A DNA stretch of 64,000 nt. Origin: Escherichia coli. GTDB lineage: Bacteria > Pseudomonadota > Gammaproteobacteria > Enterobacterales > Enterobacteriaceae. Location of the stretch: the NCBI RefSeq assembly GCF_003018115.1, contig NZ_CP027457.1. One strand, given 5' to 3'. This document shows, one piece after another, positions 1 to 64,000 of this stretch (its first letter is position 1; every line of letters starts with the position of its first letter). Both the position numbers and the translations under genes were made by a program. Under the pieces are notes generated by a model, which did not search any database, had not been told where the DNA came from, and saw only the letters and a list, made by a program, of their open reading frames with translations.

Positions 1-234
1 CCCGCTTCGTTGGAGCGTTTGCTAAAATCCACATAACCCAGGGTAAATATCTTTGCCAAAAACTCCAAAAATGCTCTAGGAGAAAGAATATTGCTTCTGC
101 TATTCTGCCCCCCGGCAATTCGGGCAAAATCATTCATTCCCACATACCAGGTATCTAAGGCTTCATTTTTTTGTTTAAAATTGTCGGCTAATGTAATGTG
201 TTGAGAATAATTCAAATCTGATATTTTGCTCATG
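1..234 (-). CDS. yjgL: N-terminal part of a large uncharacterised protein; ORF runs off the window start (5' partial window, gene start at 234)
   Basis: Minus-strand ATG at 232-234 opens a stop-free frame to position 1 (MSKISDLNYSQHITLADNFKQKNEALDTWYVGMNDF...); not in the ORF track because no stop lies in the window; name from synteny next to tabA. Confidence 0.55.
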
Positions 235-355
235 ACGAACTCCTTGAGTTAATAAGAACGTCTAAGCATTACAAATTTTACTCACAAAAAAATATCAAAA
301 AACGCTCTTTTCACAAACTCGCCGTAAACCTGGAGTTATTTACGGCGAAAAGTCA

Positions 356-820
<465 letters not shown>

Positions 821-952
821 TTAATTAAAACAACGTTTCATTTCTATCGTTATACGAAAAGATGATCAATTCCGCTAGCCTTAACGCGTGAATTATTGTC
901 TTATCACAACTTATCGGTAGGCGCGTTCCCGCCTTTCGGATCAAGGCCAGCA

Positions 953-1546
953 TCACTCCTTGAGAATAGTTTTTATCGCTTCCCCCGCCAGTGCAGCTGT
1001 TGCACAGAGTTGTTCGAGGGAGTGCCCCTCTCGTGCCTTCGCAGAAAGCCCTGACATCACGGTACTCATAAAATCAGTCACACATTGTGCGCTTTGTGGA
1101 TGCCGCCTGGCGATATAGTCATAAATGGCCGTTTCTGCGGCGTGATAATATTGAACGGCAATATCACGCGCTTGTGGATCATGACTATGAATGCCTTCAA
1201 GAACCATACAGCCAGCGCAGCCGCCGTTTTGGCTATATCTGCGCGCCGCTTCTTTTAATACCTCAGCCAGGCACTCCCCTACCGGACGATCATCACGAAG
1301 AATATCGGCAAGCGGAATAGCTTCCGTACCGACATATTCATTGAGTACACGGCTAAATAACCCAGCCTTATTGCCAAAAGCCGCGTAGAGGCTCGGGGGG
1401 TTAATACCAAGATAATCAGTAACTTCAGCAACACTGACAGCATCGAAACCTTTTTGGTGAAAAAGCACTTTTGCCGCAGAGACTGCCTGCTCAGGAGCGA
1501 AACGTCTGGGACGACCTGGAACGCGAGATTGTTTTTTAGTGACCAT
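953..1546 (-). CDS. bdcR: TetR-family transcriptional regulator BdcR (YjgJ)
   Basis: 197-aa ORF with N-terminal TetR-type HTH (AAKVLFHQKGFDAVSVAEVTDYLGINPPSLYAAFGNKAGLF); divergent from bdcA. Confidence 0.8.
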   Translation of the reverse strand: MVTKKQSRVPGRPRRFAPEQAVSAAKVLFHQKGFDAVSVAEVTDYLGINPPSLYAAFGNKAGLFSRVLNEYVGTEAIPLADILRDDRPVGECLAEVLKEAARRYSQNGGCAGCMVLEGIHSHDPQARDIAVQYYHAAETAIYDYIARRHPQSAQCVTDFMSTVMSGLSAKAREGHSLEQLCATAALAGEAIKTILKE

Positions 1547-1616
1547 TACAAAACTTGTTGACAGAAAGTTAAAACAGTTTTGTAATGCATGTTACATAAT
1601 AAATCAAGGAGTCCTT

Positions 1617-2330
1617 ATGGGCGCTTTTACAGGTAAGACAGTTCTCATCCTCGGTGGTAGCCGTGGAATCGGTGCCGCTATCGTACGTCGTTTCGTCACC
1701 GATGGGGCCAATGTACGATTCACCTATGCGGGGTCGAAAGATGCCGCTGAACGCCTGGCACAAGAGACTGGAGCGACAGCAGTATTCACAGATAGTGCTG
1801 ACAGAGACGCTGTTATTGATGTCGTTCGTAAGAGCGGCGCATTGGATATCCTGGTGGTAAATGCAGGTATTGGCGTCTTTGGCGATGCCCTGGAATTAAA
1901 TGCCGACGATATTGATCGCCTTTTCAAAATCAATATTCATGCTCCTTACCATGCCTCTGTTGAAGCCGCCCGGCAGATGCCCGAAGGCGGGCGCATCTTA
2001 ATCATCGGCTCCGTGAATGGCGATCGTATGCCTGTTGCAGGCATGGCTGCTTATGCCGCCAGTAAATCTGCCCTGCAAGGCATGGCGCGCGGGCTGGCCC
2101 GTGATTTCGGACCGCGTGGGATCACCATCAACGTCGTCCAGCCAGGGCCAATTGATACCGACGCTAATCCCGCCAACGGGCCAATGCGCGATATGTTGCA
2201 TGGTTTTATGGCCATCAAAAGACATGGGCAACCGGAAGAGGTCGCTGGTATGGTCGCATGGTTAGCAGGGCCAGAAGCCAGTTTTGTTACCGGCGCGATG
2301 CATACCATTGATGGCGCGTTTGGCGCATAA
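1617..2330 (+). CDS. bdcA: short-chain dehydrogenase/reductase BdcA (YjgI), c-di-GMP binding
   Basis: ORF track 1539..2330; Rossmann motif GKTVLILGGSRGIGAAI directly after the ATG at 1617 gives 237 aa. Confidence 0.85.
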   Translation: MGAFTGKTVLILGGSRGIGAAIVRRFVTDGANVRFTYAGSKDAAERLAQETGATAVFTDSADRDAVIDVVRKSGALDILVVNAGIGVFGDALELNADDIDRLFKINIHAPYHASVEAARQMPEGGRILIIGSVNGDRMPVAGMAAYAASKSALQGMARGLARDFGPRGITINVVQPGPIDTDANPANGPMRDMLHGFMAIKRHGQPEEVAGMVAWLAGPEASFVTGAMHTIDGAFGA

Positions 2331-2460
2331 CCGACTACGCTCAATTAAGCCCAGCCATTTCCCATGATGTCTGGGTTTTGTTTACTCACGTCGTCCGCTA
2401 AAAGCGGCTCCTGGTAAATATAAATCTTCTGTTCATGTCGTAAATCTTGAGGATAACCAA

Positions 2461-2856
2461 ATGGTAGAAAGAACCGCTGTTTTCCCTGCTGGCCGACATT
2501 CACTGTATGCTGAACATCGTTATTCTGCGGCTATTCGTTCCGGCGATTTGCTGTTTGTTTCCGGGCAAGTAGGAAGTCGAGAGGACGGAACACCAGAACC
2601 CGATTTTCAGCAACAAGTCAGACTGGCCTTTGATAATTTGCATGCGACCCTGGCAGCTGCGGGATGCACTTTTGACGATATCATTGATGTTACGAGCTTT
2701 CATACCGATCCAGAAAAACAATTTGAAGACATCATGACGGTGAAAAATGAAATATTTAGCGCGCCACCTTATCCAACCTGGACGGCGGTGGGCGTTACAT
2801 GGCTGGCAGGCTTTGATTTTGAAATTAAAGTGATAGCGCGCATCCCTGAGCTGTAA
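2461..2856 (+). CDS. yjgH: RidA/YjgF-family (RutC-like) protein YjgH
   Basis: 131-aa ORF, recognised sequence; synteny upstream of pyrL. Confidence 0.8.
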   Translation: MVERTAVFPAGRHSLYAEHRYSAAIRSGDLLFVSGQVGSREDGTPEPDFQQQVRLAFDNLHATLAAAGCTFDDIIDVTSFHTDPEKQFEDIMTVKNEIFSAPPYPTWTAVGVTWLAGFDFEIKVIARIPEL

Positions 2857-3136
2857 GCAATAGTGTTAGCCGTTCGTTTTCACACTCCGCCCTATAAGTC
2901 GGATGAATGGAATAAAATGCATATCTGATTGCGTGAAAGTGAAAAAGAAAAAAGCAGGAAATGTCTGCAATTATTGATACCGAACGACAGTTCCCCTCCA
3001 GAATCACAGTAAATAAAAATGCATATATTTTGACTTTAAATTCAAATAAACCGTTTGCGCTGACAAAATATTGCATCAATTGCTTGCACCGCTTCTGACG
3101 ATGAGTATAATGCCGGACAATTTGACGGGAGGATGT

Positions 3137-3271
3137 ATGGTTCAGTGTGTTCGACATTTTGTCTTACCGCGTCTGAAAAAAGACGCTGGCCTGCCGTTTT
3201 TCTTCCCGTTGATCACCCATTCCCAGCCCCTCAATCGAGGGGCTTTTTTTTGCCCAGGCGTCAGGAGATAA
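3137..3271 (+). CDS. pyrL: pyrBI operon leader peptide
   Basis: 44-aa ORF MVQCVRHFVLPRLKKDAGLPFFFPLITHSQPLNRGAFFCPGVRR ending 4 nt before pyrB and overlapping the attenuator hairpin. Confidence 0.8.
   Translation: MVQCVRHFVLPRLKKDAGLPFFFPLITHSQPLNRGAFFCPGVRR
3226..3252 (+). terminator. pyrBI attenuator (rho-independent terminator within pyrL)
   Basis: GC hairpin GCCCCTCAATCGAGGGGC followed by a run of 8 T, about 25 nt upstream of pyrB. Confidence 0.75.
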
Positions 3272-3274
3272 AAG

Positions 3275-4210
3275 ATGGCTAATCCGCTATATCAGAAACA
3301 TATCATTTCCATAAACGACCTTAGTCGCGATGACCTTAATCTGGTGCTGGCAACAGCGGCAAAACTGAAAGCAAACCCGCAACCAGAGCTGTTGAAGCAC
3401 AAAGTCATTGCCAGCTGCTTCTTCGAAGCCTCTACCCGTACCCGCCTCTCTTTCGAAACTTCCATGCACCGCCTGGGTGCCAGCGTGGTGGGCTTCTCCG
3501 ACAGCGCCAATACATCACTGGGTAAAAAGGGCGAAACGCTGGCCGATACCATTTCGGTTATCAGCACTTACGTCGATGCGATAGTGATGCGTCATCCGCA
3601 GGAAGGTGCGGCGCGCCTGGCCACCGAGTTTTCCGGCAATGTACCGGTACTGAATGCCGGTGATGGCTCCAACCAACATCCGACGCAAACCTTGCTGGAC
3701 TTATTCACTATTCAGGAAACCCAGGGGCGTCTGGACAATCTCCACGTCGCAATGGTTGGTGACCTGAAATATGGCCGCACCGTTCACTCCCTGACTCAGG
3801 CGTTAGCGAAGTTCGACGGCAACCGTTTTTACTTCATCGCGCCGGACGCGCTGGCAATGCCGCAATACATTCTGGATATGCTCGATGAAAAAGGGATCGC
3901 ATGGAGTCTGCACAGCTCTATTGAAGAAGTGATGGCGGAAGTAGACATCCTGTACATGACCCGCGTGCAAAAAGAGCGTCTGGACCCGTCCGAGTACGCC
4001 AACGTGAAAGCGCAGTTTGTTCTTCGCGCCAGCGATCTCCACAACGCCAAAGCCAATATGAAAGTACTGCATCCGCTGCCGCGTGTTGATGAAATTGCGA
4101 CGGATGTTGATAAAACGCCACACGCCTGGTACTTCCAGCAGGCAGGCAACGGGATTTTCGCTCGCCAGGCGTTACTGGCACTGGTTCTGAATCGCGATCT
4201 GGTACTGTAA
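3275..4210 (+). CDS. pyrB: aspartate carbamoyltransferase catalytic subunit
   Basis: 311-aa ORF with STRTR and HPxQ motifs; recognised sequence. Confidence 0.95.
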
Positions 4211-4222
4211 GGGGAAATAGAG

Positions 4223-4684
4223 ATGACACACGATAATAAATTGCAGGTTGAAGCTATTAAACGCGGCACGGTAATTGACCATATCCCCGCCCAGATCGGT
4301 TTTAAGCTGTTGAGTCTGTTCAAGCTGACCGAAACGGATCAGCGCATCACCATCGGTCTGAACTTGCCTTCTGGCGAGATGGGCCGCAAAGATCTGATCA
4401 AAATCGAAAATACCTTTTTGAGTGAAGACCAGGTAGATCAACTGGCATTGTATGCGCCGCAAGCCACGGTTAACCGTATCGACAACTATGAAGTGGTGGG
4501 TAAATCGCGCCCAAGTCTGCCGGAGCGCATCGACAATGTGCTGGTCTGCCCGAACAGCAACTGTATCAGCCATGCCGAACCGGTTTCTTCCAGCTTTGCC
4601 GTGCGAAAACGCGCCAATGACATCGCGCTCAAATGCAAATACTGTGAAAAAGAGTTTTCTCATAATGTGGTGCTGGCCAATTAA
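4223..4684 (+). CDS. pyrI: aspartate carbamoyltransferase regulatory subunit
   Basis: 153-aa ORF with C-terminal Zn-binding cysteines (CPNSNC...CKYC); immediately downstream of pyrB. Confidence 0.95.
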
Positions 4685-4756
4685 TTGCGGTTGGTAATAA
4701 AAGTCTGGCTCCCTATAATGAGCCAGACTTTTTACCGCTGTAATAAAGGAGAAATC

Positions 4757-5143
4757 ATGAGCAAAACTATCGCGACGGAAAATGCACCGGCAGCTATCGG
4801 CCCTTACGTACAGGGCGTTGATCTGGGCAATATGATCATCACCTCCGGTCAGATCCCGGTAAATCCGAAAACGGGCGAAGTACCGGCAGACGTCGCTGCA
4901 CAGGCACGTCAGTCGCTGGATAACGTAAAAGCGATCGTCGAAGCCGCTGGTCTGAAAGTGGGCGACATCGTTAAAACTACCGTGTTTGTAAAAGATCTGA
5001 ACGACTTCGCAACCGTTAATGCTACCTACGAAGCCTTCTTCACCGAACACAACGCCACCTTCCCGGCACGTTCTTGCGTTGAAGTTGCCCGTCTGCCGAA
5101 AGACGTGAAGATTGAGATCGAAGCGATCGCTGTTCGTCGCTAA
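4757..5143 (+). CDS. ridA: enamine/imine deaminase RidA (YjgF)
   Basis: ORF track 4685..5143; true start MSKTIATENAPAAIGPYVQG gives 128 aa. Confidence 0.9.
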   Translation: MSKTIATENAPAAIGPYVQGVDLGNMIITSGQIPVNPKTGEVPADVAAQARQSLDNVKAIVEAAGLKVGDIVKTTVFVKDLNDFATVNATYEAFFTEHNATFPARSCVEVARLPKDVKIEIEAIAVRR

Positions 5144-5200
5144 TCTTGATGGAAATCCGGGCTATCATGCCCGGATTAAGTCTGATGACAAACGCAAAAT

Positions 5201-5292
5201 CGCCTGATGCGCTACGCTTATCAGGCCTACGTGATTCCTGCAATTTATTGAATTTGTAGACCGGATTAGGCTTTTACGCCGCATCCGGCATG
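5201..5292. repeat. REP/BIME cluster (two inverted REP units)
   Basis: GCCTGATGCGCTACGCTTATCAGGCCTAC and CCGGATTAGGC...GCCGCATCCGGCA palindromic units between convergent ridA and mgtA. Confidence 0.7.
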
Positions 5293-5348
5293 AACAAAAC
5301 TCACTTTGTCTGCAATCTGAATCCGGGCCACCATGCCCAGTTTATTCT

Positions 5349-8045
5349 TTACTGCCAGCCGTAACGACGGCTATAGAACCCTTTCACCAACTGGGTTAAT
5401 GTCATATACCCTGCCAGAATCGCAACCAGCCACGGGAAATAGCTTAACGGCAACGCCTGTAATTGCAGATAACTGGCCAGCGGTGAAAACGGCAATGCGA
5501 TCCCGACAATCATCACGATCACGGTCATGATCATTAACGGCCACGATGCACAGCTCTGAATAAACGGCACACGGCGGGTGCGGATCATATGCACAATCAG
5601 CGTTTGCGACAGTAAGCCCACCACAAACCATCCCGACTGGAACAGCGTTTGCGTTTCCGGCGTGTTGGCATGGAATACCCACCACATCAGGCAAAACGTC
5701 AAAATATCGAAGATCGAGCTGATCGGTCCGAAGAAGATCATAAAGCGCCCCAGATCCGCCGGATTCCAACGCTGCGGCTTTTGAATTTGCTCGTCGTCGA
5801 CGTTATCAAACGGGATCGCCACCTGTGACACATCGTACAGCAGGTTCTGAATAAGCAAGTGTAACGGCAACATCGGTAGGAAGGGCAAGAAAGCACTCGC
5901 TACCAGCACGCTGAACACATTACCGAAGTTAGAGCTCGCCGTCATTTTGATGTATTTCAGCATGTTGGCGAAAGTGCGACGTCCCTCAATAACCCCCTCT
6001 TCCAGCACCATCAGGCTTTTTTCCAGCAGGATGATATCAGCCGCTTCACGGGCAATATCTACCGCGCCGTCCACAGAAATGCCGATATCCGCAGCGCGTA
6101 AGGCGGGCGCATCATTAATACCATCGCCCATAAAGCCAACCACATGCCCTTCGCGCTTCAGTAAGGTCACAATGCGTTCTTTATGCATCGGCGTCAGGCG
6201 GGCAAACAGCGTGGTGCGCTGTGCAAGATTTGCCAGTTCGTCGTCAGATAGCGTTTCAATATCACTACCAATGACCACCTCTCCCGCGTCCAGCCCCACT
6301 TCATGGCACACTTTCGCTGCAACTAACTCACTGTCGCCAGTAAGGATTTTTACGGTAATTCCACTCGCTTTTAATGCCTTCAGTGCCGGAGCGGTTGTCT
6401 CTTTTGGCGGATCAAGGAAAGCAATATATCCTTCGAGGATCAGGTCGGATTCATCCGCCCGCTGGTAATCTCCTTCACGCGCTGGCAGGTATTTCGTCGC
6501 CACCGCAACCACGCGCAGCCCCTGACGATTCAGCGTATCAGTAACCCGCTTAATCTTACGCAGCATGATGTCATCGAGCGGCACAATCTCGCCATTGTGA
6601 CGCACCTGCGAACACACATTGAGGATTTCCTGCAATGCACCTTTGCAAACCAGCTGATGGTGCTCGGTATTTTCTGCCACTACCACCGACATCCGGCGAC
6701 GCTCGAAATCAAACGGAATCTCATCGATTTTTTGCCAACGACTGGCCAGCGAGCGCGCTGACTCTTCATCCGTACCTTCGAGCACCGCTGTATCGAGCAG
6801 GTTTTTAAGTCCGGTCTGATAATGACTGTTCAACCACGCGCTATGCAGCACGCGTTCGCTGGTTTTACCGGAGATATCGGTATGATTCTCCAGCACAATT
6901 TTATCCTGTGTCAGGGTGCCGGTTTTATCAGTGCACAGAATATCCATTGCGCCAAAGTTCTGAATGGCATCCAGATGTTTGACGATCACTTTCTGTTTCG
7001 ACAGCTTTACTGCGCCGCGCGCCAGCGTCGAGGTAACAATCATCGGCAACATTTCCGGCGTTAGGCCTACCGCGACCGAAAGCGCAAACAGCGCCGCTTC
7101 CCACCAGTCGCCTTTGGTGTAGCCATTGATTAACAGCACCACCGGTGCCATCACCAGCATAAAGCGAATCAGCAGCATACTGACGCGGCTGATCCCTTGC
7201 TGAAAGGCATTCGGCTCGCTTTCCTGCTCACTAACACGCCCCGCCAGTTGACCAAACCAGGTATTGGCACCTGTAGCAATCACCATTGCTTGTGCCGTGC
7301 CGCTCACCACGGTGGTGCCCATAAAACACAGCGTGTCGCACTCCAGCGGATTGCTGTGCTCCGGCTGGCGAGTGGTAGCGGCTTTTTCCACGGGCAGAGA
7401 CTCACCGGTTAACGACGCCTGAGCGACGAACAGATCCCGCGCCTGCAAGATACGTAAATCTGCCGGGATCATATCTCCCGCCGCCAGTTTTATAATATCG
7501 CCGGGCACCAGCTGGTCGATCGGGATCTCCAGCCAGCCATTTTCGCCTTTGTCGTTAATTACGCGCAGCACCGTCGCGGTATTGCTGACCATCGCTTTCA
7601 GGGCATCTGCCGCTTTAGTGGAACGTGCTTCCTGAATAAAGTTCAGCAACGTAGAAATAGCGACCATTAGCGCGATAACGCCCGCAGCAAATAAATCTTC
7701 CGTGGCGTAAGAAATAGCGCCGAGAATGGTGAGTAAAATATTAAAGGGGTTGCGATAGCAGACCCATAAATGTACCCACCACGGCGACGGTTGTTGTGCG
7801 GGTAATTTATTTTCACCATGTTGTTCGCGGGCAGATTCCACTTCCGCCTGATTTAACCCTTCCGGATGGGTGTCGAACGTTTTCCACAATTCTTCTTCGG
7901 GCATCACCGCCATTTTCAGGCAATGCGCACTTAAGGACGGCGGGACCACCGTATTCACTGTCTGCTGCGCGCCAGGCAATGGATCACGATGAACCAGACG
8001 GGAAGGTAAATGGCGAATGAGCCGGGTAAAAATTTCTTTAAACAT
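5349..8045 (-). CDS. mgtA: Mg2+-importing P-type ATPase
   Basis: 898-aa ORF with P-type ATPase motifs (DKTGTLT, TGDS, GDGINDAPAL). Confidence 0.95.
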   Translation of the reverse strand: MFKEIFTRLIRHLPSRLVHRDPLPGAQQTVNTVVPPSLSAHCLKMAVMPEEELWKTFDTHPEGLNQAEVESAREQHGENKLPAQQPSPWWVHLWVCYRNPFNILLTILGAISYATEDLFAAGVIALMVAISTLLNFIQEARSTKAADALKAMVSNTATVLRVINDKGENGWLEIPIDQLVPGDIIKLAAGDMIPADLRILQARDLFVAQASLTGESLPVEKAATTRQPEHSNPLECDTLCFMGTTVVSGTAQAMVIATGANTWFGQLAGRVSEQESEPNAFQQGISRVSMLLIRFMLVMAPVVLLINGYTKGDWWEAALFALSVAVGLTPEMLPMIVTSTLARGAVKLSKQKVIVKHLDAIQNFGAMDILCTDKTGTLTQDKIVLENHTDISGKTSERVLHSAWLNSHYQTGLKNLLDTAVLEGTDEESARSLASRWQKIDEIPFDFERRRMSVVVAENTEHHQLVCKGALQEILNVCSQVRHNGEIVPLDDIMLRKIKRVTDTLNRQGLRVVAVATKYLPAREGDYQRADESDLILEGYIAFLDPPKETTAPALKALKASGITVKILTGDSELVAAKVCHEVGLDAGEVVIGSDIETLSDDELANLAQRTTLFARLTPMHKERIVTLLKREGHVVGFMGDGINDAPALRAADIGISVDGAVDIAREAADIILLEKSLMVLEEGVIEGRRTFANMLKYIKMTASSNFGNVFSVLVASAFLPFLPMLPLHLLIQNLLYDVSQVAIPFDNVDDEQIQKPQRWNPADLGRFMIFFGPISSIFDILTFCLMWWVFHANTPETQTLFQSGWFVVGLLSQTLIVHMIRTRRVPFIQSCASWPLMIMTVIVMIVGIALPFSPLASYLQLQALPLSYFPWLVAILAGYMTLTQLVKGFYSRRYGWQ

Positions 8046-8185
8046 AAGGAGTCCCTCCGCACTGTCTGAAACAGTACAGAAATGTCTTCAGGCGTGGCGA
8101 AGCCTTACCTGAAGGTAATAAAGCTGAGCAGGGACGTTAAAACGTCACGGCCTTACGCATCCGGTAACGCCGTGAAAAGACGGGC
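8046..8185 (-). promoter_or_regulatory. mgtA 5' leader segment between mgtL and mgtA (Mg2+/proline-responsive attenuation region)
   Basis: Untranslated stretch between the mgtL stop and the mgtA start; assignment from established knowledge of the mgtA leader. Confidence 0.5.
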
Positions 8186-8239
8186 TTACCGGAAAAGTTT
8201 TAATCTCCGTCGAGGGAGAGGCGTGGGATCAGGTTCCAT
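8186..8239 (-). CDS. mgtL: mgtA leader peptide (proline-rich)
   Basis: 17-codon [20 protein letters not shown] about 140 nt upstream of mgtA on the same strand; it is the 3' end of a longer spurious track ORF. Confidence 0.7.
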
Positions 8240-8423
8240 ATAACCTCCGGTAAGTGAAAAAAGCGCCGCAAATAATAAGGAGAATCCAATAATATTCGTA
8301 GCATCTATGGCGATATAATACCTGCTGGCAACTAAACCAACGATAAACCAGACTTTACCCATTGCTGAATGCACGGGTAAAGTTAGGCTCAAATAATTAA
8401 ACAACACGTTACGGGACAACAGG

Positions 8424-9371
8424 ATGCAAAATCGGCTGACCATCAAAGACATCGCGCGCTTAAGCGGCGTGGGGAAATCTACGGTTTCCCGGGTGCTGAA
8501 TAACGAAAGCGGCGTGAGCCAGCGTACGCGCGAGCGTGTTGAAGCAGTGATGAATCAGCATGGATTTTCCCCTTCCCGTTCTGCACGCGCTATGCGTGGG
8601 CAAAGCGATAAAGTGGTCGCCATCATTGTCACCCGTCTGGATTCGTTGTCAGAAAATCTCGCCGTTCAAACCATGCTGCCAGCGTTCTATGAACAAGGTT
8701 ACGATCCAATCATGATGGAAAGTCAGTTTTCCCCGCAATTAGTTGCCGAACATTTGGGGGTGCTGAAACGGCGTAATATCGACGGCGTAGTGCTGTTCGG
8801 TTTTACCGGCATAACAGAAGAAATGTTAGCCCACTGGCAGTCATCGCTGGTTCTGCTGGCGCGTGACGCAAAAGGCTTTGCTTCGGTCTGTTATGACGAC
8901 GAAGGGGCAATCAAGATCCTGATGCAACGGCTGTATGACCAGGGGCATCGTAATATCAGTTATCTCGGCGTGCCGCACAGTGACGTGACGACCGGTAAGC
9001 GACGTCACGAAGCCTACCTGGCGTTCTGCAAAGCGCATAAACTGCATCCCGTTGCCGCTCTGCCAGGGCTTGCTATGAAGCAAGGCTATGAGAACGTGGC
9101 AAAAGTGATTACGCCTGAAACTACTGCGTTACTGTGCGCAACCGACACGCTGGCACTTGGCGCAAGTAAATACCTGCAAGAGCAACGCATCGACACCTTG
9201 CAACTGGCGAGCGTCGGTAATACACCGTTAATGAAATTCCTCCATCCGGAGATCGTCACCGTAGATCCCGGTTACGCCGAAGCTGGACGCCAGGCGGCCT
9301 GCCAGTTGATCGCACAGGTAACCGGGCGCAGCGAACCGCAACAAATCATCATCCCCGCCACCCTGTCCTGA
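8424..9371 (+). CDS. treR: trehalose operon repressor (LacI family)
   Basis: 315-aa ORF with N-terminal LacI-type HTH (TIKDIARLSGVGKSTVSRVLN). Confidence 0.9.
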   Translation: MQNRLTIKDIARLSGVGKSTVSRVLNNESGVSQRTRERVEAVMNQHGFSPSRSARAMRGQSDKVVAIIVTRLDSLSENLAVQTMLPAFYEQGYDPIMMESQFSPQLVAEHLGVLKRRNIDGVVLFGFTGITEEMLAHWQSSLVLLARDAKGFASVCYDDEGAIKILMQRLYDQGHRNISYLGVPHSDVTTGKRRHEAYLAFCKAHKLHPVAALPGLAMKQGYENVAKVITPETTALLCATDTLALGASKYLQEQRIDTLQLASVGNTPLMKFLHPEIVTVDPGYAEAGRQAACQLIAQVTGRSEPQQIIIPATLS

Positions 9372-9410
9372 TCGTTTCCTGAACGATAAATTGTGATCTT
9401 CGCTGCGTTT

Positions 9411-9424
9411 CGGGAACGTTCCCG
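9411..9424. promoter_or_regulatory. perfect palindrome CGGGAACGTTCCCG, candidate TreR operator upstream of treB
   Basis: 14-bp perfect inverted repeat about 65 bp upstream of the treB start; LacI-family operators are palindromic. Confidence 0.4.
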
Positions 9425-9489
9425 TTTTTAAATTTTTCCGCGCAATATATTCTGCAGCCAACCAAAAATGTCATCTGCCATGGGGCTTT

Positions 9490-10911
9490 ATGATGAGCAA
9501 AATAAACCAAACGGATATCGATCGGTTGATTGAACTGGTCGGCGGGCGCGGCAATATTGCGACGGTGAGCCACTGTATTACTCGCCTGCGCTTTGTCCTC
9601 AACCAACCGGCCAATGCCAGACCGAAAGAAATTGAGCAACTCCCCATGGTGAAAGGCTGTTTCACCAATGCCGGGCAATTTCAGGTGGTGATTGGCACCA
9701 ACGTGGGTGATTACTATCAAGCACTGATAGCGTCAACCGGACAGGCGCAGGTTGATAAAGAGCAGGTAAAAAAAGCCGCCCGGCAGAATATGAAATGGCA
9801 TGAGCAGTTGATCTCTCATTTCGCGGAGATCTTCTTCCCGTTGCTGCCCGCGTTGATCAGCGGCGGTTTGATCCTCGGTTTTCGCAATGTGATCGGCGAT
9901 TTGCCCATGAGCAACGGTCAAACGCTGGCGCAAATGTATCCTTCCCTGCAAACGATCTACGATTTTCTGTGGTTGATCGGTGAAGCGATCTTCTTCTACC
10001 TGCCGGTCGGGATTTGCTGGTCAGCGGTGAAAAAAATGGGCGGCACGCCGATCCTTGGTATCGTACTTGGCGTAACGCTGGTTTCTCCACAGCTGATGAA
10101 CGCTTATCTGCTCGGACAGCAGCTGCCGGAAGTGTGGGACTTTGGCATGTTCAGCATCGCCAAAGTGGGCTATCAGGCGCAGGTGATCCCGGCACTATTA
10201 GCCGGGCTGGCGCTGGGCGTTATTGAAACTCGCCTTAAACGCATCGTGCCAGATTACCTCTATCTGGTGGTGGTGCCAGTCTGTTCGCTGATCCTCGCGG
10301 TGTTCCTCGCCCATGCGCTGATTGGTCCGTTTGGTCGCATGATTGGCGATGGCGTTGCCTTTGCGGTACGTCACCTGATGACCGGCAGCTTTGCTCCGAT
10401 TGGCGCGGCATTGTTTGGCTTCCTGTACGCCCCGCTGGTGATCACCGGGGTACACCAGACCACGCTTGCTATTGATTTGCAGATGATTCAAAGCATGGGT
10501 GGTACGCCAGTGTGGCCGCTGATTGCGCTGTCGAATATCGCTCAGGGCTCCGCCGTGATAGGCATTATCATTTCCAGCCGCAAGCACAATGAACGCGAGA
10601 TCTCCGTGCCTGCGGCGATCTCCGCCTGGCTTGGGGTCACTGAGCCTGCAATGTACGGCATCAACCTGAAATATCGCTTCCCGATGCTGTGCGCGATGAT
10701 TGGTTCTGGTCTGGCAGGATTGCTATGCGGCCTGAACGGCGTTATGGCGAATGGCATCGGCGTAGGCGGCCTGCCGGGAATTCTCTCGATTCAACCGAGC
10801 TACTGGCAGGTGTTTGCGCTGGCAATGGCTATCGCCATCATCATCCCGATTGTACTCACCTCGTTTATCTACCAGCGGAAATACCGCCTGGGCACGCTGG
10901 ACATTGTTTAA
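9490..10911 (+). CDS. treB: PTS trehalose-specific EIIBC component
   Basis: 473-aa ORF with N-terminal EIIB cysteine motif (VSHCITRLRF) and a multi-span membrane domain. Confidence 0.95.
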   Translation: MMSKINQTDIDRLIELVGGRGNIATVSHCITRLRFVLNQPANARPKEIEQLPMVKGCFTNAGQFQVVIGTNVGDYYQALIASTGQAQVDKEQVKKAARQNMKWHEQLISHFAEIFFPLLPALISGGLILGFRNVIGDLPMSNGQTLAQMYPSLQTIYDFLWLIGEAIFFYLPVGICWSAVKKMGGTPILGIVLGVTLVSPQLMNAYLLGQQLPEVWDFGMFSIAKVGYQAQVIPALLAGLALGVIETRLKRIVPDYLYLVVVPVCSLILAVFLAHALIGPFGRMIGDGVAFAVRHLMTGSFAPIGAALFGFLYAPLVITGVHQTTLAIDLQMIQSMGGTPVWPLIALSNIAQGSAVIGIIISSRKHNEREISVPAAISAWLGVTEPAMYGINLKYRFPMLCAMIGSGLAGLLCGLNGVMANGIGVGGLPGILSIQPSYWQVFALAMAIAIIIPIVLTSFIYQRKYRLGTLDIV

Positions 10912-10960
10912 TTTTCTTCGGGGCGCAATTGCGCCCCCTCGCATTTGCAGGAATAACGTA

Positions 10961-12616
10961 ATGACTAATCTTCCCCACTGGTGGCAAAACGGCGCTATCT
11001 ACCAGATTTATCCAAAGAGTTTTCAGGACACCACGGGTAGCGGTACCGGCGATTTACGTGGCGTTATACAACGCCTGGACTATCTGCATAAACTGGGCGT
11101 TGATGCCATCTGGCTAACCCCCTTTTATGTCTCTCCCCAGGTCGATAACGGTTACGACGTAGCGAACTATACGGCGATTGATCCCACCTACGGCACGCTG
11201 GACGATTTTGACGAACTGGTGACGCAGGCAAAATCGCGCGGGATTCGTATCATTCTCGATATGGTGTTTAACCATACCTCTACCCAACATGCCTGGTTTC
11301 GCGAGGCGCTGAACAAAGAAAGCCCTTACCGCCAGTTTTATATCTGGCGCGATGGCGAACCAGAAACGCCACCGAACAACTGGCGTTCAAAATTTGGCGG
11401 TAGTGCGTGGCGCTGGCATGCGGAAAGCGAACAGTACTATTTGCATCTCTTTGCACCAGAACAGGCGGATCTCAACTGGGAGAATCCAGCGGTACGCGCA
11501 GAGCTGAAAAAAGTCTGTGAGTTCTGGGCCGATCGTGGGGTCGACGGGTTGCGCCTGGATGTGGTGAATCTGATCTCCAAAGACCCGCGTTTCCCTGAAG
11601 ACCTGGACGGCGACGGGCGTCGCTTCTACACCGACGGGCCACGAGCACACGAGTTTTTGCACGAGATGAACCGCGATGTGTTTACGCCACGCGGGTTAAT
11701 GACCGTAGGTGAAATGTCCTCCACCAGCCTTGAGCATTGCCAGCGATACGCGGCACTGACAGGCAGTGAATTGTCGATGACCTTTAATTTTCATCACCTG
11801 AAGGTCGATTATCCCGGTGGTGAAAAATGGACGCTGGCTAAACCTGACTTTGTGGCGTTGAAAACATTGTTCCGCCACTGGCAACAAGGAATGCACAACG
11901 TGGCATGGAATGCCTTGTTCTGGTGTAACCACGATCAGCCGCGCATTGTTTCTCGCTTTGGTGATGAAGGTGAATACCGCGTGCCTGCGGCAAAAATGCT
12001 GGCGATGGTGCTGCATGGCATGCAGGGAACGCCGTATATCTACCAGGGCGAAGAGATTGGCATGACCAACCCGCATTTCACGCGCATTACTGACTATCGC
12101 GACGTAGAGAGCCTCAATATGTTTGCCGAGCTGCGCAACGATGGTCGTGATGCCGACGAGTTATTGGCAATCCTCGCCAGTAAATCCCGTGACAACAGTC
12201 GCACGCCCATGCAATGGAGCAACGGCGATAATGCCGGGTTTACGGCTGGCGAACCGTGGATTAGCCTGGGCGATAACTATCAGGAAATCAACGTAGAAGC
12301 CGCGCTGACCGATGAGTCCTCGGTGTTTTACACCTACCAAAAGTTAATCGCACTGCGTAAGCAAGAAGCCGTTCTGACATGGGGCAATTACCAGGATCTG
12401 CTGCCAAACAGCCCTGTATTGTGGTGCTATCGCCGTGAATGGAAGGGGCAAACCTTGCTGGTCATTGCCAACCTTAGCCGTGAGATCCAACCCTGGCAGC
12501 CAGAGCAAATGCGCGGCAACTGGCAGCTTGTGATGCATAACTACGAAGAAGCCTCACCACAACCCTGTGCCATGACTTTACGGCCTTTTGAGGCTGTCTG
12601 GTGGTTACATAAGTAA
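10961..12616 (+). CDS. treC: trehalose-6-phosphate hydrolase (GH13)
   Basis: ORF track 10814..12616; true start MTNLPHWWQNGAIYQIYPKSF gives 551 aa. Confidence 0.95.
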   Translation: MTNLPHWWQNGAIYQIYPKSFQDTTGSGTGDLRGVIQRLDYLHKLGVDAIWLTPFYVSPQVDNGYDVANYTAIDPTYGTLDDFDELVTQAKSRGIRIILDMVFNHTSTQHAWFREALNKESPYRQFYIWRDGEPETPPNNWRSKFGGSAWRWHAESEQYYLHLFAPEQADLNWENPAVRAELKKVCEFWADRGVDGLRLDVVNLISKDPRFPEDLDGDGRRFYTDGPRAHEFLHEMNRDVFTPRGLMTVGEMSSTSLEHCQRYAALTGSELSMTFNFHHLKVDYPGGEKWTLAKPDFVALKTLFRHWQQGMHNVAWNALFWCNHDQPRIVSRFGDEGEYRVPAAKMLAMVLHGMQGTPYIYQGEEIGMTNPHFTRITDYRDVESLNMFAELRNDGRDADELLAILASKSRDNSRTPMQWSNGDNAGFTAGEPWISLGDNYQEINVEAALTDESSVFYTYQKLIALRKQEAVLTWGNYQDLLPNSPVLWCYRREWKGQTLLVIANLSREIQPWQPEQMRGNWQLVMHNYEEASPQPCAMTLRPFEAVWWLHK

Positions 12617-12627
12617 ATCTTCCCTAA

Positions 12628-12657
12628 GCCCCGGTAATGCCGGTCATTCCGGGGTTT
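12628..12657 (+). terminator. rho-independent terminator after treC
   Basis: Hairpin CCCCGG...CCGGGG followed by TTTT. Confidence 0.6.
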
Positions 12658-12759
12658 TGCCTGTCAGCATGTTGTTTTTGTTGATTTTTCAACCAGCAAA
12701 TTCATTAAAAAATTTACATAACGCTGTAGCGCCCGTCATCCGTACGCTCTGCTTTTTAC

Positions 12760-12773
12760 TTTGAGCTACATCA
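12760..12773. promoter_or_regulatory. candidate FNR site (TTGAGctacATCAA) upstream of nrdD
   Basis: Matches TTGAT-N4-ATCAA with one mismatch; centre 31 bp from the second candidate site. Confidence 0.5.
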
Positions 12774-12790
12774 AAAAAAGTTCAAACATC

Positions 12791-12804
12791 CTTGATGCAA
12801 AGCA
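12791..12804. promoter_or_regulatory. candidate promoter-proximal FNR half-match (TTGATgcaaAGCAC) upstream of nrdD
   Basis: Strong left half-site only; a TAAAAT -10-like hexamer lies at 12818-12823. Confidence 0.4.
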
Positions 12805-12848
12805 CTATATATAGACTTTAAAATGCGTCCCAACCCAATATGTTGTAT
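12801..12848. promoter_or_regulatory. candidate NrdR boxes overlapping the nrdDG promoter
   Basis: Two AT-rich pseudo-palindromes (CACTATATATAG and CCAATATGTTGTAT) about 32 bp apart; assignment by resemblance to the NrdR box consensus. Confidence 0.3.
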
Positions 12849-13009
12849 TAATCGACTATAATTGCTACTACAGCTCCCCACGAAAAAGGTGCGGCGTTGT
12901 GGATAAGCGGATGGCGATTGCGGAAAGCTCCGGAAAACGAAACGAAAAAACCGGAAAACGCCTTTCCCAATTTCTGTGGATAACCTGTTCTTAAAAATAT
13001 GGAGCGATC

Positions 13010-15148
13010 ATGACACCGCATGTGATGAAACGAGACGGCTGCAAAGTGCCGTTTAAATCAGAGCGCATCAAAGAAGCGATTCTGCGTGCAGCTAAAGCAG
13101 CGGAAGTCGATGATGCCGATTATTGCGCCACTGTTGCCGCGGTTGTCAGCGAGCATATGCAGGGCCGCAACCAGGTGGATATCAACGAGATCCAGACCGC
13201 AGTTGAAAACCAGCTGATGTCGGGTCCATACAAACAACTGGCTCGTGCTTACATCGAGTACCGTCACGATCGCGACATTGAACGTGAAAAACGCGGTCGC
13301 CTGAACCAGGAGATCCGTGGCCTGGTCGAGCAGACCAACGCCTCGTTACTCAACGAAAACGCCAACAAAGACAGCAAGGTGATTCCAACCCAGCGCGACC
13401 TGCTGGCCGGGATCGTGGCTAAACACTATGCACGTCAGCACCTGCTGCCGCGTGACGTGGTGCAGGCACATGAGCGTGGCGATATTCACTATCACGATCT
13501 CGATTACTCGCCGTTCTTCCCGATGTTCAACTGCATGTTGATCGACCTGAAAGGCATGCTGACCCAGGGCTTTAAGATGGGGAACGCCGAGATTGAACCG
13601 CCGAAGTCGATCTCTACGGCAACCGCTGTAACTGCGCAGATTATTGCTCAGGTCGCCAGCCATATTTATGGCGGCACCACCATTAACCGTATCGATGAAG
13701 TGCTGGCACCGTTTGTCACCGCCAGCTACAACAAACATCGCAAGACCGCAGAAGAGTGGAACATCCCGGACGCCGAAGGCTACGCTAACTCTCGTACCAT
13801 TAAAGAGTGCTACGATGCCTTCCAGTCGCTGGAGTACGAAGTAAACACCCTGCACACCGCCAACGGTCAGACGCCGTTTGTAACCTTTGGTTTTGGTCTG
13901 GGCACCAGCTGGGAATCGCGCCTGATTCAGGAATCGATCCTGCGTAACCGTATCGCAGGCCTCGGTAAAAACCGTAAAACTGCGGTGTTCCCGAAACTGG
14001 TGTTTGCGATTCGCGATGGCCTGAACCATAAAAAAGGCGATCCGAACTACGACATCAAACAGCTGGCGCTGGAGTGCGCAAGCAAGCGCATGTATCCGGA
14101 TATCCTGAACTACGATCAGGTAGTGAAAGTCACCGGTTCGTTTAAAACCCCGATGGGCTGCCGCAGCTTCCTCGGCGTGTGGGAAAATGAAAACGGCGAG
14201 CAGATCCACGATGGTCGTAACAACCTCGGCGTGATCAGCCTGAACCTGCCGCGTATTGCGCTGGAAGCAAAAGGCGATGAAGCCACCTTCTGGAAGCTGC
14301 TGGATGAACGTCTGGTGCTGGCACGTAAGGCGCTGATGACCCGTATCGCTCGTCTCGAAGGCGTGAAAGCGCGCGTGGCCCCGATCCTCTATATGGAAGG
14401 TGCTTGTGGCGTGCGTCTCAATGCTGACGATGATGTTTCTGAAATCTTCAAAAACGGTCGTGCGTCTATTTCGCTGGGTTACATCGGCATCCACGAAACC
14501 ATTAACGCGCTGTTCGGCGGCGAGCATGTTTACGACAACGAGCAGCTTCGCGCGAAAGGTATCGCCATTGTTGAACGTCTGCGTCAGGCAGTGGATCAGT
14601 GGAAAGAAGAAACGGGTTATGGTTTCAGTCTCTACAGCACGCCGAGTGAAAACCTGTGCGACCGCTTCTGCCGTCTCGATACTGCTGAGTTTGGCGTGGT
14701 GCCGGGCGTGACCGATAAAGGTTACTACACCAACAGTTTCCACCTCGATGTGGAGAAGAAGGTGAACCCGTACGACAAGATCGACTTTGAAGCGCCTTAC
14801 CCGCCGCTGGCGAACGGTGGTTTCATTTGCTACGGCGAGTATCCAAACATTCAGCACAACCTGAAGGCGCTGGAAGATGTCTGGGATTACAGCTATCAGC
14901 ATGTACCGTATTACGGCACCAATACACCGATTGATGAGTGCTACGAGTGTGGCTTTACCGGTGAGTTCGAGTGCACCAGCAAAGGCTTCACCTGCCCGAA
15001 ATGTGGTAACCATGACGCCTCCCGTGTGTCGGTAACTCGCCGCGTGTGCGGATATTTAGGTAGCCCGGATGCACGTCCGTTTAACGCCGGCAAGCAGGAA
15101 GAAGTTAAGCGCCGCGTTAAACATTTGGGAAATGGGCAGATAGGTTGA
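13010..15148 (+). CDS. nrdD: anaerobic ribonucleoside-triphosphate reductase
   Basis: 712-aa ORF with N-terminal ATP-cone and C-terminal Zn-ribbon/glycyl-radical region (CYECGF...CPKCG). Confidence 0.95.
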   Translation: MTPHVMKRDGCKVPFKSERIKEAILRAAKAAEVDDADYCATVAAVVSEHMQGRNQVDINEIQTAVENQLMSGPYKQLARAYIEYRHDRDIEREKRGRLNQEIRGLVEQTNASLLNENANKDSKVIPTQRDLLAGIVAKHYARQHLLPRDVVQAHERGDIHYHDLDYSPFFPMFNCMLIDLKGMLTQGFKMGNAEIEPPKSISTATAVTAQIIAQVASHIYGGTTINRIDEVLAPFVTASYNKHRKTAEEWNIPDAEGYANSRTIKECYDAFQSLEYEVNTLHTANGQTPFVTFGFGLGTSWESRLIQESILRNRIAGLGKNRKTAVFPKLVFAIRDGLNHKKGDPNYDIKQLALECASKRMYPDILNYDQVVKVTGSFKTPMGCRSFLGVWENENGEQIHDGRNNLGVISLNLPRIALEAKGDEATFWKLLDERLVLARKALMTRIARLEGVKARVAPILYMEGACGVRLNADDDVSEIFKNGRASISLGYIGIHETINALFGGEHVYDNEQLRAKGIAIVERLRQAVDQWKEETGYGFSLYSTPSENLCDRFCRLDTAEFGVVPGVTDKGYYTNSFHLDVEKKVNPYDKIDFEAPYPPLANGGFICYGEYPNIQHNLKALEDVWDYSYQHVPYYGTNTPIDECYECGFTGEFECTSKGFTCPKCGNHDASRVSVTRRVCGYLGSPDARPFNAGKQEEVKRRVKHLGNGQIG

Positions 15149-15170
15149 TCTTCACTCTGAGCTAAGCAAA

Positions 15171-15256
<86 letters not shown>

Positions 15257-15305
15257 TTGATTACCGGATGCATCCTATACGCGGACTGATAAGCCAGGCG
15301 AAACA

Positions 15306-15770
15306 ATGAATTATCATCAGTACTATCCTGTCGACATCGTCAACGGCCCCGGCACTCGCTGCACCCTGTTTGTCTCCGGGTGTGTTCATGAATGCCCCGG
15401 TTGCTATAACAAAAGCACATGGCGGGTAAATTCCGGTCAGCCATTTACCAAAGCAATGGAAGACCAGATCATTAACGATCTGAATGACACTCGTATCAAA
15501 CGCCAGGGGATTTCCCTCTCCGGCGGCGATCCGCTGCATCCGCAAAACGTGCCGGATATTCTGAAACTGGTACAACGCATCCGCGCCGAGTGTCCGGGTA
15601 AAGACATCTGGGTGTGGACAGGCTATAAACTCGACGAACTCAACGCTGCGCAAATGCAGGTTGTTGATTTGATTAACGTGCTGGTCGACGGCAAATTTGT
15701 GCAGGATTTAAAAGACCCTTCCCTGATCTGGCGCGGCAGCAGCAATCAGGTGGTGCATCATTTGCGATGA
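15306..15770 (+). CDS. nrdG: anaerobic ribonucleotide reductase activating protein (radical SAM)
   Basis: 154-aa ORF with cysteine cluster CVHECPGCYN; downstream of nrdD. Confidence 0.9.
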   Translation: MNYHQYYPVDIVNGPGTRCTLFVSGCVHECPGCYNKSTWRVNSGQPFTKAMEDQIINDLNDTRIKRQGISLSGGDPLHPQNVPDILKLVQRIRAECPGKDIWVWTGYKLDELNAAQMQVVDLINVLVDGKFVQDLKDPSLIWRGSSNQVVHHLR

Positions 15771-15814
15771 TAAGTTCCCTGTTACCTGAGTGCAGGCAAC
15801 AGGGAAATGAGGAA

Positions 15815-16204
<390 letters not shown>

Positions 16205-16384
16205 TCACTTCCTTTTTTATTTACACTTCATCATTCACACTGCCTCATCGACGACTACGCTCATTCGACCGGGTCACGTACTGCGAGTACGCTCCCCGGC
16301 CCTCATTCACTTTCCGTCTCGATGCAGTGCGAATGATTTTGTGTAATTTTTTAGTTTATAGCGCGACAGGTCGCGCCAGTTTTT

Positions 16385-17737
16385 TTACTGTCCGGCGATT
16401 TTCATCTCCGGCAACAGCACAGAACCACACTGTATATTACTGCGTGTTTCAATATCGTTACCGACGGTGACAATATTGCGCCACATATCTTTTAAATTAC
16501 CTGCGATGGTGATTTCGCTAACCGGATACTGAATTTCGCCGTTTTCTACCCAGAAGCCCGCCGCACCACGGGAATAATCACCGGTAATTGCACTCACGCC
16601 CTGGCCCATCAATTCCGTCACCACCAGCCCGGTGCCCATCTCTTTGAGCATCTGCTCGAAGCTTAGACCTTGTCCGGCAATCCGCCAGTTGTGAATACCG
16701 CCCGCATGTCCGGTGCTTTTCAGCCCCAGTTTTCGCGCCGAATAGCTGGTCAGCAGCCACTGAGTCAGGATGCCATCTTTAATAATATCGCGACGCTCGG
16801 TGCGCACACCTTCGCTGTCGAATGGCGTCGACGCCAGCCCTTTCAGCAGATGCGGATGCTCTTCAATGGTCAGCCAGTCCGGCAGAATTTGTTTACCCAG
16901 CGAATCCAGCAGGAAGGTAGATTTACGGTAAACCGATCCACCCGCTATCGCCCCCACCAGATGGCCAAAAAGCCCGGTTGCCACTTCATTGGCAAAAATG
17001 ACCGGCGCTTTCATGGTGGAGAGTTTACGCGGTGACAGGCGCGATAAAGTACGGCGAGCACAGTCGGCCCCAACCCACTCTGGCGTTTGCAGATCGCTCA
17101 TCGCACGACCAATGGTGTAGGCGTAATCACGCTCCATATCGCCATTTTCTTCGGCAATTACACAGCTGGAGAGCGAATGACGCGTTGAGCAGTAACCCTG
17201 CAACATGCCGTGGCTGTTGCCAAAAACTTTGACACCGTAGTGGCTGTTAAAGCTGCCACCTTCGGTATTGGTGATGCGTTTGTCCGCCTGCAATGCCGCC
17301 TGTTCTGCGCGGGCCGCCAGTTCAATGGCTTCATCCGGGGAAACTTCCGCAGGGTGGAACAAGTCGAGATCTGGTGCGTCAAAGGCCAGCAGCTCTTTGT
17401 CTGCCACGCCGGCACAGGGATCTGGCGAGGTATAACGGGCAATATCCAGCGCCGCCTGTACAGTACGGGCAATGGCCTGCGGGCTTAAATCGGTGGATGA
17501 TGCGCTACCTTTGCGGTTCTGGTGATAAACAGTGATCCCCAGCGCGCCATCGCTATTGAATTCAACATTCTCCACTTCACCATAACGCGTGCTTACGCTA
17601 ATGCCGGTGGTCTTGCTGACGGCAACTTCCGCACCGTCCGATTTGCCTGAGGCCAACTCCAGCGCAGTGGAAACTGCTTCTTCCAGAATCTTGCGCTGCG
17701 CTTCAACTTGAGAGATTACTTTCATTGCAAGTGCCAT
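16385..17737 (-). CDS. pmbA: metalloprotease PmbA (TldE)
   Basis: 450-aa ORF, recognised sequence. Confidence 0.95.
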
Positions 17738-17830
17738 AATGTAGAGAGTTTCTCTGAAGTCTAACAGAGAACCGTTTTTCAGTGCGCATCTTAACTGGTA
17801 ACATTAGCCTCTTTTTTTAAGGAGCCTGAG

Positions 17831-18382
17831 ATGACTAAGCAGCCCGAAGACTGGCTCGACGACGTTCCCGGTGATGACATCGAAGACGAAGACGATGAAA
17901 TTATCTGGGTCAGTAAAAGTGAAATTAAACGTGATGCCGAGGAGCTAAAACGCCTTGGCGCGGAAATTGTTGATCTGGGGAAAAACGCGCTGGATAAGAT
18001 CCCGTTAGATGCGGATCTGCGCGCGGCTATTGAGCTCGCCCAGCGTATTAAGATGGAAGGTCGCCGCCGCCAGTTGCAGCTCATCGGTAAGATGCTGCGC
18101 CAGCGCGATGTAGAACCGATCCGTCAGGCGCTGGATAAGCTGAAAAACCGTCACAACCAGCAGGTGGTGCTGTTCCATAAACTGGAAAACCTGCGCGATC
18201 GTCTGATCGATCAAGGTGATGATGCCATCGCTGAGGTATTAAGTCTGTGGCCCGATGCCGATCGTCAGCAACTGCGTACTCTGATCCGTAACGCGAAGAA
18301 AGAGAAAGAAGGGAATAAGCCGCCGAAATCCGCACGCCAGATTTTCCAGTATCTGCGCGAACTGGCGGAGAATGAAGGGTAA
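17831..18382 (+). CDS. yjgA: ribosome-associated protein YjgA (DarP)
   Basis: 183-aa ORF with acidic N-terminus; divergent from pmbA. Confidence 0.9.
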
Positions 18383-18408
18383 TTTTCGTTGTTGATGTGA
18401 GTATGGTT

Positions 18409-18512
18409 TGCCGGATGCGGTGCACCTGTAGGCCTGATAAGACGCATCAAGCGTCGCATCAGGCACTATGCTCAAATGCCGGATGCGGCGTGAACGCCTT
18501 ATCCGGCCTACG
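18409..18512. repeat. REP/BIME cluster (three REP units)
   Basis: Repeated GCCGGATGCGG / GTAGGCCTGATAAGACGC units between yjgA and mpl. Confidence 0.7.
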
Positions 18513-18537
18513 CACACTATATCAGGCTGAGGCCGAA

Positions 18538-19911
18538 TTACTGCGCAGCTTCCGCCTTCTTCGCCAGACCATCCAGCAGTTTCTGATGGATCCCACCAAA
18601 ACCGCCGTTGCTCATCACCAGAATATGGTCGCCAGGCTGAGCGGTTTTCACCACCATATCTGCCAGCGTATCCACATCGCCACTCCAGTGTGCAGGCTGA
18701 ACGCAGGCTTCTGCCACTTCTGCCACCTGCCACGGAATATGCGCCGGTTGCAGCAGGAAGACTTCATCGGCACGACCTAATGAAGGTGCCAAATCGTCTT
18801 TGCAGATCCCCATTTTCATGGTATTCGAGCGCGGTTCCAGCACAGCAATAATGCGCGCCGTACCACCAACTTTGCCACGCAGCGCCGCCAGCGTTGCCAG
18901 AATCGCCGTCGGGTGATGGGCAAAATCGTCATATACCGTGACGCCATTCGCTTCACCACGCAACTCCAGACGGCGACGAGCATTAATAAACGAACCCAGC
19001 GCGTTAGCGGCATCTGCCGGCGCTACACCAACATGGCGAGCCGCTGCAATCGCCATCAGGCCATTGTGCATATTATGTTCGCCTACCAGCGACCATTTCA
19101 CTTCGCCCACTTTTTCGCCATCCAGCAAAACTTCCCATTCGGAAGCATCGGTGGTCAGCTTTTTCGCCTGCCAGTGACCCTGCTCACCCACCAGCTCCTG
19201 CTCGCTCCAGCAGCCCATCGCCATGGTCTGTTTCAGGTTGATGTCATTTTCCGGCCAGATAATACGGCCCTGCCCCGGAACGATACGCACCAGATGGTGG
19301 AACTGTTTCTGGATCGCTTTCAGGTCGTCAAAGATATCGGCGTGATCGAACTCAAGGTTGTTGAGGATCAGCGTACGCGGGCAGTAATGGACAAATTTAG
19401 AGCGTTTGTCGAAGAAGGCGCAGTCGTACTCATCCGCTTCGATAACAAAGAAGTCGCTTTCGCCCAGACGCGCCGAAACCTCAAAGTTCCCCGGCACACC
19501 GCCGATCACAAATCCCGGTTTGTAACCGCACTGTTCCAGAATCCAGGTCGCCATTCCCGCGGTGGTAGTTTTGCCGTGTGTACCGGCAACGGCCAGCACC
19601 CAGCGGTCGCGCAGCACAAAATCGTGCAGCCACTGTGGACCTGACATATAAGGGATGTTTTTTTCCAGTACCGCTTCCACACACGGATTTCCACGGGTCA
19701 TGGCGTTGCCAATAATCACCAGATCCGGCTGCGGATCGAGCTGGCTGGCATCGTAACCCTGAATCAGCTCAATGCCTTGCTTCTCAAGTAAGGTGCTCAT
19801 CGGCGGATACACATTGGCGTCCGAACCCGTTACTTCATGGCCTAACTGGCGCGCCAGCATCGCCAGACCGCCCATAAATGTGCCACAAATTCCTAAAATA
19901 TGAATGCGCAT
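18538..19911 (-). CDS. mpl: UDP-N-acetylmuramate:L-alanyl-gamma-D-glutamyl-meso-DAP ligase (peptidoglycan recycling)
   Basis: 457-aa Mur-ligase-like ORF ([11 protein letters not shown]..., GTHGKTTT). Confidence 0.95.
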
Positions 19912-20086
19912 ACGTCACTATCCTTTTTTAATCTGCCGCTCATTTTACGCATATGTCGGGCAAGTGAGAAACGCATTTCAGGATAATCCGCAATTTGCTG
20001 GCGCGATTCACCTGAGCGCAACATTGAGATTATTTGTTAAGATTGTTGCGGTCGCTTTACTCCATAAACATTGCAGGGAAAGTTTT

Positions 20087-21085
20087 ATGAAAACGTTAGG
20101 TGAATTTATTGTCGAAAAGCAGCACGAGTTTTCTCATGCTACCGGTGAGCTCACTGCTTTGCTGTCGGCAATAAAACTGGGCGCCAAGATTATCCATCGC
20201 GATATCAACAAAGCAGGACTGGTTGATATCCTGGGTGCCAGCGGTGCTGAGAACGTGCAGGGCGAGGTTCAGCAGAAACTCGACTTGTTCGCTAATGAAA
20301 AACTGAAAGCCGCACTGAAAGCACGCGATATCGTTGCGGGCATTGCCTCTGAAGAAGAAGATGAGATTGTTGTCTTTGAAGGCTGTGAACATGCAAAATA
20401 CGTGGTGCTGATGGACCCACTGGATGGCTCGTCCAACATCGATGTTAACGTCTCTGTCGGTACCATTTTCTCCATCTACCGCCGAGTTACGCCCGTCGGC
20501 ACGCCGGTAACGGAAGAAGATTTCCTCCAGCCTGGTAACAAACAAGTTGCGGCAGGTTACGTGGTATACGGCTCCTCTACCATGCTGGTTTACACCACCG
20601 GATGCGGTGTTCACGCCTTTACTTACGATCCTTCGCTGGGCGTTTTCTGTCTGTGCCAGGAACGGATGCGCTTCCCGGAGAAAGGCAAAACCTACTCCAT
20701 CAACGAAGGAAACTACATTAAGTTTCCGAACGGGGTGAAGAAGTACATTAAATTCTGCCAGGAAGAAGATAAATCCACCAACCGCCCGTATACCTCACGT
20801 TATATCGGTTCACTGGTCGCGGATTTCCACCGTAACCTGCTGAAAGGCGGTATTTATCTCTACCCAAGCACCGCCAGCCACCCGGACGGTAAACTGCGTT
20901 TACTGTATGAGTGCAACCCGATGGCATTCCTGGCGGAACAAGCGGGCGGTAAAGCGAGCGATGGCAAAGAGCGTATTCTGGATATCATCCCGGAAACTCT
21001 GCACCAGCGCCGTTCGTTCTTTGTCGGCAACGACCATATGGTTGAAGATGTCGAACGCTTTATCCGTGAGTTCCCGGACGCGTAA
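20087..21085 (+). CDS. fbp: fructose-1,6-bisphosphatase class 1
   Basis: ORF track 19904..21085; true start [12 protein letters not shown] gives 332 aa. Confidence 0.95.
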
Positions 21086-21092
21086 TCTCCTG

Positions 21093-21120
21093 CGCCTCTC
21101 CACACGGAGAGGCGTTTTTA
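21093..21120. terminator. terminator between convergent fbp and yjfF
   Basis: Hairpin CGCCTCTCCACACGGAGAGGCG followed by TTTTTA. Confidence 0.6.
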
Positions 21121-22113
21121 TTGCTGCGCAATGTTGACTCTTGTCACTGGCGAACTCTGACGATTCTCCCACAGCACCGTTAATCCACGCTGTAATGCTA
21201 TAAAAATAAACAACAAAATACCGATGGCGATTTTCGTCCACCATGAGCTCAGCGTGCCATCAAAGTTTATGTAAGTCTGAATCAGTCCCTGAATCGCCAC
21301 GCCAAAAAGCGTCCCTAATACCGTTCCAACGCCACCGCTCAAAAGCGTACCGCCAATCACCACTGAGGCGATAGCGTCCAGTTCCACACCTACGCCCGCC
21401 AGCGCATATCCGGCCTGGGTATAAATCGAGAAGACAATCCCCGCCAGCGTTGCCAGTCCGGTGGAGAGCATATAAATGCGAATAGTAGTGCTACGGGTAG
21501 AAATCCCCATCAGGTTTGCCGACGTCGCATTGCCCCCAATGGCGTACACCTGATTACCAAAGCGGGTACGATGCGCGAGGAATATGCCGATAACCACCAC
21601 CGCCAGCATCAGCAGTCCCATCGCACTTAAGCGACCGCCGCCAGGGATTTTCCACGCAAGGCTTGAGAGCGTGTCATAAATGGGATGGTTTATCGGGATC
21701 GACTCTTCCGAAACGAGATAGCTGACGCCGCGCAAAAAGAACATCCCTGCAAGGGTAATGATAAATGCCGGGATCTTCAGGGCGTCGATCAAAAGCCCCA
21801 TAAATGCGCCAAAAGCACAGCCCATTACCAGCACCAGCGGAAATGCCAGCAACGGCGAGAGGCCGAAATCGCCAATCACTTTTGCCAGAAACACGCCGGT
21901 AAAGGCGATCACCGAACCAACGGAGAGATCGATCCCACCGGAGAGGATCACAAAGGTCATGCCAACGGCAATTATCCCAAGAAAGGCGTTATCGGTCAGG
22001 ATATTGCAGATCACTCTTGTGGAAGCAAAACCGGGAAACTGGGTCAGGCAGTAAAGATAACCCAACACAAAGACGCCGATGGTGATCATCAGTGGCAAAT
22101 TACGTTTTATCAC
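21118..22113 (-). CDS. yjfF: galactofuranose ABC transporter permease
   Basis: 331-aa multi-span membrane ORF, last gene of the ytfQRT-yjfF operon. Confidence 0.9.
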   Translation of the reverse strand: MIKRNLPLMITIGVFVLGYLYCLTQFPGFASTRVICNILTDNAFLGIIAVGMTFVILSGGIDLSVGSVIAFTGVFLAKVIGDFGLSPLLAFPLVLVMGCAFGAFMGLLIDALKIPAFIITLAGMFFLRGVSYLVSEESIPINHPIYDTLSSLAWKIPGGGRLSAMGLLMLAVVVIGIFLAHRTRFGNQVYAIGGNATSANLMGISTRSTTIRIYMLSTGLATLAGIVFSIYTQAGYALAGVGVELDAIASVVIGGTLLSGGVGTVLGTLFGVAIQGLIQTYINFDGTLSSWWTKIAIGILLFIFIALQRGLTVLWENRQSSPVTRVNIAQQ

Positions 22114-48905: not shown

Positions 48906-49246
48906 ACCAGGCCAAGCGTATGCTGGTTGATCAAATAATATCCCCCAAGCGCAGCAATATTAATATTCACCTGCAATGGGTCGATATCTGGCTTAAAAAT
49001 ATTGTGTTTCTTCCCTTCATCCAATAAGGATTCCATTAACCGCAAGTGCGCATGGGTAATTTCTAAGAGACGCTGTGATTTTGCATAATGCACACCTTTA
49101 CTTTGATTTTCACTATGCACAATTTTTAAAAACCAGGGATTAGCAATATAATAATCCCATGTAAAATCAATAATTTTCTCAATGGCTTTTTGTGGCTGGT
49201 TAACCTGCTGATTAACGAATACACCGATACCGACAGCGTAGAATAA
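48906..49246 (-). pseudogene. remnant of a TetR-family regulator gene (C-terminal ligand-domain segment only; ytfA-like by position)
   Basis: Minus-strand frame ...[79 protein letters not shown] resembles a TetR C-terminal domain; in-frame stop at 49247-49249 and no HTH upstream; the frame reads on into IS sequence. Confidence 0.4.
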
Positions 49247-49467
49247 TTACATACCGCACAACAAGAATGTACGGTGTAAGGCGTGGAAGTCATTTTCTCC
49301 CCGGGCGCATCGTTATATCCATAATGAGCGATTTTTGATATTAATATCTTTCACCATCCGCTATTTTCACTACTTCAGAAAACAAACTTATTTTTATTAA
49401 TATCAATTATTTTTCTTTGAACATTCAACTGCGATATTTGTAAAAATATTAAACAGGCAACAATAAA

Positions 49468-50262
49468 ATGACATTACCAACAACTATTTATTCATTCCCC
49501 GCATATTTACCTCGTTTTTCGTCCACCGACAAACCAGCAAAACTAAAATTTCATCAATACGCACGCGCTACATTACTGTCAAATCGTGGAAGAGATCATA
49601 ATTGCGATGGCAGACGTACTGTTGAGATCCACAAACTAGATCTCTCAGACTGGCAAGCATTCAATAAGTTAGCAAAGAAGTGTAATGCTTACGATGGAGT
49701 AACGATGAATGGTGATAATTCTTTTGGATGGAACCATGAAGCTACATTAGATAATATTCACGCCCAGAAATACAATAAAGCTTACGCGGGTGCGAGGTTA
49801 ACCGCAGAACTGAAATATTTATTGCAAGATGTCGAATCCTTCGAACCCAACAGTAAATACACAATACACGAAGTGGTTTTGGGACCTGGTTATGGTACTC
49901 CAGACTATACCGGCCAAACGATAGGATACGTTGTAACCCTTCCTGCCCAAATGCCTAATTGCTGGTCATCTGAACTACCAACAATCGATCTTTATATCGA
50001 CCAACTTCGCACTGTTACAGGCGTTTCTAATGCCCTCGGATTCATCATTGCTGCATTGCTAAACGCGTATTCTGATTTACCCCATGATTTGAAAATTGGT
50101 CTGCGTTCCTTATCAAGCTCAGCCGCAATCTACTCGGGTTTGGGTTTTGAGCGAGTGCCGCAGGAGCGAGACATCAGTTGCGCTCGTATGTATCTAACGC
50201 CAGCAAACCATCCTGACTTATGGACACAAGAGAATGGTGAATGGATCTACTTGCGAAACTAA
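49468..50262 (+). CDS. yjfZ: uncharacterised protein YjfZ
   Basis: 264-aa AT-rich ORF; name from size and synteny next to rplI. Confidence 0.75.
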   Translation: MTLPTTIYSFPAYLPRFSSTDKPAKLKFHQYARATLLSNRGRDHNCDGRRTVEIHKLDLSDWQAFNKLAKKCNAYDGVTMNGDNSFGWNHEATLDNIHAQKYNKAYAGARLTAELKYLLQDVESFEPNSKYTIHEVVLGPGYGTPDYTGQTIGYVVTLPAQMPNCWSSELPTIDLYIDQLRTVTGVSNALGFIIAALLNAYSDLPHDLKIGLRSLSSSAAIYSGLGFERVPQERDISCARMYLTPANHPDLWTQENGEWIYLRN

Positions 50263-50288
50263 TACCTGACGAAAAATAGAAAGCAAAA

Positions 50289-50312
50289 CGCCGACCAATG
50301 GTCGGCGTTTTT
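50289..50312. terminator. bidirectional terminator between yjfZ and rplI
   Basis: Hairpin CGCCGACCAATGGTCGGCG with an A-tract upstream and TTTTT downstream. Confidence 0.65.
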
Positions 50313-50332
50313 ACGTCTCGTTGAATAACGAA

Positions 50333-50794
<462 letters not shown>

Positions 50795-50823
50795 TCAAAG
50801 TCGTATTAATGGACCGTGACCGA

Positions 50824-51370
<547 letters not shown>

Positions 51371-51376
51371 CAGAAA

Positions 51377-51790
<414 letters not shown>

Positions 51791-52098
51791 TTATTCAGCC
51801 TCCTGTCTGGGTCAGCCGAATCCCGGGGAGGCAAGGAACGTGTTAAAGGTCGGCTGAAAAATGACGCGTTATAGTACTGACATACCCCGCTAAACTCAAG
51901 GCCAGCCGACAAATAAATCTCATCTTTCACCAAAGTGGACTAACACGCTGATTTGAAGTTCATCACACTTCATCATGGTGTTTTTTTGAACAACTGCATC
52001 AGAAATGGTCACCATCAACTTCCTTATCATTGATTAAAATTAAATCAGAAGATCATCACAGAGGAGAGCACACAAAGTCAGCCGTCGAGGAGGTATCT

Positions 52099-52374
52099 AT
52101 GTTCAGTCGTGTTTTAGCCCTTCTGGCTGTGCTTTTACTAAGTGCAAATACATGGGCAGCCATTGAAATTAATAACCACCAGGCCAGAAATATGGACGAT
52201 GTGCAAAGCTTAGGCGTGATTTATATCAATCATAATTTCGCCACTGAAAGCGAAGCACGTCAGGCATTAAATGAAGAAACAGATGCGCAAGGCGCAACGT
52301 ACTACCACGTAATTCTGATGCGGGAACCGGGGAGTAACGGCAATATGCACGCCAGCGCGGATATTTATCGCTAG
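52099..52374 (+). CDS. yjfY: DUF1471 (YdgH/BhsA/McbA-family) periplasmic protein YjfY
   Basis: ORF track 52030..52374; start MFSRVLALLAVLLLSANTWA gives 91 aa with a signal peptide. Confidence 0.8.
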   Translation: MFSRVLALLAVLLLSANTWAAIEINNHQARNMDDVQSLGVIYINHNFATESEARQALNEETDAQGATYYHVILMREPGSNGNMHASADIYR

Positions 52375-52414
52375 CACCAGGTATAACCAACGAAACATTG
52401 CCATAGTTTGCTTT

Positions 52415-52439
52415 GCCCCCTTCGCAGGGGGCTTTTTTT
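52415..52439 (+). terminator. rho-independent terminator after yjfY
   Basis: Hairpin GCCCCCTTCGCAGGGGGC followed by TTTTTTT. Confidence 0.65.
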
Positions 52440-52502
52440 GAAAAACGGCTGCGGAATCAGACCAGTTATCTCCCGAATAAGGAAATTTCCGCAGCGCGTG
52501 TT

Positions 52503-53189
52503 CTACTTCTGCCCGTAATAAGCGTTAGGACCGTGTTTACGCATGAAGTGTTTATTCATCAGGAAGCTGTCGATGTGATTGAGTTGTGGGTTAATACTGC
52601 GGGCAATCCACGCCATTTTCGCCACTTCTTCCATCACAACCGCGTTATGCACCGCATCGTGGGCATCTTTCCCCCAGGCGAACGGTCCGTGCTGATACAC
52701 CACAATTCCCGGCGTATGCAGCGGCTCGGCGTTGCCCAGCGTTTCGATAATCACTTTGCCAGTGTTCAGTTCATACTCACCCTGCACCTCTTCTTCGCTT
52801 AATCCGCGCGTGCACGGGATGTCACCAAAGAAGTAGTCGGCATGCGTAGTGCCTAACGCCGGGATCGCCAGCCCCGCCTGCGCCCATGCGGTGGCATGAG
52901 TGGAGTGGGTATGGACAATGCCGCCAAGCGACGGGTAACGACGGTAGAGTTCGAGATGCGTCGCGGTGTCGGAAGACGGACGATATTCCCCTTCCACCAC
53001 CTTACCGCTCATATCGACCACCACCATATCGTCTGCTTTCATGGTTTCGTAGGCGACGCCGCTGGGCTTGATCACCACCAGCCCGCGTTCGCGGTCGATA
53101 GCGCTGACGTTGCCCCAGGTAAAGGTCACCAGCCCATAGCGCGGCAGATCCATGTTGGCTTCAAACACCTGCTGTTTTAGCTTTTGCAT
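52503..53189 (-). CDS. ulaF: L-ribulose-5-phosphate 4-epimerase
   Basis: ORF track 52503..53237; start [12 protein letters not shown] gives 228 aa. Confidence 0.9.
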
Positions 53190-54043
53190 TATGCCGCCTC
53201 CACCATGCCCGCTTTCGCCATGCGCGCTTTCACCCAATCACGCGCTTTCGCCACTTCTGCCGCCGGGTCTTCCGCCGTTTCGCTCCACATCTCAATCAGG
53301 TACGGCCCGCAATAGCCACTCTGTTTGAGCGTTTCGAAACAACGTTCGAAATCCACTACACCTTCGCCAAACGGCACGTTTTTGAAGACGCCAGGTTTGG
53401 TGTCTTTCACATGTACCGCGACGATATGCCCGATTCCGGCCTGCAACTCCATCTGCACATCGTTGTCCCACGCCGACAGGTTGCCGATATCCGGGTAGAG
53501 CTGGAACCACGGATTGTTGAGATAGTGCGCGTAGCCCAGCGCCTTGCTGATGGAGTTCATCAACGGATAATCCATGATCTCCATCGCCAGCGTCACCTGC
53601 GCGCGGCTTGCCATCTCAACGCTCTCTTTCAGGCCGTCACGGAAACGACGACGCGTTTCGTTATTGGCTTCCTGATAGTAAACGTCATAGCCCGCCAGCT
53701 GGATCACGCGAATACCGACATCCTGGGCGAACTGGATAGCTTTACGCATAATCTCCAGCCCCTGCGCCCGCACCGCGTCATCTTCACTGCCCAGCGGGAA
53801 ACGACGATGAGCAGAAAGGCACATGGACGGCACGCGCACGCCGGTTTCAACAATCGCATTGACCAGCGCCAGACGCTGCTCGCGGCTCCAGTCGAGGCGC
53901 GACAGGCGCTCGTCCGTTTCATCTACCGACATCTCGACAAAATCGAAGCCCAACGTTTTTGCCAGTTGCAGGCGTTCCAGCCAGCACTCCCCAGCGGGGA
54001 GCGCTTTTTCATAGATGCCAAGCGGGATTTGTTTGGACAACAT
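53189..54043 (-). CDS. ulaE: L-ribulose-5-phosphate 3-epimerase
   Basis: 284-aa ORF; its stop overlaps the ulaF start. Confidence 0.9.
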
Positions 54044-54052
54044 ATCCGCTCC

Positions 54053-54703
54053 TTAGCCCCACAGTTCAGCGATGGAACGTTTGAACTCACGTGCGGCTTC
54101 CACCGGAGAAGCGGCATCACGGATACTACGGCCCGCGATAAAGACGTGAATCGGAATACCCTTGAACAGCGGCAGATCTTCCAGCGCCAGGCCTCCGGTG
54201 ACGGTGACTTTGAAGCCCATATCGGAAAGACGTTTGATCGCGCTGATGTCCGCTTCGCCCCACGCCACGCCTGCGGCCTGCGCGTCACGGCTGCGGTGAT
54301 AAACCACCTGCTGAATGCCTGCATCGCGCCACTGTTGCGCCTGTTCCCAGGTCCAGTAACCGGTCAGTTCGATCTGCACGTCGCCGTTAAACTCTTTTGC
54401 CACGTCCAGCGCGCCTTTGGCGGTGTTGATATCCGCACAGCAAATTACCGTCACCCAGTCAGCGTTGGCTTCGAAGCACATACGCGAAAGGATTTTGCCT
54501 GCATCGGCAATTTTGGCGTCTGCCAGTACGATTTTGTGCGGGTAGAGCGCTTTCAGGTCACGAACCGCACGCACGCCTTCGCCCACGCACAGAATGGTGC
54601 CCACTTCGATAATGTCGACTTCTTCGGCAATCAGGCGAGTGGTTTCGTAGGCGCTATCCATAGTCTGGTTGTCCAGCGCGACTTGCAACATCGGTAATGA
54701 CAT
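54053..54703 (-). CDS. ulaD: 3-keto-L-gulonate-6-phosphate decarboxylase
   Basis: ORF track 54053..54856; start [13 protein letters not shown] gives 216 aa. Confidence 0.9.
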
Positions 54704-54716
54704 GTTCAATTCCTTC

Positions 54717-55181
54717 TTAAGCTGCCGCGTTGGTGCGGTCAATGAGATCCAGTACTTCCTGCTCGGTACGGCAGGCGCGTAAACGGTCAAAATTCTCTTC
54801 ATCTTCAAACAGGTTGACGATCTGCATGATGCCCACTTCCTGGTGAGTATTGGCATCGACCGCCGCCATGGTGATGAGGATATCCACCGGATCGTTGTCG
54901 TCGTGGTTAAATTCCAGCGGCTTTTTCAGCGTTACCAGAGAGAAACCTGTTTTCTTAACACCCTCTTCCGGCCGCCCGTGCGGCATCGCCAGCCCCGGAG
55001 CGATAACGAAATAAGGGCCAAACTGTTCCACGCCATCCAGAATCGCCTGGTAATAGCGCGGCTCGACAACGTCCGCCGCCACCAGCAGATCGACGCCGAT
55101 TTTCACCGCGTCCTGCCAGGTTTCAGCTTCAGCCTGCAGGCGGATGGATTTATTTACAGCCAGCGAATCACGTAATTTCAT
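54717..55181 (-). CDS. ulaC: ascorbate-specific PTS EIIA component
   Basis: 154-aa ORF. Confidence 0.9.
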
Positions 55182-55190
55182 GGCGCGTCC

Positions 55191-55496
55191 TTACTTCACG
55201 TCCTGCGGGAAATGCTCTTTGATCACTTCCAGCAGTTTCGGGCCAAAGTCGGCAGGAGAGAGCATGTTGCGCACGCCAACCACGTATTTGTTGCCGGTCA
55301 CGGTGATTTCGCCCGCAATGTGCGTAGAAGCGATGATGATATCCGCGCCACTCAACTCGCTTTTGTACTCGCCAACCGCGCAGCTGTTTACCGTATGGTC
55401 AATGTTTGATTGGGTTAAAAACTGGTCCACTTTCATCTTCATGATCATGGAACTGCCTTGTCCGTTGCCACACACAGCCAGAATACGTACGGTCAT
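55191..55496 (-). CDS. ulaB: ascorbate-specific PTS EIIB component
   Basis: 101 aa from [16 protein letters not shown] (EIIB active-site Cys). Confidence 0.9.
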
Positions 55497-55511
55497 AATC
55501 AAAACTCCTTA

Positions 55512-56966
<1,455 letters not shown>

Positions 56967-57014
56967 TCACTCTAATTTTCAAAAGTAATCACAACAAGAT
57001 TATTTATGATTAAA

Positions 57015-57030
57015 TGTGACGCGACACACA
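57015..57030. promoter_or_regulatory. candidate CRP site in the ulaA-ulaG divergent regulatory region
   Basis: TGTGAcgcgacACACA, one mismatch to TGTGA-N6-TCACA, in an AT-rich 350-bp intergenic region. Confidence 0.4.
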
Positions 57031-57263
57031 AATAATTCCATAACGAAAATATGGGATTCACACAACGAAACAATTAATCATTTAAATTTATTAAGTTAAT
57101 TGAATTACACATTCCATTAAATCTTTCCACACTCCAAATTCACAACAATTCACCCGGCAAAAAGTCAAAAAATGGTCATTGCCTTCCTGAAAAAATAGTG
57201 CCAGGATTAATCAAAACCAATCACATATTGATTCGAATTGAACTATCATGAAGGTAAATGGCG

Positions 57264-58328
57264 ATGAGTAAAGTGAAAAGTATCACCCGAGAATCCTGGA
57301 TCCTGAGCACTTTCCCGGAGTGGGGTAGCTGGCTGAATGAAGAAATTGAACAAGAGCAGGTCGCCCCTGGCACATTTGCGATGTGGTGGCTAGGCTGCAC
57401 CGGGATCTGGTTGAAATCAGAAGGTGGCACCAACGTTTGCGTTGATTTCTGGTGCGGCACTGGCAAACAAAGTCACGGTAACCCGTTAATGAAACAGGGT
57501 CACCAGATGCAGCGCATGGCTGGCGTGAAAAAACTGCAGCCAAACCTACGCACCACCCCGTTTGTTCTTGATCCGTTTGCGATTCGCCAGATCGACGCGG
57601 TACTGGCGACTCACGATCACAACGATCATATCGACGTTAACGTCGCTGCTGCCGTGATGCAGAACTGTGCTGATGACGTACCATTCATTGGACCGAAAAC
57701 CTGCGTTGATTTGTGGATTGGCTGGGGCGTACCGAAAGAGCGTTGCATCGTGGTCAAACCGGGCGATGTTGTAAAAGTAAAAGACATTGAAATTCATGCG
57801 CTTGACGCTTTCGACCGTACTGCACTGATCACCCTGCCTGCCGATCAAAAAGCGGCTGGCGTACTGCCGGACGGCATGGACGATCGCGCGGTGAACTATC
57901 TGTTCAAAACGCCTGGCGGCTCCCTGTATCACAGCGGCGACTCCCACTACTCTAACTATTATGCGAAGCACGGTAACGAACATCAGATCGATGTGGCGTT
58001 AGGATCGTATGGTGAGAACCCGCGCGGTATTACCGACAAAATGACCAGCGCCGATATGCTGCGTATGGGTGAAGCCCTGAATGCGAAAGTGGTTATCCCG
58101 TTCCACCACGACATCTGGTCAAACTTCCAGGCCGATCCGCAAGAGATCCGCGTGCTGTGGGAGATGAAAAAAGATCGTCTGAAGTATGGCTTCAAGCCGT
58201 TTATCTGGCAGGTTGGCGGCAAATTTACCTGGCCGCTGGATAAAGACAACTTCGAGTACCACTATCCGCGCGGTTTCGATGATTGCTTCACTATTGAACC
58301 GGATCTGCCGTTCAAGTCATTCCTGTAA
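57264..58328 (+). CDS. ulaG: L-ascorbate-6-phosphate lactonase (metallo-beta-lactamase fold)
   Basis: 354 aa from [12 protein letters not shown]; HDHNDH metal-binding motif. Confidence 0.9.
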
Positions 58329-58435
58329 TCTGTCGTTTATACCGGATAGCGTGGAGAAGTTCGCGCTATCCGGCGTAGTATTTCCTGGCTATTTCAAATA
58401 TCATCTAAAAAAATCAAATTTTATCGGAATAGCTC

Positions 58436-59191
58436 ATGACTGAAGCACAAAGACATCAAATCCTCCTGGAAATGCTCGCACAATTGGGCTTTGTGACCGT
58501 TGAGAAAGTCGTTGAGCGTCTGGGAATTTCGCCTGCCACTGCGCGACGCGATATCAATAAACTTGACGAAAGCGGCAAACTGAAAAAAGTGCGCAATGGC
58601 GCAGAAGCTATTACCCAACAGCGCCCGCGCTGGACGCCGATGAATCTGCATCAGGCGCAGAATCACGATGAAAAAGTACGTATCGCTAAAGCGGCCTCGC
58701 AGCTGGTTAATCCGGGCGAAAGCGTAGTCATCAACTGCGGCTCCACCGCGTTTCTGCTTGGGCGGGAAATGTGTGGCAAGCCAGTGCAAATCATCACTAA
58801 TTATCTACCGCTGGCAAATTACCTGATCGATCAAGAACATGACAGCGTGATCATTATGGGCGGACAGTACAACAAAAGTCAGTCCATCACTTTAAGCCCG
58901 CAGGGCAGCGAAAACAGTCTCTATGCCGGGCACTGGATGTTTACCAGCGGAAAAGGGCTGACCGCAGAAGGGTTGTATAAAACCGATATGCTGACAGCAA
59001 TGGCAGAGCAGAAGATGCTGAGCGTGGTAGGGAAACTGGTGGTACTGGTTGATAGCAGTAAGATTGGCGAACGCGCGGGAATGCTTTTTAGCCGTGCCGA
59101 TCAAATCGATATGCTTATCACCGGCAAAAATGCTAACCCGGAAATCCTGCAACAACTGGAAGCGCAAGGGGTCAGCATTCTGCGTGTTTAA
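58436..59191 (+). CDS. ulaR: DeoR-family repressor of the ula regulon
   Basis: 251-aa ORF with N-terminal DeoR-type HTH. Confidence 0.9.
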
Positions 59192-59937
59192 AGATGCTGG
59201 CGGAAAAATGTCACGGCAGCATCTAACGCCTCAGGCGTAATGCGGTGACGCACGCCTGGCTGCCATGAACAGGTTAGCCGTTTATCCCGTCCCGTCTCGC
59301 TTAAGGCCTGCTGCAAACGTAGTGATTCGTCGGCAGGCACAACGTCATCGTCGAGGCCATGCCACAGCAGTAGAGGTCTGTCACTAAGTTGTTCCAGGTG
59401 GTTTGTCGCTTCCCACTCTGCCAGCGGCGCGACAATGTTATTGAATTCATTCTGCTGTGCTGTCGTTTCAGGTATCAGCGGTGGAAACAGTGAACGGGCG
59501 AGCGATGTAAAATAGCCCGATCCCATCATGCTGGCGGTACATTTCAACGTGGGGTGGCGAGCGGTAATTCCCAGTGCCGTCATCGCGCCCATCGACGCGC
59601 CACCGACTGCAAGACGGTCATCAAGCAGCCAGTTTTCTTCGGCTATTGCCGCACGTAAAGTAGTGAATTCCTGCATACTTTGTAGCAAGATTTGCCAGAA
59701 TTGATTTAACCGCCGCGCTGCGTCGCCACTAAAACGACTACCGTGATCGGGCGCATCCGGCATGATCACCCGCAAACCAGCCTGCGCCAGCGCAACGGCA
59801 AAATAGCTATACACCAGACTGGACGAAGTAAAGCCGTGATAAAAAATCACGCACGGTAACGGGGTATCTTTTTGTCCGACAGGATAAGCATGAAGAACGG
59901 GAATATCTGCCAGCTCGCGTGATTCTATTTCAATCAT
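59188..59937 (-). CDS. yjfP: alpha/beta-hydrolase esterase YjfP
   Basis: 249-aa ORF; convergent with ulaR and overlapping it by 4 nt. Confidence 0.85.
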
Positions 59938-60118
59938 CTGTCTCTCCTTTTTGTCTGGTATGACATGAAGAAATCCTTAGCACAAGTTTCTGCTGGCGGT
60001 ATTAGTTCATAATGTTGAGATGTGGGTTACGCTTTCGTCACGTTTTCATTCGAAAATCGCGTACCAGGTAACAATTCGGGAACATTCCCCCAAAGTTAAA
60101 TTAATAAGGCACTACACT

Positions 60119-60448
60119 ATGGTTAGCAGGAAACGTAATAGCGTTATTTACCGGTTTGCCAGTTTATTATTGGTGTTGATGTTAAGTGCCTGTAGCGCAC
60201 TGCAAGGTACGCCACAGCCAGCACCGCCAGTAACGGACCATCCGCAAGAGATTCGCCGCGACCAGACGCAAGGGTTACAGCGAATAGGTAGCGTAAGCAC
60301 GATGGTTCGGGGTTCTCCGGATGACGCATTAGCAGAAATCAGAGCAAAAGCTGTCGCTGCAAAAGCTGATTATTACGTTGTCGTCATGGTGGACGAAACC
60401 ATCGTGACAGGACAGTGGTATTCACAAGCCATTTTGTACCGTAAATAA
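60119..60448 (+). CDS. bsmA: biofilm/stress lipoprotein BsmA (YjfO)
   Basis: ORF track 60020..60448; start MVSRKRNSVIYRFASLLLVLMLSAC gives 109 aa with a lipobox. Confidence 0.8.
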   Translation: MVSRKRNSVIYRFASLLLVLMLSACSALQGTPQPAPPVTDHPQEIRRDQTQGLQRIGSVSTMVRGSPDDALAEIRAKAVAAKADYYVVVMVDETIVTGQWYSQAILYRK

Positions 60449-60596
60449 ATCAGACAACTTACATAGTCAGCTTTACATTGCTTTGCGTCCCTATGCGTTT
60501 ACCTGTGCACAATAAATTACCGGCTGGAAGCCTGGGCGTTTATTACCGCGATGGAATGCCCTGCAACATGTGGGGAAACGAAAAATGGAGCTGACG

Positions 60597-60872
60597 ATGA
60601 AACAATTACTTGCCTCACCCTCGCTGCAATTAGTGACTTATCCTGCGAGCGCCACGGCACAGTCTGCAGAATTCGCCAGTGCTGACTGCGTGACGGGCCT
60701 GAATGAAATAGGTCAGATCTCAGTTAGCAATATTTCAGGGGATCCGCAGGACGTGGAACGTATCGTGGCGTTAAAGGCCGATGAACAAGGTGCGTCATGG
60801 TACCGCATTATTACCATGTACGAAGACCAGCAGCCTGATAACTGGCGCGTACAGGCGATACTGTATGCATGA
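60597..60872 (+). CDS. yjfN: DUF1471-family small protein YjfN
   Basis: ORF track 60570..60872; start MKQLLASPSLQL gives 91 aa. Confidence 0.75.
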   Translation: MKQLLASPSLQLVTYPASATAQSAEFASADCVTGLNEIGQISVSNISGDPQDVERIVALKADEQGASWYRIITMYEDQQPDNWRVQAILYA

Positions 60873-60896
60873 GTGTCATCTACAGCAAATGAACAA

Positions 60897-60931
60897 TGCC
60901 GGATGCGGCGCGAACGCCTTGTCCGGCCTAC
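60897..60931. repeat. REP element
   Basis: GCCGGATGCGGCGCGAACGCCTTGTCCGGCCTAC downstream of yjfN. Confidence 0.6.
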
Positions 60932-60988
60932 AATTTTCACATATTTCATTTAGTTAATCGAAACCAGCGTCGCATCAGTCGTATACGC

Positions 60989-62614
60989 TTACACACACAC
61001 TCCCCCCGTCGCCCGCAGCAATAAATCATTCTGGATCTGCTCTGACAACCGTACGCCGCCGCGCGTATCCAACATCACCTGACACCACGCCTGCGCCATT
61101 GGCGGAGAAGCATATTTCAACATTTGCGCACCGCAGCCCAGCAGGAATAGCTGATGAGTAATCTCTCGCCCCAGTTCTTCAGCTGGCTTACGCAGCTGCT
61201 GCTGTAAACGACGAACCGCGCGATCAAAATAGCGATCCTGCCCTTTCACTTCCACAAATGCTTCCGACAATAAGTCGTATACGCCCGCTTGCTTATTGAG
61301 AACGCGCAACACATCCAGGCACATAATATTGCCGGAACCTTCCCAAATACTGTTTACCGGCATCTCCCGGTAAAGCCGCGGCAGCTCACTCTCCTCGCAA
61401 TAACCAATGCCGCCCAGCACCTCCATCGCTTCGGCCACAAACGGCATACCTCGTTTGCAGATCACAAATTTTGCCGCAGGCGTAAATAAACGCGCCCACA
61501 GGGCTTCTTTGGCATCGGCACGCCGGTCCCACGCTCGCGCAAGACGAAACAGCAACGCCGTTTGCCCTTCAAGCTGAAGTGCCATGCGACTTAAGACATG
61601 ACGCATAAGGGGCTGTTGGATCAATGGATTACCAAAAACATGGCGTTGATGTGCATGATAAATCGCCAGCGAAAATGCACGGCGCATCATGGCATGGCTA
61701 CCCAGGGCGCAATCAAAACGCGTCATCCCCCCCATTTTCAGGATCAGACGAATTCCTTCCCCTTCCTGCCCCAATAACCAGCCAATGGCATCCTGAAACT
61801 CCACTTCACAACTGGCGTTAGAGCGATTACCCAGCTTATCTTTCAGCCGCTCGAGGCGAATCGCGTTGCATTGCCCGTCAGGCAAAAAGCGCGGCACAAA
61901 AAAGCAGGACAGACCGCCCGCGGTCTGCGCCAGCACCAGATGCGCATCGCTTTGCGGCACCGAGAAAAACCATTTATGCCCCACCAGCCGATAAGAGCCA
62001 TCCTCCAGACGCTCTGCGCGGGTGGTGTTGCTCATGACATCGGAACCGCCCTGCTTTTCCGTCATTCCCATGCCAATCAACAAACCGCGTTTTTGCCCAC
62101 CTGGCAATAAGTGAGAATCGTAGCGATCGCTCAACAGCGGCGTGGTCCAGTCCTGAAACGGCGCGGGTAACATCTGTAACAACAATGGCGTGGCGGCAAA
62201 GGTCATCGTTATTGGACATAACGACCCAGCCTCAACCTGCGCATGTAACATAAAACGCGCCGCGCGCGCCACAAATGCGCCGGAGCGAGCGTCTTCTTCC
62301 CAGGCAAGATTGTGCACCCGATTGGTACATAGTGCCTGCATCAGCAGGTGCCAGGCGGGGTGAAAACGCACATCGTCCAGACGGCGTCCTTGCGCATCGT
62401 AGCGCAATAATTCAGGCGGATTCACATTCGCCAGCCGCCCCAGTTCAAGGGATTCAGCCGTTCCTAACTGCTGACCAATACTGGCGAGAAAATCGCTATC
62501 CCAGCCAGCACCTTCACGCGTTACCGCTTCGCAGAGCGCGCCATCAGACAGGTATAAATTACTGTTATTTAAGGGTATAGGTTGATTAAAAACAGTGTGA
62601 GTTTGCCAGTGCAC
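60989..62614 (-). CDS. aidB: acyl-CoA dehydrogenase-like adaptive-response protein AidB
   Basis: ORF track 60989..62632; probable GTG start (MHWQTHTVFNQP) gives 541 aa. Confidence 0.9.
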   Translation of the reverse strand: MHWQTHTVFNQPIPLNNSNLYLSDGALCEAVTREGAGWDSDFLASIGQQLGTAESLELGRLANVNPPELLRYDAQGRRLDDVRFHPAWHLLMQALCTNRVHNLAWEEDARSGAFVARAARFMLHAQVEAGSLCPITMTFAATPLLLQMLPAPFQDWTTPLLSDRYDSHLLPGGQKRGLLIGMGMTEKQGGSDVMSNTTRAERLEDGSYRLVGHKWFFSVPQSDAHLVLAQTAGGLSCFFVPRFLPDGQCNAIRLERLKDKLGNRSNASCEVEFQDAIGWLLGQEGEGIRLILKMGGMTRFDCALGSHAMMRRAFSLAIYHAHQRHVFGNPLIQQPLMRHVLSRMALQLEGQTALLFRLARAWDRRADAKEALWARLFTPAAKFVICKRGMPFVAEAMEVLGGIGYCEESELPRLYREMPVNSIWEGSGNIMCLDVLRVLNKQAGVYDLLSEAFVEVKGQDRYFDRAVRRLQQQLRKPAEELGREITHQLFLLGCGAQMLKYASPPMAQAWCQVMLDTRGGVRLSEQIQNDLLLRATGGVCV

Positions 62615-62697
62615 TGTGTCTCCCTCCATCAATGGCAGTCACCATTAGTATGGTCACTGCCATGGATTCCTGACAGAAAGAGATTGCTAAAACATTC

Positions 62698-64000: not shown

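What the first reader, a model, noticed from the sequence alone, without database searches (positions are those of the whole stretch)
8186..8239. Proline-rich leader ORF mgtL upstream of mgtA
A 17-codon ORF with 4 prolines and 3 consecutive arginines ([17 protein letters not shown]) lies in the long mgtA leader. It is buried as the C-terminal tail of a longer spurious ORF in the six-frame track, so would be missed by length-based calling. It is the known translation-coupled sensor for the mgtA attenuator.
Basis: partly seen in the sequence, partly recalled or inferred. Interest (0 to 1): 0.2.

Follow-up and report, generated by a model that had tools for sequence, protein, structure and literature searches.

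The report
E. coli mgtL leader peptide gene
This is the well-known 17-codon leader gene mgtL of Escherichia coli: how far ribosomes get along it decides whether the magnesium-pump gene mgtA downstream is transcribed, so the finding is correct but ordinary and already annotated.

Summary
Window 8239..8186 (minus strand) reads ATG...TAA and translates to [17 protein letters not shown]. It is the in-frame tail of an 88-aa mechanical ORF. The DNA is 100% identical to E. coli chromosomes, and RefSeq annotates mgtL at exactly these bases, between treR and mgtA. Rfam's Magnesium-II leader element (RF01056) matches full length at 8254-8139 with 125.8 bits against a cut-off of 40. Upstream lies a perfect PhoP box, and mgtA (TIGR01524) starts 194 nt after the mgtL ATG. 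In 26 species of Enterobacteriaceae the ORF is kept at 15-17 codons with only 3n indels, and mgtA follows wherever enough sequence is held. Three invariant CCGG/UAA segments can form either stems A and B or the alternative stem C. The mgtL stop codon lies inside the shared middle segment, and stem B shows covariation. Published work shows that full mgtL translation at high Mg2+ gives premature, Rho-linked termination. Ribosome drop-off or stalling at EPDP and the Pro codons at low Mg2+ or low proline lets transcription continue into mgtA. Novelty: already known.

The parts
8186..8239 (-). mgtL, a 17-codon leader ORF ([17 protein letters not shown]) with stop TAA at 8188-8186. The EPDP motif is codons 2-5 (8236-8225). 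The Pro codons are at 8233-8231, 8227-8225, 8221-8219 and 8215-8213.
   Evidence: Translation. RefSeq mgtL lies at identical coordinates. The ORF is kept at 15-17 codons in 26 species.
8244..8248 (-). Shine-Dalgarno GGAGG of mgtL, 4 nt before the ATG. It lies inside the 5' arm of stem A.
   Evidence: Sequence. It is invariant in all 27 aligned sequences.
8139..8254 (-). Rfam RF01056 Magnesium-II element (the Mg2+-responsive mgtA leader core), covering stem-loops A and B with mgtL inside A.
   Evidence: 125.8 bits against a gathering score of 40, E = 2e-26, model positions 1-115 of 115.
8185..8254 (-). Stem-loop A. The 5' arm CUUACCGGAGG (8254-8244) pairs with the 3' arm UUUCCGGUAAG (8195-8185). 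It encloses all of mgtL, and two small inner hairpins pair 8238-8236 with 8226-8224 and 8219-8215 with 8208-8204.
   Evidence: Folds (-21.6 kcal/mol) and the Rfam structure line. 97% of cells are paired across species, and the 8 core pairs never vary.
8145..8175 (-). Stem-loop B (8175-8164 pairs with 8156-8145), present in the 'OFF' conformer.
   Evidence: -16.5 kcal/mol, z = -3.8; 5 of 12 pairs change on both sides, 20 compensatory cells, 0 of 500 shuffles reach this.
8160..8193 (-). Alternative stem-loop C (8193-8186 pairs with 8167-8160; inner pairs 8183-8180 with 8173-8170), the 'ON' conformer. It uses the 3' arm of A, including the mgtL stop codon, and the 5' arm of B, so it excludes both.
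   Evidence: -18.0 kcal/mol, z = -4.6, 0 of 200 shuffles fold as well. Every one of the 27 sequences folds it at -13 to -19 kcal/mol. 89.6% of cells are paired, against 20-47% for slid controls.
8333..8349 (-). PhoP box GGTTTA-TCGTT-GGTTTA, about -42 to -26 relative to the inferred TSS. A likely -10 hexamer TATTAT lies at 8320-8315.
   Evidence: the only zero-mismatch match in 64 kb. PhoQ/PhoP control of the mgtA promoter is stated in PMC11552253. The -10 hexamer and the TSS are inferred.
8046..8307 (-). The whole mgtA 5' leader (about 262 nt). The TSS is placed at about 8307 +/- 1, because PMC11552253 numbers GUAAGGCCGUGA (window 8156-8145) as nt 152-163.
   Evidence: for the numbering; the 264-nt segment 8309-8046 folds at -87.3 kcal/mol, z = -4.3. 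The leader is 100% identical to MG1655.
8057..8114 (-). Downstream leader hairpins D (8114-8086) and E (8079-8057). The Rho-associated Term-seq 3' end at 8094 (-49 from the mgtA ATG) lies in D. The mgtA SD GGAGG is at 8058-8054.
   Evidence: 6 pairs with compensatory change across 19 species. PMC7815308 supplement 3, mapped through.
5349..8045 (-). mgtA, the regulated gene: a Mg2+-importing P-type ATPase of 898 aa.
   Evidence: TIGR01524 at 1607 bits against a cut-off of 611. RefSeq annotation.

Best explanation
This is mgtL, the leader-peptide gene of the E. coli mgtA mRNA. It works as a translation-coupled switch on premature transcription termination. Transcription starts at a PhoP-activated promoter near 8307. 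Ribosomes load on the GGAGG at 8248-8244 while the leader is still being made. The switch lies in three invariant segments: CUUACCGG (8254-8247), CCGGUAAG (8192-8185, which contains the mgtL stop codon) and a third segment at 8168-8161, which reads CUUACCGG in most species and GUUACCGG in this window. The middle segment can pair with the first to make stem A, leaving the third free to make stem B. Alternatively it can pair with the third to make stem C. When Mg2+ and prolyl-tRNA are plentiful, the ribosome reads through the EPDP and Pro codons to the stop codon. There it covers the middle segment, so stem C cannot form and stem B does. In this OFF conformer a Rho entry site is exposed, and transcription ends about 49 nt before the mgtA ATG. 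When cytoplasmic Mg2+ is low, or proline is scarce or osmolarity is high, the ribosome falls off or stalls within the first six codons. That leaves the middle segment free, stem C forms, Rho is kept off, and RNA polymerase continues into mgtA. SHOWN HERE: the ORF, its SD, its identity to annotated mgtL, the Rfam match, the PhoP box, the three mutually exclusive hairpins with the stop codon in the shared segment, their conservation, covariation in stem B, the absence of an intrinsic terminator, and mgtA downstream in every species with enough sequence. FROM THE LITERATURE: Mg2+ and proline dependence, ribosome destabilisation at EPDP, the effects of bL31 and EttA, and Rho involvement. INFERRED: the ribosome-footprint logic and the exact TSS.
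For: Identity:
- The region is 100% identical to E. coli chromosomes, with mgtL annotated at the same bases.
- The leader is identical to MG1655.
- RF01056 matches full length at 125.8 bits.
- MgtA and TreR flank it.
- A perfect PhoP box lies upstream.

Coding:
- 26 species keep a 15-17 codon ORF behind an invariant CTTACCGGAGG.
- Every indel inside the ORF is 3 or 6 nt, whereas the spacer just downstream has 1-, 2- and 3-nt gaps.
- In codons 1-12, 7 of 12 third positions vary, against 1 of 12 first and 1 of 12 second positions. First and second positions of codons 1-10 were fixed by my search pattern, so this is only partly independent.
- The Rfam seed consensus shows the same 3-nt periodicity on its own evidence.

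Switch:
- Stems A, B and C fold at -21.6, -16.5 and -18.0 kcal/mol and are present in all 27 sequences.
- Stem B has 5 covarying pairs.

Mechanism from the literature:
- PMC11552253 describes A+B at high Mg2+ and C at low Mg2+, with efficient mgtL translation repressing mgtA.
- PMC12360218 covers Rho-dependent attenuation.
- bioRxiv 10.1101/2021.02.02.429294 and PMC11282234 show that E. coli MgtL translation aborts within MEPDPT, more so at low Mg2+. They also report a toeprint with Pro3 in the P site, and that an E2Q/D4N mutant abolishes mgtA reporter expression.
- Term-seq plus bicyclomycin in MG1655 finds a 3' end 49 nt before the mgtA ATG, in a significant Rho region (Rho score 1.56) with an intrinsic-terminator score of 1.46.
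- My scan finds no intrinsic terminator.
Against: - In E. coli, ChIP-qPCR with the Rho R66S mutant gave a Rho termination score of 1.0 at mgtA. The authors suggested that E. coli may terminate without Rho, or that this allele does not affect this terminator (PMC5499598). The Rho review therefore notes 'may not be conserved in E. coli'.
- Stem A sequesters the mgtL SD in the very conformer linked to efficient mgtL translation. That works only if ribosomes load co-transcriptionally (PMC11552253).
- In vitro, Mg2+-dependent RNA folding alone modulates Rho termination in Salmonella (cited), so translation is not the only input.
- Stems A and C are invariant, so covariation gives no evidence for or against them.
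- The rut site was not located here. C-rich stretches (leader nt 71-100 and 171-200 when counted from 8309) are only candidates.
Confidence: 0.9

Rival explanations
1. The leader is mainly a direct Mg2+-sensing riboswitch. Mg2+ binds the RNA and stabilises stems A and B, and mgtL is secondary: it adds only proline or osmotic sensing, or is a by-product of the C-rich RNA.
For: Rfam files the element as a 'Magnesium riboswitch aptamer'. PMC11552253 reports structural probing that shows two Mg2+-dependent conformers. [quoted passage not shown] PMC8346122 concludes that both mechanisms probably cooperate.
Against: The ORF is kept in frame with 3n-only indels across genera. This argues that translation is selected, not incidental. 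Mutating the acidic residues of EPDP or deleting bL31 or EttA changes mgtA expression, which an RNA-only sensor does not predict. The two models do not exclude each other.
Confidence: 0.25
2. In E. coli, unlike Salmonella, premature termination or loss of transcript in the mgtA leader does not depend on Rho. It could instead come from a long pause followed by RNase processing, or from another factor. mgtL would still set the RNA conformation.
For: The Rho R66S ChIP-qPCR score at E. coli mgtA is 1.0, even though RNAP occupancy drops (PMC5499598). An abundant 3' end at window 8180, 5 nt past stem A, looks like a trimmed or processed product.
Against: Bicyclomycin-based DirectRNA-seq flags the 3' end at -49 as lying in a significant Rho termination region (Rho score 1.56). 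No intrinsic terminator is predicted (Term-seq intrinsic score 1.46). The R66S authors themselves say the allele may simply not affect this terminator. PMC11552253 and PMC11282234 treat E. coli mgtA as Rho-regulated.
Confidence: 0.12
3. MgtL is a small protein that acts in trans, for example on MgtA or on the membrane, and its cis effect on the leader is secondary.
For: Nothing found here supports it directly. Other Mg2+-regulon small proteins are known (my own knowledge: MgtS, MgtR).
Against: The C-terminal half varies freely in sequence and length (LKLFR, IFLFR, TVSR, NNR and others). The final Arg codon is dictated by the invariant CCGG of the RNA switch. Translation frequently aborts within six residues. 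All published effects are in cis.
Confidence: 0.02
4. It is a chance ORF in a structured, C-rich RNA and is not translated.
For: Short ORFs are very common: one search lists 115 of at least 20 aa in 8 kb.
Against: The SD is invariant and the frame is preserved with 3n-only indels in 26 species. RefSeq and EcoCyc annotate it. Published toeprints, peptidyl-tRNA detection and mgtL-yfp and mgtL-lacZ fusions exist for E. coli.
Confidence: 0.01

Closest known systems
E. coli K-12 mgtL (b4702) and the mgtA leader (Rfam RF01056, Magnesium-II / Mg2+-responsive element)
   Same: The peptide and leader sequence are identical (0 differences from about 8307 to 8046). The neighbours treR and mgtA, the PhoP box, the SD and stems A, B and C are all the same.
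   Different: Nothing inside the element differs. Within 7970-8470 the window differs from MG1655 at four bases (8450, 8413, 8381, 8328), all upstream of the TSS.
Salmonella enterica mgtL and mgtA leader
   Same: The architecture and switch segments are the same. The N-terminal M-[D/E]-P-[D/E]-P-T-P-L-P-R is shared, and mgtA lies about 206 nt after the mgtL ATG. This is where most of the mechanism (proline, Mg2+, Rho, pausing) was worked out.
   Different: The two Salmonella subspecies found read MDPEPTPLPRWR(I/V)FLFR: RWR instead of RRR, and a different C-terminal half. Stem B carries compensatory substitutions (G-C in E. coli, U-A in Salmonella, and similar). Rho dependence is firmly shown in Salmonella but has been questioned once in E. 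coli.
corL and the corA leader (E. coli and Salmonella)
   Same: A uORF sits inside two mutually exclusive leader conformers, uORF translation promotes Rho-dependent termination, and the response is to Mg2+.
   Different: corL has a UUG start and only one conserved proline. The corA promoter does not depend on PhoP, and the sequence family is different. I did not examine corL here.
Classical ribosome-mediated attenuators (trpL, hisL, pheL and others) and tnaC
   Same: The position of a ribosome on a short leader ORF selects between alternative RNA pairings, or masks a rut site as in tnaC, and so decides whether the operon is transcribed. This rests on established knowledge; the leader-peptide list is.
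   Different: trp-type attenuators end in an intrinsic terminator hairpin followed by a U-tract, and none is present here. The signal in MgtL is proline decoding and Mg2+-dependent ribosome stability at EPDP, not starvation for a run of cognate codons.

Membership tests
MgtL leader peptide (RefSeq 'mgtA regulatory leader peptide MgtL', WP_001387276.1; b4702) | A 17-aa ORF with the sequence [17 protein letters not shown], or a close variant beginning M-[D/E]-P-[D/E]-P-T-P-L-P-R. | tested here: met
   One search gives the exact sequence. The DNA is 100% identical to records where mgtL is annotated at the same bases. The peptide is too short for the HMM tools, so membership rests on sequence identity.
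MgtL leader peptide | It lies in the 5' leader of mgtA, on the same strand, and has its own Shine-Dalgarno. | tested here: met
   The mgtA ATG is 194 nt after the mgtL ATG. GGAGG lies 4 nt upstream. The same arrangement holds in 25 of 25 other loci with enough sequence.
MgtL leader peptide | It is actually translated, and translation is sensitive to Mg2+ and proline. | not testable with these tools
   Literature only: toeprints, peptidyl-tRNA and reporter fusions for E. coli mgtL (PMC11282234; bioRxiv 10.1101/2021.02.02.429294). Indirect support here comes from frame conservation and 3n-only indels.
Rfam RF01056 Magnesium-II (mgtA Mg2+-responsive leader) | The covariance-model score is above the curated gathering threshold over the full model. 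| tested here: met
   125.8 bits against 40, model positions 1-115 of 115, E = 2e-26. The hit is reproduced in the whole-window scan.
Rfam RF01056 Magnesium-II (mgtA Mg2+-responsive leader) | Two mutually exclusive conformers exist: stems A and B against stem C. | tested here: met
   All three hairpins are predicted with z-scores from -2.5 to -4.6 and are present in 27 of 27 sequences. C overlaps the 3' arm of A and the 5' arm of B. B shows covariation. A and C are invariant, so for them covariation says nothing.
Rfam RF01056 Magnesium-II (mgtA Mg2+-responsive leader) | Mg2+ binds the RNA directly and shifts the conformer equilibrium. | not testable with these tools
   Reported for Salmonella and still debated (PMC11552253).
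PhoP-activated promoter | A direct repeat (T/G)GTTTA-N5-(T/G)GTTTA overlaps the -35 region. | tested here: met
   GGTTTATCGTTGGTTTA at 8349-8333(-) has zero mismatches and is the only such site in 64 kb. Its position relative to the TSS (about -42 to -26) is inferred from the numbering.
Rho-dependent leader attenuator | Premature 3' ends in the leader are relieved by Rho inhibition, and there is no intrinsic terminator. | tested here: inconclusive
   No intrinsic terminator is found. The published MG1655 data conflict: a 3' end at -49 lies in a significant bicyclomycin-sensitive region, but the Rho R66S ChIP score is 1.0.
Classical trp-type attenuator (considered, not filed under) | An intrinsic terminator hairpin followed by a U-tract forms when the leader peptide is fully translated. 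| tested here: not met
   The scan of 7900-8500 finds 0 terminator-like sites. The Term-seq intrinsic score is 1.46, below 3.

The most novel reading that the evidence does not exclude
The abundant short transcript that ends at window 8180, about 128 nt from the TSS and 5 nt past stem A (7758 Term-seq reads, class 'primary, mgtL'), might be more than attenuation debris. It could be a stable leader-derived RNA with a trans-acting role, such as an sRNA or a sponge, like other 5'-UTR fragments described in the same Term-seq study. Separately, E. coli may end leader transcripts by a route that is not strictly Rho-dependent.
Probability: 0.05. Interest if true: 0.45.

Novelty: already known. Interest (0 to 1): 0.05.

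Why it matters
It matters only as a check on the first-stage scan. Biologically, mgtL is a textbook case of a nascent peptide and a ribosome acting as a sensor for Mg2+ and proline, coupled to transcription termination. Nothing in this window departs from the E. coli K-12 element, so it adds no new biology.

Tried and rejected
I relied on exact DNA identity to annotated records instead.
- The sigma-70 promoter scan found nothing in 7900-8500. This fits a PhoP-dependent promoter that lacks a -35 hexamer, so I searched for the PhoP box directly.
- The intrinsic-terminator scan found nothing, so I rejected the trp-type attenuator reading.
- I first assumed a 264-nt leader with its TSS at 8309, from memory of the Salmonella leader. 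I revised this to about 8307 using the nucleotide numbering in PMC11552253.
- I tried to read Park 2010, Gall 2016 and Hollands 2012 (PMC2967377, PMC5206563, PMC3325659). None is held, so the rut-site coordinates could not be transferred. The C-minus-G profile gives only candidates.
- The genome scan used a pattern that fixed the first two positions of codons 1-10. The conservation of the N-terminal decapeptide in my set is therefore circular, and I do not count it as evidence. ORF length, stop position, 3n indels, SD, stems and synteny were not imposed by the pattern.
- The predicted helix between GUCCCU (8135-8130) and the mgtA SD region (8056-8051) was not retained by RNAalifold, so I leave it as a passing note.

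Full report
OBSERVATION. On the minus strand, window 8239-8186 reads ATG GAA CCT GAT CCC ACG CCT CTC CCT CGA CGG AGA TTA AAA CTT TTC CGG TAA. It translates to [17 protein letters not shown]. The mechanical ORF list shows it as the in-frame tail of 8186..8452(-), 88 aa, so the 'buried in a longer spurious ORF' remark is also right. A GGAGG Shine-Dalgarno lies at 8248-8244, 4 nt before the ATG. A 17-codon ORF proves nothing by itself, since one search lists 115 ORFs of at least 20 aa in 8 kb. The case rests on what follows.

IDENTITY. A 551-nt query around the ORF is 100% identical to several E. coli chromosomes. At least 80% of it is present in 5423 of 5426 complete E. coli genomes, and the features under the match are treR, mgtL and mgtA. 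In NZ_CP024269.1 the annotated mgtL CDS (WP_001387276.1, 'mgtA regulatory leader peptide MgtL') maps base for base to window 8239-8186, and mgtA maps to 8045-5349. The same holds for MG1655: mgtL is b4702 at 4467431-4467484 and the mgtA ATG is at 4467625. Within 7970-8470 the window differs from MG1655 at only four bases, all upstream of the transcription start. The 898-aa ORF downstream scores 1607 bits on TIGR01524, magnesium-translocating P-type ATPase. The divergent 315-aa ORF at 8424-9371(+) is TreR, TIGR02405. Rfam RF01056, the Magnesium-II Mg2+-responsive mgtA leader, matches 8254-8139(-) over its full length with 125.8 bits against a gathering score of 40, E = 2e-26 (reproduced).

PROMOTER AND LEADER LIMITS. 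The generic sigma-70 scan finds nothing. A perfect PhoP box, GGTTTA-TCGTT-GGTTTA, lies at 8349-8333(-), and it is the only zero-mismatch match in the 64-kb window. PMC11552253 numbers GUAAGGCCGUGA as nt 152-163 of the E. coli mgtA 5' region. That string is window 8156-8145, so the transcription start is at about 8307 +/- 1. This puts the PhoP box at roughly -42 to -26 and a TATTAT hexamer (8320-8315) at the -10 position; both placements are inferred. The leader is therefore about 262 nt, 8307-8046.

ANATOMY OF THE SWITCH. Folding the leader gives -87.3 kcal/mol, z = -4.3. The core contains three hairpins:
- Stem-loop A pairs 8254-8244 with 8195-8185. It encloses all of mgtL, sequesters the mgtL SD in its 5' arm, and folds at -21.6 kcal/mol.
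- Stem-loop B pairs 8175-8164 with 8156-8145 and folds at -16.5 kcal/mol, z = -3.8.
- The alternative stem-loop C pairs 8193-8186 with 8167-8160, plus an inner helix. It folds at -18.0 kcal/mol, z = -4.6, and none of 200 shuffles folds as well.

C uses the 3' arm of A and the 5' arm of B, so it excludes both. The design comes down to three segments: CUUACCGG, CCGGUAAG and a third that reads CUUACCGG in most species and GUUACCGG here. The middle one can pair with either neighbour, and the mgtL stop codon UAA (8188-8186) lies inside it. A ribosome that reaches the end of mgtL therefore physically occupies the segment that stem C needs.

COMPARATIVE EVIDENCE. A codon-degenerate mgtL pattern found 26 loci among the species-representative genomes: Escherichia, Salmonella, Citrobacter, Kosakonia, Leclercia, Superficieibacter, Pseudescherichia, Enterobacter and two MAGs. 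The pattern fixed the first and second positions of codons 1-10, so conservation of M-[D/E]-P-[D/E]-P-T-P-L-P-R in this set is circular, and I do not count it. The following features were not imposed by the pattern:
- Every locus has an ORF of 15-17 codons preceded by an invariant CTTACCGGAGG.
- All indels inside the ORF are 3 or 6 nt, while the non-coding spacer just downstream has 1-, 2- and 3-nt gaps.
- Third codon positions vary in 7 of 12 codons, and the Rfam seed consensus shows the same 3-nt periodicity on independent evidence.
- mgtA follows on the same strand 194-307 nt after the mgtL ATG in all 25 loci with enough sequence, and treR lies divergently upstream in most.

The C-terminal half of the peptide is free to vary (LKLFR, IFLFR, TVSR, NNR and others). 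The 'three consecutive arginines' are RWR or RGR in most genera, so RRR is not a conserved feature. The final Arg is dictated by the invariant CCGG of the RNA switch.

On the alignment, the A+B structure is 97.3% paired, against 36-49% for slid controls. Stem B has five pairs with changes on both sides (20 cells; 0 of 500 shuffles reach this). Stems A and C are built from invariant bases. They are conserved (89.6% paired for C against 20-47% slid), but covariation cannot speak for or against them. Each of the 27 sequences can fold all three hairpins. The downstream leader also carries two conserved hairpins, D at 8114-8086 and E at 8079-8057, with six pairs showing compensatory change.

MECHANISM. 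The following comes from papers, not from my tools.
- E. coli mgtA is driven by a PhoQ/PhoP-dependent promoter and is further controlled by its 5' region. That region adopts stems A and B at high Mg2+ and stem C at low Mg2+.
- Efficient mgtL translation represses mgtA. Inefficient elongation, caused by the prolines and acidic residues, gives high mgtA expression (PMC11552253).
- In E. coli the EPDP motif right after the initiator Met destabilises the translating 70S ribosome, so translation aborts within MEPDPT. This is stronger at low Mg2+ and without bL31 (bioRxiv 10.1101/2021.02.02.429294).
- EttA counteracts the drop-off. A toeprint places Pro3 in the P site, and an E2Q/D4N mutant raises mgtL reporter expression and abolishes mgtA reporter expression (PMC11282234).
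- In Salmonella, stalling at the Pro codons when proline is limiting favours the stem-loop that masks the Rho entry region, whereas complete translation exposes it (PMC5021804; PMC12360218).

Putting the anatomy and the literature together gives the following model. Full translation places the ribosome on the CCGGUAAG segment, so stem C cannot form, stem B forms, Rho gains access, and transcription terminates. Early drop-off or stalling leaves that segment free, so stem C forms and transcription reads through into mgtA. The footprint reasoning is my inference.

WHERE TRANSCRIPTS END IN E. COLI. Term-seq in MG1655 reports two 3' ends in this leader (PMC7815308 supplements), which I mapped through. 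One is at window 8180, 6 nt after the mgtL stop and 5 nt past stem A. The other is at window 8094, 49 nt before the mgtA ATG and about leader nt 214. The second has a Rho score of 1.56, is flagged as a significant Rho termination region, and has an intrinsic-terminator score of 1.46, below the cut-off of 3. This agrees with my scan, which finds no intrinsic terminator, and with termination near leader position 220 reported for Salmonella. The one dissenting result is a ChIP-qPCR study with the Rho R66S allele. It gave a score of 1.0 at E. coli mgtA, and its authors offer two readings: Rho-independent termination, or an allele that does not affect this terminator (PMC5499598). I therefore mark Rho dependence in E. 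coli as likely but not settled. I also keep direct Mg2+ sensing by the RNA as a cooperating mechanism rather than an excluded one.

COMPARISON AND VERDICT. This is not merely similar to mgtL. It is E. coli mgtL with its leader, identical to the K-12 element. It differs from trp-type attenuators in lacking an intrinsic terminator, and in what is sensed: ribosome stability at EPDP and proline decoding, rather than starvation at a run of cognate codons. Novelty: already known. Interest is low (0.05). The only loose ends are literature-level questions: Rho dependence in E. coli, RNA sensing versus translation sensing, and the fate of the abundant 128-nt leader fragment. The sequence itself raises no new question.

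Noticed in passing
window 8180 (-): MG1655 Term-seq reports an abundant 3' end (7758 reads, class 'primary, mgtL') 6 nt after the mgtL stop codon and 5 nt past the base of stem A. This implies a stable leader fragment of about 128 nt. Whether it is a trimmed termination product or has a role of its own is unknown.
   Followed up: partly
window 8130-8135 and 8051-8056 (-): The single-sequence fold pairs a near-invariant GUCCCU with AGGGAC, which overlaps the mgtA Shine-Dalgarno (GGAGG at 8058-8054). That would add translational masking of mgtA. RNAalifold did not keep this helix across 19 species, and some genera have a different SD context.
   Followed up: partly
window 8057-8114 (-): Two hairpins in the distal leader (D at 8114-8086, E at 8079-8057) are conserved, with six compensatory pairs. 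The Rho-associated 3' end at 8094 falls just before the 3' arm of hairpin D.
   Followed up: partly
L008, L015, L027 (Kosakonia sacchari, K. oryziphila, MAG CTSoil_132): In these genomes the distance from the mgtL ATG to the mgtA start is 303-307 nt, against 194-212 nt elsewhere. That means about 100 nt of extra leader sequence, whose content I did not examine.
   Followed up: no
alignment A1 / loci L002-L027, MgtL codons 11-17: The RRR of E. coli MgtL is RWR or RGR in most other genera, and the C-terminal half varies in sequence and length (15-17 aa). E. albertii, E. whittamii and Escherichia sp. E1V33 have RWR followed by the E. coli-type LKLFR tail.
   Followed up: yes
window 8328 (-): There is a single-base difference from MG1655 (C here, T in K-12) in the spacer between the PhoP box and the putative -10 hexamer of the mgtL-mgtA promoter. 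Three further differences lie at 8381, 8413 and 8450. Some other E. coli genomes match the window 100%.
   Followed up: partly
window 39027-39043 (+) and 45414-45430 (+): Two PhoP-box-like direct repeats with one mismatch each. Three matches in all were found in the window against about 1.0 expected, and 8 of 100 shuffles reach three, so these two are probably chance.
   Followed up: no
window 38453-38575 (-), 51770-51854 (-), 18431-18508 (-), 33824-33881 (+), 33702-33744 (+): The whole-window Rfam scan at gathering thresholds also finds ES239 sRNA, the RpsF leader, naRNA4 (CssrE), STnc450 and ES036 (CssrF).
   Followed up: no
E. coli genome collection: The mgtL region matches three places on plasmids, and 1 of 5426 complete E. 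coli genomes has no match. I examined neither.
   Followed up: no

Follow-up and report, generated by a model that had tools for sequence, protein, structure and literature searches.

FNR sites, NrdR boxes and DnaA boxes of the nrdDG promoter in the treC–nrdD intergenic region of Escherichia coli

The DNA upstream of nrdD in the stretch of E. coli sequence analysed here (64,000 nucleotides in full, hereafter the window) is, with a probability of about 0.93, the characterized sigma-70 promoter of nrdDG, which is activated by FNR and repressed by NrdR, with DnaA as a probable third input. Every element of this promoter has already been described for E. coli, and the observation made in an earlier note on this DNA, in which the region was read as an nrdDG control region with FNR-like sites and NrdR-like boxes, is real, correctly interpreted and already known. 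The K-12 nrdDG promoter was described by Boston & Atlung 2003, Roca et al. 2008 and Torrents et al. 2007 and, more recently, by Illava et al. 2023 (PMC10425943) and Rozman Grinberg et al. 2025 (PMC12176259). The present analysis confirms these elements, gives their exact coordinates in the window and compares them among 80 species.

The locus is the E. coli treC–nrdD intergenic region, in which the annotated gene order is treB-treC-nrdD-nrdG-cybC. Among 5426 complete E. coli genomes, 5425 contain a match to the segment 12600–13050, with treC and nrdD as its neighbours in every case. The genes and the features at the end of treC are as follows:

10961–12616, plus strand: treC (alpha,alpha-phosphotrehalase), the upstream gene, from the RefSeq annotation of an identical locus and the ORF table
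12614–12616, plus strand: treC stop codon TAA, checked in the sequence
12629–12658, plus strand: terminator-like hairpin 3′ of treC, CCCCGG...CCGGGG followed by TTTT, read from the sequence and putative in function
13010–15148, plus strand: nrdD, anaerobic ribonucleoside-triphosphate reductase, from the ORF table and annotation
15306–15770, plus strand: nrdG, the NrdD-activating enzyme, from the ORF table and annotation

The hairpin 3′ of treC was not called by a simple terminator scan. For comparison with published data, window position p was converted to NC_000913.3 coordinate 4462660 + (13010 − p), and U00096.2 coordinates were taken as 1977 lower than those of NC_000913.3, an offset that was checked on the published position of FNR site 2. 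Relative to K-12 MG1655, the 420 bp upstream of nrdD contain six SNPs (12610, 12660, 12668, 12721, 12781 and 12929), none of which falls in a recognized site, and all of the FNR, NrdR, −10 and DnaA elements are identical to those of the K-12 nrdDG promoter, which occupies the same locus. Position 12781, which is T here and C in K-12, lies between the FNR sites and is the sole K-12 difference inside the FNR/NrdR module.

Two FNR sites, neither of which is assigned to a strand, are separated by a conserved spacer:

12761–12774: FNR site 2 (published −64.5), TTGAGCTACATCAA, the stronger of the two and essential according to published work
12775–12791: inter-site spacer carrying CAAACAT and an A-tract, both conserved, from the conservation profile and K-12 comparison
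12792–12805: FNR site 1 (published −33.5), TTGATGCAAAGCAC, a weak auxiliary site over the −35 region

Both motifs had been recognized in the earlier note, where their coordinates were set 1 bp too low (12760–12773 and 12791–12804), and the spacing given there is exact, since the dyad centres at 12767.5 and 12798.5 are 31 bp apart. Site 2 departs from the consensus by one mismatch and site 1 by two. Matches to TTGATNNNNATCAA with at most two mismatches number 51 in the 64-kb window, against 34 expected, and counting by consensus only is weak evidence that is too permissive, which is why a matrix derived from ChIP-supported sites was used instead. This matrix was built from the 62 ChIP-seq-supported sites of Myers 2013 Table S6, with nrdD left out, and its scores were compared with those from 300 dinucleotide shuffles of the window. 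FNR site 2, a 14-bp inverted repeat of the form TTGAT-N4-ATCAA above the matrix threshold, scores 17.85 bits and ranks first among 63,987 positions, with 0.06 equal-or-better matches expected per shuffle. For FNR site 1 the score is 10.74 bits, the tenth highest in the window, and 4.7 equal-or-better matches are expected per shuffle; on its own this score is at background level, and it is lower than that of the weakest training site of the matrix (11.99 bits). A pair of such quality at a distance of 31 bp was encountered in 0 of 300 shuffles. The matrix scan that had been proposed as a check therefore bears out site 2 and the pair, and leaves site 1 taken alone at background.

Two further observations concern other FNR-like sequences in the window. 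The palindrome GTTGAttttTCAAC (12680–12693, upstream of site 2) resembles FNR half-sites and was dismissed as a candidate for a third site, as the spacing of its half-sites is 2 bp short. Ranks 2 and 3 of the FNR matrix fall at 52030–52043 and 52216–52229, upstream of and inside yjfY, and both of these sites have been listed as predicted ‘silent’ FNR sites that have no ChIP-seq peak and overlap H-NS and Fis enrichment (Myers 2013).

The binding of FNR and of NrdR to these exact sequences, the occupancy of the locus by FNR and DnaA in vivo and the FNR dependence of expression have all been shown in the literature. In PMC10425943, which cites Roca 2008, FNR sites 1 and 2 are placed at −33.5 and −64.5, respectively, the positions for which the earlier note had expected the observed spacing; site 2 is reported to be bound more tightly and to be necessary and sufficient, while site 1 is reported to raise expression only on condition that FNR occupies site 2. 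A 54-bp nrdDG probe was found by SEC-SAXS to be occupied by two wild-type [4Fe-4S] FNR dimers (PMC10425943), and this probe differs from the window sequence 12757–12810 at one position between the sites, 12781, which is T in the window and C in the probe. An FNR ChIP-seq summit reported at 4460925 (U00096.2; Myers 2013) maps to the centre of site 2, for which Table S6 of the same study gives a PatSer ln(p) of −14.45, well beyond the cut-off of −10.75. As a reservation, the operon list of that study records FNR activation of nrdD in nitrate or nitrite media. The FNR dependence of nrdDG expression is credited to Boston & Atlung 2003 and Roca 2008. The anaerobic activation by FNR that had been suggested from the sequence is thus upheld by the ChIP-seq summit on site 2 and by the near identity of the published probe.

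The core promoter elements are positioned relative to the FNR sites as follows:

12796–12801, plus strand: best −35 candidate, TGCAAA, a 3/6 match
12819–12824, plus strand: −10 hexamer TAAAAT (−13 to −8), from the sequence, a 5/6 match
12832, plus strand: transcription start, +1 (an A), deduced from the published −33.5 and −64.5, which gives a leader of 178 nt

The assignment of +1 to 12832, and with it that of TAAAAT to −13 to −8, follows from the position of site 1 at −33.5, which is known at second hand; the hexamer lies at a distance compatible with this start. The TAAAAT element had been noticed earlier and exists, at 12819–12824 and not at 12818–12823. No plus-strand promoter was called in the region by a consensus promoter scan, and this result, together with the weak −35 element, fits a promoter of the activator-dependent type. 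A full-text literature search for the start coordinate returned nothing relevant, and the start-site supplement of Ettwiller 2016 contains no entry for it.

Two NrdR boxes, likewise not assigned to a strand, flank the −10 element:

12802–12817: NrdR box 1, GCACTATATATAGACT, rank 1 in the NrdR matrix scan, with a core at least 95% conserved
12833–12848: NrdR box 2, ACCCAATATGTTGTAT (+2 to +17), rank 2 in the NrdR matrix scan, conserved

The two AT-rich pseudo-palindromes that had been compared with NrdR boxes are indeed present at these positions; they were described as overlapping the promoter, and they do not overlap the −10 hexamer, box 2 beginning at +2. With a linker of 15 bp and a centre-to-centre distance of 31 bp, nrdDG possesses the two 16-bp palindromes with the core CwAtATaTwG and centres 31–32 bp apart that define an NrdR operator. 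When a matrix built solely from the nrdAB and nrdHIEF boxes of published probes was run over the window, the two highest scores among about 64,000 positions, 14.18 and 13.62 bits, were those of the nrdDG boxes, and the sum for the pair (27.8) lies far above the maximum over 300 shuffles (18.6), as would be expected of the resemblance that had been noted. NrdR binds a 57-bp nrdDG probe with a Kd of 160 ± 37 nM in the presence of ATP-dATP and of 152 ± 42 nM with ADP-dATP, and the inter-box distance in nrdDG is given as 15 bp (PMC12176259). This probe and the window sequence 12797–12853 are identical at 57 of 57 positions, and the earlier suggestion of NrdR control is thereby supported at the level of binding. 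The nrdHIEF and nrdAB operators share with nrdDG the two 16-bp palindromic boxes and the 15-bp linker, and all three are bound by NrdR (ATP-dATP or ADP-dATP) with a Kd of about 100–190 nM (PMC12176259). The operators differ in their partners, since NrdR box 1 overlaps an FNR site at nrdDG, whereas the partners at nrdHIEF and nrdAB are Fur and IscR, or DnaA and H-NS.

The arrangement was compared among 80 Enterobacteriaceae loci, which were obtained by scanning species-representative genomes with the N-terminus of NrdD; the 300 nt upstream of nrdD were aligned, the loci were anchored on the NrdR pair and the features were counted at the E. coli offsets. All 80 species have the NrdR pair, at a distance of 31 bp in 72 and of 32 bp in 8, and the remaining features were counted as follows:

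FNR site 2 with at most two mismatches: 66 of 80 species
FNR site 2 with at most three mismatches: 71 of 80 species
FNR site 1 with at most two mismatches: 69 of 80 species
TAAAAT or TAGAAT at the −10 position: 75 of 80 species
Two perfect same-strand DnaA boxes: 69 of 80 species

Conservation peaks on the FNR half-sites, the NrdR cores, the −10 hexamer, two TGTGGATAA motifs and the Shine–Dalgarno sequence, and most of the leader besides these is variable. The half-sites TTG and ATCAA of FNR site 2 are at least 95% conserved. In a few taxa (L026, L071, L074, Edwardsiella L079, L081), a site-2-like element, about 35–37 bp upstream of the core of NrdR box 1, is the only FNR element that is kept, which agrees with the role of site 2 as the essential element. 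The comparison shows site 2 to be the most deeply conserved FNR element and the layout as a whole to be conserved in Enterobacteriaceae.

These results also bear on the reading that the motifs are no more than chance matches to consensus in an AT-rich intergenic region. Such a reading is favoured by the frequency of FNR matches at the level of the consensus in the window and by the background score of site 1 by itself. There is, on the other side, the absence of a comparable FNR pair from all shuffles, the first rank of site 2, an NrdR pair far above every shuffle, a layout maintained across 80 species, and direct published binding and ChIP evidence. A chance origin is refuted by the shuffle, conservation, binding and ChIP results taken together, and its probability is close to nil.

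A perfect TATAAT is found at 12857–12862, 25 nt downstream of the inferred start, without a usable −35 element. A start elsewhere, e.g. near 12869 from this hexamer, would shift the FNR sites to about −70.5 and −101.5 and would leave the −35 and spacer region covered by NrdR box 2. The distance of a site near −71 is of the class I type, and the key positions of the perfect TATAAT (T57, A58, A61 and T62) are 80–100% conserved. Such a start is nevertheless very improbable, as the published start gives −33.5 and −64.5 (PMC10425943, citing Roca 2008), TAAAAT at 12819–12824, in its two variants, is the more conserved hexamer, the sequence at the 17-bp position upstream of 12857 (CCCAAT) is unusable as a −35 element, and the consensus scan, which called no plus-strand promoter, gives this start no call. 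The start at about 12832 is therefore retained here.

How FNR contacts RNA polymerase from −64.5 and −33.5 was raised as a question already in PMC10425943, where the geometry of FNR activation at nrdDG is called ‘a remaining mystery’. At most FNR-activated promoters the site lies at −41.5 ± 4 (Myers 2013), in contrast to the promoter-proximal site of nrdDG at −33.5. The tandem-FNR promoters of yfiD, ompW and cydA (Myers 2013 Table S6) likewise carry two FNR sites upstream of one promoter; their sites are separated by 53, 45 and 52 bp, respectively, compared with 31 bp at nrdDG. The conserved A-tract and CAAACAT at 12776–12789 (about −56 to −43) might serve as a contact for the alpha-CTD of RNA polymerase.

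It has to be considered whether site 2 is the only working FNR activator site, with site 1 being conserved through its overlap with the −35 element and NrdR box 1, in which case FNR at site 1 would contribute little in vivo or would act only by displacing NrdR. This possibility is favoured by the background matrix score of site 1, by the non-canonical position −33.5, by the presence of just site 2 above the threshold in Myers 2013 Table S6 and by the taxa in which only a site-2-like element persists. It is also favoured by the sequence of site 1 in Escherichia, which has G at 12802 (site 1 position 11, AGCAC); T at this position (ATCAC) is shared by 56 of 80 species, and most genera have a better site 1 than Escherichia. 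In three Escherichia lineages (L002–L004), TTAAT in place of TTGAT (12794) weakens the site further. These substitutions suggest that the proximal FNR site may have been weakened in a lineage-specific manner in Escherichia. The left half-site TTGATG, which lies outside NrdR box 1, is still at least 90% conserved, however, and site 1 takes the form TTGATGCAAATCAC, with one mismatch and at the exact offset, in 56 of 80 species; a promoter activated through site 2 only is accordingly considered unlikely. The preferred reading remains that both FNR sites take part, site 1 as the auxiliary one.

Given the overlap of 4 bp between FNR site 1 and NrdR box 1 and the distance of 11 bp from one centre to the other, NrdR and FNR probably compete at this position, and competition of this kind has already been proposed for Salmonella (PMC2892513). 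The four dyad centres of the module (12767.5, 12798.5, 12809.5 and 12840.5) are separated by 31, 11 and 31 bp, i.e. by close to whole helical turns. A further proposal is that the −33.5 site constitutes one half of a composite FNR/NrdR operator, in which FNR would act mainly by excluding NrdR and which would have been retuned in Escherichia through the T-to-G change at 12802; the two elements have CAC at 12803–12805 in common, and their dyad centres are one helical turn apart. This proposal is doubtful, if somewhat less so than a promoter with site 2 as its sole activator site, and if it were true, its novelty would be limited to the direction of the effect, anti-repression, and to the lineage-specific tuning.

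The 178-nt leader of nrdD contains the following DnaA boxes:

12898–12906, minus strand: perfect DnaA box TTATCCACA
12975–12994, minus strand: double DnaA box, consisting of a perfect TTATCCACA (12975–12983) and a weaker TTAAGAACA (12986–12994)

The two perfect boxes, which are 77 bp apart, are the only ones in the 64-kb window. In a 2024 DnaA ChIP-seq study (PMC11317965), the nrdD double box is given as ‘tTTAAGAACAggTTATCCACAg’ / TTAAGAACAggTTATCCACA, and the peak at nrdD is located at 4462739, which maps to about 12931. Closely spaced TTATCCACA boxes under a ChIP peak, as expected of a DnaA-bound locus, are thus found in the nrdD leader. Closely spaced boxes and a DnaA ChIP-seq peak are also features of the DnaA-bound nrdA and purH promoters; unlike these, nrdD has its boxes within the transcribed leader, downstream of the start. 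Outside the DnaA boxes the leader is poorly conserved among the aligned loci, its predicted fold is only marginally better than those of shuffled sequences (z = −2.18), and a search for RNA families over 12000–13600 gave no Rfam match at E ≤ 1. A leader about 100 bp shorter and devoid of perfect DnaA boxes was observed in Pseudescherichia vulneris and relatives (L068, L069 and L073), which retain both the FNR pair and the NrdR pair.

The best-supported account of the elements described above is the published one, in which transcription, on the deduced coordinate, starts at about 12832 from a promoter with a weak −35 region and the −10 hexamer TAAAAT. When oxygen is absent, dimeric [4Fe-4S] FNR binds the strong site 2 at −64.5, which is reported to suffice and to be needed for activation, while FNR on the weak site 1 at −33.5 adds to activation only once site 2 is occupied, and the dimers at both sites recruit RNA polymerase. 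Repression by NrdR is exerted through the pair of boxes, between which lie the −10 element and the start, and because of this placement, bound NrdR is expected to block the polymerase. DnaA on the conserved boxes of the leader would provide the third input, the direction of whose effect is a matter of inference.

The nrdDG promoter in this manner joins the oxygen status sensed by FNR, the dNTP and energy status sensed by NrdR and the replication-initiator status represented by DnaA, so that one promoter combines all three in the control of the anaerobic supply of DNA precursors.

Follow-up and report, generated by a model that had tools for sequence, protein, structure and literature searches.

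At oriC, according to work attributed to Rozgaja et al. in 2011, arrays of low-affinity DnaA sites are reportedly anchored by high-affinity boxes. Complexes of DnaA with its boxes are also said to block transcribing RNA polymerase, a finding credited to Schaefer and Messer in 1988. Promoters with double DnaA boxes include those of nrdAB, purH, polA, dnaA and mioC. In the ChIP-seq map of E. coli DnaA, nrdD is a bound region with 62-fold coverage, and the double box tTTAAGAACAggTTATCCACAg is listed for this gene (Stringer, Fitzgerald and Wade 2024, PMC11317965). The same paper states that sites at nrdD had been predicted before the ChIP-seq map, and two further papers reported larger amounts of the NrdD protein at low levels of DnaA-ATP or DnaA. 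FNR sites of nrdDG have been placed at -33.5 and -64.5 (PMC10425943), and H-NS is named as a regulator of nrdDG in the discussion of PMC12176259.

We analysed a stretch of 64,000 nucleotides of E. coli DNA, called the window below, in which an earlier note had pointed to a short direct repeat in the nrdD leader as a possible protein or RNA-structure element. DnaA occupancy of the nrdD locus and one double box are already known; the second perfect box, 77 bp upstream, is absent from PMC11317965, whose nrdD entry mentions neither this box nor the spacer between the boxes nor the repeat. The published double box corresponds to positions 12974-12995 of the window and is exactly the box 2 and weak box described here, which places nrdD beside nrdAB, purH, polA, dnaA and mioC. 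Like nrdAB, nrdD belongs to a ribonucleotide reductase operon tied to the replication initiator. Unlike these promoters, nrdD carries its boxes within the transcribed leader and not upstream of the promoter, and the copies of the repeat are not DnaA boxes.

Compared with the oriC arrays, nrdD likewise has two perfect, equally oriented anchor boxes at a distance that is a multiple of 11 bp, with DnaA occupancy centred between them. In contrast to those arrays, most E. coli have no convincing intermediate boxes in the spacer, whose sequence is not conserved, and neither a DNA-unwinding element nor an IHF site was seen at nrdD. As in the blocks attributed to Schaefer and Messer, the nrdD boxes lie inside the transcription unit, and NrdD goes up when DnaA or DnaA-ATP goes down; a roadblock at nrdD would be hypothetical. 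The leader also resembles 5' UTR stem-loops in that its predicted hairpin is imperfect, has an A-rich loop and shows compensatory changes among close relatives. It differs from the known ones in having no Rfam family, in being weak (-17 kcal/mol, z = -1.1) and in not being recoverable across the whole family.

Organisation of the nrdD Leader

The nrdD gene of the window is 100% identical to that of annotated E. coli genomes. The treC-nrdD intergenic region is 100% identical to that of strain F8111-1SC3 and is present in 5425 of the 5426 complete E. coli genomes. From the published positions of the FNR sites, we infer a transcription start near 12832, which gives a leader of about 178 nt. The repeat was thus rightly described as lying in a long leader, and the coordinates also bear out the claim that it falls outside the FNR sites and the NrdR boxes (Table 1). 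The NrdR region matches, base for base, the nrdDG oligonucleotide with which NrdR binding was assayed in PMC12176259. No location of an H-NS site at nrdDG was found in the literature search.

Table 1. Coordinates of the features in and around the nrdD leader, given as positions of the window.
Feature	Position	Strand	Evidence or remark
FNR site 2, TTGAGctacATCAA, centred at -64.5 (12767.5)	12761..12774	+	Sequence; 54-mer nrdDG promoter oligonucleotide, positions in PMC10425943
FNR site 1, TTGATgcaaAGCAC, centred at -33.5 (12798.5)	12792..12805	+	Sequence; positions in PMC10425943
NrdR box pair, cores CACTATATATAG (12803-12814) and CCAATATGTTGT (12835-12846)	~12800..12847	+	Exact limits are our reading
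DnaA box 1, perfect TTATCCACA, leader ~+67 to +75	12898..12906	-	Exact match; joint top matrix score
Inter-box spacer, 68 nt, variable in sequence, constrained in length	12907..12974	+	
Predicted imperfect RNA hairpin	12916..12972	+	Outer stem GAUUG.GGAAAG / CUUUCCCAAUU; inner stem CCGG/CCGG; 17-nt A-rich loop
Repeat copy 1, CCGGAAAACG	12930..12939	+	CCGG is the predicted 5' arm of the inner stem, AAAACG opens the predicted loop
Repeat copy 2, CCGGAAAACG	12951..12960	+	CCGG is the predicted 3' arm of the inner stem, AAAACG the predicted bulge
DnaA box 2, perfect TTATCCACA, leader ~+144 to +152	12975..12983	-	Strong half of the published nrdD 'double DnaA box'
Weak DnaA box, TTAAGAACA, 2 bp from box 2	12986..12994	-	Listed in Table 1 of PMC11317965
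nrdD coding sequence, 712 aa	13010..15148	+	Shine-Dalgarno GGAG at 13001-13004

Sequence and Chance Expectation of the Repeat

Direct reading of the sequence agreed with the central observation of the earlier note, i.e., two identical 10-mers, 21 apart, upstream of nrdD. The 10-mer CCGGAAAACG occurs exactly twice in the 64-kb window, with the starts of the copies 21 nt apart. The range given previously, 12929-12959, contained a real repeat and was set one base too far to the left. Copy 2 starts 59 nt upstream of the nrdD ATG (13010), and the two copies occupy about +99 to +108 and about +120 to +129 of the transcript. When mismatches are allowed, the repeat grows to 17 nt with 82% identity (GAAAGCTCCGGAAAACG and GAAAAAACCGGAAAACG).

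At position 12929, K-12 and most E. coli carry A, and with it the exact repeat lengthens to an 11-mer, ACCGGAAAACG; the window strain carries T. Over 12916-12974, no more than 26 of 5419 genomes share the allele of the window. With T, the inner stem of the predicted hairpin would gain a U-A pair, and copy 1 scores 4.6 bits with the DnaA matrix instead of 0.8.

In a local chance test, one of 2000 shuffled versions of the 68-nt spacer contained a 10-nt repeat. The window has 11 exact direct repeats that are 10 nt or longer and 10-50 bp apart, against 2.7 +/- 1.5 in first-order Markov simulations. The repeat is above chance locally but not at the scale of a scan of the whole window. Tandem Repeats Finder, run with a minimum score of 30, returned no rows at the repeat, and the full 21-nt units are only about 67% alike. 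The other exact 10-nt direct repeats lying 15-50 bp apart comprise ten pairs, about four times the random expectation, and four of these pairs are 45 bp apart. Their first copies start at 5598, 8462, 19110, 21395, 39377, 44330, 45914, 48154, 53210 and 60344.

Conservation of the Repeat

The upstream regions of 80 nrdD loci, from as many species-level Enterobacteriaceae genomes, were read, and 76 leaders contain both DnaA boxes. Conservation across enterobacterial nrdD leaders, on which the proposal of a functional repeat had been made to depend beforehand, failed: the pair of 10-mers is present in only 2 of the 76 leaders, those of the window E. coli and of E. albertii, and in the latter the last base of copy 2 differs. 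The pair is absent from the cryptic-clade Escherichia (L001, L003 and 'E. coli' N50), from Salmonella, Citrobacter, Klebsiella and Enterobacter and from all other sampled genera. The spacers of the other species contain no direct repeats of at least 9 nt. At the positions of the repeat, other species match E. coli at 30% of the bases of copy 1 and 20% of those of copy 2, which is chance level.

The spacers of E. coli and E. albertii differ at five positions, one of them inside copy 2, and polymorphisms within E. coli were seen at 12929, 12944 and 12961. Since differences occur both in and around the copies, these are no better conserved than their surroundings. All strict-sense E. coli that were sampled have retained the repeat, and because it is also locally improbable, a function limited to E. 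coli is conceivable on sequence alone.

The genome labelled 'E. coli' N50 (L085, NZ_CM165889.1) has an nrdD leader that is only 81.6% identical to that of the window. Its spacer is of the cryptic-clade type, as in L001 and L003, with CCCCG...CGGGG in place of the repeat, and recombination or mislabelling is possible. As E. albertii shares the E. coli spacer type, the type of spacer seems not to follow the usual species tree.

DnaA Boxes and Their Fixed Spacing

The dominant feature of the leader had been overlooked in the earlier note: two perfect, conserved DnaA boxes stand on either side of the repeat. The repeat search also gave TGTGGATAA twice, at 12898-12906 and 12975-12983, and on the minus strand this sequence is TTATCCACA, the DnaA-box consensus. 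The two flanking boxes are the only exact matches to TTATCCACA in the 64 kb (9/9 positions). They are also the top 9-mers of the window, with 14.5 bits each, according to a DnaA weight matrix made from published DnaA-bound boxes from which the nrdD pair had been left out. The weak box at 12986-12994 scores 7.8 bits, which is within the top 0.1% of window 9-mers, and has a column identity of 0.79. Within 12986-13009, the sequence CCTGTTCTT on the 3' side of box 2 is well conserved and is at the same time the weak DnaA box. Folding predicts that a segment immediately 3' of box 2 forms pairs with bases immediately before the nrdD ATG, close to the Shine-Dalgarno GGAG.

Both boxes are invariant in an alignment of 73 sequences and exact in about 70 of the 76 Enterobacteriaceae species. 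The distance between the box starts is 77 bp in 43 and 78 bp in 26 of the 76 species (together 69/76); it is 79 bp in four of the remaining species and 76, 75 and 66 bp in one species each. In 63 of 72 species the promoter and box 1 are 101-102 bp apart, and box 2 stands 29 to 47 bp before the ATG, depending on the species. Column identity is 0.58 in the spacer versus 1.00 in the boxes. Spacers of equal length (68 nt) have a pairwise identity of 0.43 versus 0.26 when shuffled, and the E. coli spacer is at most 0.53 identical to any spacer from outside Escherichia. The distances separating the promoter, box 1 and box 2 are held rigidly across the Enterobacteriaceae, and a description of this was not found in the literature examined.

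Three genomes, Enterobacteriaceae UBA7338 (L078), Escherichia sp. ESNIH1 (L079) and Pseudescherichia vulneris (L080), have short leaders without the box-spacer-box module, its absence being seen about 60 nt upstream of the nrdD ATG. The leader of P. vulneris keeps a single GTGGATAAC and looks like a deletion of the DNA between the two boxes. The spacing of 66 bp, found in L073, is one 11-bp step below the usual one.

Transferred through the MG1655 coordinates, the published ChIP-seq peak at 4462739 falls at about 12931 of the window, inside copy 1 and near the midpoint of the boxes, at a resolution that cannot split the boxes from the spacer; a peak near the midpoint is what is expected if both boxes are occupied. 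Because the boxes lie downstream of the transcription start, DnaA bound to them most likely lowers the expression of nrdDG, and such repression fits the rise of NrdD at low DnaA.

Origin of the Repeat

We consider it most probable, with a probability of about 0.68, that the repeat is not a functional unit and is instead the form taken in E. coli and E. albertii by a fast-evolving, length-constrained spacer between DnaA boxes. This spacer belongs to the transcribed nrdD leader and lies between two perfect boxes of the same orientation. Selection would act on both boxes, on their spacing of 77-78 bp and on the promoter distance of 101-102 bp and, with weaker support, perhaps also on an imperfect hairpin that the spacer forms in the sense-strand RNA. 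Since CCGG is palindromic, the arms of the stem are read as a direct repeat, and 4 of the 10 repeated bases are thereby explained. The AAAACG after each arm would be due to chance, as part of the A-rich loop and the bulge. The reiteration of such a short motif would probably have arisen as a by-product of mutation, e.g., by slippage or by the copying of a short patch, in a sequence that matters only through its length and its pairing. That DnaA represses nrdDG, that the hairpin has a role and that the repeat arose in this way are what we infer.

On this account, the repeat would be a lineage-specific sequence coincidence and not a regulatory element, and would matter little. Its surroundings are of moderate interest for the coupling of replication with the supply of dNTPs. 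What is added here is the second perfect box of the leader and the exactness of both boxes in about 70 species of the family, together with a box spacing and a promoter distance that are held within 1 bp as the intervening sequence drifts, and the loss of the module in a few lineages.

Predicted Structure of the Leader RNA

The copies could instead act as the arms and flanks of a regulatory hairpin in the 5' UTR, with a functional CCGG/CCGG stem and A-rich loop that would influence mRNA stability, translation or elongation; we regard this as doubtful. The CCGG cores of the two copies pair with each other in the minimum-free-energy folds of both the spacer and the whole leader, as such a hairpin would have it, and AAACG occurs for a third time between the copies, in the A-rich sequence of loop and bulge. 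The fold of the spacer has -17.3 kcal/mol and z = -1.1, and the whole leader, with z = -2.2, speaks more in favour of a structure. Over the species, the spacer has a mean z of -0.86 on the sense strand versus -0.56 on its reverse complement, which is again in favour. Against it, control regions ranged from +0.36 to -1.00, a coding control having a mean z comparable to that of the spacer.

The comparison of sequences gave a divided answer as well. RNAalifold found no pairs in all 73 leaders, and the E. coli structure placed on the 73-sequence alignment had 51% of cells paired versus 47% in shuffles and 52% when slid by +1. There is accordingly neither a family-wide consensus nor a gain over the slid controls on the full alignment, and both count against a functional hairpin. 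In favour of it, 17 sequences of Escherichia, Salmonella and Citrobacter gave a consensus hairpin of 11 pairs, with 91% of cells paired versus 35-55% when the partners were slid, and the same set had 12 compensatory cells versus 4 in shuffles. Compensatory changes between lineages, which also support it, include GGGAAG/CTTCCC to GGAAAG/CTTTCC in E. coli and the cryptic-clade CCCCG/CGGGG to CCGG/CCGG.

A covariance model from the close relatives matched only 28 of 71 loci at E <= 1, a further point against the hairpin. In the resulting 28-sequence alignment, 88% of cells are paired, many of them as G-U pairs on the sense strand, versus 29-57% in the slid controls across both alignments; as this alignment was fitted to the tested structure, it overstates the support for the hairpin. 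The many sense-strand G-U pairs point to RNA rather than to a DNA palindrome. A search of Rfam with 12400-13300 at E <= 10 had best scores of 14-21 bits and E of at least 1.1, far below the gathering scores, and a scan for terminators and promoters over 12600-13100 showed no terminator-like site on the + strand. Both results weigh against the hairpin as a regulatory element. The hairpin is followed by CCCAATTTC, and an intrinsic terminator or attenuator, which would call for a G+C-rich stem and then a T run, was rejected. The literature search returned nothing relevant on regulation of nrdD by sRNA or through its UTR.

A hairpin in the Escherichia, Salmonella and Citrobacter group is plausible on these predictions and, overall, unproven. 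The suggestion of an RNA-structure element therefore survives in part: the CCGG cores pair and the hairpin is moderately supported in close relatives, but the 10-mer is not its unit. Because only 4 of the 10 repeated bases pair, the direct repeat would be incidental even if the hairpin were real.

Possible DnaA Complexes across the Spacer

The fixed geometry of the leader may itself be the mechanism, with DnaA on both boxes forming a higher-order complex (a loop, a bridged pair or an oligomer). We consider this unlikely. If it were true, the DnaA complex in the leader would adjust the anaerobic production of dNTPs to the state of the initiator of replication, and the repeat, in E. coli, would add to it through phased A-tracts or through very weak contacts with DnaA. 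Some other requirement could also lie behind the conserved spacing.

It is very improbable that the copies are themselves low-affinity DnaA sites and that, with anchor boxes 77 = 7 x 11 bp apart, they support an oriC-like oligomerisation of DnaA-ATP over the spacer. On the minus strand, copy 1 of the window reads TTTTCCGGA, with matches at 6 of 9 positions and 4.6 bits (top 0.5% of 9-mers), and CTTTCCGCA at 12919-12927 has 5.7 bits. In K-12 and most E. coli, however, and in copy 2 everywhere, the sequence is TTTTCCGGT, whose 0.76 bits are equalled by about 2.4% of window 9-mers. Box positions 7-9 (ACA), which hardly vary among the published bound boxes, fail to match at any of the three bases, and the copies are 21 bp apart, not 22. 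Averaged over the species, similarity to the box has weak maxima +22, +33 and +44 from box 1, but these amount to no more than 3.3-3.9 matching positions of 9 and fall on the arms of the inverted repeat. The one species with its boxes an 11-bp step closer together would suit such an array. So would the centre of the ChIP peak within the spacer, although a centre between bound boxes 77 bp apart is expected regardless. The match profile and the weight matrix led us to reject the repeat copies as weak DnaA boxes.

We give just as little credence to the possibility that the repeat supplies phased A-tracts (12925, 12935, 12947 and 12956), which would bend the DNA and so join the DnaA-bound boxes or promoter complexes. 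The centres of these tracts are about 10-11 bp apart, the 21 bp of the repeat equal two helical turns, and the constrained length of the spacer suggests a geometric requirement. A quarter of the species have an A/T-tract periodicity of about 10-11 bp with p < 0.05 versus shuffles, but E. coli does not reach significance (p ~0.08), and over all species the median p is 0.23.

Other Candidate Functions

The chances are poorer still that the repeat is an operator for an E. coli-specific protein, e.g., a response regulator, reading direct repeats two helical turns apart. Such an operator would be in keeping with copies that are identical, 21 bp apart and retained in all sampled strict-sense E. coli. 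The copies are, however, conserved only in E. coli and E. albertii, whereas the gene, the promoter and the boxes are conserved beyond these species, and their location, 99-129 nt downstream of the transcription start, also speaks against an operator. No report of an operator site at the repeat was found in the literature search, and we know of no regulator with a motif of the CCGGAAAACG type. GAAAACG resembles one half-site of PurR; a PurR site was rejected, as the palindromic partner half is absent from the sequence.

CsrA sites are GGA motifs in hairpin loops. The E. coli spacer contains four GGA motifs and the spacers of other species 1.8 on average, and in the predicted fold each copy has its GGA partly in the stem and partly in the loop. 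No CsrA CLIP link to nrdD was found in the literature search, and the GGA count is not conserved; a CsrA site is doubtful.

An ORF on the + strand at 12911-12994 (MAIAESSGKRNEKTGKRLSQFLWITCS, from ATG to TAA) crosses the spacer, box 2 and the weak box. That the repeat encodes a duplicated SGKR / TGKR motif in this 27-codon upstream ORF, which would regulate the translation of nrdD, is the least credible of the readings: the ORF exists, the 21-nt spacing keeps the copies in frame and the stop lies 15 nt before the nrdD ATG, but the ORF is found only in E. coli and E. albertii, between which all four differences inside it are non-synonymous, 21 of 77 leaders are without an ATG ORF of at least 8 codons here, the rest differ in start and frame, and no good Shine-Dalgarno sequence precedes 12911. 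From its sequence features, the ORF is probably not translated.

On the minus strand, a 57-codon ATG ORF at 12848-13021 runs antisense to the whole nrdD leader and has no RefSeq gene in the matched genomes. A tiny ORF, ATG GAG CGA TCA TGA, overlaps the nrdD start codon. Just past the treC stop codon, at 12626-12657, the inverted repeat AAGCCCCGG / CCGGGGTTT is followed by T residues and is probably the treBC terminator.

Follow-up and report, generated by a model that had tools for sequence, protein, structure and literature searches.

The closest described counterpart of the locus examined here is ytfA of Escherichia coli K-12, annotated in MG1655 as a pseudogene (b4205). For a long time annotations gave the K-12 equivalent as a protein of 108 amino acids (PMC3614548). 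In the literature on E. coli, ytfA appears both as a pseudogene and as a TetR-family gene that is strain-variable (PMC6790063; bioRxiv 10.64898/2025.12.20.695731), with the K-12 copy explicitly called a pseudogene in a 2025 preprint (bioRxiv 10.64898/2025.12.20.695731). CRISPRi directed at ytfA in K-12 is reported to have led to modest changes in the expression of dapE and bssS (bioRxiv 10.64898/2025.12.20.695731), and the spacer between yjfZ and ytfA is bound in vitro by RNA polymerase and H-NS (PMC3946193). The transposon-encoded nuclease TnpB also bears on this locus; in the published model its guide is taken from the DNA that flanks the RE of the transposon, and its TAM corresponds to the target motif of the transposon (PMC8612924; PMC10055086).

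In the window, by which we mean the whole 64-kb stretch of E. coli DNA that was analysed, the ORFs and the annotation of near-identical genomes give the gene order fklB - ytfB - remnant/IS609 - yjfZ - rplI - rpsR - priB - rpsF. The sequence between ytfB and yjfZ is near-identical to K-12 ytfA and starts, at its 5' end, with ancestral codon 83; an insertion sequence divides it into two pieces. Joined together, the two pieces make up the 402 nt annotated as ytfA in MG1655, being collinear with NC_000913.3 4427694-4428095 at 99.0% identity over 402 nt. This is an ordinary gene remnant, one that was known and annotated beforehand. We regard it with great confidence as a functionless ytfA pseudogene, further interrupted by IS609, that would have arisen through three sequential events.

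Table. Features at the interrupted ytfA locus; positions are those of the window.
Feature	Position	Strand	Description
ytfA pseudogene piece A	48902..49195	(-)	Ancestral codons 83-180 of a 215-aa TetR/AcrR regulator
ytfA pseudogene piece B	47046..47153	(-)	Codons 181-215 and stop codon (C-terminal tail); contiguous with piece A in K-12 and intact alleles
IS609 (IS200/IS605 family)	47154..48901	tnpB strand (-)	1748 bp, between ytfA codons 180 (TAT) and 181 (CAC)
tnpB/insQ of IS609	47197..48405	(-)	Intact 402-aa ORF; Pfam HTH_OrfB_IS605, OrfB_IS605 (E=3e-34) and Cas12f1-like_TNB
tnpA of IS609	48413..48844	(+)	Intact 143-aa Y1 (HUH) transposase; Pfam Y1_Tnp E=3e-42, 121 of 121 profile positions
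Reductase relic	49200..49302	(+)	103 nt, about codons 30-64 of a divergent 3-ketoacyl-ACP reductase (SDR) gene; two in-frame stops
Chimeric 140-aa ORF	48698..49120	(-)	GTG start; TetR residues 108-180, then IS609 LE antisense to the tnpA 3' end

An earlier note, made from the sequence alone, had described the minus-strand frame beside the insertion sequence as a segment resembling a TetR-family C-terminal domain that lacks its helix-turn-helix (HTH), and both points were borne out. When the minus frame from 49246 to 48906 was compared with Pfam, residues 18-112 of its translation matched TetR_C_29 (PF17938) with E=1.6e-24 over profile positions 1-95 of 119; that is, piece A comprises the first ~95 of the 119 positions of this ligand/dimerisation domain. 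Searching the window by tblastn with the full-length E. coli orthologue from strain S1-IND-02-A placed residues 83-187 at 49195-48881 (91% identity, E=2e-64) and residues 177-215 at 47165-47049 (90% identity, E=5e-18). The TetR homology of the remnant is far above chance, and these matches, along with synteny with the intact gene, assign it to the TetR/AcrR family by descent. The HTH-bearing residues 1-82 of the orthologue found no tblastn match in the whole 64-kb window, and Pfam detected no TetR_N (PF00440) domain in the remnant, a domain that occupies residues 19-61 of the intact orthologue. On the 5' side TetR homology ends at 49195/49196, which corresponds to codon 83 and to the first position of TetR_C_29. 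In strain 33F4, the PGAP annotation lists the stretch equivalent to piece A as a partial TetR/AcrR pseudogene; piece B is labelled a TetR/AcrR pseudogene with its N-terminus missing, and in many genomes both pieces are marked as partial TetR/AcrR pseudogenes on either side of IS609.

The in-frame stop at 49247-49249, which the note had offered as a sign of decay, is indeed in frame with the remnant; it lies outside the TetR-derived DNA, within the reductase relic. The 17 codons at 49196-49246 that separate it from the TetR homology are the antisense of the reductase-gene fragment, and the stop itself is a minus-strand TAA inside that fragment. Judged by this position, the stop is no decay mutation of the TetR frame and belongs to unrelated, reductase-derived DNA. 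The statement that the frame runs straight into the insertion sequence held as well, with the boundary at 48901/48902 (with an ambiguity of 1 nt) in place of 48906; the original estimate was off by 5 nt because the conserved TTTAT target bases had been counted as part of the element.

The insertion sequence is named an IS609 family transposase by PGAP. Its LE, on the tnpA side, abuts piece A and its RE abuts piece B; TTAT lies immediately 5' of LE, and a target-site duplication is absent. A blastn comparison with K-12 MG1655 found window positions 46001-47153 and 48901-52000 to be collinear with the K-12 chromosome with one ambiguous base in common, and the K-12 sequence is recovered exactly when 47154-48901 is excised. 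Along the ytfA strand, ...GGCCTGGTTTAT runs directly into CACATCAGTATGG... in K-12, while in the window ...GGCCTGGTTTAT is followed by the element, which runs from CCGGTGCGCC to GGATGTCAA, and then by CACATCAGTATGG.... The element encodes the Y1 HUH TnpA and the TnpB (OrfB_IS605) of the IS200/IS605 family, both with complete matches to their Pfam domains and the latter carrying the annotation of an InsQ/TnpB-family RNA-guided endonuclease, and it shares with that family insertion 3' of a short specific target, the lack of a duplication, non-inverted ends and subterminal palindromes, which here are imperfect (LE, CCCCGTCC..GGGCGGGG; RE, CCACGTCC..GGGCGTGG). Comparison with three other IS609 copies, located beside ydcO, beside a DUF1869 gene and beside yedK, revealed that all four independent copies, including that in the window, are 1748 bp in length, are preceded by TTAT before LE on the tnpB strand and have GTCAA at the 3' end. 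By these features the insertion in the window is a canonical IS609 insertion.

The RE flank CACATCAGTATGG..., when joined to TTAT, reconstitutes exactly the empty K-12-type ytfA site, which consists of TTAT followed by CACATCAGTATGGTTTCACC. Under the published TnpB model, the RNA of the IS609 copy in the window is predicted to be guided by CACATCAGTATGG..., that is by the tail of ytfA, with TTAT as the TAM. An omega/right-end guide RNA would be expected to map to the interval 47141-47324 (-), which covers the tnpB 3' end and RE. A scan of 46000-50500 against Rfam at a permissive E-value yielded nothing that reached its gathering score, only weak matches at the tnpB 3' end and terminator-like matches near rplI. 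At 47141-47324 (-) the sub-threshold matches were to HgcC (23.5 bits versus a gathering score of 50, E=0.02), sot0042 (17.5 bits versus 88) and RAGATH-18, and the HgcC match extends 13 nt into the ytfA tail. The gap between yjfZ and rplI holds a strong bidirectional terminator-like hairpin at 50260-50317 (AAAACGCCGACCAATGGTCGGCGTTTT), for which weak Rfam matches to STnc420 and rnk_pseudo fell well under their gathering scores. The IS-bearing and the empty ytfA alleles offer a natural pair for experiments on guided cleavage of an empty donor site by TnpB in E. coli.

The suggestion that a regulator gene had decayed by truncation and been split by the insertion was upheld by comparison with intact alleles. 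Of 5426 complete E. coli genomes, 3131 have an intact gene of 215 codons at this position beside ytfB, relative to which the window has lost codons 1-82; the product of the intact gene carries TetR_N at residues 19-61 and TetR_C_29 at residues 83-201 (Pfam). The last 35 codons and the stop are found directly across the IS609 element, and are contiguous with the rest in K-12. Full-length orthologues extend 35 residues past the IS junction, so the idea that an intact orthologue might end at that point independently of the element falls away. The last 17 nt of ytfA, stop codon included (47046-47062), are shared with the 3' end of convergent ytfB, an overlap that may constrain this part of the pseudogene and could confound knock-downs of ytfA.

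NZ_CP145646.1 and E. coli B both have the intact gene and its accompanying operon at this locus, in the order TetR gene, a 212-bp divergent promoter region, SDR, sugar-phosphate isomerase/epimerase, enoyl-CoA hydratase, CoA transferase, FAD oxidoreductase, MFS transporter and yjfZ. The six-gene operon (2748-10167 of the intact allele L003 from NZ_CP145646.1) is uncharacterised and is present in 58% of complete E. coli genomes, K-12 and the window being without it; among its products are a TIM-barrel isomerase/epimerase-like protein, a FadX-like CoA transferase, a fumarate-reductase-like FAD oxidoreductase of 690 amino acids and a D-galactonate-type MFS transporter. When the regulator and operon products were compared with NCBIfam, the regulator fell under every curated cut-off and the SDR alone exceeded its own (PRK12745, 3-ketoacyl-ACP reductase), and a sequence search of the PDB with the full-length regulator returned generic TetR-family structures only (best 3npi, E=1e-16), with no characterised close relative among them. 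Since a TetR gene divergent from an operon is an arrangement typical of the family, the ancestral regulator, by analogy, most likely acted as a local repressor of that operon.

Two deletions, one of ~545 bp and one of ~7.3 kb, set the window apart from the intact locus. In blastn comparisons with the intact sequence, 46001-47153 and 48901-49196 are contiguous, 49200-49302 falls inside the reductase gene, and the sequence from 49300 onward matches the region upstream of yjfZ. These sequence relationships and breakpoints are direct observations. Comparing the junctions of the window (49193-49203 and 49296-49310) with the corresponding endpoints in L003 (2283-2290/2828-2835 and 2930-2945/10262-10275, respectively) revealed microhomology at the intact endpoints, GTGGCGGA for the first deletion and TCCCTG for the second, from which we infer that the deletions probably arose by microhomology-mediated illegitimate recombination or slippage.

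The relic left between the two deletions is more diverged than the TetR sequence beside it. Against the reductase gene of three intact alleles it is 79.6-82% identical by blastn, with E-values down to 1e-24, and tblastn with the SDR protein gave E=5e-8; for the TetR piece next to it, identity is 97-98.6% to the intact alleles L003 and L006 and ~79-80% to the intact allele L005. The mismatches in the relic are clustered. More-diverged intact alleles, from the 89% and 95% identity classes (L005 and L006), were considered as its source and matched it no better, still at 80-82%. A single recent deletion from one of the intact alleles examined would not suffice alone to account for this divergence. 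Possible reasons for it are descent from a divergent source allele, mutation associated with repair, or a later homogenisation by recombination confined to the ytfB-ytfA side.

The distribution of these arrangements was surveyed across the 5426 complete E. coli genomes, an allele being scored as intact when it matched at least 80% of a 1713-nt probe spanning regulator and reductase. The intact regulator and reductase were present in 3131 genomes, the 5'-deleted but uninterrupted arrangement of K-12 in 482, and the arrangement of the window, 5'-deleted with IS609 directly beside piece A, in 1699; these counts total 5312, and the other ~114 genomes have other configurations. A chimeric probe for IS609 within an otherwise full-length TetR gene matched none of the 5426 complete genomes. 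As the deletion occurs without the element in 482 genomes and the element was never found in a full-length gene, the deletion preceded IS609, and the 5' truncation and the insertion are independent events. Both the population frequencies and this order of events are observed directly. Our reading of the locus would begin with a 215-residue TetR/AcrR repressor convergent with ytfB and divergent from a six-gene operon lying upstream of yjfZ. Two microhomology-flanked deletions would then have removed codons 1-82, the shared promoter region and nearly the whole operon, leaving TetR codons 83-215 and the 103-nt reductase relic, which is the state of ytfA in K-12. IS609 would have entered this deleted haplotype by the single-strand 'peel-and-paste' route of its family, 3' of TTAT and between codons 180 and 181. 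The joint loss of regulator and operon would have turned the leftover C-terminal coding sequence into neutral DNA, in which IS609 landed later.

The adjacency of IS609 to a truncated gene could be taken to mean that the HTH half was lost to the insertion itself, for instance by an adjacent deletion that the IS mediated. The element, however, sits in the 3' part of the gene, at codons 180/181, with the missing 5' end 295 nt away, and removing it gives the K-12 sequence exactly; the identical 5' breakpoint in K-12 and in the 482 IS-free genomes rules this candidate out, and we consider it next to impossible. How often IS609 arrived at this site is a separate matter. The simplest reading is that it did so once, on the deleted haplotype, because none of the 3131 intact-gene genomes carries the element and the intact alleles L003 and L006 retain TTAT and nearly the same flank. 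Repeated arrival, through independent TTAT-directed insertions or through spread by cleavage of empty ytfA sites under TnpB/omega-RNA guidance and their subsequent repair by recombination, would be in keeping with TTAT being the IS609 target, with the RE flank and TTAT together reconstituting the empty K-12 site that is the TnpB target in the published model (PMC8612924; PMC10055086), and with the span of 95-99% identity among IS-bearing alleles. Against it stand the empty intact alleles that keep TTAT at this position, an insertion point identical in every copy examined, and the state of the element itself. Both tnpA and tnpB are intact at the ytfA site in strain 33F4, as they are in the window; in five other genomes with the identical site (L010-L013 and L015) tnpA is flagged as a pseudogene on account of an internal stop or the loss of its C-terminus, and one of the five also has a frameshifted tnpB. 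With such decay in many lineages the insertion looks old, which suggests that it was inherited, and we consider repeated arrival unlikely.

The other alternatives concern whether the remnant still does something. It might persist as a functional stand-alone TetR C-terminal protein for ligand binding and dimerisation without DNA binding, represented in the window by the 140-residue chimera. This would find encouragement in the retention of the remnant in ~40% of E. coli genomes, the open frame with a GTG start, the former annotation of the K-12 equivalent as a 108-residue protein (PMC3614548), the altered expression of two genes upon CRISPRi of K-12 ytfA, and the in vitro binding of RNA polymerase to the upstream spacer. 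The chimeric frame is the only ORF through the remnant in the window and is most likely not a gene; some genomes have comparable chimeras that PGAP lists as 'hypothetical protein'. There is no ATG, the first candidate start is the internal GTG at 49120, no Shine-Dalgarno sequence is visible upstream of it, and the frame then enters IS609. A promoter and terminator scan of 48850-49500 identified four promoter-like sites, a total not above the 2.8 ± 1.7 found in shuffled controls, and on the minus strand none of them precedes the remnant; the scan lends its expression no support. The C-terminal domain is itself incomplete, since the element takes away its last 35 residues, displacing profile positions 96-119 by 1748 bp to piece B, and with the intact gene absent there is no full-length partner to titrate. 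Remnant alleles elsewhere carry a nonsense mutation (W103* in L015) and a frameshift (L012). Across the ten alleles of the selection comparison, to which the L012 frameshift adds an eleventh, singletons comprised ~8 non-synonymous or nonsense and ~6 synonymous changes, versus 9 synonymous and 2 non-synonymous ones separating a pair of intact alleles; this excess, from few sites and few alleles, points to relaxed constraint on the remnant. Given the reported binding of RNA polymerase and H-NS (PMC3946193) and the CRISPRi effects (bioRxiv 10.64898/2025.12.20.695731), the region may be transcribed; neither observation shows a function, and the CRISPRi effects could be polar on ytfB because ytfB overlaps the ytfA tail. 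We infer that the remnant is non-functional and hold a working stand-alone protein to be highly improbable. Equally remote is the broader notion that an HTH-less TetR_C_29 fragment was retained for a function, whether as a small-molecule-binding protein or as DNA that serves as a fixed landing or guide site for self-maintenance by the IS609 TnpB.

The appropriate label for the feature is a single pseudogene, ytfA, in two pieces around IS609, and neither a novel regulator nor a hypothetical protein. It has little importance beyond correct annotation. The three haplotypes, intact with the operon, deleted, and deleted with IS609, provide a convenient lineage marker and a textbook case of stepwise gene decay.

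Compared with the known systems, the locus in the window is closest to K-12 ytfA, with which it shares the ytfB-yjfZ location and the 5' breakpoint at ancestral codon 83. Unlike the window, K-12 ytfA is uninterrupted; here IS609 lies between its first 294 nt and its last 108 nt. The intact regulators WP_015674817.1 and WP_001318432.1 (from strains such as S1-IND-02-A and E. coli B) are encoded by orthologues likewise convergent with ytfB, with 97-98.6% DNA identity to the window over codons 83-215, but they have their own TetR_N HTH, start codon and divergent six-gene operon, of which the window keeps only the 103-nt reductase relic. IS609 elsewhere in E. coli, for instance next to ydcO in K-12, resembles the element in the window in its 1748-bp length, divergent tnpA and tnpB, TTAT target, GTCAA end, lack of a duplication and similar imperfect palindromes at both ends, and differs in its insertion site and in the internal stops or frameshifts present in many copies, whereas tnpA and tnpB in the window are both intact.

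Follow-up and report, generated by a model that had tools for sequence, protein, structure and literature searches.

Why does yjfZ, an AT-rich gene of no known function, lie beside an insertion sequence and a decayed regulator gene within core sequence of the Escherichia coli chromosome? In the window, by which we mean the whole 64,000-nt stretch of DNA that was analysed, the chromosomal gene order reads cycA, fklB, ytfB, an IS200/IS605-family element, yjfZ, rplI-rpsR-priB-rpsF, yjfY and the ula genes. A preliminary description made from the sequence had joined yjfZ (49468-50262, + strand), the DNA 5' of it and the neighbouring IS into a small accessory patch. We find a real but ordinary accessory islet with a divergent orphan gene, whose product is predicted to be GNAT-like, and no new kind of system. 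As a whole, the arrangement is best explained as the probable scar of deletions, within a polymorphic slot of the chromosome where one accessory gene has survived. This putative origin, a map of the states of the slot and a predicted GNAT-like fold for an orphan family restricted to Escherichia are what the present analysis adds.

The AT-richness claimed for yjfZ and its upstream region was borne out. The G+C fraction is 0.397 in 49121-50262 versus 0.513 for the full window, which places this stretch 3.2 SD under the mean of all 1142-bp windows, only 1.5% of which are equally AT-rich. Within it, the 347 bases 5' of the yjfZ start codon (49121-49467) have a G+C of 0.326 and the yjfZ CDS one of 0.428. 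Codon usage agreed with the overall composition, with a GC3 of 0.37 for yjfZ, under the 0.43-0.69 of the neighbouring genes. Comparable AT-richness was found at one other place in the window, at ~36-37.7 kb. This spot (36000-37740; 1142-bp G+C minimum 0.34, 300-bp minimum 0.26), presumably the first islet of the preliminary description, contains a 303-aa ORF (36523-37434, - strand), probably ytfI, between ytfJ-like and cysQ-like genes. A short AT-rich stretch at 56826-57355 (300-bp G+C minimum 0.30) is probably the ulaG-ulaA intergenic region, which is listed as H-NS-bound (PMC3946193).

The variable interval between ytfB and rplI

We surveyed the interval in 5426 complete E. coli genomes, scoring yjfZ as present at a coverage of at least 80%. 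The gene was found in 2510 of them (46%) and was absent from 54%, and the ytfB-rplI interval proved strongly polymorphic, in agreement with the earlier view of an accessory patch within core sequence; the comparison showed neither an unchanging interval nor a known conserved function. An intact TetR gene with a divergent operon was present in 3129/5426 genomes (~58%). The genes of this operon encode an SDR reductase, a sugar-phosphate isomerase/epimerase, an enoyl-CoA hydratase, a CoA-transferase and an FAD-dependent oxidoreductase, and the TetR regulator presumably controls them. One version of the operon ends in TRAP transporter genes (1446/5426) and another in an MFS transporter gene (1674/5426); by subtraction, ~240 or more genomes hold the operon, the MFS gene and yjfZ together.

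At least five states of the interval can be distinguished. K-12 carries the same TetR remnant as the window together with yjfZ, without the IS, which is IS609. Strain 13E0780 and the B strains have the intact TetR gene, the five enzyme genes and the TRAP transporter genes and are without yjfZ. In CH10508 and OkiPb01697, TetR, the enzymes, the MFS transporter and yjfZ are all found, with yjfZ frameshifted in OkiPb01697. The slot 3' of the MFS gene is empty in WP8-S18-CRE-02 (L012), and in ST131 and the avian strain GPEC1035 the place of yjfZ is taken by an HTH gene and a hipA-family toxin gene that carries a frameshift (L011 4013-5774 and L013 4008-5769). The right-hand boundary in all variants is a G+C-rich hairpin at 50285-50311, recognized by a terminator scan as the rplI terminator, whose sequence AAAGCAAAACGCCGACC...GGTCGGCGTTTTT is common to the yjfZ, TRAP, empty and hipA states. 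The same hairpin probably also ends yjfZ from the opposite side. The site before this terminator has thus received cargo repeatedly.

In OkiPb01697 (L009 2878-4009), ytfB and the TetR gene are only 77-79% identical to the window, while its yjfZ and rplI are 98.5% identical. The left side of its slot is a haplotype divergent at species level, which suggests an import from another Escherichia lineage.

There are no tRNA genes in 44-54 kb, no flanking direct repeats were found around the yjfZ cassette, and no integrase is annotated in the interval states of the K-12, 13E0780, CH10508 and OkiPb01697 type. The interval therefore does not have the makings of a classical genomic island.

Gene remnants and junctions upstream of yjfZ

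The upstream region is AT-rich as described, but it is not a single unit: it is made of a TetR remnant, a 103-bp reductase remnant and a native leader. Likewise, the location given for the islet, between the IS and TetR remnant and rplI, holds for all but its first 76 bases (49121-49196), which are the TetR remnant itself.

The dead TetR gene is ytfA, a pseudogene that as a whole corresponds to about residues 82-215 of an intact 215-aa TetR regulator in other strains. In the window, IS609 cuts it into two pieces. The 3' piece (47046-47153, - strand) overlaps the end of ytfB, and its translation matches the C-terminus of the intact 215-aa TetR protein of strain 13E0780. The middle piece (48901-49196, - strand) covers residues ~82-180, the N-terminal HTH domain being deleted; it matches Pfam TetR_C_29 (E = 4.8e-15) and shows 99% identity by blastn to positions 808-1103 of L005, within an intact TetR gene. 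K-12 is annotated with a partial TetR/AcrR pseudogene (L001 3147-3548) in which the remnant and its junctions are identical to those in the window; there, by contrast, ytfA is unsplit. Consistent with an ancestral regulator and operon, a published survey reports that ytfA varies among E. coli strains, whereas every E. albertii and E. fergusonii strain tested had it (PMC6790063).

IS609 itself, of the IS200/IS605 family, occupies 47154-48900 within the TetR remnant. It comprises tnpB (47197-48405, - strand), tnpA (48413-48844, + strand) and subterminal 21-nt hairpin repeats (47163-47183 and 48865-48885), and it bears this name in RefSeq, with Pfam matches to Y1_Tnp, OrfB_IS605 and Cas12f1-like_TNB. 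An Rfam scan of 46.9-50.5 kb gave no match at gathering score. Weak sub-threshold matches to HgcC, sot0042 and RAGATH-18 fell at 47141-47324 (- strand), over the 3' end of tnpB, which is where a TnpB guide RNA is expected.

Could IS609 have brought in or mobilised yjfZ and its AT-rich leader, so that all were acquired as one unit? Only 567 bp separate the two, each is accessory, and IS609 and yjfZ occur together in 1742 genomes. The junctions speak to this directly. K-12 and its relatives share the TetR, SDR and yjfZ junctions exactly and are without IS609, indicating that the element came later and had no role in the scar. It sits cleanly inside the TetR remnant at a site where the K-12 flanks join precisely, an exact position that it occupies in 1742/5426 complete E. 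coli genomes. yjfZ lies outside the element, follows the intact operon in CH10508 and OkiPb01697 in an interval without any annotated IS, and does not accompany IS609 copies elsewhere in E. coli. We therefore regard joint acquisition as scarcely credible; the IS adjoins the islet, as had been noted, and is a later, unrelated insertion.

The second remnant lies between two deletion junctions. At 49200-49302 (+ strand) we recognized the decayed remains of a 3-ketoacyl-ACP reductase (SDR) gene, covering codons ~30-64, whose translation contains two in-frame stops when aligned against the intact NLLINDLPDADSVEKLHITQQECIAEGVEVICF. By blastn, the 103 bp align at 81-84% identity with intact SDR genes in L005, L009 and L010. 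Junction 1 shows a microhomology, GTGGCGGA, common to the TetR gene and the reductase gene, and junction 2 a CCCTG-like match between the reductase gene and the DNA 5' of yjfZ. From 49300 onward, the window is 97.5% identical to CH10508 (L010 from 12001), at a place 3' of the MFS gene and 5' of yjfZ. The interval 49300-49467 (+ strand) can thus be read as the native AT-rich 5' region of yjfZ, presumably its promoter and leader.

These junction microhomologies, with the two gene remnants, argue that the form seen in K-12 and the window is derived from the form with operon, MFS gene and yjfZ. On the model we prefer, the starting point is a fuller state, still present in CH10508, that consists of ytfB, the intact TetR gene, the divergent operon (in the order SDR reductase, sugar-phosphate isomerase, enoyl-CoA hydratase, CoA-transferase, FAD oxidoreductase, MFS transporter), yjfZ and the rplI terminator. 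Two microhomology-mediated (illegitimate) deletions, ~7.9 kb in all, would then have occurred in the lineage of the window and K-12. The first, of 545 bp, would have taken away the N-terminal part of TetR together with the region of the divergent promoters and the 5' end of the SDR gene; the second, of 7.3 kb, the remaining operon up to 168 bp before yjfZ. What stayed behind would be the dead TetR gene, 103 bp of the SDR gene, and yjfZ preceded by its native AT-rich leader. IS609 inserted into the dead TetR gene afterwards. The direction of change, deletion and not stepwise gain, is what the gene remnants and the microhomologies suggest. Read this way, the K-12 ytfA pseudogene and yjfZ would be explained as the scar of a lost TetR-controlled catabolic (sugar/acid-utilisation) operon.

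One observation asks for an extra assumption in the deletion model. All intact alleles differ from the SDR fragment by 16-19%, whereas the adjoining TetR remnant is 99% identical to its intact counterparts. Scar alleles of the fragment, unannotated and 90-100% identical, were found in ~2224/5426 genomes; the intact SDR gene was found in ~3137/5426 and is at most ~83% identical to the scar fragment. The scar alleles fall into two haplogroups ~7% apart, with 829 genomes at ≥99% and 1388 at 90-95%. A plausible account is that the scar is old, with the SDR fragment between its junctions sheltered from recombination with operon-bearing genomes, and that the TetR remnant was homogenised via the flanking core gene ytfB. 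The degree of divergence also hints at a scar polymorphism older than the E. coli radiation, in which case the scar and the intact operon may have coexisted since before that radiation. The excess divergence is local to 49200-49302.

yjfZ, its expression and its predicted product

As the preliminary description had it, yjfZ is an intact ORF of 264 aa without known function: its product belongs to the DUF2686 (YjfZ/YjiC) family, which has no function assigned and was Escherichia-restricted in our searches. YjfZ matched Pfam DUF2686 with 509.9 bits (cut-off 25; E = 1.8e-153) over profile positions 17-285 of 285, and no NCBIfam model matched. We looked for homologues among 5.8 billion proteins, by word index and by profile, and ran HMMER over the complete set of 1.84 billion representatives. 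Only YjfZ of E. coli/Shigella, its paralog YjiC, E. albertii relatives and fragments were found, with organism names that were Escherichia/Shigella or absent. The exception was an 86-aa partial sequence labelled Vibrio parahaemolyticus, which is probably mislabelled or a contaminant. A match to a 3635-aa repetitive surface protein (P0024) was rejected as spurious, since its many repeats each weakly match a short stretch.

A scan of 100,044 species, with one genome per species and no E. coli locus returned, gave only E. albertii and one contaminant contig. This 1283-bp contig, from a 'Collinsella sp.' MAG (L014, JAIJJM010000835.1), has a gene whose product is 95% identical to YjfZ of E. coli; contamination of the bin by E. 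coli is almost certain. By tblastn, no phage copies of yjfZ were found, and nine matches filed as plasmid came from records of 373 kb-4.9 Mb and are therefore misplaced chromosomal sequence; four of them were yjfZ and five yjiC. PADLOC gave no matches and PHROGs only noise. With no match in PADLOC, PHROGs or phages and the plasmid records mis-filed, we rejected a defence or phage origin.

Is yjfZ then a functioning gene? Among five yjfZ alleles, dN/dS was 0.14-0.46 at a dS of up to 0.12, and the window, K-12, Sanji and CH10508 all retain the ORF at full length. In addition, YjfZ and YjiC, with only 39% identity over their full length, share motifs and have more than 50 invariant positions. The dN/dS values and these positions together imply that the ORF encodes a constrained protein, and, judged by its sequence, yjfZ is a real gene under purifying selection.

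Expression of the gene is plausibly restrained by H-NS. The 300-bp G+C minimum of the yjfZ stretch, 0.31, lies in the leader (49300-49467), and in K-12 the yjfZ-ytfA spacer contains an RpoD-holoenzyme site and an H-NS site by genomic SELEX in vitro (PMC3946193). The AT-richness of the leader and the in vitro binding of H-NS to the K-12 spacer make silencing of yjfZ under laboratory conditions plausible. The leader also contains two directly repeated AT-rich copies of 17 nt (core ATTAATATC), at 49332-49348 and 49388-49404, 56 nt apart; the repeat could be a regulator site, an H-NS nucleation site or chance. A consensus promoter scan returned no site in the 168 bp of 49300-49467. On the + strand 5' of yjfZ, promoter-like sites occurred only at 49125-49167, within the TetR remnant, and their count was not above that of shuffled sequence; a simple promoter scan is uninformative for yjfZ regulation.

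The yjfZ stretch resembles H-NS-silenced AT-rich islets in lying ~12 G+C points below its surroundings, in being strain-variable and taxonomically restricted, and in the H-NS binding reported for the K-12 spacer (PMC3946193). Unlike such accessory islets, it lacks an integrase, a tRNA gene, direct repeats and its own mobility genes, and it has no nameable donor lineage, its sole relative being a chromosomal paralog. Its present shape, moreover, would be a deletion product.

Probable silencing by H-NS is among the points that would suit a decaying or functionless ORF, a leftover heading for loss. So would the absence of yjfZ from 54% of the complete genomes, the existence of disrupted alleles, frameshifted or truncated (L009, P0004 and P0005), and a searchable literature without any reported yjfZ phenotype or function. 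We nevertheless consider decay unlikely in view of the low dN/dS among the five alleles, the ORFs kept intact, the positions held invariant with YjiC and the coherent predicted fold. A constrained accessory gene remains the better description.

Structure prediction gave a model of modest confidence with a GNAT-like order of strands and helices. AlphaFold2 models of YjfZ and YjiC were both built on the same shallow DUF2686 family alignment and are thus not independent of each other. The YjfZ model has a mean pLDDT of 52.7 and a pTM of 0.58, with 65-89 in the C-terminal half and the N-terminal ~130 residues poorly modelled; the YjiC model has a pLDDT of 59.1 and a pTM of 0.61. Both run beta-alpha-alpha-beta-beta-beta-alpha-beta-alpha-beta, the order of the GNAT core (beta1-alpha1-alpha2-beta2-beta3-beta4-alpha3-beta5-alpha4-beta6). 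At the place of GNAT motif A, between the fourth strand and the next helix, lies an invariant motif, TV(T/S)GV(S/A)N..GF. Motif A, Q/R-x-x-G-x-G/A, forms the beta4-alpha3 loop that binds the CoA pyrophosphate. In T182-V-T/S-G185-V-S/A187, which comes after the predicted beta4, motif A is matched by the glycine and by the small residue at the end, and the first residue is T, not Q/R; no catalytic residue is nameable.

No link to GNATs emerged at the sequence level. An hmmscan of YjfZ against Pfam at E ≤ 10 returned DUF2686 only, a DUF2686 profile search of PDB sequences returned nothing, and hhalign of DUF2686 against a RimI alignment gave a probability of 0.3%, both profiles being shallow, so that this comparison weighs little. 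YjfZ thus differs from the GNAT superfamily (RimI and the tRNA-acetylating toxins TacT and AtaT) in having no detectable sequence similarity to it, in a motif A without the leading Q/R, and in a ~50-residue N-terminal extension with a family-specific motif, RGxxHNxDG. Weighing the modelled topology and the placement of the motif, we consider a GNAT-like fold likely, and enzymatic acyl transfer about evenly balanced. Under this reading of the models, YjfZ would be a protein of the cytoplasm with the GNAT fold, and most likely an N-acyltransferase that depends on acyl-CoA. For two K-12 genes of unknown function, yjfZ and yjiC, such a predicted GNAT-like acyltransferase is a first testable functional lead.

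Some GNATs are toxins, and these were among the matches. A stand-alone GNAT-type toxin or a competition/defence factor would suit the variable slot, which in other strains holds a hipA-type toxin-antitoxin pair. The toxins' Z advantage was trivial, however, PADLOC and PHROGs gave nothing, and YjfZ, unlike TacT and AtaT, has no antitoxin partner. No antitoxin-sized ORF adjoins yjfZ: within the 271 bp 5' of it, no ORF longer than 26 aa is wholly contained, and the terminator follows directly 3'. The sole larger ORF upstream, of 55 aa, is on the opposite strand and spans parts of both the SDR fragment and the TetR remnant. A small antitoxin gene (RHH/DUF1778, as in TacAT, AtaRT and KacAT) was absent beside yjfZ, likewise in the operon-bearing state. 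We judge the toxin reading improbable and retain the predicted acyltransferase.

A bolder combination would make YjfZ a young Escherichia-restricted GNAT offshoot with an RGxxHNxDG module and, jointly, the locus an ancient scar polymorphism beside the intact operon. In this combination, DUF2686 may have diverged past sequence recognition from the GNAT fold, its N-terminal RGxxHNxDG module being newly gained, and the family could acylate some niche-specific target or work alone as a toxin-like enzyme. That both halves hold together is a conjecture to which we give only a small chance.

The paralog yjiC and a published assay

YjiC (K-12 b4325) is the other DUF2686 member. Like yjfZ, its gene is AT-rich, at 40% G+C with an upstream region at 27%, its product has the same predicted GNAT-like fold, and it was found only in Escherichia. 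The two differ in that YjiC has ~12 extra N-terminal residues and in that yjiC lies between iraD and uxuR, whereas yjfZ occupies the ytfB-rplI slot. They differ also in range: yjfZ was found only in E. coli/Shigella, whereas the E. albertii gene stands between iraD and uxuR and is accordingly a syntenic ortholog of yjiC, which makes yjiC the older copy. The upstream region of yjiC has been described as an H-NS-bound 'promoter island' (PMC3661553), and AZT induces yjiC 11-fold in a LexA-independent manner (PMC11228462).

In the searchable literature, only one paper has YjfZ as its subject (PMC11057252). YahL and YdjO, similar in size, are named there together with YjfZ; we rejected them as paralogs, as they have no DUF2686 match and no meaningful alignment with YjfZ. 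We compared the 'YjfZ' qPCR primers, probe and Sanger primers of that paper with yjfZ (window 49468-50262) and with yjiC of E. coli DH5alpha (L008 4695-5525). The oligonucleotides have 0-1 mismatches to yjiC and at least 7 to yjfZ. By this comparison, the published 'YjfZ' qPCR is a yjiC assay. The practical value of the yjfZ analysis is modest but real: with a presence of 46% among complete genomes, yjfZ is not a universal E. coli marker, and the mis-targeting of the assay matters to its users. The published yjiC-specific probe matches 4399/5426 genomes, as against 2510/5426 for the true yjfZ.
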